Shown piece after piece: positions 1-64,000 of a stretch of 64,000 bases of DNA. The notes under the pieces are model-generated. The model was given only the letters and a program-made list of their open reading frames with translations. It ran no database searches and was not told the origin of the DNA. This DNA comes from Verrucomicrobiia bacterium (lineage in GTDB: Bacteria; Verrucomicrobiota; Verrucomicrobiia; Limisphaerales; UBA11358). The stretch is taken from NCBI GenBank assembly GCA_035945675.1, contig DASZAB010000034.1, positions 30,255 to 94,254 on the forward strand, in the 5' to 3' direction. The position numbers were made by a program, and so were the translations under genes. The first letter of the stretch is position 1. The number at the start of each line of letters is the position of its first letter.

Positions 1-61
1 CGCCGGTCTCCGATCCGGCGTGTCGGATGGGTCGCCGAACGCGCCGGATCGGAGACCGGCG
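1..61. repeat. Perfect 20-bp inverted repeat (1-20 / 42-61) inside the rsmA reading frame
   Basis: CGCCGGTCTCCGATCCGGCG at 1-20 is the exact reverse complement of 42-61, with a 21-nt spacer. It is translated in frame as AGLRSGVSDGSPNAPDRRPA. Confidence 0.85.
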
Positions 62-616
62 CTCCAATTATTGCACGCGGACGCCTTGGAGTTCCTCAAG
101 CGCGAGTCGCGGAACTGGTGCGACTGGAAACTGGTGGCCAATCTGCCATATTCCGTCGCCTCGCCGATTCTGGTGGAACTGGCCCGTGGCGCGCGCGCGC
201 CAAAGAGAATCGTGGCCACACTCCAACACGAAGTCGCGCAACGGCTGATGGCCAAAGCCGGGGACAAGGATTACGGCGTGCTGACGCTGCTGGTGCAACT
301 CGATTTCGAGCCGCGCGGCTCCTTCAAGATTCCGAAAGGTTGCTTCTTCCCGGAACCGGACGTGGATTCGGCTTGCGTGGTTCTGGATCGCCGGGCGGTT
401 CCGCTTTTGCCGGAAAACCAGCGTGAAGCTTTTGTGAAAATCGTGAAACGCGCCTTTTCCCAGCGGCGGAAGATGATGCTGAAATTGCTCCGCGAGGACT
501 GGCCCGGAGAAAAATTGGAACAAGCGTTTGCGGAACTGAAAATTCCGCCGCAGGAACGCGCCGAGAAATTGAGTCTGGAACAGTTTGTCTATCTGACGGA
601 AAAACTTTTGTTGTAA
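2..616 (+). CDS. rsmA: 16S rRNA dimethyladenosine transferase RsmA/KsgA (5' end outside window)
   Basis: Frame of ORF 20..616 stays open to the window edge. KsgA-like motifs LHADALEF, NLPYSVASPIL, FFPEPDVDSACV, QRRKM. Confidence 0.9.
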   Translation, partial: AGLRSGVSDGSPNAPDRRPALQLLHADALEFLKRESRNWCDWKLVANLPYSVASPILVELARGARAPKRIVATLQHEVAQRLMAKAGDKDYGVLTLLVQLDFEPRGSFKIPKGCFFPEPDVDSACVVLDRRAVPLLPENQREAFVKIVKRAFSQRRKMMLKLLREDWPGEKLEQAFAELKIPPQERAEKLSLEQFVYLTEKLLL

Positions 617-638
617 CCGCGCCTGGGAAAGCGCGGAA

Positions 639-1181
639 ATGTCCGCTGGTTCACTTCGGCGGCCACAAATCATGAGCGAAGAGATTTTTGATGTTGTCAA
701 CGAACGCGACGAGGTGGTTGGCCGCAAGCCGCGCGGCGAGGTGCACCGGCTGGGTCTGCTCCATCGGGCCATTCACGTGCTCGTTTTCAATTCACGTGGC
801 GAGACTTTTCTCCAGAAACGTTCGATGACCAAGGACCGCGAGCCCGGCAAGTGGGATTCCTCGTCGTCCGGCCACGTGGATTCCGGTGAGGATTATGATG
901 CGTGCGCGGTGCGCGAACTGCGCGAGGAAATTGGATTGATTGTCCCAAAAACGCCCGAGTGCTTATTCAGGATAGATGCCTGCGTGGAGACGGACCGGGA
1001 ATTTGTCCGGGTGTATCGTTGCGCAGCAGAGGGGCCGTTTCAGTTGCATCCCGACGAAATCGAGCGCGGCGAATGGTTTGCGCCGGAAGCGGTTACACGC
1101 TGGATTGCCGAACGTCCCCAAGACTTCGCGAGCGCCTTCCGGTTGATCTGGAGAAAGTATTCAGCCAGGGACAAGGGATGA
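639..1181 (+). CDS. Nudix hydrolase (IPP-isomerase-like subfamily)
   Basis: Nudix box GHVDSGEDYDACAVRELREEIGL. The start could also be the ATG at 672. Confidence 0.85.
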   Translation: MSAGSLRRPQIMSEEIFDVVNERDEVVGRKPRGEVHRLGLLHRAIHVLVFNSRGETFLQKRSMTKDREPGKWDSSSSGHVDSGEDYDACAVRELREEIGLIVPKTPECLFRIDACVETDREFVRVYRCAAEGPFQLHPDEIERGEWFAPEAVTRWIAERPQDFASAFRLIWRKYSARDKG

Positions 1182-1256
1182 ATTTCCGTGCGTCTTGATG
1201 GTTTGGCGCAAGGTTTGCTCCTTTACTTGCGCGAAAAATGGGGTAGTTATTCAGTC

Positions 1257-1886
1257 ATGCAAAACTTTTTGGTTCCAATTGTGGTCGAGCAGACCGGACG
1301 CGGCGAGCGGACGTGGGACATTTATTCCCGCCTGCTCGTGGACCGCATCATTTTCATCGGCACGCCGGTGGATGACACCGTCTCCAATATCATCATCGCC
1401 CAACTGTTGTTTCTCCAGATGAACGACGCGAAGAAGGACATCCATCTTTACATCAATTCGCCGGGCGGCAGCGTGACGGCCGGGCTGGCGATTTACGACA
1501 CGATGCAATTTTTGACGTGCGACGTGAACACGTACTGTATCGGCCAGGCCGCGAGCATGGCGGCGGTGCTGCTGGCGGCGGGCACGAAGGGCAAACGCTA
1601 CGCGCTGCCGAACGCGCGCATCATGATTCACCAGCCCTGGGGCGGTGTGCAGGGCCAGGCCACCGACATCAGCATCCAGGCGAAGGAAATCTTGCGGCTC
1701 AAGGACCGGTTGAATGAAATTCTCGGCAAACATTGCGGGCGCAAGGTGGAGGACATCACGCGCGATACGGACCGCGACCGGTTCATGTCCGCCGCCGAAG
1801 CCAGGGAATACGGCCTGGTGGACCAGGTCGTGCAGTCACGCAAGGATATCGCCGGTCTGGCGGAAAAAACCTCGGTGAGTGTGTAA
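1257..1886 (+). CDS. clpP: ATP-dependent Clp protease proteolytic subunit
   Basis: ClpP motifs [18 protein letters not shown] (Ser), IMIHQP (His). ATG at 1257 chosen inside ORF 1188..1886. Confidence 0.95.
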
Positions 1887-1922
1887 AATCGTAAATTATA
1901 AACCTTAAATCAAAAATCGAGA

Positions 1923-3200
1923 ATGGCCCGTCCCAGCCAGCTTACCATGTGCAGTTTCTGCGGCAAATCGCACGCGGAAGTGCGCAAGCTCATCGCCGGG
2001 CCGGGCGTTTATATCTGCGACAATTGCATCATCCTCTGTAAAAACGTCCTCGACCGCGAATTGGAACTCCAGAACCAGAAAAAACAGCCGAAATTCACCG
2101 TTCCCAAGCCTGCGGAAATCAAACGGCAGCTGGATATGCACTGTGTCGGCCAGGAGCACGCCAAGAAAACGTTGGCGGTCGCGGTTCACAATCATTACAA
2201 GCGCATTCAGCAGGAACCCGAGGGGGGGCTTGCCGCCGGCAAGGGCAAGCATGCCGGCGTGGAAATCGAAAAGAGCAATATTTTGATGATCGGCCCGACC
2301 GGTTCCGGCAAAACACTGCTGGCACGCACGCTGGCCAAAGTCCTCGATGTCCCTTTCGCCATGGCCGACGCCACCACGCTCACCGAAGCCGGCTACGTGG
2401 GTGAAGACGTGGAGAACATCATATTGCGGTTGCTGCAAAATTCGGATTACGACGTGAAACGCGCCCAGCGCGGCATCGTTTACATTGACGAGATTGATAA
2501 AATTGCGCGCAAGGCCGACGGCCCGTCCATCACCCGCGACGTTTCCGGCGAAGGCGTGCAGCAGGCGCTGCTGAAAATCCTCGAAGGCACGGTCTGCAAC
2601 GTGCCGCCCCAGGGCGGACGCAAACATCCGCAGCAGGAATATATCCGCGTGGACACGACGGACATCCTGTTCATTTGCGGCGGGGCGTTTGTCGGCCTGG
2701 AGAAAATCATTCAACGGCGGCTGGGTCGGCACACGATGGGTTTTGGCGCCATCGGCGAGGTGCAAAAGAACGGCCAGGCCGCCCGTGTTCAAATTTTACA
2801 GCGCGCCGAACCGGAGGATTTGCTGGATTACGGTTTCATTCCCGAATTCATCGGCCGGCTGCCGGTGGTGACCACGCTGGCGGAATTGTCCGAAGATCAA
2901 CTGGTTTCCATTCTCACCGAGACCAAAAACGCGTTGACGAAGCAATTCGCCAAGCTCATGGCGATGGAAGGCGTGGAATTGGAGTTCACACCCGATGCGC
3001 TGCGCGAACTGGCAATTTTGGCGCTCAAGAAGGGCACCGGCGCGCGCGCACTGCGCGGGTTGATTGAGCGGCTGATGCTGGACGTGATGTATGACGCGCC
3101 CGACAACAGCGACGTCGTTCACGTGAAAATCACGCGGTCCGCTGTGCTCGGTGAAACCCAACCCCTCGTGCGGCGCAAACCGGATATGGAGGCGGCGTAG
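1923..3200 (+). CDS. clpX: ATP-dependent Clp protease ATP-binding subunit ClpX
   Basis: N-terminal zinc finger CSFCGK..CDNC, Walker A GPTGSGKT, Walker [10 protein letters not shown]. Lies directly downstream of clpP. Confidence 0.97.
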
Positions 3201-3367
3201 GAATTTACGATTGAAGCCGGACTCCAAACCTGGCGCGTAAATTATAATCCCACTTCGAACTCTTTGTGCTCAGGTTTCAGCTTCCTGTCGAGCGCTCAAA
3301 AAGCAGGGAAACCAGCCGTTTTTACTTGCAGACCGAAGCGATTTCGGGAGTTTTAAGGAGCATTTGA

Positions 3368-4891
3368 ATGAATTTGCCGTCCGCCAAACTCGCCAATACT
3401 GGATCGCTGGTCACCGAGAGCCCGATCCGTGATTTGGAGGCCATCATCCGCTCGCGAACGCCGCTGATTGCCGTCGAGACCGGCGAAGAACCGCAGATTG
3501 TCCAGATGGTGCGGCAAATCGCACAACGTTTGCAATTGAAAGCGTATCGCTGGACGGTGACGGAAGGCTTGCAGGCGTTCGATCCCTGTGACCAACCGCT
3601 GCAATCGGTCGTCAAATCCCAGGAGGTTCTGAGCTACATCAAAAATTCCGCTTCGTATTCGCTGTTCCTCCTGTTGGATTTCAATCCCTATTTGGAAGAC
3701 GCGGTGGTGGTGCGTTATTTGAAAGACATCGCCCTGACGTATGCGCACCACTTTTCAACGGTGGTCTTGGTCGGCTCAACCATGCCGGTGCCGCCGGAGC
3801 TGCAGCCGTTCACCGCGCGATTCCGCCTGCCGCTGCCGTCCGCCGATGAGGTGCGCGGCATCGTCTATGATGTGGCCGCCGACTGGGGCGCGGAACACGG
3901 CAAACGGGATGTCCAAACCACCAACAAGGCGGTTGATTTGCTGGTGCGGAACCTGGTTGGCCTTACCACCACCGATGTGCGCCGCCTGGCGCTCAAAGCC
4001 ATTAATGACGATGGCGTGATCTCCGAATCGGAGATGCCCGAAGTCATGCGCGCAAAATATGAATTGCTCGGCCGTGACGGCGTTTTGTCATTCGAATATG
4101 AAACCGTGCAATTCTCGGAAATTGGCGGCATGCAGCGGCTGCGGAACTGGCTGGCTGTGCGCAAGGACTTTTTCCTGGGTGACGCCGACACGCAGCTCGA
4201 CCCGCCGCGCGGCGTGTTGCTGCTGGGCGTGCAGGGTTGCGGCAAAAGTCTCGTGGCCAAGGCGGCCTCCGCGATTTTCGGCGTGCCGCTGCTCCGGCTC
4301 GATTTCAGCGTGCTTTACAACAAATACTATGGGGAAACCGAGCGTAATTTACGCAAGGCCTTTGAAACCGCTGAAGTCATGTCACCGTGCGTCCTGTGGA
4401 TGGACGAAATTGAAAAAGGTGTGGCCGTACAGGAGGACGACGACGGCTTGTCGCGCCGGATTTTGGGAACCTTCCTGACGTGGATGTCGGAACGCAAAAA
4501 ACCGGTTTTCGTCGTCGCCACCGCCAATGACATCATACGGCTGCCGCCGGAATTGGTGCGCAAAGGACGTTTCGATGAGATTTTTTTTGTGGATTTGCCG
4601 TCGCCGCAGAACCGTCGGGACATATTACAGATTCATCTGCGCAAACGCTCGCTGGAACCGGCGCAATTCGACCTGGACGTGCTGGTGGAAGGTTCAAAAG
4701 GTTTTTCGGGTTCGGAAATCGAACAGGCCATTGTCTCAGCCATGTACACCGCCCACGCGCAAGGACACGCCCTGACGCAGACGGATTTGATCGCCGAAAT
4801 CCACCAGACCCGGCCCTTGTCGGTGGTGATGAGGGAAAAGATCCAGGAAACGCGCGATTGGGCATCGGACCGCACCGTGCCCTGTGATTGA
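3368..4891 (+). CDS. AAA+ ATPase, Ycf46-like (N-terminal domain plus one C-terminal AAA module)
   Basis: Walker A GVQGCGKS, Walker B VLWMDEIEK, second region of homology ATANDIIRLPPELVRKGRFD. The N-terminus TPLIAVETGEEPQI resembles Ycf46-type proteins. Confidence 0.8.
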   Translation: MNLPSAKLANTGSLVTESPIRDLEAIIRSRTPLIAVETGEEPQIVQMVRQIAQRLQLKAYRWTVTEGLQAFDPCDQPLQSVVKSQEVLSYIKNSASYSLFLLLDFNPYLEDAVVVRYLKDIALTYAHHFSTVVLVGSTMPVPPELQPFTARFRLPLPSADEVRGIVYDVAADWGAEHGKRDVQTTNKAVDLLVRNLVGLTTTDVRRLALKAINDDGVISESEMPEVMRAKYELLGRDGVLSFEYETVQFSEIGGMQRLRNWLAVRKDFFLGDADTQLDPPRGVLLLGVQGCGKSLVAKAASAIFGVPLLRLDFSVLYNKYYGETERNLRKAFETAEVMSPCVLWMDEIEKGVAVQEDDDGLSRRILGTFLTWMSERKKPVFVVATANDIIRLPPELVRKGRFDEIFFVDLPSPQNRRDILQIHLRKRSLEPAQFDLDVLVEGSKGFSGSEIEQAIVSAMYTAHAQGHALTQTDLIAEIHQTRPLSVVMREKIQETRDWASDRTVPCD

Positions 4892-4892
4892 A

Positions 4893-5870
4893 TCACCGCG
4901 CAAAAATCTGGCGGATGACGTCTTCAATCGGGACTTCCTGGATGTCAATATCGGTCACCGGCAGGTCGTCGAGCAATGATTTGCAGACGGCAATCACGCG
5001 GTCGCGCTTGACCTTGAGGGTAATGGCGCTCGGCGTTTTTTCCACGACCTCGCCGTAGCGCGCCAGGCTTTCCGCAGGCTGCGCGTCCGCGTTGGTGCAT
5101 TGTATTGTGACGAACTTGAAATCGGCGAAACGGTCCACAATTTCGTCCAGCCGGCCGTCGAAGAAAATTTTGCCGCGGTCAATAATAATGACGCGCTGGC
5201 AAAGTGCCTGGATGTCGGCCATATAGTGGCTCGTGAGGAGAATCGTGGTCTTTTGATCGGCGTTGTGGCGGCGGATGAATTCGCGGACGGTCTTTTGTGA
5301 GACGACGTCCAGTCCGATGGTTGGTTCATCGAGGAAGAGCACCCTGGGCTGGTGCAGCAGCGAGGCGATGAGCTCCATTTTCATGCGTTCGCCGAGGGAA
5401 AGCTCGCGCACGCTCACGTTGAGCTTCTCCTGGACGGCCAGCAGCTCGCTCATTTCGGCTACCGTTCGCTCGAAACGCTCCGGGGGAATGCCGTAGATTT
5501 TTGCATTTAATTCGAGGGATTCGCGCGCGGGCAAATCCCACCAGAGCTGGTTTTTCTGGCCAAGGACCAGCGCGAACTGACGGCGGTATCCGTCGGCGCG
5601 TTCCCACGGTGTGTAACCGAGGACCCGGGCCGAGCCACCCGTGGGATAAAGCAGGCCGGCGAGCATTTTGAGCGTGGTGGTCTTGCCGGCGCCGTTCGGG
5701 CCGAGAAAACCGACCAGTTCGCCGGGTTCAATCTGGAAATGCACGTCGTTAACGGCAACGGTTTGCTCGTATTGACGGTGGAAAAGCCCTTTGACCGCGC
5801 CCGCAAAGCCGGGCTGCTTTTTATAGGTGCGAAAAGCCTTGGTCAGGCCGTTGACTTCAATGACCGGCAT
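4893..5870 (-). CDS. ABC transporter ATP-binding protein (ABC-2 type, no permease nearby)
   Basis: Walker A GPNGAGKTT, signature LSLGERMK, Walker B VLFLDEPT, H-loop TSH. Confidence 0.9.
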   Translation of the reverse strand: MPVIEVNGLTKAFRTYKKQPGFAGAVKGLFHRQYEQTVAVNDVHFQIEPGELVGFLGPNGAGKTTTLKMLAGLLYPTGGSARVLGYTPWERADGYRRQFALVLGQKNQLWWDLPARESLELNAKIYGIPPERFERTVAEMSELLAVQEKLNVSVRELSLGERMKMELIASLLHQPRVLFLDEPTIGLDVVSQKTVREFIRRHNADQKTTILLTSHYMADIQALCQRVIIIDRGKIFFDGRLDEIVDRFADFKFVTIQCTNADAQPAESLARYGEVVEKTPSAITLKVKRDRVIAVCKSLLDDLPVTDIDIQEVPIEDVIRQIFAR

Positions 5871-5913
5871 GACGGAAGTGTCGAGTGAGGAGAGAAAAGT
5901 GTCGAGCGCGGAA

Positions 5914-7284
5914 TCAGCGCATCAACTGCTTTTCGAGATAATGGACGACTTGCCGGACATTGGAATCCACTTCCATGCGGTCTTTCACGAGGCGGCAGGC
6001 GTGGAGGACGGTGCCATGATCGCGGCCGCCGAAGGCTTCGCCGATGGTATTGAGCGAGCTTTCGGTCATCTGGCGCGACAAATACATGGCCACCTGGCGC
6101 GGGAAGGCAATGTTTTCCGGGCGCCGCTTACTGGTCATGTCGGCGAGGCGGATGTCAAAATGTTCGGCCACACGCTTCTGGATGACTTCGATGCTGATGG
6201 AGAGGCGGCCTTCTTCATGGAGGATTTCGCGCAACAAACCTTCCACCACTTCGATGGTCAATTTCCGGCCGGTGAGCGAGGCGTAGGAAGCCACGCGGAT
6301 GAGCGCGCCTTCGAGCCGGCGGACGTTGGTGCGAATACGACTGGCGAGGAAATTCAAGATGTCCTCGGGCAGGGTGACCCCCATGAGTTGGGCCTTTTTG
6401 TTCAGGATGGCCAGGCGCATTTCGATGTCCGGCGGCTGCAGATCGGTGACCAGCCCCCATTCAAACCGGGAAACGAGGCGGTGTTCAAGATTCTGGATTT
6501 CGCTGGCCGGGCGGTCACAGGTGAGCACGATCTGCTTGTGCGCCTCGTGCAATGCGTTGAACGTGTGAAAAAATTCCTCCTGAATCCGTTCCTTGCCCGC
6601 CAGGAATTGGATGTCATCAATCAACAACACATCGGTTTGCCGGTATTTTTTGCGGAACCGGGCCAGTTGGTTGTTTTGAATGCCATCAATGTACTCGTTC
6701 GTGAACTTCTCGGATGAGACGTAGGCGACGCGCGCGCTCTTCTTGTTGCTGGCGACATACTGGCCGATGGCATGGAGCAGATGAGTCTTGCCCAGACCGA
6801 CTCCGCCGTAGAGGAAGAGCGGATTATAGGATTTGCCGGGGGCCTGGGCGACGGCCAGCGCGGCGGCGTAGGCGAAATTGTTGTTGTTGCCGACGACAAA
6901 GGTGTCGAAGGTGTTTTTGGGGTTGAAATTGATTTCCCCATTGTATGACGCGCGCTCGTGGCTGGACTCGGCGGCTCGGGTGGGTTTGGCTGGCGCTGGG
7001 GCGACGGGTGCGGAAAGCGCGTGGGCGCCGTTCCCGGCAGCAATTTTGAATTTGATTTGCACCTGGCGGCCGGCGGCGACAGTCAAGGCATCCTGCAACA
7101 GGCTGAGATAATTGTCTTTAAGCCAGACCTCGCAGAATTCGTTGGCCACCTCCAGAGTAACGCAGTTTGGATCAACCGCATTGGCACGCAACGGGGCGAA
7201 CCACATGTTGTAAGTGTCTGTATTCAACCTGGAACGAAGATGTTCCCGCGCTGAATTCCAAATTTTTTCTGCCGAAAGCTGCAT
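5914..7284 (-). CDS. dnaA: Chromosomal replication initiator protein DnaA
   Basis: AAA module GGVGLGKTHLL and LLIDDIQFL. C-terminal DNA-binding domain with PRQVAMYL and FGGRDHGTVLHA. Confidence 0.97.
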   Translation of the reverse strand: MQLSAEKIWNSAREHLRSRLNTDTYNMWFAPLRANAVDPNCVTLEVANEFCEVWLKDNYLSLLQDALTVAAGRQVQIKFKIAAGNGAHALSAPVAPAPAKPTRAAESSHERASYNGEINFNPKNTFDTFVVGNNNNFAYAAALAVAQAPGKSYNPLFLYGGVGLGKTHLLHAIGQYVASNKKSARVAYVSSEKFTNEYIDGIQNNQLARFRKKYRQTDVLLIDDIQFLAGKERIQEEFFHTFNALHEAHKQIVLTCDRPASEIQNLEHRLVSRFEWGLVTDLQPPDIEMRLAILNKKAQLMGVTLPEDILNFLASRIRTNVRRLEGALIRVASYASLTGRKLTIEVVEGLLREILHEEGRLSISIEVIQKRVAEHFDIRLADMTSKRRPENIAFPRQVAMYLSRQMTESSLNTIGEAFGGRDHGTVLHACRLVKDRMEVDSNVRQVVHYLEKQLMR

Positions 7285-7739
7285 TTGCGTTTTGTCAAAA
7301 AGCCCGTTTTTTAAGCGTTTTATTCACCTAGCCCTAAAATTGGCGTTTGACCTCGCCCGCCATGCTCACTTGCGCCACTTTAAACTTATTGTTTCGATAA
7401 AGCGTTTGCACGCACGCCCTTATATCATCGAAACCGCCGCACCAACATCAATGCAACACTTTGATTTGTAATATGTTGCGAATTATCAGACCGAAACTCT
7501 GATTCTGCGTCTTCTAAAACCATTGAAACGTCACGACCAACTTCTTGCTTACGCGAACTTTTTACGCAAATTCGCCGGACGTTTCTAGGACAACATATTA
7601 ACTTTTGTTCACGAGTTATTCACAACCGCCTGACCCCTGCGTAAAGCTAAATGATTTCACGATTTTACCAACGGTTTTATTCAATACAAAACTGGTTCTC
7701 AAACGAAAAATCTGCAATTTTATCCTTCCAAACTACGGT
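7285..7739. other. Putative oriC / dnaA promoter region
   Basis: 455-bp non-coding, visibly AT-rich spacer upstream of dnaA. TTATTCACA at 7616-7624 fits the TTATNCACA box. TTATTCACC at 7320-7328 and TTGTTCACG around 7605 are near matches. Confidence 0.5.
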
Positions 7740-8156
<417 letters not shown>

Positions 8157-8430
8157 TTATCCCCGGTGGGATTCCAATAGGAACCAAATGAATGTCTTGG
8201 AGGGCAGAACACACTTATTGGTTTGGCGCGGAAAAAGAAATAACACTTATACTTTGTCCATTCAGGTTGACATAAATAAGCGTTTGTGATTTTATATGTG
8301 CAAGGTGCGACGGGTTCCTGGCTCTGTCGACGGTGTTCTTTGAATTTCTGTAACAGTTTTCGTTCCGGGTATCGGTACGCTCCCGGATCGGAGTTCTTCG
8401 TAATCCTACGTACGTACTCTCGAAAATTCC

Positions 8431-8478
8431 CCGGGTCTCTCGGCCACCCCCTGGCCGCTTGACCCGGTTTTTCTTTTT
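8431..8478 (+). terminator. Putative intrinsic terminator of a short non-coding transcript upstream of ileS
   Basis: Stem CCGGGTC (8431-8437) / GACCCGG (8461-8467) with nested GGCCA/TGGCC, followed by TTTTTCTTTTT. Confidence 0.45.
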
Positions 8479-8524
8479 AACGCCCGATTCAAACGGCCAT
8501 GCGGCGGCGATGCCATTTGGAAAT

Positions 8525-8603
8525 TTCGGTGGGCGGGTGTCCTCGCGAGCCGGCTCGTCAGGAGCCACGCCCCCCCAAAAATGTACTGTTACCGCCGACG
8601 CGG
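8525..8603 (+). repeat. Family A palindromic element, copy A1 (intergenic)
   Basis: GGTGGGCGGGTGTCCTCGCGAGCCGGCTCGTCAGGAGCCACGCCCCC plus shared flank AAAATGTAC..TACC. Homologous to the copies at 22144, 55646, 58070 and 61988. Confidence 0.8.
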
Positions 8604-8755
8604 CAGTAACCTGATTTGAGGTTTGGGTCCCGCGTTCACGCGGTCCCGGGCCGCCTAACGGCGGAACTCCGGGCAAATTCAGGACAGTACCGCCGCCGCG
8701 CGTTCGTTGACACTGATTTTCCCGGCTGTTAGCTTTGTTCCTTCTGAAAGTCACG

Positions 8756-11700
8756 ATGGACTACAAAAATACATTAAACCTGCCGCGCACCGATTTCCCG
8801 ATGAAAGCCGACCTCGTGGCCCGGGAGCCGGAACGGCTGAATCAGTGGGAAAAGACCGGGCTTTACCGGAAAATCCAAGCCGCCCGCGCCGGAGCCGGAG
8901 AAAAGTTCGTTTTGCACGACGGCCCGCCTTTTGCCAACGGCGACGTCCATATCGGCACCGCGCTGAACAAGATTCTCAAGGACATCGTTGTTAAATATAA
9001 GACCTTACGCGGTTTTAGCGCGCCGTATGTGCCGGGCTGGGATTGTCATGGATTGCCCATTGAATTCAAGGTTTCCCAGGAGATGCGCAAGGCGGGCGAT
9101 GCCAGCGCCGACGCCGCGACCATTCGCAAGGCCTGTGAAACGTACGCCCGGAAGTACATTGACATCCAGCGTGTGCAGTTCAAACGGCTCGGTGTGCTGG
9201 GCGACTGGGAGAATCCCTACCTTACGCTGAACAAGGAATACGAGGCCGAAGAATTGCGGTTGTTCGCCAACATCGTTGAGAAAGGCTTTGTTTATCGCGG
9301 GAAAAAGCCGGTTTATTGGAGCATTCCCTGCCGTACGGCGCTCGCCGAGGCGGAAGTGGAATACAAGGACCACGTCAGCCCGAGCATTTACGTAAAGTTT
9401 CCCGTTAGTGGCCGGGCAAACACCTTTGTGCTCATCTGGACGACGACCCCCTGGACGCTTCCGGCGAACCTGGCTGTCGCTTACAACGATAAATTCCAAT
9501 ACCTCCAGGTCGGAGTTGGTGGCGAAAAATACATTTTATTCCGTGGTTTGCTTCCGGTCGTCGCCGAAAAATGCGGCTGGGTAAATTACACGCAATCGCC
9601 TTTCCCGACCGAAGAGCTCGCCAGGTTGGAATACCAGCACCCCTTCATCCCGGCGCGTAAAGGCAAAGCCTACGCTGCCGATTTTGTTACCAGCGACACC
9701 GGCACGGGTTTCGTCCATATAGCTCCCGGCCACGGTCTCGAAGACTATGGCCTGGGCTCGTCCGTCGGTCTGCCGATTTATTCGCCGGTGGACGATGACG
9801 GCAAGTTCGCCTACACGAACGAGTTGCCCGCGGAGCAACAGATGCCAAAGGAAATGATCGGCAAATCGATTCTCGAAAAGCATGGCAAAAGTGACGCCAA
9901 TGAAGCGGTTTTGCACGAACTCCGCGCGCACCATGCCCTGCTGCACCAGGAAAATTATCATCACAGCTACCCGCACTGCTGGCGCAGCAAAACGCCCGTC
10001 ATCTTCCGCGCGATGGACCAATGGTTCATCGAGATTGACCATGTGCTGGAGGGCACTGCTTCGTCAGTGCCCGAACATTTGGGGCAGCGACGAAGCGCCG
10101 CCCTCCAGGGTGAAACCTTTCGCAGTATCGCCCTCGCCGAAATTGACCGCGTGAATTGGGTTCCCGACTGGGGCGTCAATCGCATCAAAGCCGCCGTTGC
10201 CACAAGGCCCGATTGGTGCATTTCCCGGCAACGCACCTGGGGCGTGCCGATTCCGGCGTTTTACGACGCCAGGGGTGAACCGATTCTCGATGCGCAAATC
10301 GTCCGCAACGCCGCCGATTTGATAGAGAAACACGGCTCGAACGTCTGGTTCGAGAAATCCGCCGTCGACCTCTGGTCGCTCTTGAAACCGGAAGGTTGGA
10401 AGGGCGCGGAAGCGGTTTCCAAATCCAGCGACACCCTTGACGTGTGGATTGATTCCGGCAGCTCGTCACGAAGCGTGTTGATGCGACGGGAAGAATTGCA
10501 TCATCCCGCAGGACAGGCTTCCCGCCTGTCTCCATCTGAGAACAGAAAGTCAGAGACAGCCAAGATGCCGGTCGTGCAATGGCAGGCCGACATGTATTTC
10601 GAAGGTTCCGACCAGCATCGCGGCTGGTTTCAATCATCGCTGCTGCTCTCGCTGGCGGGCAATGGCACGGCCCCGTTCAAAATGGTGCTCACGAGCGGCT
10701 TTGTCGTGGATGCGGATCGCGAGAAGATTTCCAAGAGCAAACAGGGCGGCTATGAAAAACCGCAGACCGCCGAGGCCTATGTGAAGAAATGGGGCGCGGA
10801 CATCGTGCGACTGTGGGTGGCCTCGCAGGATTATCGCAACGACATCATCGTGAGCGAGGAGCGCATCGCCAAGGTCGCCGAGACCTACCGCGTCATCCGC
10901 AACGCGCTGCGCTATCAGCTCTCGAATCTTTACGATTTCGATCCGGCCAATCATTCCGTGCCGGACGAAAAGCTGACCGGCCTGGATCGCTGGATTTTGG
11001 GCGAATTCTCGAAACTGGAGCAGGAAGTTATCCAGGCTTACGACAATTACGAATTTCATGTGGTTTACCAGAAGGTCAGCCAGTTCCTTGCCGTTGAGCT
11101 CTCGGCGATCTACCACGACGTCATCAAGGACCGGCTTTACACCGACCCGGCGAATTCGCAGCGCCGCCGCTCGACGCAGACCACGCTGCACCGGCTCGTG
11201 ACCGGCCTTTGCCAGATGCTCGCGCCGATTTTGTCGTTCACGGCGGACGAGGCCTGGGAATTTGTGCCGGGGAAGAAAGAAGATTCTGTTCACGAAGTGA
11301 CTTGGCAGCCGCAATCATTAAAATCCCGTGCAGGACAACCGGAAGCTTGGTCGCTTCTTTTTGAATGGAGAGATCGGCTTTTGCCGGAATTGGAAAAAAT
11401 GCGGAAGGACAAATTGATTGGCAAATCTTTGGAATCAAAAATCGCCATTCCCTTTGCCGGCAAATCAGAACAATTCGACTCGTTGAGTTTTGTTGGTGGC
11501 AACGTTCAATCCTTGAAAGAGCTTTTGAATGTTTCGCAACTTTCAATTTGGCAATCGGACGGTTCGCCAGCCCCCCAGGAGGCAGAAGGAATGTTTAGCG
11601 CGGAAGAATTGAATGCTGTGCATTCGAGTCGGGAAGGATTTGCGATTAAGGTTTTGCACGCCGACGGCCAGAAATGCGAGCGCTGCTGGCATTGGGAAAC

Positions 11701-11779
11701 GGATGTCGGCTCGAATCCGGAGCACCCGACCATTTGCGGGCGTTGCGTCGCGGCGGTGCTGCAAGCCAAAGCATCATAG
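8756..11779 (+). CDS. ileS: Isoleucine--tRNA ligase (type 1, C-terminal zinc finger)
   Basis: HIGH region [16 protein letters not shown]-like [16 protein letters not shown]-terminal CERCWHW..CGRC. ATG at 8756 ([16 protein letters not shown]). Confidence 0.97.
10049..10105 (+). repeat. In-frame palindromic insertion 1 in ileS
   Basis: 17-nt imperfect inverted repeat GAGGGCACTGCTTCGTC / GACGAAGCGCCGCCCTC, 57 nt in total. Encodes [19 protein letters not shown]. The segment is absent from the E. coli IleS sequence as I recall it. Confidence 0.7.
10508..10579 (+). repeat. In-frame hairpin-repeat insertion 2 in ileS
   Basis: Perfect hairpin GACAGGC-ttccc-GCCTGTC (10512-10530) plus a decayed second arm GAGACAGCCAAGATGCCGGTC. 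Encodes [24 protein letters not shown], just before the GSDQHRGWF motif. Confidence 0.65.
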
Positions 11780-11853
11780 AAAAGCCGCCTTGCTGGTGGC
11801 AGACACGCATCAAAAATCACGCCGGCTGCCGGGTGAGGCGATGCAGTGAATTG

Positions 11854-11909
11854 AACAACAAAGAAACAAAGTCACGAAGTCCGCTTCGTTCCCCGGTTGC
11901 TTTGTTGTT
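11854..11909 (+). other. Nested hairpin downstream of ileS (possible terminator or repeat)
   Basis: Outer stem AACAACAAAG / CTTTGTTGTT and inner stem ACGAAG-tccg-CTTCGT. There is no clear T-run. Confidence 0.35.
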
Positions 11910-11985
11910 AAAAAGTGGCTTCGGCTCCCGTCTCAGATTTGAGCAGGCCTGAGGCTTGCGCTACCTTAGCTTCGTTGCCAAAGCA

Positions 11986-12594
11986 ATGAACAACGAAATC
12001 AAAACCGCCGCCGCCGATTCGCAATCGCCGGCAGTGCGAAAATTCCGGCTGGTGTTGAGCTTGCTGGTTGCTGTGCTGGCCTTGCTCGCGTTCGAGGTGT
12101 TTTATGTCTTTTCCGCACCCTCCCTGGATCCCGAACAAAAGGCATTGCAGGCATGGGAAGGCGTCCGCGCGCCGGATTTCTCCGTGACCAATCTGGACGG
12201 CCGAACGGTTCATCTGGCCGATTTGAAGGGCAAACGGGTCGTGCTGAATTTTTGGGCGACGTGGTGTCCGCCGTGTCTGGAAGAAATTCCCAATTTCATT
12301 AAATTGCGCGGCGATACCTCGCTCACGAATGTGGTCATCCTCGGCATCAGCACGGACGACCCGGCGCCACAGAAGGCTTTCGCGCGGCGGCAAGGCATCA
12401 ATTATCCGCTTACCATCATGGGGAACGCGCCGTCACCATATCAAGACGTGGACACGATTCCCGTGACGATGGTCATCGATCGCAACGGCATTATCCAGCA
12501 CGTGCTGTTTGGCCCGCAGGATTTTGCGCACCTGAAAACATACGCAGCGGAATCTGATTTTGCCGGAACCGTCAAAGCCGCGCCGGTGAATTGA
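11986..12594 (+). CDS. TlpA/ResA-family thiol:disulfide oxidoreductase (membrane-anchored thioredoxin)
   Basis: N-terminal TM helix. Active site NFWATWCPPC. Redoxin-fold motifs. Confidence 0.85.
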   Translation: MNNEIKTAAADSQSPAVRKFRLVLSLLVAVLALLAFEVFYVFSAPSLDPEQKALQAWEGVRAPDFSVTNLDGRTVHLADLKGKRVVLNFWATWCPPCLEEIPNFIKLRGDTSLTNVVILGISTDDPAPQKAFARRQGINYPLTIMGNAPSPYQDVDTIPVTMVIDRNGIIQHVLFGPQDFAHLKTYAAESDFAGTVKAAPVN

Positions 12595-12667
12595 ACCATT
12601 CCGCTTGAACAACCGGGAAACGACGTTACGAAACTCAAACGGCTTTGTTTCCTCGTTTCCGGGTGGT

Positions 12668-13807
12668 TCAACCTTGCGCCGGCTGCTGCTGCGTGAGGCA
12701 GTGCAACGTACCGCGACCGAGAACCAGGTCCACCGCGTGGAGGCCCACGACCGGCCGGTCTTTGAACAGTTCGCCCAAAATCCCCAGGGCAAGGCGGTCG
12801 TTGGGATCATTAAATGTCGGGACCAGGACGGCGGCGTTGCCGATGTAGAAATTTGCATAGCTCGCGGGCAAACGTTGGCTGTCAAAATAAAGCGGCGACG
12901 GCATGGGCAGCTCGACCACCTCCGGCTTGCCGCCGTCTTCCAGCCGTAGATCCCGGATGCGCTCCCGGTTTTCGGCGAGCGGGCGGTAATTCACGTCTTT
13001 TGAATTTTTTTCGCGCACCAGCACAAGCGTCCTGGGATTAACGAAGCGGCAAATGTCGTCAATGTGCCCGTGGGTGTCATCGCCGACCGGGCCCTTGGCC
13101 AGCCAAAAGACGTTCCGGACACCAAGATAATTTTTCAACGTCTTCTCGATTTCTGTTTTGCCGAGGCCGGGATTGCGGACCTGGACTTTAGGATCGAGGT
13201 AACATTGCTCCGTTGAGAGCAGCGTGCCGCGGCCGTTCAACTCGATGCCGCCGCCTTCAATGACGAATGGCCGGCCGTGGCATTCGGCGTGAAAAAGTTT
13301 CATTCGCAAAATGCGCGCGGCGGTCTCGGGCACTTTTGCGTCCTTGCGCCAGTTGCGGTATCTGGCCCAGCCGTTGAAATGGAAATGAACGATGGCGGTC
13401 TCGGTTTTGCCCTCACCCGGCCTCCGGCCACCCTCTCCCATCGGATGGGAGAGGGACAGGGGTGAGGGTCGTTTGACAAAAATCGGGCCGCTATCGCGCA
13501 TCCAGCTCCGATTCGTCGGGTGCACGGTAAACCGGATTTTCTCCAAATTGCAGCCGGCGCACTTGAGGATTCGGCGCGCAGAATTTTCCTCGGCTTGGTG
13601 GCGGACGAGAATGCAAACAATTTCACCCGGGGAAATTTTTCGCACCATTTCACCATAGACCCAGGGAATAACGGCGAATTTGCCCGGCCAGTCGCTGGCG
13701 TTATGCGGCCAGCTGAGCCAGGTGGCTTCATGCGGTTCCCATTCTGCCGGCATCCGGTAGCCCAGGTCGGCGGGAGTTGCTGTGTTTGCGGATTGCAGGT
13801 TCACCAT
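12668..13807 (-). CDS. aguA: Agmatine deiminase (PAD_porph family)
   Basis: YRMPAEWEPHEATWLSWP, RDSGPIFV, FNGWA, DDTHGHIDD, and C-terminal GTLHCLTQQQP with the catalytic Cys. ATG at 13807 chosen. Confidence 0.85.
   Translation of the reverse strand: MVNLQSANTATPADLGYRMPAEWEPHEATWLSWPHNASDWPGKFAVIPWVYGEMVRKISPGEIVCILVRHQAEENSARRILKCAGCNLEKIRFTVHPTNRSWMRDSGPIFVKRPSPLSLSHPMGEGGRRPGEGKTETAIVHFHFNGWARYRNWRKDAKVPETAARILRMKLFHAECHGRPFVIEGGGIELNGRGTLLSTEQCYLDPKVQVRNPGLGKTEIEKTLKNYLGVRNVFWLAKGPVGDDTHGHIDDICRFVNPRTLVLVREKNSKDVNYRPLAENRERIRDLRLEDGGKPEVVELPMPSPLYFDSQRLPASYANFYIGNAAVLVPTFNDPNDRLALGILGELFKDRPVVGLHAVDLVLGRGTLHCLTQQQPAQG
13410..13468. repeat. In-frame palindromic insertion in the agmatine deiminase gene
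   Basis: Perfect 12-bp arms CCCTCTCCCATC / GATGGGAGAGGG, nested in CCCTCACC..GGTGAGGG. Encodes PSPLSLSHPMGEGGRRPGEG between the conserved RDSGPIFV and FNGWA motifs. Confidence 0.75.
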
Positions 13808-14047
13808 AAAGGTGCGCCGAGCATAATCACCTGGCCCGCTCTCGGAAATCTTGAAACGCCGTTCACTGGCTGGAGCAGCAGGGTTTACAGGGGGGATTGG
13901 TTGAGCTTCCAACCATTATAATCGCCCACATTACGAATTAGTTCAAATGAAATATTTTTAAAAAAGTGACAGTGATCGGGTGCAAATCCACCTCCCTTGA
14001 ACGACCATAAATCAGGAACAGCGATTGCTCACAACGGTCTCGCTCTT

Positions 14048-15106
14048 ATGAAGATGAGCCTAAAGAAACCCAGAAATCGGGCGGCTGTGACAAGCACGAC
14101 GTTCATTGAGCTGTTGCTCTTGTCGCTGGCCTGTCTTGCTGTATCCCGATTCCCTGTGCAAGCGGCTCAGCAGATGGTCATCCAATTGGCCGCCGGGGCG
14201 ACGAGCTTGCAAGTCCAACGCGCTCTGGATCTTCTGCCTGAAGGCGGTGGTGAAGTGGTGTTGTCGGCGGGGGTTTTTACAGTGGATCAACCCATTGTGC
14301 TGCGTCGGGATCATCAGACCTTGCGCGGTGCCGGGAAGGAAACCATCCTCCGGCTGGAGGACGGTGCCAATTGCCCGGTCATCATCATGGGAGAACCGGT
14401 CAATAATCCGAAGCACACCATCCGATATCTGCGCGTCAACAATCTTTTCATTGATGGGAACCGCTCCCACCAGCAGCGCGAACTCTGGCGATTGCGCGGT
14501 GAAGGTTCGCAAATCCGCAATAACGGGATCACGGTCCAAAACGTGAGCGATTCGGTCGTGGCCCATGTGACCTGCGCCCGCTCCCGCTCGGGCGGTCTGG
14601 TCACCACGCGAGGGGTGCGGCGGCTGACCGTGCAGGATCTGACGGCGTTTGACAACGAATTCGACGGCCTGGCTTGTTATCATACGGAGGATTCCCTGTT
14701 CACGGAGCTGAATCTCCACCACAACCCGGGTGCGGGCATATCGCTTGATCTCGCTTTTAACCACAACGTGATCAGCAACGCGGTGCTGGCTGCCAATGAC
14801 CTGGGCATCTTCATGCGGGCAAGCCGGGGCAACCGATTTTATAACATTTCCATCCAGGACAGCCGCCATTACGGGGTCTTCATGGCCCACACAGAGAGGC
14901 AGACCGGGCGGGGTTGGGGACCGGCGCCCCGGACCGAGTGCGTGCACAACGCTTTCACCAACCTCATCGCCAGCGGTTGCGGCAGCGCCGCCTTCCGGGT
15001 CAATGACACCACCTGCACCAACAATGTCATCATCGGCGCCAAATTTCATGATGATGTTCACGGCGGGCTCTCGCTCGCCCGGCCGGATTTGGTCGTGCTG
15101 CAGTAA
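14048..15106 (+). CDS. Secreted right-handed parallel beta-helix repeat protein
   Basis: Signal or anchor helix, then repeated beta-helix turns (IDGN, ITVQNVSDSVV, NHNVISNAVL, NRFYNISIQDS, TNNVIIGAKF). Confidence 0.7.
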   Translation: MKMSLKKPRNRAAVTSTTFIELLLLSLACLAVSRFPVQAAQQMVIQLAAGATSLQVQRALDLLPEGGGEVVLSAGVFTVDQPIVLRRDHQTLRGAGKETILRLEDGANCPVIIMGEPVNNPKHTIRYLRVNNLFIDGNRSHQQRELWRLRGEGSQIRNNGITVQNVSDSVVAHVTCARSRSGGLVTTRGVRRLTVQDLTAFDNEFDGLACYHTEDSLFTELNLHHNPGAGISLDLAFNHNVISNAVLAANDLGIFMRASRGNRFYNISIQDSRHYGVFMAHTERQTGRGWGPAPRTECVHNAFTNLIASGCGSAAFRVNDTTCTNNVIIGAKFHDDVHGGLSLARPDLVVLQ

Positions 15107-15243
15107 CTCCAGTGCCATTTTAGATTTCGACGCAGCTCTGCCCACCGCAGGAAATGTTGCGGTGACCAATTTTGAATTTGGGGATTGGCAATCGCGCAGA
15201 CCTTTGTATCGTGGAGCAACGCGGAATTTTTCAGAGTCCATCT

Positions 15244-16245
<1,002 letters not shown>

Positions 16246-16337
16246 GACGGAAGGGGGCCGTCCCGGCCCATTTCTGCAATAAACGCTTGTAAGGAAAAAA
16301 ATTTTCGGACAAAGTGCCGCGCCAAAAATGTTCTACG

Positions 16338-17795
16338 ATGTTGGAATTCAAAAATAGAATTTTGTTCGTGGGCTACGGTGCCGTGGCGCAATGTGCGCTG
16401 CCCATCCTGTTCAAGCACCTCAAGACGCCCGCCAAAAACCTTACGGTCATGGATTTCGAGGACCGGCGCAGCGTGTTGTCGCCGTGGCTCAAACGCGGCG
16501 TGAAGTTCGCCCGCAAACGCGTGACGCGCGAAAATATGGACGCGCTGCTGGGCCAATATCTCTCCGCGGGCGACCTGTTGATTGACCTCGCGTGGAACAT
16601 TGACTGTTGCGAAATCCTCCAGTGGTGTCACGAGCGCGGCGTGCTTTACATCAATACCTCGGTCGAGTTGTGGGACCCGTATGAAAATTCCCGGGGCGCG
16701 CCGCCCCAGCAGATGACGCTTTACTGGCGGCACATGAACATCCGCCGGATGATTGCCCAATGGCCGCAACCCGGCCCGACGGCGGTGCTGGAGCACGGCG
16801 CAAATCCGGGTCTGATTTCGCACTTCACCAAGCAGGGTTTGATTGACATCGGCAAACGCGCCGTCAAGGACCGGAAAATCACCGGCGCCGCGGCGGAAGA
16901 AATCCAGCAATTGATTGCCGACGAAAAATTCAGCCGGTTGGCGATGAAGCTCGGCGTGAAGGTGATTCATTGCAGCGAACGCGACACGCAAATCACCGAC
17001 CAGCCGAAGGCGGTGGACGAATTTGCCAACACCTGGAGCGTCGAAGGTTTCCGCGAGGAAGGCACCACGACCACGGAGATGGGGTGGGGCACGCATGAGA
17101 AGGAATTGCCGGCGCTGGCGCATGAGCACGCCGACGGCCCGCGCAACCAGATTTGCCTCGCCCGCATGGGCATCAATACCTGGGTGCGGTCATGGGTGCC
17201 GGATTATTGCATCCACGGCATGGTCGTGCGCCACGGCGAGGCGTTCACGATCTCCGACCGGCTGACGGTCCGGGAAAACGGCAGGGCGGTTTATCGCCCA
17301 ACGGTCCATTACGCCTATTGCCCGGCAGACGTGGCCATCGCGTCACTCAACGAACTGCGCGGCTACGATTATCAATTGCAGCCCAAGGCACGCATCCTGA
17401 ACGACGAAATCACCAGCGGCGCGGACATTTTGGGCGCGTTGCTGATGGGCCACGCCTACAATTCCTGGTGGGTCGGCAGCGACCTGAGCATCGGCGAATC
17501 ACGCCGGCTCGTGCCGCACCAGAACGCCACGACGATGCAAGTGGCGATCTCCGTCATCGCTGCCGCGATGTGGATGATTGAAAATCCGGCTCGTGGCGTC
17601 CTCGTGCCGGACGATTTGCCGCACGATTACGTTTTAAAAATTTCCAGGCCGTATCTCGGCAGGTGGATTTCCAAGCCGTCGGATTGGACGCCATTAAAGC
17701 ACCGCACCAACGTGTTCGGGGCTCACAGCCAGCCGGACCTGGATCTGGCCGACCCGTGGCAATTCAAGAATTTTCTCGTCACCAACGGAGAATAA
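16338..17795 (+). CDS. hss: Homospermidine synthase (bacterial HSS, saccharopine dehydrogenase-like)
   Basis: Collinear with the Blastochloris viridis HSS as I recall it: GANPGLISHF, HCSERDTQ, NTWSVEGF, VYRPTVHYAYCP, QNATTMQV, DPWQFKNFLV. Confidence 0.9.
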   Translation: MLEFKNRILFVGYGAVAQCALPILFKHLKTPAKNLTVMDFEDRRSVLSPWLKRGVKFARKRVTRENMDALLGQYLSAGDLLIDLAWNIDCCEILQWCHERGVLYINTSVELWDPYENSRGAPPQQMTLYWRHMNIRRMIAQWPQPGPTAVLEHGANPGLISHFTKQGLIDIGKRAVKDRKITGAAAEEIQQLIADEKFSRLAMKLGVKVIHCSERDTQITDQPKAVDEFANTWSVEGFREEGTTTTEMGWGTHEKELPALAHEHADGPRNQICLARMGINTWVRSWVPDYCIHGMVVRHGEAFTISDRLTVRENGRAVYRPTVHYAYCPADVAIASLNELRGYDYQLQPKARILNDEITSGADILGALLMGHAYNSWWVGSDLSIGESRRLVPHQNATTMQVAISVIAAAMWMIENPARGVLVPDDLPHDYVLKISRPYLGRWISKPSDWTPLKHRTNVFGAHSQPDLDLADPWQFKNFLVTNGE

Positions 17796-18938
17796 ATGAT
17801 TTCCAAGAACTTGCTGAAAAGACTGGCGGCGAAACACGGCACACCGCTGTTCGTGGTGGACCACGACGAACTGCGGCGCAACTACGCGATGTTCAAAAAA
17901 TATCTGCCGCGCATCCAGGTTTACTACGCCGTGAAGGCCAATTCCGATCCGGCCATCGTCCGCACGTTTTACCGGGCCGGCGCCAGTTTCGACGTGGCTT
18001 CCATGCCCGAGTTCGAGAACGTGTATGGGAATATCAAACAACTGCCGGCGCAGGCGCGGCAGGATTGGATCTGGGACAAGATCATTTACGCCAATCCCAT
18101 CAAGGCGATTGAGACTTTGAAGCAGCTTGACCAGTACAAGCCGTTGGTTACTTACGACAATTACGAAGAGATCAAGAAAATTAAAAAATATGCGCCGCAC
18201 GCCGGGCTGGCCTTGCGGTTGATGGTGCCCAATACCGGCGCGATGGTGGAACTTTCCTCCAAATTCGGCGCGTCGCCCGGCGAGGCGGTGGACATGATCC
18301 TCGAAGCCGACCGCGTGGGCCTGACCGTCGAAGGCATCAGTTTCCACGTCGGCAGCCAGACGACGAATTTTGGAAACTATGTCGCCGCCATCAACCTGGC
18401 CGCGAACATTTTCAAGGAAGCGCGCGACCGTGGTTATAGCAAAATGAACCTGCTCGATATCGGCGGCGGTTTTCCCGCGCCGTATGACGCCACGGTCAAA
18501 CCGTTCCGTGAATTGGCAACCGTTATCAACCGTGAACTGGAGCGGTTGTTTCCGAAAAACATCCAGATTCTCGCCGAGCCGGGCCGTTTCCTGTGCGCGA
18601 CCGCCGCGACCGCCGTTTCCAAAATCATCGGCAAGGCCGTGCGCGACGGCAAGCTGCGCTACTACATCAACGACGGCGTGTACCACACCTTTTCCGGCGT
18701 CATCTTTGACCACTGCCAGTATCACCTGAAGGCGTTCAAGAAAGGCCCGACGCAGATCTGTTCCGTGTTCGGGCCAACGTGCGACGCGCTGGACGTGGTT
18801 TCGATGGCGGAAAATCTGCCGGACAACCTGGAGATCGGCGACCTGCTTTACAGCGAACAAATCGGCGCTTACAGCCACGCCTCCTCGACCTATTTCAATG
18901 GTTTCCCGCCGGCGACGGTCGTGCATGTGAACCAATAA
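17796..18938 (+). CDS. PLP-dependent ornithine/lysine decarboxylase (ODC-like, alanine racemase fold)
   Basis: YAVKAN (PLP Lys), DIGGGFP, EPGRF, GPTCDALD. The start abuts the hss stop codon. Confidence 0.85.
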   Translation: MISKNLLKRLAAKHGTPLFVVDHDELRRNYAMFKKYLPRIQVYYAVKANSDPAIVRTFYRAGASFDVASMPEFENVYGNIKQLPAQARQDWIWDKIIYANPIKAIETLKQLDQYKPLVTYDNYEEIKKIKKYAPHAGLALRLMVPNTGAMVELSSKFGASPGEAVDMILEADRVGLTVEGISFHVGSQTTNFGNYVAAINLAANIFKEARDRGYSKMNLLDIGGGFPAPYDATVKPFRELATVINRELERLFPKNIQILAEPGRFLCATAATAVSKIIGKAVRDGKLRYYINDGVYHTFSGVIFDHCQYHLKAFKKGPTQICSVFGPTCDALDVVSMAENLPDNLEIGDLLYSEQIGAYSHASSTYFNGFPPATVVHVNQ

Positions 18939-19085
18939 ACAGCGGCCTTAAACCATTGGCCTGAGTTCCGGTCGATTCGCGTCACATCCGGTGCGTTGGC
19001 GTTCGCAGCTGACCGAAATCGGGGAGCATTTTTGAACGAAATCCGTCCGACCATTGTTGAATTAACCATAACCCATAAGATTTCC

Positions 19086-20120
19086 ATGTGGCGGATGCCA
19101 AATGCCCGTTTCGAACTGATGGCGCTGATCGGGGTCGCGCTCCTGAGCCACCAATCCCTTGCGGCAAGAGCAGTTTACGCTGATTTCAAATCGACTGCGG
19201 GACTGGTCTTGCAGGGCTACGCCAGGCAGGTTGCAGGGAAGCTTAGGATTGTTCCGGCAATCGGCGGACAAGGCCGCGGCGGTGTGTGGCTGGACACGAA
19301 GCAGCCGGTGGAACACGGTTTTGACACGACGTTCCAGATCCGGATGACAGACAAATATGTTTACGGCGCGGACGGTCTTGCCTTTGTGATTCAGAATCCG
19401 GCCCCGGCGCTCGGTGCTGCCGGAGGCAATATAGGTTACGGCGGCCTGACCAATTTGCTCGTGGTAAAATTCGATGACTACCATTGGCAGGACCATACAT
19501 TTGTAGCTTTTGACGAAATCGGAGTTCTGGCGGCTGCTTCACCGACAACGCCACTTTGGGATGTGTCGGCCGACTACAGCGCGTCGATTGTCAAAGGCGT
19601 GGTGTTTTCCGACGGACGGGTCCACACGGTAAGAATCGTTTATGTCCCCAACAGCTTACAGGTTTATTTGGATGATCTGGATAATCCCCGGATGACCGTT
19701 TATGTCAATCTGGCCAAGGTCATGGACCTGGATCAAGGTCGCGCCTGGGTGGGTTTCACGGCGGCCTCGGGCGCGGATTGGCAGAATCATGATTTGATCA
19801 GTTGGGCCTTTGATTCAACCGCAGACGCTACCGAACCAAATGGCGCCCCTGATTCGCCGCCAATACAAATCCCGAATCCGGCGCCACCGCCATCCCCATC
19901 AATTTTTCCGGGGCAGAATAGATCAGCCCCTGCGACGACACCGCTGGCCATTGATCCTTCGTTTGGTTATCGCTTGCCGGATGGCGTCGGTCCGGCAAAC
20001 CCAATTGAGACCTCGACCAATCTCGTTGAATGGACTCCCCTGACGAATGCCGTTTTCTATTTTCGCGACCCGGGATCCACCAACTATTCGCAACGTTTCT
20101 ACCGCTTCCCGAAAAACTGA
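19086..20120 (+). CDS. Secreted L-type (legume-like) lectin domain protein with FYR-type C-terminal tail
   Basis: Signal peptide. GADGLAFVIQN and GFTAASGADWQNHDLISWAF lectin motifs. Ends RFYRFPKN. Confidence 0.7.
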   Translation: MWRMPNARFELMALIGVALLSHQSLAARAVYADFKSTAGLVLQGYARQVAGKLRIVPAIGGQGRGGVWLDTKQPVEHGFDTTFQIRMTDKYVYGADGLAFVIQNPAPALGAAGGNIGYGGLTNLLVVKFDDYHWQDHTFVAFDEIGVLAAASPTTPLWDVSADYSASIVKGVVFSDGRVHTVRIVYVPNSLQVYLDDLDNPRMTVYVNLAKVMDLDQGRAWVGFTAASGADWQNHDLISWAFDSTADATEPNGAPDSPPIQIPNPAPPPSPSIFPGQNRSAPATTPLAIDPSFGYRLPDGVGPANPIETSTNLVEWTPLTNAVFYFRDPGSTNYSQRFYRFPKN

Positions 20121-20167
20121 CAGCGCGAGATTGAATTCCTTTTCATTTCGCGCCATGCTCAACCGAA

Positions 20168-21175
20168 ATGCGGCCAAATGACTTTTCCGACGCGCGGGTG
20201 CTGGTCACCGGCGGCGCCGGTTTCATCGGCAGCGCGCTGGTCTGGGCGCTGAACCGCTGTGGTTGCGAACACATCGTCGTTTGCGACCGCCTCGGGCTGG
20301 ATGAAAAATGGCGCAACCTCACGCCTCTGCGCTTTGCCAATTATGTGGAGGCGGACGAGTTGCTGCCACGGCTGCAAAATGGCGCGCTGGGGAAATTTGA
20401 GCTGGTTCTCCATCTGGGCGCGTGTTCATGCACCACTGAACGCGACGCCAGTTTTCTCATTCGCAACAATTTTGAATTTACCAAGGACCTTGCCGCGTGG
20501 GCCCTCGGCCAAAAGGCGCGCTTTGTGTATGCGTCTTCCGCCGCCACATACGGTGATGGTTCAGCGGGCATGGATGACGATGATGCCAAACTCGACACCT
20601 TGCGCCCCCTGAACATGTACGGCTACTCGAAGCAGTTGTTCGATCTGCACGCCAAACGCGCCGGGTTCTTGAAGAAAATTGTCGGGTTGAAATATTTCAA
20701 CGTCTTTGGCCCGAACGAAGATCACAAGGGCGACATGCGGTCGGTGGTTCACAAAAGTTTCGGACAGGTGCGCGAAACCGGTGTCATCCGTCTTTTCAAG
20801 AGTTACCGGAAAGATTATTGCGACGGCGAACAGAAGCGCGATTTCCTTTATGTCAAGGATGCGGTGGCCATGACGCTGCATCTGGCGGCCAATGAAAAGG
20901 CCGGCGGGTTGTTCAACATCGGCAGCGGCGCGGCGCGGACGTGGCTGGATTTGGCGCGCGCGGTCTTCGCCGCGCTCAGCCGCGAGCCCAAAATCGAATT
21001 CCTCGAGATGCCCGGAAGCCTCCGCGATAAATACCAGTATTTCACGGAGGCGAACTTGGGCCGGTTGCGCGCCGCCGGCTACAGCGCGCCGATCACGTCG
21101 TTGGAAGACGCCGTGAGTGATTATGTTCGCAATTATCTCGTGCCGGACAAGCGGCTGGATCCGGCCGTCACGTAA
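20168..21175 (+). CDS. hldD: ADP-L-glycero-D-manno-heptose 6-epimerase
   Basis: VLVTGGAGFIGS Rossmann motif, ASSAATYG, YGYSK, KYFNVFGP, KRDFLYVKD. Collinear with E. coli RfaD. Confidence 0.9.
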   Translation: MRPNDFSDARVLVTGGAGFIGSALVWALNRCGCEHIVVCDRLGLDEKWRNLTPLRFANYVEADELLPRLQNGALGKFELVLHLGACSCTTERDASFLIRNNFEFTKDLAAWALGQKARFVYASSAATYGDGSAGMDDDDAKLDTLRPLNMYGYSKQLFDLHAKRAGFLKKIVGLKYFNVFGPNEDHKGDMRSVVHKSFGQVRETGVIRLFKSYRKDYCDGEQKRDFLYVKDAVAMTLHLAANEKAGGLFNIGSGAARTWLDLARAVFAALSREPKIEFLEMPGSLRDKYQYFTEANLGRLRAAGYSAPITSLEDAVSDYVRNYLVPDKRLDPAVT

Positions 21176-21182
21176 TGGTGTT

Positions 21183-21247
21183 CAGGAGCCGAGGTGACGA
21201 GGCTCTGATCTTCATAATTATTAGAGCCTCCTCACGTCGGCTCCTAC
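21183..21247. repeat. Family B-like double-arm hairpin element (copy B4), 8 nt after the hldD stop
   Basis: AGGAGCCGAGGTGACGAGGCTC ... GAGCCTCCTCACGTCGGCTCCT. The arms are near-complementary. Confidence 0.7.
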
Positions 21248-21312
21248 CGGATCCGATGAACTTCACAATAACGTGACTTGCCTTGACAGCGATCCACGTC
21301 AATCCTTGTTGC

Positions 21313-24036
21313 GTGAAAGGCAAATCGTTCATCCACCTTGGAATTATTGTGCTGGCCGCGCTCGGCTTTCATTGTTTTGGCGGTGATTTCGACCAGACCA
21401 CCGAAATCGTCGGTCGTAACCCCAGCGGCTTTGAAACGCCGGTCAATCAACTCGTCACGCCCGCCGGAACGCCCGTCGAACTTCCCGGCCTGCGGCCGAA
21501 TGCACTCGCACTGAGTCCGGACGGCGAACGGCTCGTGACCGCCGGCCTGACGCAACGACTGATCGTCATCAATCCGGCAACCGGAACAATCCTGCAGCGC
21601 GTGCGGTTGCCCGCCGACGACAAAATTCCGCAGGCCGGATCCGTTTCCAGCGGCATTCTCCAACCGAACGAGAAGGCCAAGCTCAGTTTCACCGGCCTCG
21701 TCTTTTCGCCTGATGGCTCACGGATATACCTGGCCAACGTCAACGGCGACATCAAGGTTTTCAGCGTTGACGCGGACCATAAAGTCACGCCGTTGTTCTC
21801 CCTTCCGCTGCCGCCGGCCAACGCGCCGTTGCGCCAGGCCGAAATTCCGGCCGGGATCGCCGTTTCTTCAGACGGCAGGGAGCTTTACGTTGCCGGCAAC
21901 CTTTCTAATCACCTCCTTGAACTCGACGCCGTGACCGGGAAAGTTCTGCGGACTTGGGACACAGGTGTTGCGCCTTTCGATGTCGTCCTCTGCAAAAATA
22001 AAATTTATGTGAGCAACTGGGGTGGGCGGCGGCCGGGCCCGGACAGCCTGACCGGTCCGGCCGGCAACGGCATGAGGGTGCGTGTGGACGCGCGTTCCAT
22101 TGCCAGCGAAGGCTCGGTCTCGGTGATTGATTTGACAGAAGCTGGTGGGGCGAGCGTCCTCGCGAGCCATGGCAACGAGGGCTCGTCGGTAGCCTCGCCC
22201 CGCCCAATCCAGGAACTCCGGACCGGTTTGCATGCCTGCGCCCTGGCGTTAGCGCCCAATGGCCGTTGGCTGGTCGTCGCCAACGCGGGCAGCGACACGC
22301 TGAGCGTGATTGACACGCGGACGGACAAAATCTTCGAGACGATCTGTGCGCGGCAGAACCCGGCGGATTTATTTGGCGCGCAACCCAACGCGCTGGCCTT
22401 CGATAAAAAAGGCAAAACCCTGTTCGTTTGCAACGGCACCCAAAATGCCGTCGCCGTTTTCCGCTTCCAACCCGGCAAATCCAAATTGCTGGGCCTGATA
22501 CCCGTCGGCTGGTTCCCCGGTTCCATTGCGTATGATGCGAAGCGGAAGGAAATTTACGTGGCGAACATTAAAAACCTCAGTCCGGGGATTCGAAGTCACA
22601 CCGGCGAAACGGAGTTCAATTCCAAGGAATATTATGGTTCTCTGTCGCTCGTGCCAGTGCCGTCGAAAAGGGAATTGGCCAGGTTCACCCGGATTGCGCT
22701 GGCGGATTTGCGTTATCCGCTGCTCGCGCAGGCTGCGTTGCCGGCGCGACCCGATCAACCGTCGCGGCCGGTGCCGGAGCGGGCTGGCGAGCCGAGCGTT
22801 TTTCATCACGTCATCTACATCATCAAGGAAAACCGCACTTATGATCAGGTTCTGGGCGATGTCAAGGAAGGCAACGGCGACGCGAATTTGTGCACGTTCG
22901 GCGAGGCCGTCACTCCCAACCAACACAAGCTCGTACGCGATTTCGTGCTGCTGGACAACACGTACTGTTGCAGCATCCTCAGCGCGGACGGCCATCAATG
23001 GGCGGACACAGGCATCGCGATGGATTACGTGGAGCGCGGGTTTGCCGGCTGGCCGCGCAGCTATCCGGCGGGCGGTTTTGGCGAGGAAGGCCGGGACGCG
23101 CTGGCCTATTCACCGGCGGGTTTCATCTGGAACGACGCGCTCGCGCACGGCAAAACGGTTTGTGATTTCGGGGAATTCACCACCGCTCACAAACAATGGA
23201 AGGATTCCCGCCGCAAAGGTGAACCGGATTTTCTCGATTGTTACCACGATTTCCTGGCCGACTCGAATGCGATTGCCTATGCCTGCGAGCCGGACATCGA
23301 GGCGCTGCAACCTTATCTCATGACGAACACGATTGGCTGGGATTTGGACGTGCCGGACATCTGGCGCGCCGCGCAATTCGGCAAAGACCTGAAACAATTT
23401 GAAGCGGCAGACAATCTGCCAAATCTGGTCATCCTCTGGTTGCCGAACGACCACACCAGCGGCACCGCGTTCGGTTCGCCCACGCCCGCGGCGCAGGTGG
23501 CGGACAACGACCTGGCGGTCGGGCAGGTGGTCGAGGCTGTCAGCCACAGCAAGTATTGGAAGGACACGTGCATTTTTGCGGTGGAAGACGATCCGCAGAA
23601 CGGCTGGGACCACGTGAGCGGCTACCGCACCACCGCCTACGTCGCCAGCGCCTATACCCGTCGCGGCGCCGTGGTCAGCACCCAATACAATCAGACCAGT
23701 TTGCTGCGCACGATGGAACTCATGCTCGGGTTGCCGCCGATGAACCAGATGGATGCGACGGCCACGCCGATGTTCGATTGTTTCACCAACACGGCGGACT
23801 TCACACCGTTTACCGCCGTGGCCAACCAGACGCCGCTCGACCAAATGAATCCACCGCCGAAGAAAATTTCCGACGCGCGGCTGCGCAAGGACGCCTACGT
23901 ATCCGCGCGCTTGCCGCTCAAGAAGGAAGATCAATGCCCGGAAGACGTGTTCAATCGCATCTTATGGGATGCGACCAAAGGTCCGCAGACGCCGTATCCG
24001 GTCTGGGCGGTCAAAGCGCTGGATGACGATGATTGA
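21313..24036 (+). CDS. Secreted YncE-like beta-propeller fused to a phosphoesterase (phospholipase C / AcpA family) domain
   Basis: GTG 21313 gives the signal peptide KGKSFIHLGIIVLAALGF. Propeller repeats (LSPDG, FSPDGSRIYLAN, SSDGRELYVAG). Phosphoesterase motifs VIYIIKENRTYDQVLGD, LPNDHTSG, VEDDPQNGWDHV. Confidence 0.85.
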   Translation: MKGKSFIHLGIIVLAALGFHCFGGDFDQTTEIVGRNPSGFETPVNQLVTPAGTPVELPGLRPNALALSPDGERLVTAGLTQRLIVINPATGTILQRVRLPADDKIPQAGSVSSGILQPNEKAKLSFTGLVFSPDGSRIYLANVNGDIKVFSVDADHKVTPLFSLPLPPANAPLRQAEIPAGIAVSSDGRELYVAGNLSNHLLELDAVTGKVLRTWDTGVAPFDVVLCKNKIYVSNWGGRRPGPDSLTGPAGNGMRVRVDARSIASEGSVSVIDLTEAGGASVLASHGNEGSSVASPRPIQELRTGLHACALALAPNGRWLVVANAGSDTLSVIDTRTDKIFETICARQNPADLFGAQPNALAFDKKGKTLFVCNGTQNAVAVFRFQPGKSKLLGLIPVGWFPGSIAYDAKRKEIYVANIKNLSPGIRSHTGETEFNSKEYYGSLSLVPVPSKRELARFTRIALADLRYPLLAQAALPARPDQPSRPVPERAGEPSVFHHVIYIIKENRTYDQVLGDVKEGNGDANLCTFGEAVTPNQHKLVRDFVLLDNTYCCSILSADGHQWADTGIAMDYVERGFAGWPRSYPAGGFGEEGRDALAYSPAGFIWNDALAHGKTVCDFGEFTTAHKQWKDSRRKGEPDFLDCYHDFLADSNAIAYACEPDIEALQPYLMTNTIGWDLDVPDIWRAAQFGKDLKQFEAADNLPNLVILWLPNDHTSGTAFGSPTPAAQVADNDLAVGQVVEAVSHSKYWKDTCIFAVEDDPQNGWDHVSGYRTTAYVASAYTRRGAVVSTQYNQTSLLRTMELMLGLPPMNQMDATATPMFDCFTNTADFTPFTAVANQTPLDQMNPPPKKISDARLRKDAYVSARLPLKKEDQCPEDVFNRILWDATKGPQTPYPVWAVKALDDDD
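22144..22205 (+). repeat. Family A palindromic element, copy A2, in frame inside the phosphoesterase CDS
   Basis: GGTGGGGCGAGCGTCCTCGCGAGCC..GGCTCGTCGGTAGCCTCGCCCCGCCC, translated as GGASVLASHGNEGSSVASPRP. Confidence 0.85.
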
Positions 24037-24194
24037 AAGCAGATCTTTCGACACGGATTGCACGATTTAACCCAAAATGCCCAAGCCCGCCGGGCTGACA
24101 TCGTTGTAGCTCAATCAAAATCTCAACACGTCGGTTTTTCGTGCCGGCAGGAATTTCATTCCATCGGCCATAAAATTTTATTTTAACGCTCGCC

Positions 24195-24345
24195 CTCATC
24201 CTGACCTCCTCTCCCCGGGAGAAGGAACAGCCGGCGCACGCCTCTGATTTTGCGGATGTGCGTCCGGCAAATCCAGATGTGCGAATTTTCAAATCGGCGG
24301 CGGACGATTCTCCCCCGCTTGGAGGAGGGAGGTGCGGACGGTCGT
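24195..24345. repeat. Family D degenerate dispersed element
   Basis: CTCATCC..CCTCTCCCCGGGAGAAGGAAC..CCGGC shares a core with 54041-54085. Non-coding, with only repeat-type pseudo-ORFs. Confidence 0.45.
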
Positions 24346-24466
24346 TGAACCAGTTAGCAGGCGCGGGCGGGGGAGTTGGGCATCAAAAACCACGCCGAGC
24401 CGAGTGCCGGCTGGCGGGCCGTCGCCCTTCATCCTGGTGAAGGGCCGCCCGGTATTCGGGGGGCGA

Positions 24467-24937
24467 TCATCGCCAACCCGCCAGAATTGTCTCCAAATGC
24501 GTTTCCGCGGGCGTCCACTCCGAACGATTGCTGCGGTATTTGGAGCGGTACTGAATCAGGTCCGGCGCATACAAAAGGCTGACATTGGAATCACGATAGT
24601 TGGGGTTGCTATAAACCACGATCGCCGACGCAAAGCACAGGGACTCAATTTTCCGCATCCCATCGTTGGTATCTCCTGCTCGAAGTTTGTCGAGAGCACC
24701 CATCGTCATAACAAACGTGGCTTTCCATGCGGCTTTGGCATGGTCAGGACTCCCGGTGGGACGGTTGGTGATTGAGGCGTTTTGGACGTGCAGTTCTCCG
24801 TTGCCCATGGTCAGGTAAACATCTCCATCAGAACGCAGTAATTGCCCGGCGCGAGCAAAGCCCGTGCGATAAGCCACCAGCGAGCACAGGGAGCAGCAGG
24901 CGACCAGGACAATCATCGAAAGAACAGCGCGTTTCAT
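24467..24937 (-). CDS. Hypothetical exported/lipoprotein-like protein
   Basis: ATG 24937 gives MKRAVLSMIVLVACCSLCS (signal-like). No recognisable domain. Confidence 0.5.
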   Translation of the reverse strand: MKRAVLSMIVLVACCSLCSLVAYRTGFARAGQLLRSDGDVYLTMGNGELHVQNASITNRPTGSPDHAKAAWKATFVMTMGALDKLRAGDTNDGMRKIESLCFASAIVVYSNPNYRDSNVSLLYAPDLIQYRSKYRSNRSEWTPAETHLETILAGWR

Positions 24938-25112
24938 AAGAGTGTGTGCGAATTCCAGTGGACGATCCAAAGCTGCCTGCCCCGTCGCAGCTCGGCAAGC
25001 GCGAAGAGGGGAGCCATAGTACGAAGGGCGGCAAGCGCGAGACCGGGCTTGAGCCTCAACCGCCCGGGAGTTGTGGCAATCAACTTGCTGTCAACCAACC
25101 GATTGATTAGCT

Positions 25113-25946
25113 ATGATGAAGCAGTCCCACACGGTCGGAATTGAAATCAACCCGAAACTGCTGGGTGTTTTGCTCACCGAGCAGGTCGGGAACACGCTGC
25201 GGGTTTTTTGTTTCTACGTCAACGGCAGCGTCAGCCAGTTTAACGTGCCGGCCGACGAGAACCACGAGAGTCAACGCGAACTTTTCTCCGCATTGAACGT
25301 CGAGCCGACCTGCACCAGCGTCATCCAGGACGTGGCGGTTCAGGGCCGCATTTATGTTCAATCGGACAACCAGCGTCGGCTTTACACCCTGCTGAATACC
25401 CCCGGCAACCGGCTGCCGCTCAATGCCGACATCGGCAACCTTCCCTGGGAGCCGATTTGGCAATCCAAAGAGATGGAAGTGCTGCAATGCCGGCTGACGG
25501 ACGGCACCGAACCGGGCTTTGCTCTCCGTTACCGGATTAATGAAAGCGAAGACATTCGGCAGATGAAGAAAACCAACCTCTTCACCAACGCCATCTCCCC
25601 GCCCAAAAAAGTGCCGCATCGCTGGCTCCACTTGAACATCGGCATCATGCTGCTCGCGGTGGCCCTGTTGGTGGCCGGAACGTGCTATTACACTTTCAAG
25701 GGGAAACGCCTGGCCGCCCGATCGGTCCCAGCCATTCACACCAACGAGACGAAGCCCGCCGCACAAGCCTCCGACAGCTATTTCCTGCTCTACAACCATC
25801 AAATCAGCGGCCCCTTTCCGGCAAAAACCATCGCCGACATGGACGCCGCCGGGCTTTTCAGCCCTGATACGATGTGCCGCGCGTACCGGTCCACGGTTTG
25901 GGTCAAGCTCGCCACCGCCTTTCCGGCCCGGTCTCAAACGCATTAA
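25113..25946 (+). CDS. PilM/GspL-like N-terminal domain - TM - GYF_2 (DUF4339) domain protein
   Basis: N-terminus HTVGIEINPKLLGVLLTE resembles PilM/GspL starts. TM helix WLHLNIGIMLLAVALLVAG. C-terminus YFLLYNHQISGPFPAKTIADMDAAGLFSPDTMCRAYRSTVWVKL fits the GYF_2 pattern. Confidence 0.6.
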   Translation: MMKQSHTVGIEINPKLLGVLLTEQVGNTLRVFCFYVNGSVSQFNVPADENHESQRELFSALNVEPTCTSVIQDVAVQGRIYVQSDNQRRLYTLLNTPGNRLPLNADIGNLPWEPIWQSKEMEVLQCRLTDGTEPGFALRYRINESEDIRQMKKTNLFTNAISPPKKVPHRWLHLNIGIMLLAVALLVAGTCYYTFKGKRLAARSVPAIHTNETKPAAQASDSYFLLYNHQISGPFPAKTIADMDAAGLFSPDTMCRAYRSTVWVKLATAFPARSQTH

Positions 25947-25947
25947 A

Positions 25948-26754
25948 ATGAAATGGCTCCCCGTCAACCGGCTGATCGCCGCCGTCTTGCTGGTTTCGCT
26001 CGCGCCGGCTGTGGGCGGGCCGCCGGCCGAAAAAAACAAACCCGGGAACCATGCGGCAAGCGAACTGGCGCAGGAAGGCGATGCCTTTCGCAGCCGCGGC
26101 CAATTGTCGTCCGCGTTGTGGGCCTATCGCCAGGCTGCCCGGGCCGGCGACAGGAAAAGTGCCTTCATGGCTGGCGACATTTTGTTCAAGCAGGGCCAGG
26201 CCAGTTCCGGGCGCGAACGGATTTTGCAGCTCTCCGAGGGTCTTGGTGATTTGTACCTTGCCGCCACGCATGGGGACGCCCGGGCCTGCGCCGATTTGTC
26301 CAGCGCGCTGGAAAATGGAATCGGTGTCCAAACCAATCTGGTTTTTGCGTATGCCTGGCTGGAGCTGGCGGCCAAACGAGACCCATCCTTCAAGCCGGCT
26401 CTGGACCGGCTGGTGGTGCAACTGGCTCCTGGTGACGTCCGGCGAGCGCAGGTGTTGGCTCAGAAATACGCTGACGGTCAATGGCCGACCGACCTGGTGC
26501 AACCAGTGGATCAAGGGGATGCCCGCCTTAGAATTCAAGGCATTTCCGGTAATGGCCGCCAGGCGCTGGTCATTATTAACAACGTCTCCTTCGCACCAGG
26601 CGATTCGGCCATTGTCCAGATCGCCAGCCGTCCGCACTCGTCCGCCAATGACCAGTTGAGCATCACCTGCCTGCAGATCGGCGACGACTACGTGCTGGTC
26701 TCCATTGCCGGCGAATCCCGGTTGAAGCTCTTGTCCAATGCCCCCCTGCGCTAG
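25948..26754 (+). CDS. Sel1-repeat protein with C-terminal beta-rich domain
   Basis: Signal peptide. Sel1-like repeats (AYRQAARAGDRKSAFMAGDIL, AATHGDARACADLSSALENGIGV, AYAWLELAA). Starts 2 nt after the preceding stop. Confidence 0.7.
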   Translation: MKWLPVNRLIAAVLLVSLAPAVGGPPAEKNKPGNHAASELAQEGDAFRSRGQLSSALWAYRQAARAGDRKSAFMAGDILFKQGQASSGRERILQLSEGLGDLYLAATHGDARACADLSSALENGIGVQTNLVFAYAWLELAAKRDPSFKPALDRLVVQLAPGDVRRAQVLAQKYADGQWPTDLVQPVDQGDARLRIQGISGNGRQALVIINNVSFAPGDSAIVQIASRPHSSANDQLSITCLQIGDDYVLVSIAGESRLKLLSNAPLR

Positions 26755-27098
26755 GCAGCGGTTCCTGCTGAACGCGGCCTGGCGATCGGGACAGAATGGC
26801 AACTTTATTTCGTGACGGATTGCGGTCGTCAAACGGGGTGAAGCCTGCCGGCGGGGGATGCGTCCCGGAGCTACTCCAACGAGAACAGGCCCATCAGGAC
26901 AAATTGTCAAATTAGGGGACAGACGCCGCGGATCAAAGTCGAACCTCACTAAGCTGCACCGGGGAAAGACCATAAGATGCAGCGGCAAAGCCAACAAATA
27001 TTTAGCTGGCTTAAAACGGCACATAGCCTGCTTTAAAATGGAACTCGACGCGGTAGATACCAACGCGTCCCATCCAACAAGCGAAATGACGGATTTAG

Positions 27099-27632
27099 AT
27101 GAAACTTCGGTTTACAATTGAAGCAACGGCGGGCCCAAGCAACGGGCTTGGGGTTGCAAAACGCGCCTTCACGCTGGTGGAAGTTCTGTGTTCTGCCGCC
27201 ATTCTCGCGATTTTATGTTTGGCCCTGTTTTACGGGCTGTCGCAGGGATTTGGCATGACCCAGACGGCGCGGGAGGCTCTGCGTGCCACGCAGATTGCCC
27301 TGACCCGGATGGAAGGTCTGCGTTTGGAAGCATGGAGCACCAACCAGTTGTTCAACCCGGTATTTGTTCCGCCCAATTTCACAGAGTCATTTTACCCTCT
27401 CGGTCTCAATGGCTCCTCGTCCACCGGCACGGTTTATTCGGGCACCATGACCGTTAAGACCGGTCCCTTTACCGGTGACAGCCTGGTGCCGAGTTATAAC
27501 AGCAACATGGCCCTGGTCACCGTGGTGGTCAGTTGGCAGGACAATTTCTACGGTCGCACCAACACTTTCGCGCGAACCAATTACACCTTTGTGGCGAAGT
27601 ACGGCATTCAAAATTACGTTTACGCCCAATGA
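27099..27632 (+). CDS. Prepilin-type N-terminal cleavage/methylation domain protein (minor pseudopilin)
   Basis: KRAFTLVEVLCSAAILAILCLALFYG matches the prepilin cleavage motif with Glu at +5. Confidence 0.8.
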   Translation: MKLRFTIEATAGPSNGLGVAKRAFTLVEVLCSAAILAILCLALFYGLSQGFGMTQTAREALRATQIALTRMEGLRLEAWSTNQLFNPVFVPPNFTESFYPLGLNGSSSTGTVYSGTMTVKTGPFTGDSLVPSYNSNMALVTVVVSWQDNFYGRTNTFARTNYTFVAKYGIQNYVYAQ

Positions 27633-27641
27633 CCCGGAATT

Positions 27642-28193
27642 ATGCCCAAGCGATTTCAACTTTCCCGACGCCGCCAGCGGCTTCAATCCTGTTCCGGCTG
27701 GACCTTGATCGAAATGACCGTGGCCTTGTTCGCGGGCAGCATGATTCTGACGGCGATTGTTACGACCACGGTGTTTGTTTCGAAAAGCTTCATTGCCATC
27801 GGCAATTACACTGACTTGGGCAAGGCAAGCCGCCTCACCCTCGACACCATGAGCCGCGACATCCGGAACGCAACGGCATTGGTTTCCTATGCCACCAACG
27901 CTATTACGCTTTCCAATCAAGACGGCACGCAGGTCACCTATGACTGGTATCCCGCCACCTCCCACTTCGTGCGCTCGGACAGCAGCGGGAGCAGGATCAT
28001 GCTGGCCGGCTGCGATTTTCTCAACTTTCATGTTTACCAGCGCAACCCAACCAACAATTTCCAGTTTGCCCCGGCCACGACCCCGAGTCAGACCAAACTC
28101 GTTGATGTCAGTTGGCGGTGTTCCCGCAAGATCCTGGGCGCCAAAATCAACACCGAGAGTGTCCAGACGGCCGAAATCGTCATCCGAAATTAA
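27642..28193 (+). CDS. Prepilin-type N-terminal domain protein (GspJ/PulJ-like minor pseudopilin)
   Basis: SGWTLIEMTVALFAGSMILTAIV motif. Size and position are typical of GspJ-like proteins. Confidence 0.75.
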   Translation: MPKRFQLSRRRQRLQSCSGWTLIEMTVALFAGSMILTAIVTTTVFVSKSFIAIGNYTDLGKASRLTLDTMSRDIRNATALVSYATNAITLSNQDGTQVTYDWYPATSHFVRSDSSGSRIMLAGCDFLNFHVYQRNPTNNFQFAPATTPSQTKLVDVSWRCSRKILGAKINTESVQTAEIVIRN

Positions 28194-28214
28194 CCCCTGC
28201 CACTGAAGATCCTT

Positions 28215-29708
28215 ATGAAAATGAAAATCCGCTTCCCACAATTCAAGTCGGCCAAAGCCAGCACCCTGCTGGCCACCACCCTGCTGGCAGTTATCGTTGC
28301 CGGGACGCTGGCTTCCTATCTGGTGGTCGTGAAGAACGAATACACTCAGGTTGCCCGGTCTCAATCCTGGAACAAGACGCTGATGTTGTCGGATGCGGGG
28401 GTGGAGGAAGCACTGGCGTTCATCAACAAATATGAAGGAACGACCACTGAGTTGTACAATTGGACCAACAGCGCCTCCGCCGCCCAGGATGGCTGGGCTG
28501 TGCAAGGCAATGTTTATTTCAAAACGAATACCGTGGATGCCAGCCTCGGTTACTATGTTGTTTATATCACCAACCAGAATAATGCGCCGACCATCTCGAC
28601 CGTCAGCGCGGTTTACTGGAACTTGTACGCTTCAGCCGTGCAGCCGTTCGTGGCGGCGGCGGGTGTTTCCGCAACGCCAGCGCCAATCGTGCGCCAGCTT
28701 CTGGTGCAAACCAAGCTGGATTCACTCCTGCCCGGCTCGCTCGTCGCCCTTTCGACCATAAACTTGAAGGGCAACAACATCATGGTTGACAGTTTTAATT
28801 CCCGCGATCCGCTCCACAGTGACTGGCAGACCAATTTCACCTACCAAGGGTCCAACTATGGCTACTATCCCTACCTGGATCCCATCGGCAAGCGGGAAGC
28901 CAACGCGGTGGTGGCCACCGATACCAACATCATCAATGTGGGCAACGCGGAAGTTTATGGTTATGTGGATACGGCTCCGAATGGCTTGGCCTCCATAAAA
29001 TCCAATGGTTCGGTGGGGGACACCAATTGGATTGGACCTGCCCCGTCCTCCCCAAATAATTACGGCATCCAATCAGGGCATGCCCGGGATGACATGAATG
29101 TCATATTCCCGGACGTCACCCTGCCGTCAGTCAGTTGGACCACCCTGCTGCCATCGGCCAGCGTCAATATCGGGGGAATTGCTTATCAATACGTGATTAC
29201 GAACAGCGGAACCTATGAGGTTCTCAGCACGCTGACGGCCAGCCTCTACGTGGCCGCAACCAACGTGACGCTTTACCTGCCGGGCGGCATCGGGCTGAAC
29301 AGCGGCGACGCGTTAACCGTCGGCACCAACGCCAATTTGACCGTTTATACCGGTGACTCGATCAGCACTTCGGGCAGCGGTCAAATTAATAATGTGAACC
29401 AGATTTCACTGGCCCTGTCCATTTATGGATTGCCTCCCGGTGTTGACAGCGCCGGGGATACGGTTAATGGCTGCACCAGCATCAGCGTCAGTGGCAACGG
29501 TGTGGGCACCGGCTATGTTTATGCGCCGGAAGCCAGCCTCCAGTTTAACGGCAGCGGTAATGGTGTCTATGATGTGGTCGGCGCATTTATCGTCCATGAC
29601 ATCCAGCTCAACGGCCATTTCAATTTTCATTACGATGAAGCTCTCTTAAACCGGGGTCCCCACAGAGGGTTCATTCCGGTTTCCTGGAAGGAAATCGTGC
29701 ACCAATAA
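28215..29708 (+). CDS. Large pseudopilin-like protein (PilX/GspK-like N-terminus)
   Basis: Hydrophobic N-terminal helix STLLATTLLAVIVAGTLASYLVVV followed by QSWNKTLMLSDAGVEEAL. Third gene of the pseudopilin row. Confidence 0.6.
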   Translation: MKMKIRFPQFKSAKASTLLATTLLAVIVAGTLASYLVVVKNEYTQVARSQSWNKTLMLSDAGVEEALAFINKYEGTTTELYNWTNSASAAQDGWAVQGNVYFKTNTVDASLGYYVVYITNQNNAPTISTVSAVYWNLYASAVQPFVAAAGVSATPAPIVRQLLVQTKLDSLLPGSLVALSTINLKGNNIMVDSFNSRDPLHSDWQTNFTYQGSNYGYYPYLDPIGKREANAVVATDTNIINVGNAEVYGYVDTAPNGLASIKSNGSVGDTNWIGPAPSSPNNYGIQSGHARDDMNVIFPDVTLPSVSWTTLLPSASVNIGGIAYQYVITNSGTYEVLSTLTASLYVAATNVTLYLPGGIGLNSGDALTVGTNANLTVYTGDSISTSGSGQINNVNQISLALSIYGLPPGVDSAGDTVNGCTSISVSGNGVGTGYVYAPEASLQFNGSGNGVYDVVGAFIVHDIQLNGHFNFHYDEALLNRGPHRGFIPVSWKEIVHQ

Positions 29709-30046
29709 AAGGCCAGCTATCACGAAATGGGAATAACCCCTTTTCCACGGGCCTCAGACGTGGAACTGCCAAAGTATTCGTTCACCCTGCGTCTGCGAGC
29801 ATCCGTCAATCGCTTCGAGCGCGTTCCCTTCAAACCGATTGTCGACACAGTCGATCGACGCTAAACCGAAGGTGCTTTTGTCCGACCTCGTCCTCCGGGT
29901 CATGGCACCATTCCCGGACGGCCGGAGATTACACGGGTTGCAGGATGAAGGTAACTTTCCCCAGTGATGGGAGCGAAGGATTTTTCTACTTGTGGGAGTG
30001 AGACCTCGGCCCGGCATCCTCGAAAGGGGTCGCAAACCCGCAGCTT

Positions 30047-30448
30047 ATGGATTATGCTGCCCTGGTGGCCTTTGATTCTCAAATTGCGCAAGGCATCGTT
30101 TACCTGACGTTTCGCGGACACGTTACGGCTGAAGACATTCGGGACATGACAGATTTGCTCACGAAAATCGAAACCAAGGCGAAGGTATCTCCCGACCGGA
30201 TAGCTGACCTTTCGGCGATTGAGGGGGTGAGCTTGAACTTCTCGGCGATAGTCAATTATGCGGCCGCCAGGCGAATCGCACCGCTGAAGAACCGGGTGAA
30301 AGCGGCGATCGTGGCCCCGGACCCGCTTCAATACGGATTTGCGCGCATGTTTCAAACGCTGAATGTTAATCCGGACATCAGCATGGAGATCTTTACTGAC
30401 AAGGACAGCAGTTTGGTATGGATTTCCGCAGGGCAACGGCGACGTTAG
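30047..30448 (+). CDS. Hypothetical protein, possibly STAS/SpoIIAA-like
   Basis: 133 aa, protein-like composition. The fold assignment is only a guess from the sequence pattern. Confidence 0.45.
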   Translation: MDYAALVAFDSQIAQGIVYLTFRGHVTAEDIRDMTDLLTKIETKAKVSPDRIADLSAIEGVSLNFSAIVNYAAARRIAPLKNRVKAAIVAPDPLQYGFARMFQTLNVNPDISMEIFTDKDSSLVWISAGQRRR

Positions 30449-30583
30449 TGTAGTGATATGGCCTTCCAGGGCTGAGCAGCCTTGAACGTTGGCCGGAGAA
30501 TTGCTGCTGCAATGCGCATCAGGGCTTGCGGCTGCCGTTTAGAATCAGGCTGCCCAGCCTTGTAGTCGCAAGTCCCTGATATT

Positions 30584-31090
30584 TTACCCGGCCTCGGCCG
30601 CCGGCCGAAGTGCCTCTGGAAGCTGACTCCCATCGGCCGTCGCCTCTTGCAGCCAGGCCATGTTGGACAGCGACTGTTTATGAGCGAGGAATTTCTTCAC
30701 GTTGTCAGCCAGCCAGGTGATGTCGTTGAGGGCTTCCTGTCCCATCCAGTGCCAGATGAAATCCCGGCCCATCTTCTGCGCGCACCCGATGAATTGTTTT
30801 ACGGTCCAACCCAGTTCGCCGGCCTCATGAGCTTCATCTCCCAACAGGCCGATGATTAATCGGAAATCCGGCGGTTCCGTTTTCTCACCCGCCAGCGCCT
30901 CCAACCATTCAATCAGTTTGGGTTCACGCTGGTCGAGAGAGCTGAGGGCGATGACCAGCACATCCGCCTCCGCCGCCTCCTGGAGCATTATTTTCCTGAT
31001 CGGTTGGCTGGCCTTGAAGGAATCGAGATTCCACATTTCACAGCAGGTTTTCCATATTTCATGCTGCTTCTCCTGTCGTCTCAAAAGCAT
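30584..31090 (-). CDS. Hypothetical protein
   Basis: 168-aa ORF with non-repetitive, protein-like composition. No motif recognised. Confidence 0.45.
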   Translation of the reverse strand: MLLRRQEKQHEIWKTCCEMWNLDSFKASQPIRKIMLQEAAEADVLVIALSSLDQREPKLIEWLEALAGEKTEPPDFRLIIGLLGDEAHEAGELGWTVKQFIGCAQKMGRDFIWHWMGQEALNDITWLADNVKKFLAHKQSLSNMAWLQEATADGSQLPEALRPAAEAG

Positions 31091-31305
31091 GAGACAGCGC
31101 GCCCGGAAATAAATTCAATCGGGCCGGCTTTGAAACGCAATTCAGGCACAAACACAGTGGAAAGCGCTGCGAAGTCAGGCCTGCTCCCTCCATTACCGTT
31201 CGCTGCCGGCAATCGTGTGGAGATTTCTCCATGAAAAAATCGCCGACATTTCTTGTAACTTCGGCTGATTTTTGCCTAAGTAATGTTTAAACCCTGTGAC
31301 TGATT

Positions 31306-32091
31306 ATGGAAACCACGGCCCCCATCCCTGAACCACAAGCCGCCGTGCCGCAACCGCCGGCGACGTCGCTGGCCGGAAAATTGTTTAACGTCATCGCCGC
31401 GCCCGGTGAAGTATTCAGCGAGATAACCGCTGCGCCGGCGCGCTCGGCCAACTGGCTTGTGCCAGCGTTGATTTACGCCGTGATCGGCGTGGTTTCCGTG
31501 TGCATCATGTTTGCCCAGCCGGCGATTCAACAAACCATTCACGACCAGCAGGTCAAGGCGCTCGACCAGCGGGTGCAACAGGGCAAGATGACCCAGGCGC
31601 AAGAAGACCAGGCGTTACAGGCGATGGACAAATTCATGGGGCCGACGATGCTGGCGGCTTTTGGCAGTGTGGCCGTGGTCATCTACAGTTTCGCCTCAAT
31701 TTTCTGGTGGGCTTTGGTGCTGTGGCTGCTGGGACGCTGGTTCCTCAAGGCACGGTTGGGTTATCTGAAAGTCGTGGAAGTTGCCGGATTGGCATCGGTG
31801 ATTCTTGTCCTGGGCATCATCGTTGCGACGCTGCTGTCGGTGATTCTCGGGCGGCTTTATGGCGGGCCAAGCCTGGGCTTGTTGGTGAGCGATTTTGATC
31901 CAACCAGGCGCGTTCACCTCCTGCTGGGCGCGGCCAACGCCGTTTATTTCTGGCACACGGCGGTGCTGGGTGTCGGTCTGGCCAAACTCTCCGGTGGGTC
32001 AACGGCCAAAACCGTGATGGTCGTCTTCACCTGCTGGGTGGTGGCGGAGTTGTTGTTGATCGCTGTCGGGCTGGGTCAGTGGACCCTGTAA
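31306..32091 (+). CDS. Yip1-domain membrane protein
   Basis: Pro-rich N-terminus, then five predicted TM helices. The pattern LFNVIAAPGEVFSEI..ANWLVPALI is typical of Yip1/DUF1282 proteins. Confidence 0.65.
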   Translation: METTAPIPEPQAAVPQPPATSLAGKLFNVIAAPGEVFSEITAAPARSANWLVPALIYAVIGVVSVCIMFAQPAIQQTIHDQQVKALDQRVQQGKMTQAQEDQALQAMDKFMGPTMLAAFGSVAVVIYSFASIFWWALVLWLLGRWFLKARLGYLKVVEVAGLASVILVLGIIVATLLSVILGRLYGGPSLGLLVSDFDPTRRVHLLLGAANAVYFWHTAVLGVGLAKLSGGSTAKTVMVVFTCWVVAELLLIAVGLGQWTL

Positions 32092-32156
32092 AAACACTTA
32101 GAAATTATAATTTCCAGAAACTAATTTCCGTTCATCCTGTCTTTATATCTGACACT

Positions 32157-33524
32157 ATGGCAAAACCTGGTAAACGCCGGAAAATCATCATCTTTTCAGC
32201 CATTGGCCTGGTACTCGTCGCGCTGGCGCTGGTAGCTGTTTTCAAGAAGCGCGCACCGGTCATCACGGTGCAAACGGAAAAGGTTTCACGCCACAGCCTC
32301 ACCAACATCGTGGTGGCCAACGGTCAAATTCAACCGGTCGTGCAGGTCACCATCAGCCCGGAGGTCAACGGCGAGATCATTGATCTGCCGGTCAAGGAAG
32401 GCCAACAGGTTAAAAAGGGCGATTTGCTCGTGAAAATCAACCCGGACGTCTATATCGCGGCGGTCAATCAGGCCAAGGCCAACTACGAAGCGGCGGTGGC
32501 GGCCAAAACTTCGGCGGCGGCGAATCTGGAAAAGGCCGAGGCGGACTACAAACGCAATCTGGCCTTATTCAATATCAAACTGCTTTCAGAATCGGATTTT
32601 ATCGGATTCAAAGCCGCGCGCGATGTGGCCAAGGCGCAGTTGGATAGTGCCGAAGATCAGGTTAATGTCCAGAAGGCGGCGGTGGACAGCGCCGAGGAGC
32701 AATTGGCGAAAACCACCATCCTTTCGCCGCTGACCGGCACCATCACCGACTTGAATTCCGAGGTGGGCGAGCGCGTGTTGGGCACGACCTACAACATGGG
32801 AACTTCCATTATGACTGTCTCGGATTTGAACCGGATCGAGGCGCGGGTGAACGTGGGGGAAATTGATGTGGTGGGCATCGCGCCCGGCCAGAAGGCCCGG
32901 CTGCAAGTGGATGCCTTCAAGGACCGCAAATTCACCGGTGTGGTCACCGCGGTCGCCAATTCCGCCCTGGGTTCGGGTCTAAGCAGTTCGCTCGGCGGCG
33001 GGAGCAGCAGTGGCGGCCAATCCCAGCAGGCCACCCAGTTTGAGGTCCGCATCCGTGTCAATGATAAGGAACCGGCGTTCCGTCCCGGCATGTCCGTGAC
33101 GGCGGAAATCGAAACCGAGTATCGCACCAACGCCTTGACGGTTCCCCTGGCCAGCGTCACCACCCGTCCGATGAAACCGGAGTTGAAGGTCGATCCGGTC
33201 AAAAACGGTGAAACGAATGCCGTCGTTTCCGCCGCTTCGGGCACGAACGCGGTCGCCGGCACCAACACCCTGGCATCCGCCTCGAAGGCCAAGGAATCCT
33301 CCAAACCGACGGACGTGGTCTTCGTGGTGGAAGGCGACCATGTAAAAACCTTGCCGGTGAAAATCGGCATTTGCGATGACAACTACTGGGAAATCACCGA
33401 CGGCCTTACCAATGGCGAGGAAATTGTTTCGGGCGGCTACCGGGCGGTCGGCCGTGATTTGCAGGATGGCTCAAAAATCCGGGTTGGCCCGGCCGGGATG
33501 GACACCGAGGCGCAAAAGAAATGA
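32157..33524 (+). CDS. Efflux periplasmic adaptor (MacA/HlyD family)
   Basis: N-terminal anchor, coiled-coil hairpin (AKANYEAAVAAK..AKAQLDSAEDQ), LAKTTILSPLTGTITD lipoyl-like motif, beta-barrel segments. Confidence 0.85.
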   Translation: MAKPGKRRKIIIFSAIGLVLVALALVAVFKKRAPVITVQTEKVSRHSLTNIVVANGQIQPVVQVTISPEVNGEIIDLPVKEGQQVKKGDLLVKINPDVYIAAVNQAKANYEAAVAAKTSAAANLEKAEADYKRNLALFNIKLLSESDFIGFKAARDVAKAQLDSAEDQVNVQKAAVDSAEEQLAKTTILSPLTGTITDLNSEVGERVLGTTYNMGTSIMTVSDLNRIEARVNVGEIDVVGIAPGQKARLQVDAFKDRKFTGVVTAVANSALGSGLSSSLGGGSSSGGQSQQATQFEVRIRVNDKEPAFRPGMSVTAEIETEYRTNALTVPLASVTTRPMKPELKVDPVKNGETNAVVSAASGTNAVAGTNTLASASKAKESSKPTDVVFVVEGDHVKTLPVKIGICDDNYWEITDGLTNGEEIVSGGYRAVGRDLQDGSKIRVGPAGMDTEAQKK

Positions 33525-33607
33525 TCAAGCTTTCGTGAAAAGTGAAACGGGATGCGTGAACGCGGCGCCAACCGGCCTCACCTTTCACGTTTCACGCATC
33601 AATCAAC

Positions 33608-34303
33608 ATGAGACTGATCCTGCTCCAGAACATTTCGCGCCGTTACCAAATGGGCGCGGAAACCGTCCACGCCCTGCGCGACGTGTCCTTGGAAATCCAG
33701 CGCGGCGAATACGTCGCCATCATGGGGCCGTCCGGCTCCGGCAAATCCACGTTGATGAATTTGATCGGTTGTCTCGATACGCCCAGCGCCGGGCATTATG
33801 GGCTGAATGGCGTCAGCATCAGCGAAATGGATGACAACCAGCTCGCGGAGATTCGCAACCGCGAGATCGGCTTCGTCTTCCAGACCTTCAACCTGCTGGC
33901 CCGTTCGAACGCGCTGCACAATGTCGAGTTGCCGTTGATTTACGCCGGGATATCCGCCGAGGAACGCCGCCACCTGGCCCTGGCAGCGCTGGCGCAGGTC
34001 GGCCTGACCGACCGCATTCATCACAAACCCAACGAGCTTTCCGGCGGCCAGCGCCAGCGGGTGGCGGTCGCCCGCGCCCTGGTCAACAAACCCTCGTTGC
34101 TGCTGGCCGACGAACCAACGGGCAATCTGGACTCCAAGACCGGCGCGGAAATCATGGCGTTGTTTGACGACCTCTCCCGGAAGGGCAATACCATCATCGT
34201 CGTCACACACGAAGAGGACATCGCCAAACACGCCCGCCGTATCATCCGGCTCCGTGACGGTTTGATTGCCAGCGACGAGAAGAAGGTCCCGGGGCCGGGA
34301 TGA
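33608..34303 (+). CDS. ABC transporter ATP-binding protein (MacB/LolD type)
   Basis: Walker [11 protein letters not shown]-loop, signature LSGGQRQR, Walker [13 protein letters not shown]. Confidence 0.95.
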
Positions 34304-34403
34304 ATGGATGGCTGGATAAATAGATTTATGGAAAACAACCAGCATAGCCGAACCACCAGAGGATATGACTCCCTGATCCATTTATCCATCAATCCACCCA
34401 TCC
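34298..34403. repeat. GGAT/ATCC-rich inverted-repeat element G1 in an operon spacer
   Basis: Left arm GGATGAATGGATGGCTGGATAAAT and right arm GATCCATTTATCCATCAATCCACCCATCC are imperfectly complementary. Confidence 0.7.
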
Positions 34404-34404
34404 A

Positions 34405-35634
34405 GTGAAGTTTCTTGCCGAAATCAACGAAAGTCTGGGCATTTCCTGGAATGCGCTGCGCGCAAACAAGATGCGCTCGGTGCTGGCCACGCTGGGGATT
34501 GTCATCGGCATCCTCACCGTCACGCTCATGGGCGCAGCCATTAATGGCTTGAATCAGGCGTTCATCAGAAACGTTTCCGCCCTCGGTGCGGACGTGTTCT
34601 ACGTCTCGCGTTTTAAGTGGTTCAATAACACCTATGAAGACTGGGTGAGCATGCGCAAGCGTCCCAAAATCACTCTTGCGGAATCGGACGCTCTGGCCCG
34701 ACAACTGACGTTGGCCGACGCCGTCGCGCCGACTGCGGACAATGAAGATTCGGTTAAATATAAAAATCGCAGTGCCAGCAGCGTGGACGTCGTGGGCACC
34801 ACCGAGGCCTATCTGCAAACCAGCGGAGTGGACGTGGCCCAGGGCCGGTTCCTGACCGCGGCGGATGCCCGGGGCGGCCAGCCAACCTGTGTCATTGGCA
34901 ATGACGTCGCCACCAATCTCTTTCGCGCGGATCCGCCGCTGGGTGAACGCATCAAAATTGAAGACCAATCTTTTCTCGTGGTCGGTGTGCTGGAGAAACA
35001 GGGGACCATGTTCGGCTACAGCCTCGACAACCGGGTGATCATTCCTTTGAGACAGTATATCGGTTTGATCGAAAGAAATCCCGGCATTGATATTCAGGTG
35101 AAAGTCGGGGATTTGGCCCATCTGGATGAAGCCCGGGAGGAGTTGCGCCAGACGATGCGCCGCATCCGCCATCTCCGGCCAAACCAGCCCGATAATTTTT
35201 CCATCAACCAGCAGGATGAGATCGTCAAATGGTTCCATGACCAGACTGCCACCATCGCCGTCATCGGTTTGTTCGTCACGAGCCTGGCGCTGTTCGTCGG
35301 CGGCATCGGCATCATGAACATCATGTTTGTTTCCGTGGTCGAGCGGACGCGGGAGATCGGTGTGCGCAAGGCGATTGGCGCCAAACGCCGCAATATTTTG
35401 CTGCAATTTCTGATCGAGTCCGCCAGCGTTTGCCTGATGGGCGGCCTGATCGGGCTGGGCATCGCCTGGGTGATATCGCTCGCCGTTTCGAAGTGGCTGT
35501 TTCCGGCGACCCTGTCTGTGACCATTGTTACCCTGTCCCTGCTCGTGTCACTGTTGACGGGGGTGATTTCCGGTTTCCTGCCGGCCTGGCGCGCCGCGCG
35601 CATGGATCCGGTGGAGGCATTAAGAAGCGAATAA
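34405..35634 (+). CDS. ABC transporter permease (MacB/FtsX family) 1
   Basis: GTG start. MacB_PCD-like periplasmic domain between TM1 and TM2. C-terminal FtsX motif GIMNIMFVSVVERTREIGVRKAIGA. Confidence 0.9.
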   Translation: MKFLAEINESLGISWNALRANKMRSVLATLGIVIGILTVTLMGAAINGLNQAFIRNVSALGADVFYVSRFKWFNNTYEDWVSMRKRPKITLAESDALARQLTLADAVAPTADNEDSVKYKNRSASSVDVVGTTEAYLQTSGVDVAQGRFLTAADARGGQPTCVIGNDVATNLFRADPPLGERIKIEDQSFLVVGVLEKQGTMFGYSLDNRVIIPLRQYIGLIERNPGIDIQVKVGDLAHLDEAREELRQTMRRIRHLRPNQPDNFSINQQDEIVKWFHDQTATIAVIGLFVTSLALFVGGIGIMNIMFVSVVERTREIGVRKAIGAKRRNILLQFLIESASVCLMGGLIGLGIAWVISLAVSKWLFPATLSVTIVTLSLLVSLLTGVISGFLPAWRAARMDPVEALRSE

Positions 35635-35640
35635 TGAAAA

Positions 35641-35740
35641 ACTGGATGAATGGATTTTTGGATCAATGGATTATTGAGGCCGTGAACGGCCGCGTATTGA
35701 ATTCATTGATCCATCAATCCAATAATCCAATAATCCAATC
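35641..35740. repeat. GGAT/ATCC-rich inverted-repeat element G2 in an operon spacer
   Basis: CTGGATGAATGGATTTTTGGATCAATGGATTATTGAG ... ATTGATCCATCCAATCCAATAATCC-type arms around a GGCCG-tgaa-CGGCC loop. Related to G1. Confidence 0.7.
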
Positions 35741-35746
35741 TTTGTC

Positions 35747-37006
35747 ATGACCCGACACCCAACCCGGTTGCTTGGTGAAATTCGCGAGAGCTTCGGGATG
35801 GCCCTGAACGCGCTGGCGGCGCACAAGCTGCGCTCGGCGCTCACGCTGCTCGGCGTGTTGATCGGCGTGTTTTCCATCATCGTCGTCATGACCGCTATGC
35901 GCGTGCTGGAGCGGGACGTCGAATCGAACCTGAGTCAGTTGGGTGGCCAGACGTTCGCCGTCCAGAAATGGCCGGCCGTCCAGTTCGGCGACCGGTCCGA
36001 CTGGGAAAAATACTGGCGCCGCAAGGACATCACCATCGAGCAGGGCCAAACGGTTGAGGAAAAGGCCACGCTCGCCGCGGCCGTCGGCATCGAAGGCCAG
36101 TTTTGGAGCGGCGGCATCCAGACCCGCTACACCAAGACCGCGCCCACCGTGCAGATGTTCGGCGAAACGCCCGGCAGTTTCCTCGCGCACAACTGGATTC
36201 CTGAGGAGGGCCGCGTTCTGGTGGATAGCGACATTGACGACGCCCGTGACGTCTGCGTGCTGGGCAGCGCCCTGGCTAAAACCGTTTTCCCCTTCGGTTC
36301 AGCCATTGGCGAAGAACTCAAAATCAACGGCATTCCCTACGCCGTCGTCGGCGTCCTGGCGTCCAAAGGCGCTTCGCTGGGCGGCAATCAGGACAACTTT
36401 GCCATCGTGCCCCTCACCACGGCGCTCGACCGCTACGGCCTGCGCTGGACCGGCCTGAGCATCCTGGTCCAGGCGCGCAGCGCGGCCAGTTACGGTGATT
36501 GCGAAGAACAGGTCCGCAGCATCCTGCGGGCGGCCCGCAAAGTGCGGCCCGGCCAGCCGGACGATTTCGAGTTGTTCTCCAACGACTCGTTAATCGCGCA
36601 ATTCGACACGTTCACCCGCGCGGTGCGCATAGGCGTGACTGTCGTCAGCTCCATTGCGCTCATCGCCGCCGGCGTCGGCATCATGAACATCATGCTGGTT
36701 TCGGTGACGGAACGGACGCGCGAAATTGGCGTCCGCCGGGCCGTCGGCGCCAAGCGCCGGAACATCATGGGACAATTCATCATGGAAGCGGTGGTGCTCT
36801 GTGAAATCGGCGGTGTGATCGGCGTGGTCTTTGGCATTCTCGGCGGCAACGTCCTCGCCTGGTTCATGAAAGTGCCGCCGGCCATCCCGGTGGACTGGAT
36901 TGTGCTGGGCCTGCTGATTTGTTCCATTGTCGGGGTCGTTTTCGGAACCTATCCGGCTTACAAGGCGGCGAACCTCGACCCCATCGAATCGTTAAGGTAC
37001 GAGTAA
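35747..37006 (+). CDS. ABC transporter permease (MacB/FtsX family) 2
   Basis: Paralog of the preceding permease. GIMNIMLVSVTERTREIGVRRAVGA. Confidence 0.9.
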   Translation: MTRHPTRLLGEIRESFGMALNALAAHKLRSALTLLGVLIGVFSIIVVMTAMRVLERDVESNLSQLGGQTFAVQKWPAVQFGDRSDWEKYWRRKDITIEQGQTVEEKATLAAAVGIEGQFWSGGIQTRYTKTAPTVQMFGETPGSFLAHNWIPEEGRVLVDSDIDDARDVCVLGSALAKTVFPFGSAIGEELKINGIPYAVVGVLASKGASLGGNQDNFAIVPLTTALDRYGLRWTGLSILVQARSAASYGDCEEQVRSILRAARKVRPGQPDDFELFSNDSLIAQFDTFTRAVRIGVTVVSSIALIAAGVGIMNIMLVSVTERTREIGVRRAVGAKRRNIMGQFIMEAVVLCEIGGVIGVVFGILGGNVLAWFMKVPPAIPVDWIVLGLLICSIVGVVFGTYPAYKAANLDPIESLRYE

Positions 37007-37115
37007 AAACCCCGCAGGATGCCGGGGATTGGCAGCTTTTTTGCTTTGAACGGCTTTTGTCGGCACCCGGTCTAATGCACAACAACAAGGATTTTTTTCA
37101 GGAGAAGTCATAAAA

Positions 37116-38831
37116 ATGCGATGGCTGTTTTTCTTATTTTGCGCCGCCCTTGGGCTGGCGCTGCTGGCCTGCGGTCTGCTGGTGCCCATGCACCTGCGGG
37201 CCGTGGATGCCGGCGTTCTGGCAAGGGCCGGCCGGAACGGTCCCGCCCTGCTGGATGAGGGGAAGACGCTGGCGGGCGAACAAAAGCTGGGCACGGCCCA
37301 GATGCTCATGCAGGCGGCGCGGCTGGAGACATTTCCGGGCTGGGACCGGCTCGACCAGCGGATCGCCAGCCAGGCGCGGCAAAATCCGGCGGCATTGATG
37401 TGGGGCGCTGACACGCGCGTGAAAAGTCTTTTTCCGGGTAACACCCCGCTGTCGAGAGCCGGCGCGGAACCTTTTACCGATTTCATCGTCCGGCAGAAGA
37501 ATCGTGATGCGGCGCTCGCCGCTTTAAACCGTTCGTCCACGTTGGCGGTGCAGGGCTTGATGCGCAGCCGTTCTCTGACCAAAACCGTTCTGCTGCCGCC
37601 GTCATCGTCGGCTTCAGGCCAGGCCTTCGATGCGGCGGTGTCGGTTTGCGGACTGTTGTCCGATGACGGGCATTTGACCACCCGCTTAAACCGCGGCATT
37701 GCCACACTGGCCGAGCGGGCCAACCAGGGTGGCAATACCAGGCCGCTCGAGGAAGTGCTGATGGATTTCCTGTCGTTGGGCGAACGGTTCAATTGGGACC
37801 AGCTCGTGGCGTTCGTGGCGCAAATCCCGGACCCGGAGACGCTCCACCAACTGGCTGGCGAAGCCCGCGCCGCCGGAACGAATCTGCCCGTGCTCTTTGC
37901 CGCCGTCGAATTATCGGGCAAGCCTGCGGCGGTGGCCGGATATTTGGCCAAATTCAGCCAGACCGGCTTGAAAGACCTCGGCGCCAGCCTGGCGTATGGC
38001 GGGGCCGGGGTGGGGGAACTGGCGCAGCGCGGCCAGCGCTTTTACCGCCCGGATTGGGAACGGCGCGTCACCGCATTGCAGTCGGTGGACAATTTCTTTT
38101 CCCGTGCGGCCGATTTAGGTTTGCAGCAGCCGCAATTGGCCCTGGCGGGCAAGTGGCTCGCCTATCTGCTCGCCGGATTTTTCCTGGCGGCAGCCTTGCA
38201 TTTTGCGCGCCCCGCCGTTTCAACGCTGGAGCGTCCGTTGCAAGTCCGCGGCTTCCATCTGGTCCGGGAGTTTCTATTTTCGCTGGGGTTCCTGTTCGTG
38301 GTCCTGCTCCTGAGCGAGCCGTTTCTCGCCCAGGAGAGCCAGAAAGGGGGATTCTCCTTTCGACTATTGCCGCTCACGACGGGCGGCATGGTCCCCGCGG
38401 GGATTGCCGGCATCCAACAAACCATCATGAACCCAATCATCCTGTTAACCCTGCTGCTGTTTTTCGTGCTACAGTCGCTGCTTTACATTTCGTGCCTCGT
38501 CAAGCTGGCCGAAATCCGCCGGCAACGAGTGCCGCCGCGCATGAAGCTCAGACTGCTGGAAAATGAAGATCACCTGTTCGACGCCGGCCTTTACCTCGGC
38601 TTCGTCGGCACCATCATCTCGCTGATTATCGCCTCGCTGGGACTGGTGAAATTCAGCCTCATGGCGGCGTATTCCTCCACGTCGTTCGGCATCATCTTCG
38701 TGGTCATCTTCAAAATTTTCCACCTGCGCCCGGCCCGCCGGAAATTATTGCTGGAAGCTGAAGCGGGAACTCCTCCTGGACCCGACGCGGGCTACGTTCC
38801 GTCGGCGACCGCGACCACCCCTGCCTACTAG
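37116..38831 (+). CDS. Polytopic membrane protein: about 320-aa extracytoplasmic N-domain plus a C-terminal MotA/TolQ/ExbB-like two-helix signature
   Basis: AGGAG about 10 nt upstream of the ATG. N-terminal TM helix, then five more TM helices. LGFVGT (aa 494-499) and TSFG (aa 522-525) align to the PF01618 LGLLGT / TaxG helices. Confidence 0.75.
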   Translation: MRWLFFLFCAALGLALLACGLLVPMHLRAVDAGVLARAGRNGPALLDEGKTLAGEQKLGTAQMLMQAARLETFPGWDRLDQRIASQARQNPAALMWGADTRVKSLFPGNTPLSRAGAEPFTDFIVRQKNRDAALAALNRSSTLAVQGLMRSRSLTKTVLLPPSSSASGQAFDAAVSVCGLLSDDGHLTTRLNRGIATLAERANQGGNTRPLEEVLMDFLSLGERFNWDQLVAFVAQIPDPETLHQLAGEARAAGTNLPVLFAAVELSGKPAAVAGYLAKFSQTGLKDLGASLAYGGAGVGELAQRGQRFYRPDWERRVTALQSVDNFFSRAADLGLQQPQLALAGKWLAYLLAGFFLAAALHFARPAVSTLERPLQVRGFHLVREFLFSLGFLFVVLLLSEPFLAQESQKGGFSFRLLPLTTGGMVPAGIAGIQQTIMNPIILLTLLLFFVLQSLLYISCLVKLAEIRRQRVPPRMKLRLLENEDHLFDAGLYLGFVGTIISLIIASLGLVKFSLMAAYSSTSFGIIFVVIFKIFHLRPARRKLLLEAEAGTPPGPDAGYVPSATATTPAY

Positions 38832-38833
38832 TC

Positions 38834-46759: not shown

Positions 46760-47764
46760 ATGAATCCAAATCCGCATGTGGCCGTGGTGGGCGCAACCGG
46801 CGCCGTCGGCATCGAAATGATCAAGACGCTGGAAAAGAGAAACTTCCCGGCGGGCCAACTGACGTTGCTCGCCTCGGCGCGCTCCGTCGGCAAAAAGCTC
46901 AAATTTTGCGGCCAGGACGTTACGGTCAAGGAATTAACGAAGGACTCCTTCGCCGGCATTGATATTGCGCTGTTCAGCGCGGGCGGCAGCATTTCGAAGG
47001 AATACGCGCCCATTGCGGCGAAGGCCGGCTGCGTGGTCGTGGACAATTCCAGCGCCTTTCGTCAGGACGACAGCGTGCCGCTGGTGATTCCCGAAATCAA
47101 CGCCGCGGACGTGAATTGGCACAAAGGCATCATCGCCAATCCGAACTGCACCACCGCCATTACCCTGATGGCGCTGTACCCGTTGCATGCCGCGTTTGGC
47201 TGCAAGCGCATTTTTGCGTCCAGTTACCAGGCGGTTTCCGGCGCCGGTGCCAAGGCAATGGAAGAATTGAAACGGCAGGTTGGCGAAATCGTTTCCGGCA
47301 AGCCGGCAACGAAAGAGGCTTTTCCACATCAAATCGCTTTCAACGTGTTGCCGCAAGTGGATGTCTTTCTGCCGACCGGCTACACCAGGGAAGAAATGAA
47401 GATGGAAAACGAAGGCCGCAAAATCATGCATCATCCGAATTTCCGGGCGAGCGTCACCTGCGTGCGCGTGCCGGTGTATCGCTCGCATTCCATCGCCGTG
47501 AGCGCAGAATTTGAGAAGCCGGTCAGCGTGGACGCTGCACGTGCCGTTTTGAAAAAGGCGCCTGGCCTCGACCTGGTGGACGAGCCGGAGAACAAAAAAT
47601 ATCCGATGCCATTGTTCACCTCGGAGAAGTACAACTGTGAAGTCGGCCGCGTCCGAAAAGATTGCGCGTTGGAAAATGGCTTGTGTTTCTGGGTAAGCGG
47701 CGACCAGTTGCTCAAGGGCGCGGCGCTCAACGCGGTTCAGATTGCGGAAGAGTTGCTCAAATAA
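46760..47764 (+). CDS. asd: Aspartate-semialdehyde dehydrogenase
   Basis: VAVVGATGAVG, IIANPNCTT (active-site Cys), SYQAVSGAG, VRVPVYRSHS. ATG 46760 chosen within ORF 46619..47764. Confidence 0.95.
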   Translation: MNPNPHVAVVGATGAVGIEMIKTLEKRNFPAGQLTLLASARSVGKKLKFCGQDVTVKELTKDSFAGIDIALFSAGGSISKEYAPIAAKAGCVVVDNSSAFRQDDSVPLVIPEINAADVNWHKGIIANPNCTTAITLMALYPLHAAFGCKRIFASSYQAVSGAGAKAMEELKRQVGEIVSGKPATKEAFPHQIAFNVLPQVDVFLPTGYTREEMKMENEGRKIMHHPNFRASVTCVRVPVYRSHSIAVSAEFEKPVSVDAARAVLKKAPGLDLVDEPENKKYPMPLFTSEKYNCEVGRVRKDCALENGLCFWVSGDQLLKGAALNAVQIAEELLK

Positions 47765-47769
47765 TTTCC

Positions 47770-47841
47770 GTAGCAGCCGACATGAGTCGGCTCAAACTTT
47801 GGGGATGGGGGAGTAAGGAGCGGACTCACGTCCGCTGCTAC
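47770..47841. repeat. Family B composite double-hairpin element, copy B1 (6 nt after the asd stop)
   Basis: GTAGCAGCCGACATGAGTCGGCTC..GAGCGGACTCACGTCCGCTGCTAC. Each arm is a hairpin, and the outer GTAGCAGC/GCTGCTAC closes the element. Confidence 0.85.
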
Positions 47842-48216
47842 AAAGAGTTACTGCGTGGCGAGCCGATAGAAACCACTGCGATTAAACCAGGGACTAAAGA
47901 TTTACAACAGCGTGTCCTGCCGCCGGGGGGAACATTGGCGCTGATGGCGCCGTAATTCCAAGCTTCATATAACAAATTTGCACCTTTCATTGAAAGCCGC
48001 TCGGGTTTTTGCCGGACTTGCCTGCTTTCACTGATGTCCCAAAGCTGACTAAAGCTGTCCCAAGATGGCGTAGATGTAATTCTTTTATTCAGCGAAAATC
48101 ACCGGCGTGCAAACTCAATTTGCACAGAACCAGACCACCCCTGTGAAAGAATGAGTTGTGGCTCGGCCGTCGAGCCGGAAGTCGCTTTCCACAGTGGTCA
48201 AAATAAGAAAGAAAAC

Positions 48217-48879
48217 ATGAAAAAACTACAAATAGCAGTACTCACAATCAGTTTGACCGTCGCCATGAGTGCCAGCGCGGCTATCTATACGTATTCGGGC
48301 AGTGATTTTAATAACGGTGCCCTGATAGGTTCATATAATGGCACTTATGTATCCGCACCTTCCGGCCACATGAACCTGGCCTACATCGTCCCAACCGATG
48401 ACGCGGTGGTTGGCGCCAAAGGCCCGTTTGGGACGTTGAATGATCTCAGCATGAGCTTTGACTATTCCAATCTGGTTGGCGGGAATGGCAATCAGCCGTA
48501 TGCGGCCTTCGGCCTGTCCGTGGATGGCACGTGGGGTGGGTCGGCGCAAGAATACCTGGTCATCGCCATGAGCGGTAACCAGCTCGATGGAACGACTCCG
48601 ATTCACGTCTTTGACGCTACTCACAATACCGACACTGGCGTGACCTGGGGTTCAACGATGGCCAGCATTCTCGGCGCGACTGATACCTACAGCGGCGGCC
48701 TCACTTTCGGAAACATGCAGGTTATGAGGGCCTATGCGTATATTGGAGATTGGCCCGGCGTGGGAAATGTCAGCGTGGACATCAACTCCATCACCGTCAC
48801 CTCAGTGCCTGAACCCACGACAATGGCGTTATTCGCGGGCGGAGCGCTGCTGTTGATTTCCCTGCGACGCAAAGGTTGA
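48217..48879 (+). CDS. PEP-CTERM sorting domain protein
   Basis: Signal peptide MKKLQIAVLTISLTVAMSASA. C-terminal VPEPTTMALFAGGALLLISLRRKG. Confidence 0.8.
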   Translation: MKKLQIAVLTISLTVAMSASAAIYTYSGSDFNNGALIGSYNGTYVSAPSGHMNLAYIVPTDDAVVGAKGPFGTLNDLSMSFDYSNLVGGNGNQPYAAFGLSVDGTWGGSAQEYLVIAMSGNQLDGTTPIHVFDATHNTDTGVTWGSTMASILGATDTYSGGLTFGNMQVMRAYAYIGDWPGVGNVSVDINSITVTSVPEPTTMALFAGGALLLISLRRKG

Positions 48880-49034
48880 GCCACTTTCGGATTCTCCGTT
48901 ACGAAACAAGCCGGTCTCATTGGCCGGCTTGATTTTTGTCGAGCGTTGATGGGTTCCTTTATGGTCCTGCGGAAACGCTGCGGAATGGGTTCGGGAAAAC
49001 CGAAATATTTCACACCAACACGGGGCGACCGTAT

Positions 49035-50075
49035 TCAAGCCAATTTCATGACAGGCCGGGCGCTTACTTTCGGGTGATTCAACGTGGTCACCCCGCATGG
49101 CAAGGGAGTGGGAGAACCGCTGGGAATACACTCATTGAGGGTCCGCAAGCTCTTTGCACCACCGACTCTCGGGTTTGGGGCCTCTCCTCGTGACAGCGGG
49201 CACAAGCCGTTGCTTCGCAGTGAACAATTCACGCTGTCAAGGTTCACATCCGCCTGCCGGGTTTGAACTTCTATCACCAGCTTTCGCCACTGACCCGGAC
49301 TGGCGCCGAACCGTTTCTTAAAGTGTATGTTAAAAAAGCTCAGATGACTGAATCCGCATTCCTCGGCCACGCGGATAATTTTGGTGTCCGGGTTTTTTAA
49401 TAAAGACACGGCTTTGAGCAGGCGCATTTCCATTTTCAAGGCCGCCGCGGAAACGCCAAAGCGTTGATGAAACAAACGATTCAGGTGGCGCCGACTGCAA
49501 CCGAATTTGTTCGCCAGTCCGCCGACCGGCAAGCTCAGGAGTTCGGCGGTTGATAACTTTTCGATGATCCCGGCCAGGGGTTTCTCATCCCGGACAGACC
49601 TGTTTGGTTGCGGCGGTACCGTTTCAAATTCCACCGCGAGCGGGACGGCCGCGACCCGTAACAGTTGACTGCGATGATCGAGGTCGAACCGGGAAGGGAC
49701 GTCTCTTAAAAGCCGGCGGCATTTCTGGGCCGGCGCACTGGACGCCGGATACAGTCGCGCGCTTCGGAAAACGTCGCTGACGTTTTGCAATCGATAGATC
49801 TCATTGTTGGCAAGCAGCGGGAGAAAATGTTCCAAACGCAGTGAGAAGTGCTCAAACACGATCTTGCCTTGGTCAGGGACATGAAGTCTGCCTCCGGACA
49901 CGGCGCTTGCGACCAGAACATCGCCAGAGGAAACCGGGTACCTGACCAGGCCGGAGATGTAGTCTGCAGCTCCGGCCCGGACAAAGATAAAAACCAGTCC
50001 CGCTCCCTTGCAATCCCAAACTTCAGGCGGTTCAAGACTAACCGATCGCAGTTTCAAGTGGCCCTGGGTAATCAT
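49035..50075 (-). CDS. AraC family transcriptional regulator
   Basis: C-terminal double HTH: RHLNRLFHQRFGVSAAALKMEMRLLKA..ECGFSHLSFFNIHFKKRFGASPGQWR. Confidence 0.85.
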   Translation of the reverse strand: MITQGHLKLRSVSLEPPEVWDCKGAGLVFIFVRAGAADYISGLVRYPVSSGDVLVASAVSGGRLHVPDQGKIVFEHFSLRLEHFLPLLANNEIYRLQNVSDVFRSARLYPASSAPAQKCRRLLRDVPSRFDLDHRSQLLRVAAVPLAVEFETVPPQPNRSVRDEKPLAGIIEKLSTAELLSLPVGGLANKFGCSRRHLNRLFHQRFGVSAAALKMEMRLLKAVSLLKNPDTKIIRVAEECGFSHLSFFNIHFKKRFGASPGQWRKLVIEVQTRQADVNLDSVNCSLRSNGLCPLSRGEAPNPRVGGAKSLRTLNECIPSGSPTPLPCGVTTLNHPKVSARPVMKLA

Positions 50076-50279
50076 CTGACGCCTCCCTCACATCCCATCC
50101 GGGTGCGAAACAGCCGCGACGGGCGGTGGAGTTCTGAGATGTTCCATAGATTGCCAGTTGAAGTCTTTGCATTTGACCATCTTTTAAAAATATTGTCAAG
50201 AGAACATGTTACTTATGATAAGCATAATGCGACGTGTTCACGCAGTGCCAATCGCGGAAGAATTGATTAAATAACCCTC

Positions 50280-50350
50280 GTAGCAGCCGATGTGAATCGG
50301 CTCAATCTTTGGGGAAGGGGCATAATGAGCGGACTCACGTCCGCTGCTAC
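50280..50350. repeat. Family B composite double-hairpin element, copy B2
   Basis: GTAGCAGCCGATGTGAATCGGCTC..GAGCGGACTCACGTCCGCTGCTAC. Compensatory C:G to T:A change in arm 1 relative to B1. Confidence 0.85.
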
Positions 50351-50384
50351 TGGGTGGCGAGCCGGTAGAAACTGCAGCCGTTGG

Positions 50385-51506
50385 TCAGCGCAACGTCACT
50401 TCCTCCTGCAGGTTCGTGAGATTGAGAGCCGGCGTGTTCGTCACGTCCGTCCAGTTCGTGGTGGTCAAATCCGGGTTCTGCTGCAAGACAAAATTGGTCG
50501 AAGGAATAATCCAGGAGAGAAGGAGGTTGCCGTTGGTTGGCACGATATTCACTTGCGGTGACGGGGTAGTTTGTGAGGTGTAAATTCCTCCGAGCGTACC
50601 CGCTACTAATTTATGGCCGTCCGCTGAAGACGCCATATTTGACAACGATACATTAGTTGTGCTGGCCGCCCACGTTAACCCCGAATTAGTCGAAACAAAA
50701 GTGCCGCCTGCCAAAGCAAACAATTTGCTTCCATTCGCCGAAATGGCAACGGAAACCCAGTTCGTTATCGGGGCATTGGCGGGGACCCAATTTGCCCCCG
50801 AATTGGTTGACACATAAATTGGACCGCGTGGACCATTGAAAGCCCCCGCCACTGCCGCCCACAAACTTCCGTCAGCCGATGAAGCAATCGATGACCAATA
50901 CGCGATTGGCACATTATTTGTAGTCCATGTATTTCCGGAATCGTTCGAAGTGTAAATGGCACCATTTTGGACCGCTGCCGCCAATTTGCTGCCATCGGCT
51001 GACGACGCGACGCATGTCCAATACCCGGCAGGCGCAGAAGTGGACACCACCCAGGAGCTTCCTGAATTCGTGGAAATAATAATGCTGCCGGGATGCATCG
51101 CCGCGACCAACTTTTTCCCATCCGCTGATAAGGCAACATAGGTTCCCAACTCCCTGTATTCCCAGGAGACGCCCGAATTTGTGGAAATCCACACTTGATC
51201 AGCTGCCGTACCACCGCCGCCCGCCGCCAGTATGCTTCCATCTGCCGAAGAGGCGACGGAACGCCAGCCGTAGCCGGTATTTGTAGAGAGAGTTGTATCC
51301 CACGTTAGACCGAAATTTGTCGAGGTATAAACTCCCGTGGACGATGACGCAGCGACCAACTTGCCTCCATCCGCCGAGCAAGCAACGGAAGCCCAGCTTT
51401 CGTAGGGTGCCATGGTCTGGGTCCACGTTTGTGAAAAGCCTGAATACTGAATAAACGGTGATAAACAAACCGCAAAAGTCATTCCACTTCGCGCAAGGAA
51501 TTTCAT
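50385..51506 (-). CDS. Secreted BNR/Asp-box repeat beta-propeller protein (C-terminus apparently truncated by a frameshift)
   Basis: Signal-like N-terminus from ATG 51506. Six or more Asp-boxes (STNFGLTW, STNSGVSW, STNSGSSW, SNDSGNTW, STNSGANW, STNSGLTW). Confidence 0.8.
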   Translation of the reverse strand: MKFLARSGMTFAVCLSPFIQYSGFSQTWTQTMAPYESWASVACSADGGKLVAASSSTGVYTSTNFGLTWDTTLSTNTGYGWRSVASSADGSILAAGGGGTAADQVWISTNSGVSWEYRELGTYVALSADGKKLVAAMHPGSIIISTNSGSSWVVSTSAPAGYWTCVASSADGSKLAAAVQNGAIYTSNDSGNTWTTNNVPIAYWSSIASSADGSLWAAVAGAFNGPRGPIYVSTNSGANWVPANAPITNWVSVAISANGSKLFALAGGTFVSTNSGLTWAASTTNVSLSNMASSADGHKLVAGTLGGIYTSQTTPSPQVNIVPTNGNLLLSWIIPSTNFVLQQNPDLTTTNWTDVTNTPALNLTNLQEEVTLR

Positions 51507-51555
51507 CAGCCTTCCTTTATTTATCCAATTAGCACTGCTTTTGTCAAACCTAGAC

Positions 51556-51975
51556 TCACGGCTTGGCCGTTTCCTTGGTGTAAGCGACGAGGTTTTTGAT
51601 TTTGGCCTTGGCGGCGGCGTCCCGCACTTGCACCACTTTTCCCCAGGGCGCCTTTTCATCGGCGTTGATGGCGAGGATGAGCTTGGGATTTTTTTCTGCG
51701 CGCGAAATCAGATCACTCTGCAATTGCTCGAACGTCACCGGCAATTTTTCGAGGTAATAAACGCCGTTGGAATCAATGCTCACCACGAATGGCGGGTTCT
51801 CGTTCGCACCCTCCTTTTTAGCTTGAGACGATTCGGGCAACTGCAGTTTCAAGGCCGCCTGCTGCTTGAACGTCGTCGTCACCAACAGGAAAATCAGCAG
51901 CACGATGAGCACGTCAATCAGCGCCACGATGATGACGGCGGGCGTGGTGCGGCGTTTGCGAACGAGGAAGCGCAT
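51556..51975 (-). CDS. exbD: Biopolymer transport protein ExbD/TolR
   Basis: TM helix PAVIIVALIDVLIVLLIFLL with the conserved Asp. Periplasmic domain with ILAINADEKAPWGKVVQVRDA. Confidence 0.9.
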   Translation of the reverse strand: MRFLVRKRRTTPAVIIVALIDVLIVLLIFLLVTTTFKQQAALKLQLPESSQAKKEGANENPPFVVSIDSNGVYYLEKLPVTFEQLQSDLISRAEKNPKLILAINADEKAPWGKVVQVRDAAAKAKIKNLVAYTKETAKP

Positions 51976-51976
51976 G

Positions 51977-52675
51977 TCAACCGGGATCGGACACCTGGGA
52001 TTTCACTCCCGGCTTCCGGGATTTGGCGTTGGCGACATACTGCGTTTCAGAAACCAGAGCGCTGGCTTCCGGTGGCGGGGCGTCCGGGGACATCTCCGAG
52101 TACTGTCGGCGGACGAAATCGTCGCAGAGCGCCTCCATTTCGACGGCGAACACCTCGACTTTTTTGCTGAAATAACTCCAGAAAATCAGCGACGGAATGG
52201 CGATGAGCAGGCCGATCAGGGTCGCGCGCAAAATCAAGGCAATGCCGGCCGCCAATTTCGCGGCGTCGTTCAGGCCGGTTTGTCCAACGTCGCCGAACAC
52301 CGTCATCATCCCCGCAATGGTGCCGACCAGCCCCAGCAGCGGCGCGATGCCGACGATGATTTCGAGCACGACCAGGCCGCGTTCGAGCCGGACGATTTCA
52401 TGACGCGCGGCGGTTTGCAGCGCGTCCACATTGTCCGTTTTCGGCCAATCCAGATGGTCGGAGGCGAGCAGCAACAAACGCCCGAGCGGCGACGGTTTCC
52501 GGTGGCAGATGTGGCAAAGCACTTTCGTATCCTCGCGGGTTCTACAGGCCATGAGCGCCTGGGTGATTTCCGGCGGCACGACCTTGTTCCAGCGCAGCGC
52601 CAGGGCGCGCTCGACGATGAACGTCAGTCCCACGACCGAAGTGGCGCCCAGCAAGATGTAAATGAGTATATCCAT
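51977..52675 (-). CDS. exbB: MotA/TolQ/ExbB proton channel family protein
   Basis: ATG 52675. GIAPLLGLVGTIAGM and AAGIALILRATLIGLLIAIP signature helices. Confidence 0.9.
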   Translation of the reverse strand: MDILIYILLGATSVVGLTFIVERALALRWNKVVPPEITQALMACRTREDTKVLCHICHRKPSPLGRLLLLASDHLDWPKTDNVDALQTAARHEIVRLERGLVVLEIIVGIAPLLGLVGTIAGMMTVFGDVGQTGLNDAAKLAAGIALILRATLIGLLIAIPSLIFWSYFSKKVEVFAVEMEALCDDFVRRQYSEMSPDAPPPEASALVSETQYVANAKSRKPGVKSQVSDPG

Positions 52676-52701
52676 AAATTCTTCCTGCCATTGTGAACGG
52701 C

Positions 52702-53643
52702 TCAGTAATAGTAAAATGTGAATGTGATTTCGCGATAATCCAAACCGACCATGGCCCGCATATCCGACGGCCACTGCGCGTAGGGCGCGGGATCCATCAC
52801 CGCTTTCTGGCAAACATAGCCCAACAAATCCCCCACGGTATTTTGCATGACCACCATATCGGAGATGCGTCCGTCGTAATTCAAGTGAAATCGCAGGACC
52901 ACTTTGCCGCTGCGGTCCCGGGCGAATTGCCGGCTGTCCAGCAAATCGTACCAGCGTTGCGTCACGGCCTGGATGAAGGCAGCATCATACGCGCCAAACG
53001 GCGTGGCCTTCACATCCAGCGACGGCACCAGCGCTTCGTGCCGGACACCACCCTCCTGCTTCATTTTCACGCCGGGCAACTGCCGTTGCTGGGCGCGCGC
53101 CTGCCGGAGCGTGCGGGGTCGCGGTTGTTCCGCCGGCCGGGTCTCGGACGGCTTGCCCAGCGTCAAATCACCTGCATTTTGCTGCCGCGACGCCAATTCC
53201 TCCCGGGACGGCTGCATGGTCGGTTGGAGTTTGGAAAAATCCGGTCGCGGGGCGTCTTCGGTTTTCGCAACGTCGGTCTGCGTGCCTTTTATTTGCGGAA
53301 TTTGCGTGTCGCGGTTTGCCTCCGGATTCGCGGCGCGTGAATTCTGGCTGGAATAATACTTGGCGTTCTTGGGCGCCTCGGCGGTCGCTTGGGTTGGGGG
53401 CACGTCCACAAATGTCAATTCGGGCGATTGCGGCGGCGCCGGCGCCGGTTTGATTTTTGTGAAGAGCATCAGGGGCGGCAGGCGAAGTCTTTGCCACAAA
53501 TTGAATTCCTTGCCGGCTTCGTAACCGCCCCACGCCAGCAGATGCGCGAGGAGCGACAGGGCAAAGACCCATGCCAGCCGTCTTGATTCAAGACGGCTGA
53601 ACCGCAAGGAATCCAATGGTGTGCCGACTCCAGTCATGACCAC
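52702..53643 (-). CDS. TonB-family energy transducer-like protein
   Basis: N-terminal TM helix LAWVFALSLLAHLLAW, Pro-rich linker, C-terminal TonB-like beta-alpha domain (VVLRFHLNYDGRISDMVV). Lies upstream of exbB-exbD. Confidence 0.7.
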   Translation of the reverse strand: MVMTGVGTPLDSLRFSRLESRRLAWVFALSLLAHLLAWGGYEAGKEFNLWQRLRLPPLMLFTKIKPAPAPPQSPELTFVDVPPTQATAEAPKNAKYYSSQNSRAANPEANRDTQIPQIKGTQTDVAKTEDAPRPDFSKLQPTMQPSREELASRQQNAGDLTLGKPSETRPAEQPRPRTLRQARAQQRQLPGVKMKQEGGVRHEALVPSLDVKATPFGAYDAAFIQAVTQRWYDLLDSRQFARDRSGKVVLRFHLNYDGRISDMVVMQNTVGDLLGYVCQKAVMDPAPYAQWPSDMRAMVGLDYREITFTFYYY

Positions 53644-53768
53644 CTAGCTTGCCCCAGGAAAACAGGTTGAGCAACTCCTTTGCCGGGTTAGAGCGGCATG
53701 GCCTCCGTTGGGTTCGAAAATTACGCGTTGCATTTTTAGCCGATGCTGGCAGGCTAATCCGTCTGTGT

Positions 53769-53845
53769 CGGGGCGTAGCGTAGCCTGGTAGCGCGCTTGT
53801 TTCGGGTACAAGAGGTCGTGAGTTCGAATCTCACCGCCCCGACCA
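53769..53845 (+). tRNA. tRNA-Pro (anticodon CGG), CCA encoded
   Basis: Acceptor CGGGGCG/CGCCCCG. D arm GCGT-AGCCTGGTA-GCGC. Anticodon stem CTTGT/ACAAG with loop TTCGGGT. T arm GTGAG-TTCGAAT-CTCAC. Discriminator A followed by CCA. Confidence 0.93.
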
Positions 53846-54040
53846 CTTCAAATTTTCAGACAGCCGACAAGAGTTTGAGAAACACAGACTTCGATTTGAC
53901 CTCTCCCGCAACGGCGGTTCCGGGTTCGCTTGTGTCACGCTTGTGTCATTGATACGAGTTTGAATCTGGAAGCCGGCAGCATTCTTGGGTCGCAACGCAA
54001 GCTGGCCAACCCATCCACCGTTACCATAGTCATTGGTTTC

Positions 54041-54085
54041 TCATCCCCTCCCCGGGGAGAAAGTGAACCGGCTCGCGTCGCAGGT
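54041..54085. repeat. Family D partial copy, just downstream of the GH43 stop
   Basis: TCATCCCCTCCCCGGGGAGAAAGTGAACCGGCTCGCG resembles 24195-24240. Confidence 0.4.
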
Positions 54086-54100
54086 TTTCCTGAGCCAGAA

Positions 54101-55756
54101 TTATTTTTCCAGGTTGTATCTGACGAAATCCAGGTCGGCGGTCCCCCCATTGGGCCCGTAGCAAAACAATGCCAGCCGCGCACCCTTCCATTTGCCGAAC
54201 TTCAATTCCACCGCCAGTCCGGTGTCGGTGTAGTGTTCGCCATCGGTACTGTAGAACAGTCGCGCCTCCTTCCCATGGTACTTGCCCCGGAACCATACGT
54301 CAGCGCCCTTTAACACCGGGCCCGCGCCATTTTCCAAGGCGATTCGCCGCACTCCGTCGCTCTGCGTTACCCCAACCCAGTCAAACCTGTCGCCGCTCAT
54401 AAAGGCAAATCCGGTGCATTGGTTTTCCGCCATGGCGCTGACATCGAACTTTGTGTCAATGAGGCCGTCCTGTCCCAACAATTTTTCGGTCAGGGTGTTG
54501 TGGGCGGTGGACAGGCCGGAGGCGGGCAAGGCGTTGAGTCGCAGCCAGCCGGGCCGGGCCGTCAGTGACCAGGAGTCATTCATTGGGTTGTGGTTCCATT
54601 GCCAGATCGGAGACAGCACCGGATCGTCGAAATCGTCGCTTCTTTGTGGATGATGAATGGGAGAAGGCCGTCCGACATAAGGTTTTTTCCATCGGTCCAC
54701 CGACTGGCCGTGATCGCCGAACACCGGCCAGTCATCTGTGCCCCAGGTGACCGGCATCAGGTAGGTGATACGTCCAAGGAAACCGCTGGATTTGAAGCAC
54801 AGAAACCACCATTGACCATCAGCCAGTTCCACGAGCGCGCCTTGATGCGGACTGCCATCAGGCAACACCACCCGCCGTTCGTACGGGCCATAAATATTGG
54901 TGGAACGGAGCATCGTCTGGCCGCCCGTGCCGACGCCGCCTTCCGGAAGGGATATGTAATACCAGCCGTTCCGTTTGAAGAGTTTTGGGCCTTCCGCCGT
55001 CGGGCCGTGATAAATTTCAACACCGTCATCCAGCAATCGCACCCCGTCCGGGCTCATGCGGTGCAGAATCAATGGGCCGGCACCCTTGAGACTATGAATG
55101 AGGTACGCCTGCCCGTCGTCATCCCAGAACGGGCAGGGATCTTCCCAGCGTTCCACGGCCCGAACGGTGAACGTTCGCGACCACGGCCCGGCTGGATTTT
55201 GGGCGTGCCACATGAATAAACCTTCGGACGGAGTACAGACGAAGACGTAATAGGTACCGTTGTGATAACGCAAGGTCGGCGCCCACGTCCCCTCACCATA
55301 GCCGGTCAGGTCATCGTACTTTGGCGACATGCTCAACCGGTGGAATACCTGGCCGATGACTTCCCAATTGACGAGATCGCGCGAATGCAACACCTGCATG
55401 CCGACGAAGTGAAAATCCGACGCGACCAGATAAAAATCGTTCCGGACGCGAATGACGTCAGGATCGGAATAATCCGCGGGCAGGACCGGATTTCGATAGG
55501 TGCCGTCGCCCTGGTCACCCCAGCTCAGTGGCGATTCGGCGGGAATGGCCGGCGGGGCCGGTTGACTGGCGGCGGTAAAGCTCATCATCATGATGCCGGT
55601 AAAAAGCGAAATGGCGCCTTTTCGGGTGAAAGTATATTCCGCAACTTTCGGTGGGGCGAGCGTCCTCGCAAGCCGGCTCGTCAGTAGCCTCGCCCCATCA
55701 AAATGTACCACTACCCGTTTCCATAGGGCGCGGATGGTTTGGGACCGGTTTACCAT
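54101..55756 (-). CDS. Glycoside hydrolase family 43 protein with C-terminal beta-sandwich domain
   Basis: YRNPVLPADYSDPDVIRVRNDFYLVAS, WAPTLRYHNGTYY, EGPKLFKRNGWYY (GH43 blades). The start is uncertain (55756 or the MMM at 55591) because a family A repeat lies in the 5' part. Confidence 0.85.
   Translation of the reverse strand: MVNRSQTIRALWKRVVVHFDGARLLTSRLARTLAPPKVAEYTFTRKGAISLFTGIMMMSFTAASQPAPPAIPAESPLSWGDQGDGTYRNPVLPADYSDPDVIRVRNDFYLVASDFHFVGMQVLHSRDLVNWEVIGQVFHRLSMSPKYDDLTGYGEGTWAPTLRYHNGTYYVFVCTPSEGLFMWHAQNPAGPWSRTFTVRAVERWEDPCPFWDDDGQAYLIHSLKGAGPLILHRMSPDGVRLLDDGVEIYHGPTAEGPKLFKRNGWYYISLPEGGVGTGGQTMLRSTNIYGPYERRVVLPDGSPHQGALVELADGQWWFLCFKSSGFLGRITYLMPVTWGTDDWPVFGDHGQSVDRWKKPYVGRPSPIHHPQRSDDFDDPVLSPIWQWNHNPMNDSWSLTARPGWLRLNALPASGLSTAHNTLTEKLLGQDGLIDTKFDVSAMAENQCTGFAFMSGDRFDWVGVTQSDGVRRIALENGAGPVLKGADVWFRGKYHGKEARLFYSTDGEHYTDTGLAVELKFGKWKGARLALFCYGPNGGTADLDFVRYNLEK
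55646..55722 (+). repeat. Family A palindromic element, copy A3 (inside the 5' part of the GH43 ORF, inverted relative to the gene)
   Basis: TTTCGGTGGGGCGAGCGTCCTCGCAAGCCGGCTCGTCAGTAGCCTCGCCCCATCAAAATGTACCACTACC. Near-identical to A1, including the flanks. Confidence 0.85.
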
Positions 55757-55877
55757 TTCTATTTGGCGATTCTCAAACAGGTTTGAAAACCGGAGTTGGC
55801 AACAACGGCACGCTGTTTGTCATGCGTTGATGATACGGACTTGTCAAGACCGTCAAACCTGTAATTTAATTCGAGTG

Positions 55878-56483
55878 ATGCTGTCGAGCGAAAATGGTCC
55901 TGCCGGTTTGATTTATGATTTGCCGTCGATCCTCAGCCGGGTGGATCCGGCTGCCCTGTTTCAGCGGGCGCAGCCGCTGGAGGTCGAATTGGGTTGCGGC
56001 GATGCTTCGTTTCTGGTCGAACTGGCGCGGCGGCAACCGGAAAAGAACTTCATCGGCGTCGAACGACTCCTGGGCCGGCTGCGCAAGCTGGAGCGCAAAG
56101 GCCGCCGCGCCGGACTGATGAATCTGCGCGGCGTGCGCATCGAATCGTCCTATTTCCTGGAATTTCTGCTCCCGCCGCATTCGGTGTCGGTCTTGCACAT
56201 CTATTTTCCCGATCCCTGGCCCAAGAAAAAACACCGCAAATACCGGCTCATCAACGAACGTTTTCCGGAACTTGCCCGGGCCGCCCTCGCCTCGGGCGGC
56301 GCGGTCTTTTTGCGCACGGACGATCCGGATTATTTCCAGCAAATGACTGAAGTGTTTGGCGCCAACGGGGAGTTTCAGCGGATGGAAACGCCGCCCGAGC
56401 TGGCAAACTTGCTGACGGATTTTGAACAGGAATTCAATGCCAGGGGGATTCACACTTTGCGCGCGGCGTACGGGGTTTGTTAA
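55878..56483 (+). CDS. trmB: tRNA (guanine46-N7)-methyltransferase
   Basis: LEVELGCGDASFL, IGVER, LHIYFPDPWPKKKHRKYRLI. ATG 55878 chosen inside ORF 55590..56483. Confidence 0.9.
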   Translation: MLSSENGPAGLIYDLPSILSRVDPAALFQRAQPLEVELGCGDASFLVELARRQPEKNFIGVERLLGRLRKLERKGRRAGLMNLRGVRIESSYFLEFLLPPHSVSVLHIYFPDPWPKKKHRKYRLINERFPELARAALASGGAVFLRTDDPDYFQQMTEVFGANGEFQRMETPPELANLLTDFEQEFNARGIHTLRAAYGVC

Positions 56484-56559
56484 AAGAGTGAATGGTTAAA
56501 TCAGTTAAATGAGTTGGCGCGGCCAGCCTGCTCACTCATTTAACCGGTTACTCTTTTAA
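56480..56559. terminator. Long imperfect hairpin between convergent trmB and the holin-family gene (possible bidirectional terminator)
   Basis: TTAAAAGAGTGAATGGTTAAAT..GAGT (56480-56514) pairs with ACTCATTTAACCGGTTACTCTTTTAA (56534-56559). Confidence 0.5.
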
Positions 56560-56570
56560 CCAATTGCCCG

Positions 56571-57023
56571 CTACACATCAATCACCGGGCCGTTGCCGTC
56601 GTCGTGGGGATCCTGGGGAGGACGCGGCCGGCGGTGGATGGTGACACGTGTGCCGCCCGCGCCGGTGAGGATGTTGAGCGCAATGGACACGATGCTGATG
56701 ATGAGCGCGCCGAGAAACGCAAAACCGAAACTGTCCACCTGGAAATACGGTCCCATCAACACGCCGACGAAGTAAAGCAGCAGGGCGTTGATGACCAGCG
56801 TAAACAGGCCGAGCGTGAAAATCAGCAGCGGCAACGCGAGGAGCAGCAAAATCGGCCGGACGAACGCATTGAGAACGCCCAACAAGAGAGAGGCGATAAT
56901 CAGGTCCCCCGAGTTCCCATAACGAATGTGACCACGCAGAATGATGGCTGCAATCAACACCGCAAATGTGTTGATGACCCAGCTTTGCAGAAAGCGCAGA
57001 AGTTTTACAGTTCCCGGTTGCAT
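56571..57023 (-). CDS. Phage holin 4_2-family / YvlD-like membrane protein
   Basis: Four TM helices. WVINTFAVLIAA..LLLGVLNAFVRPILLLLALPLLIFTLGLFTLVINALLL pattern. Confidence 0.7.
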   Translation of the reverse strand: MQPGTVKLLRFLQSWVINTFAVLIAAIILRGHIRYGNSGDLIIASLLLGVLNAFVRPILLLLALPLLIFTLGLFTLVINALLLYFVGVLMGPYFQVDSFGFAFLGALIISIVSIALNILTGAGGTRVTIHRRPRPPQDPHDDGNGPVIDV

Positions 57024-57136
57024 GTGCTCGTGCCCGATAAAATCAGCGTCCTCCAAAATGCGTCACCGGACACGGAAAAACAAGGAACGTTTTGATTGGA
57101 TTCTTCAGGGTCAGCCCCGCAGACTCTGCCTCCATT

Positions 57137-58036
57137 ATGAAAATCATCTTGTTTCTGTGCCTGCTCTTGCCCGGGTTGGCCGCCGCGCCATTGACGTTTG
57201 CTGAAAGCGTCATCGCCCCGGGTGCAAAACTTGAAAAGCTGGCCGGCGGTTTTGCCTTTACCGAGGGCCCTACCTGCGACAAGGCGGGCGATGTGTTTTT
57301 CGTGGACCAACCGAATAACCGCATCATGGAATGGAACGTGGCGGGAGAATTGTCCACGTTTATGCAGCCGTCCAGTTACGCCAATGGAATGATGTTTGAT
57401 GCGGACGGCAACCTGATTGCCTGCGCCGATGAGCACAACGAGCTTTGGTCCATCACCCCCGACAAAAAAGTGACGGTGCTGGTCAAAAACTATCAGGGCA
57501 AATATCTCAACGGTCCGAACGATGTCTGGGTTGCGCCAAACGGCGCCATGTACCTCACTGACCCGTTTTACCTGCGCAAATGGTGGGACCACGACACCAT
57601 GGCGCTGCCGAACCAGGAGGTGTTTTATCTTTCAGCGGACGGGAAAAATCTGGTGCGGGTGACGGACGATTTGAAAAAGCCGAACGGCATCACCGGCACG
57701 CCGGATGGCAAAACGCTCTTCGTCGCCGATATTCAGGCGGACCGGACGTGGCGTTATGACATTTTGCCGGATGGCTCGCTGACGAACAAAACGCTGTTTT
57801 GTGCAAAAGGTTCGGATGGCATGACGATTGACGAAGACGGCGATCTTTATCTTTGCGGTCATGGCGTGACTGTCTTCGACAAAACCGGCCGGCAGATAGA
57901 GCACATCGACGTGACGGAACCGTGGACGGCCAACGTCAGCTTTGGCGGCAAAGACCACAGGAGCTTGTTCATCACCGCGAGCAAGTCGCTCTATTCAATT
58001 CAACTGCGTGTCAAAGGGGCGAACCCGGCAAAATGA
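57137..58036 (+). CDS. SMP-30/gluconolactonase/LRE family protein (secreted)
   Basis: Signal peptide. FTEGPTCD, ANGMMFDADGNL, NGPNDVWVAPNGAMYLTDP, PNGITGTPDGKTLFVAD, GSDGMTIDEDGDLY. Confidence 0.85.
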   Translation: MKIILFLCLLLPGLAAAPLTFAESVIAPGAKLEKLAGGFAFTEGPTCDKAGDVFFVDQPNNRIMEWNVAGELSTFMQPSSYANGMMFDADGNLIACADEHNELWSITPDKKVTVLVKNYQGKYLNGPNDVWVAPNGAMYLTDPFYLRKWWDHDTMALPNQEVFYLSADGKNLVRVTDDLKKPNGITGTPDGKTLFVADIQADRTWRYDILPDGSLTNKTLFCAKGSDGMTIDEDGDLYLCGHGVTVFDKTGRQIEHIDVTEPWTANVSFGGKDHRSLFITASKSLYSIQLRVKGANPAK

Positions 58037-58069
58037 CCAGGCCAGGCTGCGGTGCGTTTTCCGTTTTCA

Positions 58070-58137
58070 GGTGGGGCGAGCGTCCCCGCGAGCCGGACGT
58101 GGCGCGCCGAAGCTTTGCGAAGGCGGCTCCTCAGTAG
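58070..58137 (+). repeat. Family A element, copy A4 (intergenic, variant centre)
   Basis: GGTGGGGCGAGCGTCCCCGCGAGCCGG..GGCTCCTCAGTAG. Confidence 0.75.
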
Positions 58138-58184
58138 TTTCCTGTTCCTTTTTGAACTGCCCACGGACCATGGACCGCATGGTT

Positions 58185-58288
58185 GTAGCGCGGGCGTCCT
58201 CGCCTGCGGGTTCACCCCGGCGTCCCGCCGGGTGTTCCTTTCGACAGCGAGACACCGTCAGAACCCGCAGTCGAGACGACTGCGCTAC
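58185..58288. repeat. Family E long hairpin element
   Basis: GTAGCGC..CTGCGGGTTC (58185-) pairs with GAACCCGCAG..GCGCTAC (-58288). There is a perfect 10-bp inner stem and a 7-bp outer stem. Confidence 0.75.
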
Positions 58289-58440
58289 GAGCCGGTTGCT
58301 GGAAAGAACGTTAAAGTGGCTTTAGTTTGGGGAATCGGCTCTGAAATGCTGCCGGTCATTGGGAATTCGTGGTGAATTGAATGTGAATAACTTTTCCAGT
58401 TATTCACATTTTAGGCACGCCAATTGCGGATTTCCGGGGT

Positions 58441-59115
58441 ATGTGTAACAAGTCGTTCGAGGCATCGGGCGCCGGTGAAAAAATTGCAATAACACTGGAT
58501 GGCCTGCCCGTGTCGCCGCCTTTGGAATTTCGCTCGCTCCCGGCCATTCGTTGTTATCTGGAAGCCCTGGCTTTGGCCAAACAACGGGTTTTATGCGCTT
58601 TGAGTATTGACGGTGAACCGGTCAATCTTGCCTTGCCCCTGGTGATGGGAAAAGGTTTCTGCCGCGTCACCGCCGAGACCATACCGTTGGAGGAGAGATC
58701 GCTTCTGTTGCTCAAGACCGCGCTGCAACAGGCCGATCAGGCACGCGCGTGCGTGGAGACCGCTGTCACGCTCGTCTTGATCAACGACGTTCACGTGGCG
58801 CGCGAACTCTGGTGGAACCTGGCCCGGCAGCTCAAGGAACCGGTGCTCACGCTCAGTTTGCTGCCGGACAACGCCTGCGGACCGGCCAATGGCCGCGCGT
58901 CCCTTACCCAGCTTCGCAAGTGGCAGCTCGAACAGGTCGCCGCCATAATCAAAGACGTGGACGCAACCTGCCATGCCGAAGAAACGATTGCGCTTTCCAA
59001 CGCCTTGGAAACCCGTGTGCTGCCGTGGCTGCAAAATCTGATCGAGCTGATCACCCTGTGGCATGAAACAGCCCAGGTCGGTTCACGACTGGGCATGAGT
59101 TGTGCCGTTGCTTGA
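58441..59115 (+). CDS. Hypothetical protein
   Basis: 224-aa ORF with an ATG start and protein-like helical composition. No motif recognised. Confidence 0.5.
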   Translation: MCNKSFEASGAGEKIAITLDGLPVSPPLEFRSLPAIRCYLEALALAKQRVLCALSIDGEPVNLALPLVMGKGFCRVTAETIPLEERSLLLLKTALQQADQARACVETAVTLVLINDVHVARELWWNLARQLKEPVLTLSLLPDNACGPANGRASLTQLRKWQLEQVAAIIKDVDATCHAEETIALSNALETRVLPWLQNLIELITLWHETAQVGSRLGMSCAVA

Positions 59116-59276
59116 TTCGAAACCAGGCACCAATCGCCAGGCGGGAACTTTTAAAAGCAATCTCTGCAAAAGCCATTGCCCGGCCTTCGGAGCGCCGAGC
59201 ATCGCCTCGGCTCCTCGGGATAGTCAATCGTTTCATGCCGAGATAGTGCTCGGCGTTCCTGTTTTGCAGATATTTC

Positions 59277-59807
59277 TTAAGACGATTGAGGATCATGCAT
59301 CTCTTCGGACACCGGTCGGTTAGCAGGACGTTTCAAATTCCGCAAAACCGAACCCAGGTAAGCCAGGCCAAAGAATGCAAAAATACCGACGGTGAGCAGC
59401 GGGTAATCGAGCACCAGCTGAAGAAAGAAGCCCAGGGTGATCAAACAATAACCCAGCGCAATAAACCGCCGGTTGCGGAAAGGGGCGCTGACGCCGTTTC
59501 TTAAAACTTCGCCTTCGGAGAAAACATTCAGGAACGGCATCAGGTTGTTATAGGGACCGACCGCAGCGCCGCAATGTTTGCAGAACCAAATCTCCGGTTC
59601 CTGTGGCGTCAGGCAACGGTGACAAACCTGCCGTACATCGGGGTCCTGTAATTTTTGTTCCACCTCCGCGTCCCAGGGATCGGGCGTCTGCGGTGCCTCG
59701 CGGATCCAGGCAATCAGCCGCCAGAGGAAGGCGAGCGCCAGAAGCCCAAGGCCAAAGCCGCCGACCATCAGATTCGGATCGCTGGTCGCCATCATAAGTG
59801 CCGACAC
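59277..59807 (-). CDS. Membrane protein with zinc-ribbon (CxxC..CxxC) loop
   Basis: TM helix GGFGLGLLALAFLW, CHRCLTPQEPEIWFCKHCG, then two C-terminal TM helices. GTG 59807 or ATG 59795. Confidence 0.6.
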   Translation of the reverse strand: MSALMMATSDPNLMVGGFGLGLLALAFLWRLIAWIREAPQTPDPWDAEVEQKLQDPDVRQVCHRCLTPQEPEIWFCKHCGAAVGPYNNLMPFLNVFSEGEVLRNGVSAPFRNRRFIALGYCLITLGFFLQLVLDYPLLTVGIFAFFGLAYLGSVLRNLKRPANRPVSEEMHDPQSS

Positions 59808-60133
59808 AACTTCTCATGCTTTTCAGATTTTTCAAAGGAATAGCTGCCGCCATTGGTCTGATTGAATAAAACGATACCGCCCACCGGTTCGGTCTTGTGT
59901 TCCGGGTTCGGGGATTGGCAGATTTGTGCCCGAACCAATCTGCTGAGACGGTAACAATTTCGGTTGGATAGGTGGCCAGCCCATCGTGGTGGATGCGCAA
60001 ACGAAGTTGTCCGTCGGATTCAGCGGTTTTCGCGGAACCAGCGATTTTGAAATTGTCCAAAAAGCGGTCGCCGAGGTAACGGGAGGCAAGGCGTAACGCG
60101 GCCTGCCGGGCTTTGTGCCGCTTACCCGCGGCA

Positions 60134-60625
60134 TCAATTGGCCGAGCGCAGGATGACGTTCGTGGTGAACAACAGGATCATGATGACGTTGATCGAGAAC
60201 TTGCCCACGATGCCCACGAACAAACCGAGCGTTGCGCCCAGGCCGGCCTTGGCGGCCGGTTTCCATTCCCGGCCGCCAGTCAATTCCAGCAAGGTTGCGC
60301 CAATAAAAGGGCCGATAATGATTCCCGGCAAGCCGAAGAAAAGGCCGATGATGCCGCCGAGCACCGCACCCGCCGCCCCGCGCCAGGTCGCACCGAATTT
60401 GTTGGCTCCCAACCAACCCGCCACAAAGTCAAACACCAGCGCGATGACTGTGAGCAAGACCAGGATGATCAACACGGATTGATTGACGCTGGCCGGGCCA
60501 AAACAAAGCCTGTGACCAACTGCTGCTGCCAGCACGAGCAGGGTGCCGGGGAATCCCGGCACGAGTCCGCCAATCAGCCCCGCCAGCATCACCAGCAGGG
60601 TCAGGCTCAGACCAATGGTTTCCAT
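60134..60625 (-). CDS. DUF456 family membrane protein
   Basis: ATG 60625. LAGLIGGLVPGFPGTLLV, DFVAGWLGANKFGAT, GLPGIIIGPFIGA are typical DUF456 segments. Confidence 0.8.
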   Translation of the reverse strand: METIGLSLTLLVMLAGLIGGLVPGFPGTLLVLAAAVGHRLCFGPASVNQSVLIILVLLTVIALVFDFVAGWLGANKFGATWRGAAGAVLGGIIGLFFGLPGIIIGPFIGATLLELTGGREWKPAAKAGLGATLGLFVGIVGKFSINVIMILLFTTNVILRSAN

Positions 60626-60645
60626 CGACGTCACGGGATGAAATT

Positions 60646-60703
60646 GTAGCAGCGAACGTAAGTTCGCTCCAATTGAAATGAGCCGACTCACGTCGGCTGC
60701 TAC
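60646..60703. repeat. Family B element, copy B3 (short spacer)
   Basis: GTAGCAGCGAACGTAAGTTCGCTC..GAGCCGACTCACGTCGGCTGCTAC. Lies between the divergent DUF456 and lipoprotein genes. Confidence 0.8.
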
Positions 60704-60763
60704 GAAATACTGCAATGACCTTGATTCGGTTTGGATTTGGTTCTACAAGGAGGTCGCGCCTTT

Positions 60764-61135
60764 ATGAAGAAGTTCACTCGAATAAGAAAAGTGAGCCCGG
60801 CTCTGCTCTCGTTAGTTATTTCACTTGTTTTTATTTCCGCTGGATGCAGAAGTGTGTCAACAAACGAAACAAAGGCCAGTCGAACAGTTGGTAAATGGCT
60901 TCCTGTTGGCACATCACAAGAGGATGCTACTAAGATTTTGAAAAAACACGGTTTTACTTATAATCCCGAAGCCACAGGTTCGGTTTCTCCATTAGGACTT
61001 GTGGCTTTTGATAAGAATGGTCCGATTCATACTTGGTGTGTTCTACTGCATTTTGAAAATGGCGAAATCACAACGACAAATCCAACGGTTCAAGTATTTT
61101 ATAGGCAGTATTTGTATTTGAATTTTGGTAAATAA
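60764..61135 (+). CDS. Small putative lipoprotein
   Basis: AAGGAGG upstream of ATG 60764. Lipobox-like LVFISAGC. Confidence 0.6.
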   Translation: MKKFTRIRKVSPALLSLVISLVFISAGCRSVSTNETKASRTVGKWLPVGTSQEDATKILKKHGFTYNPEATGSVSPLGLVAFDKNGPIHTWCVLLHFENGEITTTNPTVQVFYRQYLYLNFGK

Positions 61136-61157
61136 TTGCGTTGATAATTTAAACAGA

Positions 61158-63296
61158 TTACTTCCTCGTCCGCTTCAATTTTTTATAACTCACCGGCTTC
61201 GCTTCCGGTTTTTCGCCGTTGACCATGCGTTTCAATTCCTTGATCTGGTCGCGGAGCAGGGCGGCTTTTTCAAATTCCAGCTTTTCCGCCGCTGCCAGCA
61301 TTTCGGTTTCGAGTTCGCTGATGGTTTCCGTCAGGTCCACGTCCATTGCGGCATCTTTCAGGACGGACGCGCCGGCTTCGCGTTTCGATTCGTAAACGGC
61401 CAGGCTTTCTTCAACCGCGCGGCTGACGCTGCGGGGTGTGATGTTGTGTTCCGCGTTGTAAGCGATTTGTTTTTGGCGGCGATATTCGGTCACGGCCAGA
61501 AATCTGTTGATGCTGTTCGTCATCACGTCGGCATAGAGAATCACCTCACCGTGCAAATGCCGCGCGGCGCGGCCCGCGGTCTGGATCAAACTCGTTTCAC
61601 TGCGCAGAAAACCTTCCTTGTCCGCGTCGAGGATCGCCACCAATGAAACTTCCGGCAAATCCAGACCTTCCCGCAACAGGTTGATGCCGACGAGCACATC
61701 GAATTCGCCTTTGCGGAGCGAACGCAAAATCTCCACGCGCTCAATGGCGTCAATCTCACTGTGGAGATACTGGACGTTGACGCCGATGCCGCGCAGGTAA
61801 TCGGTCAGTTCCTCGGCAGTGCGTTTGGTGAGTGTCGTTACAAGGATGCGCTCCTTCGCCTCGGCACGTTTGCGGCATTCCTCGATCAGATCGTCGATCT
61901 GGCCTTTGAGCGGTTTGAGCGTGACCTTGGGGTCGATCAGACCGGTGGGGCGCACCACGAGTTCGACGACGCCCGGCATTTGTTGGTGGGGCGAGGCTAC
62001 TGACGAGCCGGCTGTTTCGATTCGGCTCGCGGGGACGCTCGCCCCACCGTTCGATTCGGCTCGCGGGGACGCTCGCCCCGCGGTGGCACTTTCCCGCGAC
62101 CATTCCAGTTCGCGTTTGGCCGGAGTGGCGCTGACGTAAATCGTCTGGCCTTGCATTCCTTGAAATTCCTCGAATTTCAGCGGGCGATTATCCAGCGCAC
62201 TCGGCAGGCGGAAACCGTACTCAACCAAAACGGTCTTCCGCGAGCGGTCCCCTTCGAACATCGCGCCGATTTGCGGGACGGTCGCGTGAGATTCATCAAT
62301 CACCAGCAGGTAATCGTTCGGAAAAAAGTCAATGACGGTTGCCGGGCGCGAGCCGGGCGGGCGTCCGGCGATGTGGCGCGAATAATTTTCGATGCCGGAA
62401 CAGACGCCCATCTCCTCCATCATCTCCAGGTCGAATTCCGTGCGCTGCTTGATGCGCTGGGCTTCGAGCAGTTTGCCATTCTTTTCAAACCAGACGATGC
62501 GCTCGCGCAATTCCTCGCGGATGGCGAGAGCGGCGCGCTTCATCTTGTCGGCGGTGGTGACAAACTGCTTTCCCGGGAAAATGGTCACGGCGTCGAGCGT
62601 TTCGGTTTTGTTTCCCGTCAACGGATCGAAACGGGTGAGCCGCTCGATTTGCTCGCCGAAAAATTCGACGCGCAGGCCGTCTTCGCGCCCCGCTGGCCGG
62701 ACTTCCACGGTGTCACCGCGCACGCGGAAATGGCCGCGTTCGAACGCGATGTCATTCCGGTCGTACTGCAAATCCACCAGGCGCGCGAGGAGTTGCTCGC
62801 GCGAGATTTCCAGGCCGACGCGGATGGGAATGACCATCGCTTCGTAATCTTCCTTGCTGCCGATGCCGTAAATGCACGACACGCTGGCAACGACGACGAC
62901 ATCCCGGCGCGAGAACAGCGAACTCATGGTTGAGAGCCGCAGTCGCTCGATTTCTTCGTTCCGGCTGGAATCCTTCTCGATGAATGTGTCCGTGCGCGGG
63001 ATGTAGGCTTCCGGCTGGTAATAATCGAAGTAACTGACGAAGTATTCGACGGCGTTGCGGGGAAAAAATCCCTTGAACTCGGCGTAAAGCTGCGCGGCCA
63101 GTGTTTTGTTGTGGGAAATGACCAGCGTGGGTTTGTCCACGTTTTTGATGACGTTGGCGATGGCGAAGGTTTTCCCGGAGCCGGTGACGCCGAGGAGCGT
63201 CTGGTGTTTTGCGCCCGACAAAATGCCATCGGTCAGCTTCGCAATCGCTTGCGGCTGGTCACCGGCGGGCTGGAAGGGCGCGACGAGTTCGAACAT
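61158..63296 (-). CDS. uvrB: Excinuclease ABC subunit B
   Basis: GVTGSGKTF, DESH, YVSATP, VRPTGL, LREGLDLPEV, GRAARH, C-terminal UVR domain EKAALLRDQIKELK. ATG 63296. Confidence 0.97.
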   Translation of the reverse strand: MFELVAPFQPAGDQPQAIAKLTDGILSGAKHQTLLGVTGSGKTFAIANVIKNVDKPTLVISHNKTLAAQLYAEFKGFFPRNAVEYFVSYFDYYQPEAYIPRTDTFIEKDSSRNEEIERLRLSTMSSLFSRRDVVVVASVSCIYGIGSKEDYEAMVIPIRVGLEISREQLLARLVDLQYDRNDIAFERGHFRVRGDTVEVRPAGREDGLRVEFFGEQIERLTRFDPLTGNKTETLDAVTIFPGKQFVTTADKMKRAALAIREELRERIVWFEKNGKLLEAQRIKQRTEFDLEMMEEMGVCSGIENYSRHIAGRPPGSRPATVIDFFPNDYLLVIDESHATVPQIGAMFEGDRSRKTVLVEYGFRLPSALDNRPLKFEEFQGMQGQTIYVSATPAKRELEWSRESATAGRASPRAESNGGASVPASRIETAGSSVASPHQQMPGVVELVVRPTGLIDPKVTLKPLKGQIDDLIEECRKRAEAKERILVTTLTKRTAEELTDYLRGIGVNVQYLHSEIDAIERVEILRSLRKGEFDVLVGINLLREGLDLPEVSLVAILDADKEGFLRSETSLIQTAGRAARHLHGEVILYADVMTNSINRFLAVTEYRRQKQIAYNAEHNITPRSVSRAVEESLAVYESKREAGASVLKDAAMDVDLTETISELETEMLAAAEKLEFEKAALLRDQIKELKRMVNGEKPEAKPVSYKKLKRTRK
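61988..62083 (-). repeat. Family A element, copy A5, with a 34-nt tandem re-duplication of one arm, in frame inside uvrB
   Basis: GGGGCGAGGCTACTGACGAGCCGGC..TCGATTCGGCTCGCGGGGACGCTCGCCCC occurs twice. Translated as ATAGRASPRAESNGGASVPASRIETAGSSVASPH. Confidence 0.85.
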
Positions 63297-63503
63297 GCGA
63301 AATGAAGGTAGAAGCGGAACCAACGAGAGTCAATGAAGCGCCAGCCCGGCTCTAAAGTCTGGCAGGGCGCGTCACTCCGTGCGCGCCGTGGGCCCCGTAC
63401 GCCGGCAGGCAGGGGACCGCCCGTCCTGCCCAATTTGAAATCAGGCCTCCGATCCACCTCGGAGCTTCTCTTTATTGGAAAATCTGATTAGACTCCTTGT
63501 CCA

Positions 63504-64000
63504 GTGAAAGCCGATTCCTGGCGTCGCGAGGTTACGCCCTACCAATGGCTGGTGCTTTTCGTCGCGTGGCTCGGTTGGGTGTTCGACTCGATGGACTCCA
63601 CGATCTACGCGCTGGTTCTCCAGCCGGCGCTGCACGATCTCCTGCACTCTACCGGAGACAGTCCCGTTACTTCCGATGTCATCGGCTGGTACGGTGGAAT
63701 CATTTTCTCGATTTTTCTGATTGGCTGGGCCATCGGCGGAGTCCTGTTCGGCGTGCTGGCGGATTATTTTGGGCGGACCAAAACGCTGGTTTTCACCATC
63801 CTGATTTACGCGCTGTTTACCGGCCTGGCGGCGCTGTCGCAAACCTGGTGGCAACTGGCGCTGTTCCGGTTCATCACGGCGCTCGGCATCGGCGGCGAAT
63901 GGGCGGCGGGTGCGGCACTGGTCGCGGAAGTCTGGCCGGAGCGCAAACGGGCGCAGGCGGCGGGCATCCTGCAATCGGCATGGGCGGGAGGATTTCTTCT
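63504..64000 (+). CDS. MFS transporter (3' end outside window)
   Basis: GTG 63504 follows an in-frame stop at 63489. The frame is open to the window end. WLGWVFDSMDSTIYALV, LADYFGRTKTL, ALGIGGEWAAGAALVAEVWPERKR are MFS motifs. Confidence 0.85.
   Translation, partial: MKADSWRREVTPYQWLVLFVAWLGWVFDSMDSTIYALVLQPALHDLLHSTGDSPVTSDVIGWYGGIIFSIFLIGWAIGGVLFGVLADYFGRTKTLVFTILIYALFTGLAALSQTWWQLALFRFITALGIGGEWAAGAALVAEVWPERKRAQAAGILQSAWAGGFL

Follow-up and report, generated by a model that had tools for sequence, protein, structure and literature searches.

Palindromic repeats carried in frame by protein-coding genes were reportedly described by Ogata and colleagues in 2000 as Rickettsia palindromic elements (RPE). 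Like the repeats reported here, RPE are said to reside in conserved functional genes and to add extra peptide in permissive regions. RPE-1 elements are about 100-150 bp long and AT-rich, they belong to unrelated sequence families and their host is an obligate intracellular alphaproteobacterium. To our knowledge, no family turnover at a single site has been reported for RPE. In enterobacteria, BIMEs are arrays of regularly spaced REPs in direct and inverted orientation that are extragenic and found at the 3' ends of genes. The habit of forming arrays is shared with the cluster described below, whereas the unit sequences and linker motifs of BIMEs differ.

REPs are defined by a GT[AG]G head and a palindrome, GTGG being predominant in the Opitutus terrae family GTAG-20 (PMC3733652), and tables of REPs are available (Nunvar et al. 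2013, PMC3686654). As in the present case, these short GT[AG]G-headed palindromes occur genome-wide as singles, dimers and groups and some are intragenic (PMC3733652). The text of the corresponding survey (Di Nocera et al. 2013, BMC Genomics 14:522, PMC3733652) reports intragenic GTAG/GTGG REPs in species including O. terrae (Verrucomicrobia) and in genes including uvrA, uvrB, uvrC, uvrD, recBCD and polA. According to the same survey, DNA-repair genes are enriched in intragenic REPs, some REPs are located entirely within ORFs, where they encode 7-80 residues, and the richest genome for intragenic GTAG REPs is verrucomicrobial (PMC3733652). In addition, recB of two Xanthomonas species contains different REPs at about one site (PMC3733652). 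The presence of REPs within repair genes, Verrucomicrobia included, has therefore been on record since 2013 (PMC3733652). In the text and figure legend of the survey, uvrB is named only for R. conorii (RC0550, residues 537-545 and 761-769), at positions other than the one described here (PMC3733652). The uvrB gene studied here goes beyond these REPs in two respects: its direct alpha-alpha array is translated in two frames, and its site is filled by at least nine families over more than 100 related lineages. In parallel, REPINs mobilised by RAYTs have been described (Bertels and Rainey 2011, PMC3116915; Nunvar et al. 2013, PMC3686654). They resemble the present elements in that two inverted REPs and a short spacer form a long hairpin, copies are many, and several REP classes exist that differ between related strains. 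Unlike the present elements, which are translated, REPINs were described as extragenic and each family is tied to a RAYT; no RAYT was found by a crude six-frame scan for the Y..NP motif of Y1 transposases in the window, i.e. the whole 64-kb stretch of DNA that was analysed.

The gene under study lies on the minus strand of the window. Its open frame extends to a TTG at 63323 (minus-strand ORF 61158..63323) and the translation, which contains YVSATPAKRELEWSR ESATAGRASPRAESNGGASVPASRIETAGSSVASPHQQ MPGVVELVVRPTG, is that of UvrB. The Pfam families ResIII, UvrB_inter, Helicase_C, UvrB and UVR matched above cut-offs and DEAD below, and the product comprises the SF2 helicase lobes 1a and 3, the UvrA-interaction domain, the UvrB-specific C-terminal region and the UVR motif. 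Solved UvrB chains match it with E-values reaching 3e-252 (2FDC_A, full length). The product is 100% identical to P0001, 'excinuclease ABC subunit UvrB [Verrucomicrobiae bacterium]' (712 aa), a single-contig record from the sole assembly with the exact protein. The exact 721-aa ORF product has no database record because databases use a later start codon; P0001 is the same protein.

Insertion of a mobile repeat is a common route of inactivation for coding sequences, and uvrB could be envisaged as a decaying pseudogene disrupted by mobile DNA. This is extremely unlikely, since the ORF is full length, the residues invariant across 47 homologues are all intact and the reading frame of the insert contains neither a stop codon nor a frameshift. 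Moreover, dN/dS against L081 is 0.049/0.87 and six other orthologues give similar values (0.03-0.06 overall). The gene is intact, should be annotated as such and is under strong purifying selection (dN/dS about 0.05). An earlier reading made from the sequence only, hereafter the sequence-only reading, had called it an essential repair gene. Despite the strong purifying selection, 'essential' is too strong, as uvrB deletions are viable in model bacteria.

The closest orthologue with an empty site, L083, contains a junction in which ..AGTGCC (..CAGAGTGCC) is directly followed by GGCGTC.. (GGCGTCGTC..); the DNA was also compared with L084. Against L083, the window uvrB has an in-frame insert (Table 1), and the peptide stretches ..EWSRESATAGR.. 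and ..SPHQQMPGVVELVVR.. are found in this region of the product. The sequence-only reading had placed an insert of about 38 codons at 61979-62092: the insert is real and in frame, its size is 37 codons, and the interval was off by one base, the peptide ESAT..HQQ being encoded by 62093..61980. That an arm occurs twice with a 34-nt period was correctly seen, as GGGGCGAGCGTCCCCGCGAGCCGAATCGAA is present exactly twice on the minus strand, at 62016-62045 and 62050-62079, while none was expected in 100 shuffles. The direct repeat is exact over 30 nt, with 32/34 identical positions between the 34-nt units. It was absent from the Tandem Repeats Finder output and was found by both an exact-match search and a repeat search. 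Because 34 mod 3 = 1, the two units are translated in different frames, and translation confirmed the two readings proposed earlier, GRASPRAES for unit 1 and GGASVPASRIE for unit 2. The second spacer measures 14 nt, ACAGCC included, versus 9 nt for the first. One of the three sense frames of the insert has a TAG in the beta' arm. The likeness of the tail was judged against the copies at 8579-8590 and 55700-55710 and against L081/L082.

Table 1. Coordinates in the window of uvrB, of the components of its insert and of the other copies of repeat family A
Feature	Position	Strand	Description
uvrB coding sequence	61158..63296	minus	start MFELV at 63296
Whole in-frame insert	61974-62084	minus	111 nt = 37 codons (TAGRASPRAESNGGASVPASRIETAGSSVASPHQQMP) versus empty-site orthologue L083
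Unit 1	62050..62083	minus	alpha1 62058-62083 (CCGCGGGGCGAGCGTCCCCGCGAGCC, degenerate head) and 8-nt spacer GAATCGAA; read GRASPRAES
Unit 2	62016..62049	minus	alpha2 62024-62049 (CGGTGGGGCGAGCGTCCCCGCGAGCC, intact GTGG head) and spacer GAATCGAA; read GGASVPASRIE, one frame over
Six extra spacer bases ACAGCC	62010..62015	minus	total becomes a multiple of 3
REP beta' (GGCTCGTCAGTAGCCTCGCCCCACC), inverted partner	61985..62009	minus	read GSSVASPH; inverted-repeat pairs
Tail AACAAATGCCG	61974..61984	minus	resembles the ..CAAAAATG.. tail after other family A copies
Family A REPIN, in frame	22144..22206	plus	within 917-aa beta-propeller/phosphoesterase ORF 21283-24036; read GGASVLASHGNEGSSVASPRP
Family A REPIN, canonical alpha-beta'	55650..55701	plus	most likely between genes, 5' of what is probably the true start of a GH43-like gene
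Family A REPIN, diverged	8524..8581	plus	intergenic, about 170 nt upstream of ileS
Solo alpha REP, partner arm decayed	58070..58095	plus	34 nt downstream of the end of ORF 57092..58036

Sequence alignment to the solved chains, together with knowledge of the SF2 helicase motifs, places the insert, in three dimensions, between helicase motif III (SATP) and the VVELVVRPTGL segment that precedes the Helicase_C match. The sequence-only reading had likewise put it between the ATPase lobes just before VRPTG, which is where the alignment breaks. In all 15 solved UvrB chains that matched, the first aligned stretch ends at query residues 407-411. For the two top-scoring of the 15, whose alignments were examined, the match runs to query 408-411 and resumes at 448-451, the chain itself being without gap, and there is no other break. 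No Pfam family matched residues 409-447 of the product. An AlphaFold2 model built from a 47-sequence alignment (83-95% identical to the query) had a mean pLDDT of 41 and was discarded. An intein or another self-removing insert was ruled out, as 37 aa compares with at least about 130 aa for a Hint-fold splicing domain, and A/T and P/G stand at the junctions in place of the conserved Cys/Ser..His-Asn residues.

The insert is a REP cluster of alpha-alpha-beta' layout, formed by two direct units and one inverted unit of a GTGG-headed family. The repeat family recognised by the sequence-only reading, family A, is real, with related copies at about 8524-8581, 22144-22204, 55650-55701 and 58070-58095. 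It is dispersed over five loci in the 64 kb, whereas 0.7 chance matches are expected for the 17-mer, and the family is further represented in L001 and in 21 metagenome contigs. The sequence (G)GTGGGG opens alpha2, beta and the copies at 22144, 55650 and 58070; the head of the L082 copy is GGTAGGG and that of alpha1 is degenerate (CCGCGGGG). Folding of the 25-nt alpha unit gives -9.7 to -10.9 kcal/mol. Pairs of alpha-beta' type are found at 8524, 22144 and 55650, the last folding as a single long hairpin (-27.5 kcal/mol), and arrays of 2-5 units exist in metagenome contigs. In uvrB, the segment from alpha2 to beta' folds as a long REPIN-type hairpin of -40.4 kcal/mol, whose stem is present in both the MFE and the centroid folds. 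While REPs are typically extragenic, the uvrB copy and the copy at 22144 lie inside coding sequences. Such a position does not exclude membership, since a minority of REPs is known from the literature to be intragenic (PMC3733652).

A tyrosine transposase is assumed to mobilise family A; of the eight window ORFs that were scanned, none matched a transposase family. The flanks of the copies at 8524, 22144 and 55650 contain no direct repeat that would represent a target-site duplication. Compared with shuffled sequences, the RNA fold of the insert region had no significant excess of stability (z = -1.8) and, with such a z, no claim of a selected mRNA structure is made. No Rfam family reached the gathering score: the top hit, Guanidine-II on the other strand (16.8 bits versus a cut-off of 32, E = 0.4), is taken as a chance match to two GC hairpins.

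A tandem repeat with a high content of G, A, S, P and R and a length that varies among relatives could also be a lineage-specific low-complexity linker grown by replication slippage rather than from mobile repeats. The probability of this is negligible, for the arms are 96-100% identical to dispersed copies of the window: alpha2 is identical to the solo copy at 58070-58095 over 26/26 positions and an arm of the insert matches 55671-55697 at 27/27. The arms also match copies in unrelated metagenome contigs. Furthermore, inserts of relatives match other dispersed families, a D arm agreeing with window positions 21224-21248 at 25/25 and the I type matching 13410-13455.

Direct alpha-alpha arrays are a common form of family A. 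In 21 metagenome contigs they have periods of 33-42 nt and 2-5 copies, and an inverted copy often closes the array. Some are in frame in other genes, for example in a TatD-like ORF (L097, 3 x 36 nt and beta') and in a 1635-aa ORF (L098/L112, 33 nt). The uvrB of L081, an independently assembled genome (ENA ERZ25039590), has the same alpha-alpha-beta' layout with a 34-nt period and spacers of 9 and 14 nt at a core dS of 0.82-0.87. The REP cores of L081 are identical at 24/25 positions but only 4/9 of the first nine spacer positions agree, versus 8/9 between the units of the window insert. The high spacer identity in the window points to recent homogenisation.

The 34-nt direct repeat is the product of normal growth or homogenisation of a REP array and not of a one-off rescue event. 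The sequence-only reading had held that the duplication and surrounding indels were selected to preserve the frame. Preservation by selection is retained as filtering, i.e. the loss of lengths that are not multiples of three and of stops, whereas the tandem copy, given the arrays of the metagenome contigs, was no special compensating event. The single-arm insert of L082 (72 nt) and the double-arm insert (111 nt) differ by 39 nt (34 and 5 in the spacer) and both are in frame, so that a frameshifted intermediate rescued by indels is not required by the data.

The recurrence of this layout also bears on the quality of the assembly. Dispersed repeats that are short and GC-rich pose difficulties for assembly, the two units agree at 32/34 positions, the exact protein is known from one assembly only and the 721-aa ORF is without record, although the different start codon explains the latter. 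The 34-nt copy or the whole insert might thus come from mis-joined repeat reads in a metagenome-assembled genome. Such an error is very unlikely because the alpha-alpha-beta' layout recurs in uvrB at a dS of about 0.8, L081 having the same architecture, period and spacers with a diverged sequence. The double-arm peptide pattern is also present in the homologues P0114, P0117 and P0085. In addition, the insert is exactly in frame between strongly constrained flanks, while a random mis-join would be in frame one time in three.

The near-universal occupancy of the site by repeats among relatives had escaped the sequence-only reading. For this comparison, the verrucomicrobial loci L001-L003 were obtained from a contig scan and the DNA of the other orthologues from contigs encoding homologous proteins. 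An insert of 16-58 extra residues is present at this site in 118 of the 120 closest UvrB homologues, all of which read through from SATP to RPTG, and it derives from at least nine repeat families, among which nested composites occur. The site is the only internal indel site among the 120 homologues. The frame is intact without insert in two close relatives, P0038 (which is L083) and P0111, and in the more distant L002 and L003. Neighbour-joining trees (protein, dS and dN) were star-like and mutually discordant, for which reason a count of independent gains, an ancestral alpha-alpha-beta' and the origin of empty sites by excision were all dropped.

These data raise the question of an adaptive module, in which the longer 1a-3 linker or the mRNA or DNA hairpin that is encoded has a function. 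It could tune the ATPase or domain motion of UvrB or gene expression, or else lower repair and raise mutability, a speculation put forward by Di Nocera et al. for repair genes tagged by REPs (PMC3733652). Retention of the insert in 118/120 orthologues despite family turnover, length variation at no other internal site and an insert dS (0.26) far below the core dS (0.87) are in favour of a function. It is nonetheless improbable, as the at least nine unrelated families share no peptide motif, the dN/dS of the insert is about 0.67, and the frame is intact in the four insert-free genes, of which L083, the only empty-site orthologue tested, has a dN/dS of about 0.05 against the window. Sites in IleRS and an intergenic spacer behave alike, which favours a property common to the repeats over a function specific to UvrB. 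On a separate note, the 118/120 occupancy could mean that the longer loop is now useful; pure neutrality does not predict that.

The whole is very probably explained by a REP/REPIN cluster in the inter-lobe connection of UvrB that forms a tolerated translated loop and whose frame is kept by filtering. The insert would be translated as a probably disordered surface loop, near-neutral at the protein level. Its DNA would stay REP-like either because the REP sequence is constrained or because other copies convert it, and selection would remove the variants whose length is not a multiple of three or in which the TAG of beta' falls in frame. The uvrB site is probably one of a limited number of permissive slots of this lineage in which REP families arrive, nest and replace each other. 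REPs are in frame in four genes of the window. IleRS homologues have two sites that are each filled by multiple families, and the orthologous folA-rpsA spacer contains a different palindromic element in each of six genomes.

A further proposal, which is tentative and on balance somewhat doubtful, is that the uvrB 1a-3 linker codon, the two ileS sites and at least one intergenic spacer are long-lived 'docking slots', where unrelated REPs preferentially insert into or beside the resident REP and replace the occupant. If true, occupancy would persist through the radiation of more than 100 lineages while the occupant changes, which would imply either homing of REPs into REPs or an exchange catalysed at the GT[AG]G heads that they share. 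This would be a new aspect of REP population biology and would keep supplying core proteins with new peptide loops.

An odd insert in a core repair gene would in this way be accounted for by a documented phenomenon, REPs inside genes. The uvrB, IleRS and intergenic sites are a natural data set to weigh REP homing to existing REPs against selective filtering, and the same data address the amount of foreign sequence that can be accommodated in the linker between helicase lobes. For annotation, GRASSRAE, GSSVASPHQ, AGAP..GAPP and SPQPSPPLRGGEG in verrucomicrobial proteins are to be taken as translated repeats and not as domains; such peptides will mislead homology clustering. A likeness to the published peptides was also found: GTGVSPV and HGRHARAT, given for O. 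terrae GTAG-19 in the 2013 survey (PMC3733652), closely resemble the two arm peptides GTGV[SP]PVS..[RG]QDA[CR]AT of family G at the uvrB site of relatives. Finally, outside family A, the B, D and G inserts of relatives are followed on their right side by a diverged possible duplicate of the left flank (CAGAGTGCC).

A cluster of family A repeats (the GTGG-headed REP family of the window) is very probably translated within a permissive helicase linker of UvrB, across which purifying selection would keep the reading frame. The inserted stretch, ESATAGRASPRAESNGGASVPASRIETAGSSVASPHQQ, lies between ...YVSATPAKRELEWSR and MPGVVELVVRPTG and is encoded by 62093..61980 of the minus strand, one base off the coordinates of the sequence-only reading, which had counted about 38 codons. 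Measured against the closest orthologue with an empty site (L083, ..CAGAGTGCC|GGCGTCGTC..), the insert comprises 111 nt, hence 37 codons. On the coding strand, it is composed of one base (A), unit 1 (alpha1 CCGCGGGGCGAGCGTCCCCGCGAGCC followed by GAATCGAA), unit 2 (alpha2 CGGTGGGGCGAGCGTCCCCGCGAGCC followed by GAATCGAA), six bases ACAGCC, the inverted partner beta' GGCTCGTCAGTAGCCTCGCCCCACC and a tail AACAAATGCCG. Alpha and the reverse complement of beta' have the head GGTGGGGCGAG and the terminal AGCC in common, and alpha pairs with beta' as the other arm of a long, imperfect hairpin. The 30-mer GGGGCGAGCGTCCCCGCGAGCCGAATCGAA was found in exactly two copies 34 nt apart (none expected from shuffles), and the two 34-nt units are identical at 32/34 positions. 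A period of 34 is not divisible by 3, which shifts the second copy into another frame: the first reads GRASPRAES and the second GGASVPASRIE, just as had been noticed from the sequence.

Family A has the anatomy of a REP, a short palindrome behind a GT[AG]G head, mostly in inverted pairs (REPINs), and its units agree with the definitions and sequence tables of PMC3733652 and PMC3686654. No target-site duplication was found around the family A copies, and no Rfam family matched the insert repeat. Several other copies were observed in the window, one of them in frame inside a second gene.

Features of the window and their positions
Feature	Position (strand)	Remarks
Insert in uvrB	61974-62084 (-)	alpha1-alpha2-beta'
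uvrB ORF	61158..63323 (-)	full-length UvrB
Family A alpha-beta'	~8524-8581	same alpha-beta' element as in uvrB
Family A alpha-beta'	55650-55701	same alpha-beta' element as in uvrB
Family A solo alpha	58070-58095	26/26 identical to alpha2
Family A REPIN (alpha-beta'), in frame	22144-22206 (+)	read as GGASVLASHGNEGSSVASPRP; alpha arm in the frame of the second uvrB copy
ORF containing this REPIN	21283-24036	917 aa; Pfam Lactonase/YNCE beta-propeller and Phosphoesterase
D arm	21224-21248	25/25 match to the D arm of uvrB inserts in relatives
ileS	8753-11779 (+)	
REP-derived segments of ileS, in frame	10046-10117; 10505-10579	
I/C-type hairpin, in frame	13410-13455	CCCTCTCCCATCGGATGGGAGAGGG, read ..SPLSLSHPMGEGGRRPGEG..
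ORF containing this hairpin	12668-13912 (-)	looks like an agmatine-deiminase-like protein
Direct copies, ~112 nt	47730-47841; 50240-50350	~80% identical; composite with two D-type REPs (GTAGCAGCCGAC..)
tRNA gene	53769-53842 (+)	sole Rfam match at gathering score in the whole window
D-family REP pair	60644-60707	directly upstream of the DUF456 gene
DUF456 gene	60134-60715 (-)	

Helicase motif III (SAT in YVSATP) lies before the insert, and the VVELVVRPTGL segment and then the Helicase_C match (residues 476-589, numbered on the 721-aa frame) lie after it; this is the place between the ATPase lobes, ahead of VRPTG, that had been anticipated. Among 15 solved UvrB chains, the first aligned stretch ends at query 407-411 in all 15; in the two highest-scoring, the only ones with printed alignments, it stops at 408-411 and restarts at 448-451 with no residue missing from the chain. 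In UvrB, domains 1a and 3 carry the helicase motifs and have the ATP site between them (PMC7835731, PMC3458569), and together with the motif positions this layout puts the insert at the 1a-to-3 connection. An AlphaFold model considered for placing the insert was discarded (pLDDT 41).

The uvrB of the window is a living gene. A complete set of UvrB domains was found by Pfam in the ORF product, the residues invariant across 47 homologues are intact, and the frame used through the insert is stop-free, while a TAG within beta' closes one of the three sense frames. Over 672 aligned codons with the insert excluded, dN/dS was 0.049/0.87 against the uvrB of a relative (L081) and 0.03-0.05 over dS of 0.59-0.82 against six other orthologues. 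The complete domains, the invariant residues, the low dN/dS and the stop-free frame together argue strongly for translation of the insert. For the insert itself, comparison of the window with L081 gave a dN of 0.18 and a dS of 0.26, a ratio of ~0.67, so that its peptide is under little constraint. The insert dS is one third of that of the core, which is consistent with a constrained REP sequence or with conversion by copies elsewhere in the genome. Trees of the uvrB orthologues, whether built from proteins or from codons, are star-like and conflict with one another.

The best evidence that the site is permissive is comparative. The 120 UvrB proteins closest to the query come from Verrucomicrobiota MAGs and are 82-100% identical to it; 118 of them, all but P0038 and P0111, have 16-58 additional residues (median 30) at exactly this site, which is the only internal one where their lengths differ. 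These inserts belong to at least nine sequence families. A reading of the insert as neutral leaves this near-universal occupancy unexplained.

Repeat families at the uvrB insert site among the 120 closest UvrB proteins
Family	Peptide	Homologues
A	GRASSRAE..GSSVASPHQ	11, plus 3 composites
B	AGAP..GAPP	26
C	PRPA..GEGRGEGQ..SPQPSPPLRGGEG	20
D	SRREEAQ..SLLTSAAT	15
E	GRAGSPLPA..RRAGDSAPYQ	13
F	AAGILPA..GRMPAAT	11
G	GTGVSPVS..RQDACAT	7
I	LSHPMGEG	5
H	GVHASAC..LKxELQ	4

In the DNA, a GT[AG]G-type head opens families A, D, E, F and G and the complementary C[CT]AC closes them; B, C and I are hairpin elements of other kinds, likewise rich in GC. Some of these families recur within the window, the D arm at 21224-21248 (25/25) and type I at 13410-13455. 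Nested composites were observed as A+E, A+K and F+G, and as D+I in a more distant locus (L001). A right flank of 10 nt, rGArCGrCCC before GGCGTC, is common to families B, D and G (L085, L088, L090), has no counterpart at the empty site and is similar to the left flank CAGAGTGCC; it could be an older occupant's relic or a diverged target duplication. In a Chthoniobacteraceae MAG (L006) whose UvrB is ~62% identical to the query, uvrB carries at ~11165-11400 an unrelated insert of ~50 aa (..VGNTTYVPHSRTQMDPEDAVVVAGESALDRRKRAHSFVRVSRTDMPVEAFDVRTPGAP..) in the same inter-lobe position.

An assembly error is an unlikely source of the 34-nt repeat; the alpha-alpha-beta' order, the 34-nt period and the 9-nt and 14-nt spacers are all found again in uvrB of L081 (protein P0002) at a core dS of 0.82-0.87. 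There the REP cores are identical at 24/25 positions and the first nine spacer positions at 4/9, compared with 8/9 for these positions in the window. The double-arm peptide pattern was also present in three further homologues (P0114, P0117 and P0085), two of which have a first spacer longer by 12 nt. A single alpha was found in P0008, P0010 and P0086, and the single (72 nt) and double (111 nt) forms, 39 nt apart, are both in frame. Moreover, a scan of metagenome contigs found alpha-spacer-alpha in 21 contigs, none in uvrB, with periods of 33-42 nt, 2-5 or more copies and often an inverted unit at the end. In L097, for instance, a TatD-like hydrolase ORF contains three 36-nt units and beta', all in frame, so that GGASVPASRLAH is read three times; in L098 and L112, a 1635-aa ORF contains a C-type element into which two 33-nt units are nested. 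Direct arrays are therefore a normal state of family A. Selection had initially been invoked for the duplication as well as for the frame; purifying selection on the frame is retained, and the duplication is put down to this array state. For the perfect identity seen in the window, the best reading is a recent homogenisation, or a re-duplication, inside an array that was already there.

The Rickettsia RPEs are the classic precedent for in-frame repeats, and the insert belongs with the known intragenic REPs. GTAG/GTGG-headed REPs were found wholly inside ORFs by Di Nocera et al. 2013 (PMC3733652), with the largest counts of intragenic GTAG elements in O. terrae (Verrucomicrobia) and of CGTC elements in R. 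conorii. The genes hit were often those of replication and repair (uvrA, uvrB, uvrC, uvrD, recBCD, polA), differing REPs occupied approximately the same recB site in two Xanthomonas species, and mutator effects were put forward as speculation. The O. terrae GTAG-19 peptides GTGVSPV and HGRHARAT of that paper closely resemble the peptides of the family G arms. Within the literature searched, two features are without precedent: a direct array whose copies are translated in two frames, and the scale of same-site family turnover. REP-into-REP homing at fixed slots, if demonstrated, would raise the weight of the finding.

Repeat turnover was also observed elsewhere. Both ileS sites hold differing repeat families or are empty in 120 IleRS homologues (e.g. 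RPEIRGKDKPFQCDMY at the second site), and the I-type repeat of the agmatine-deiminase-like ORF belongs to the family that occupies the uvrB site in L091/P0045. The convergent folA-rpsA spacer of six genomes (L081, L083, L085, L086, L087, L091) contains a conserved terminator-like hairpin (AAACAGGCGGGCCG..CGGCCCGCCTG), and the palindromic repeat beside it differs in each. Together with the other in-frame REPs, these sites mark the uvrB linker as one of several permissive slots with rapid REP turnover. The ~112-nt direct copies enclose 2.4 kb with a PEP-CTERM protein and an AraC-type regulator and may delimit a repeat-flanked cassette. Finally, the first ~30 residues of the DUF456 ORF as listed (MQYFVAADVSRLIS..) are translated repeat, so that translation of the gene probably begins at the later METIG.
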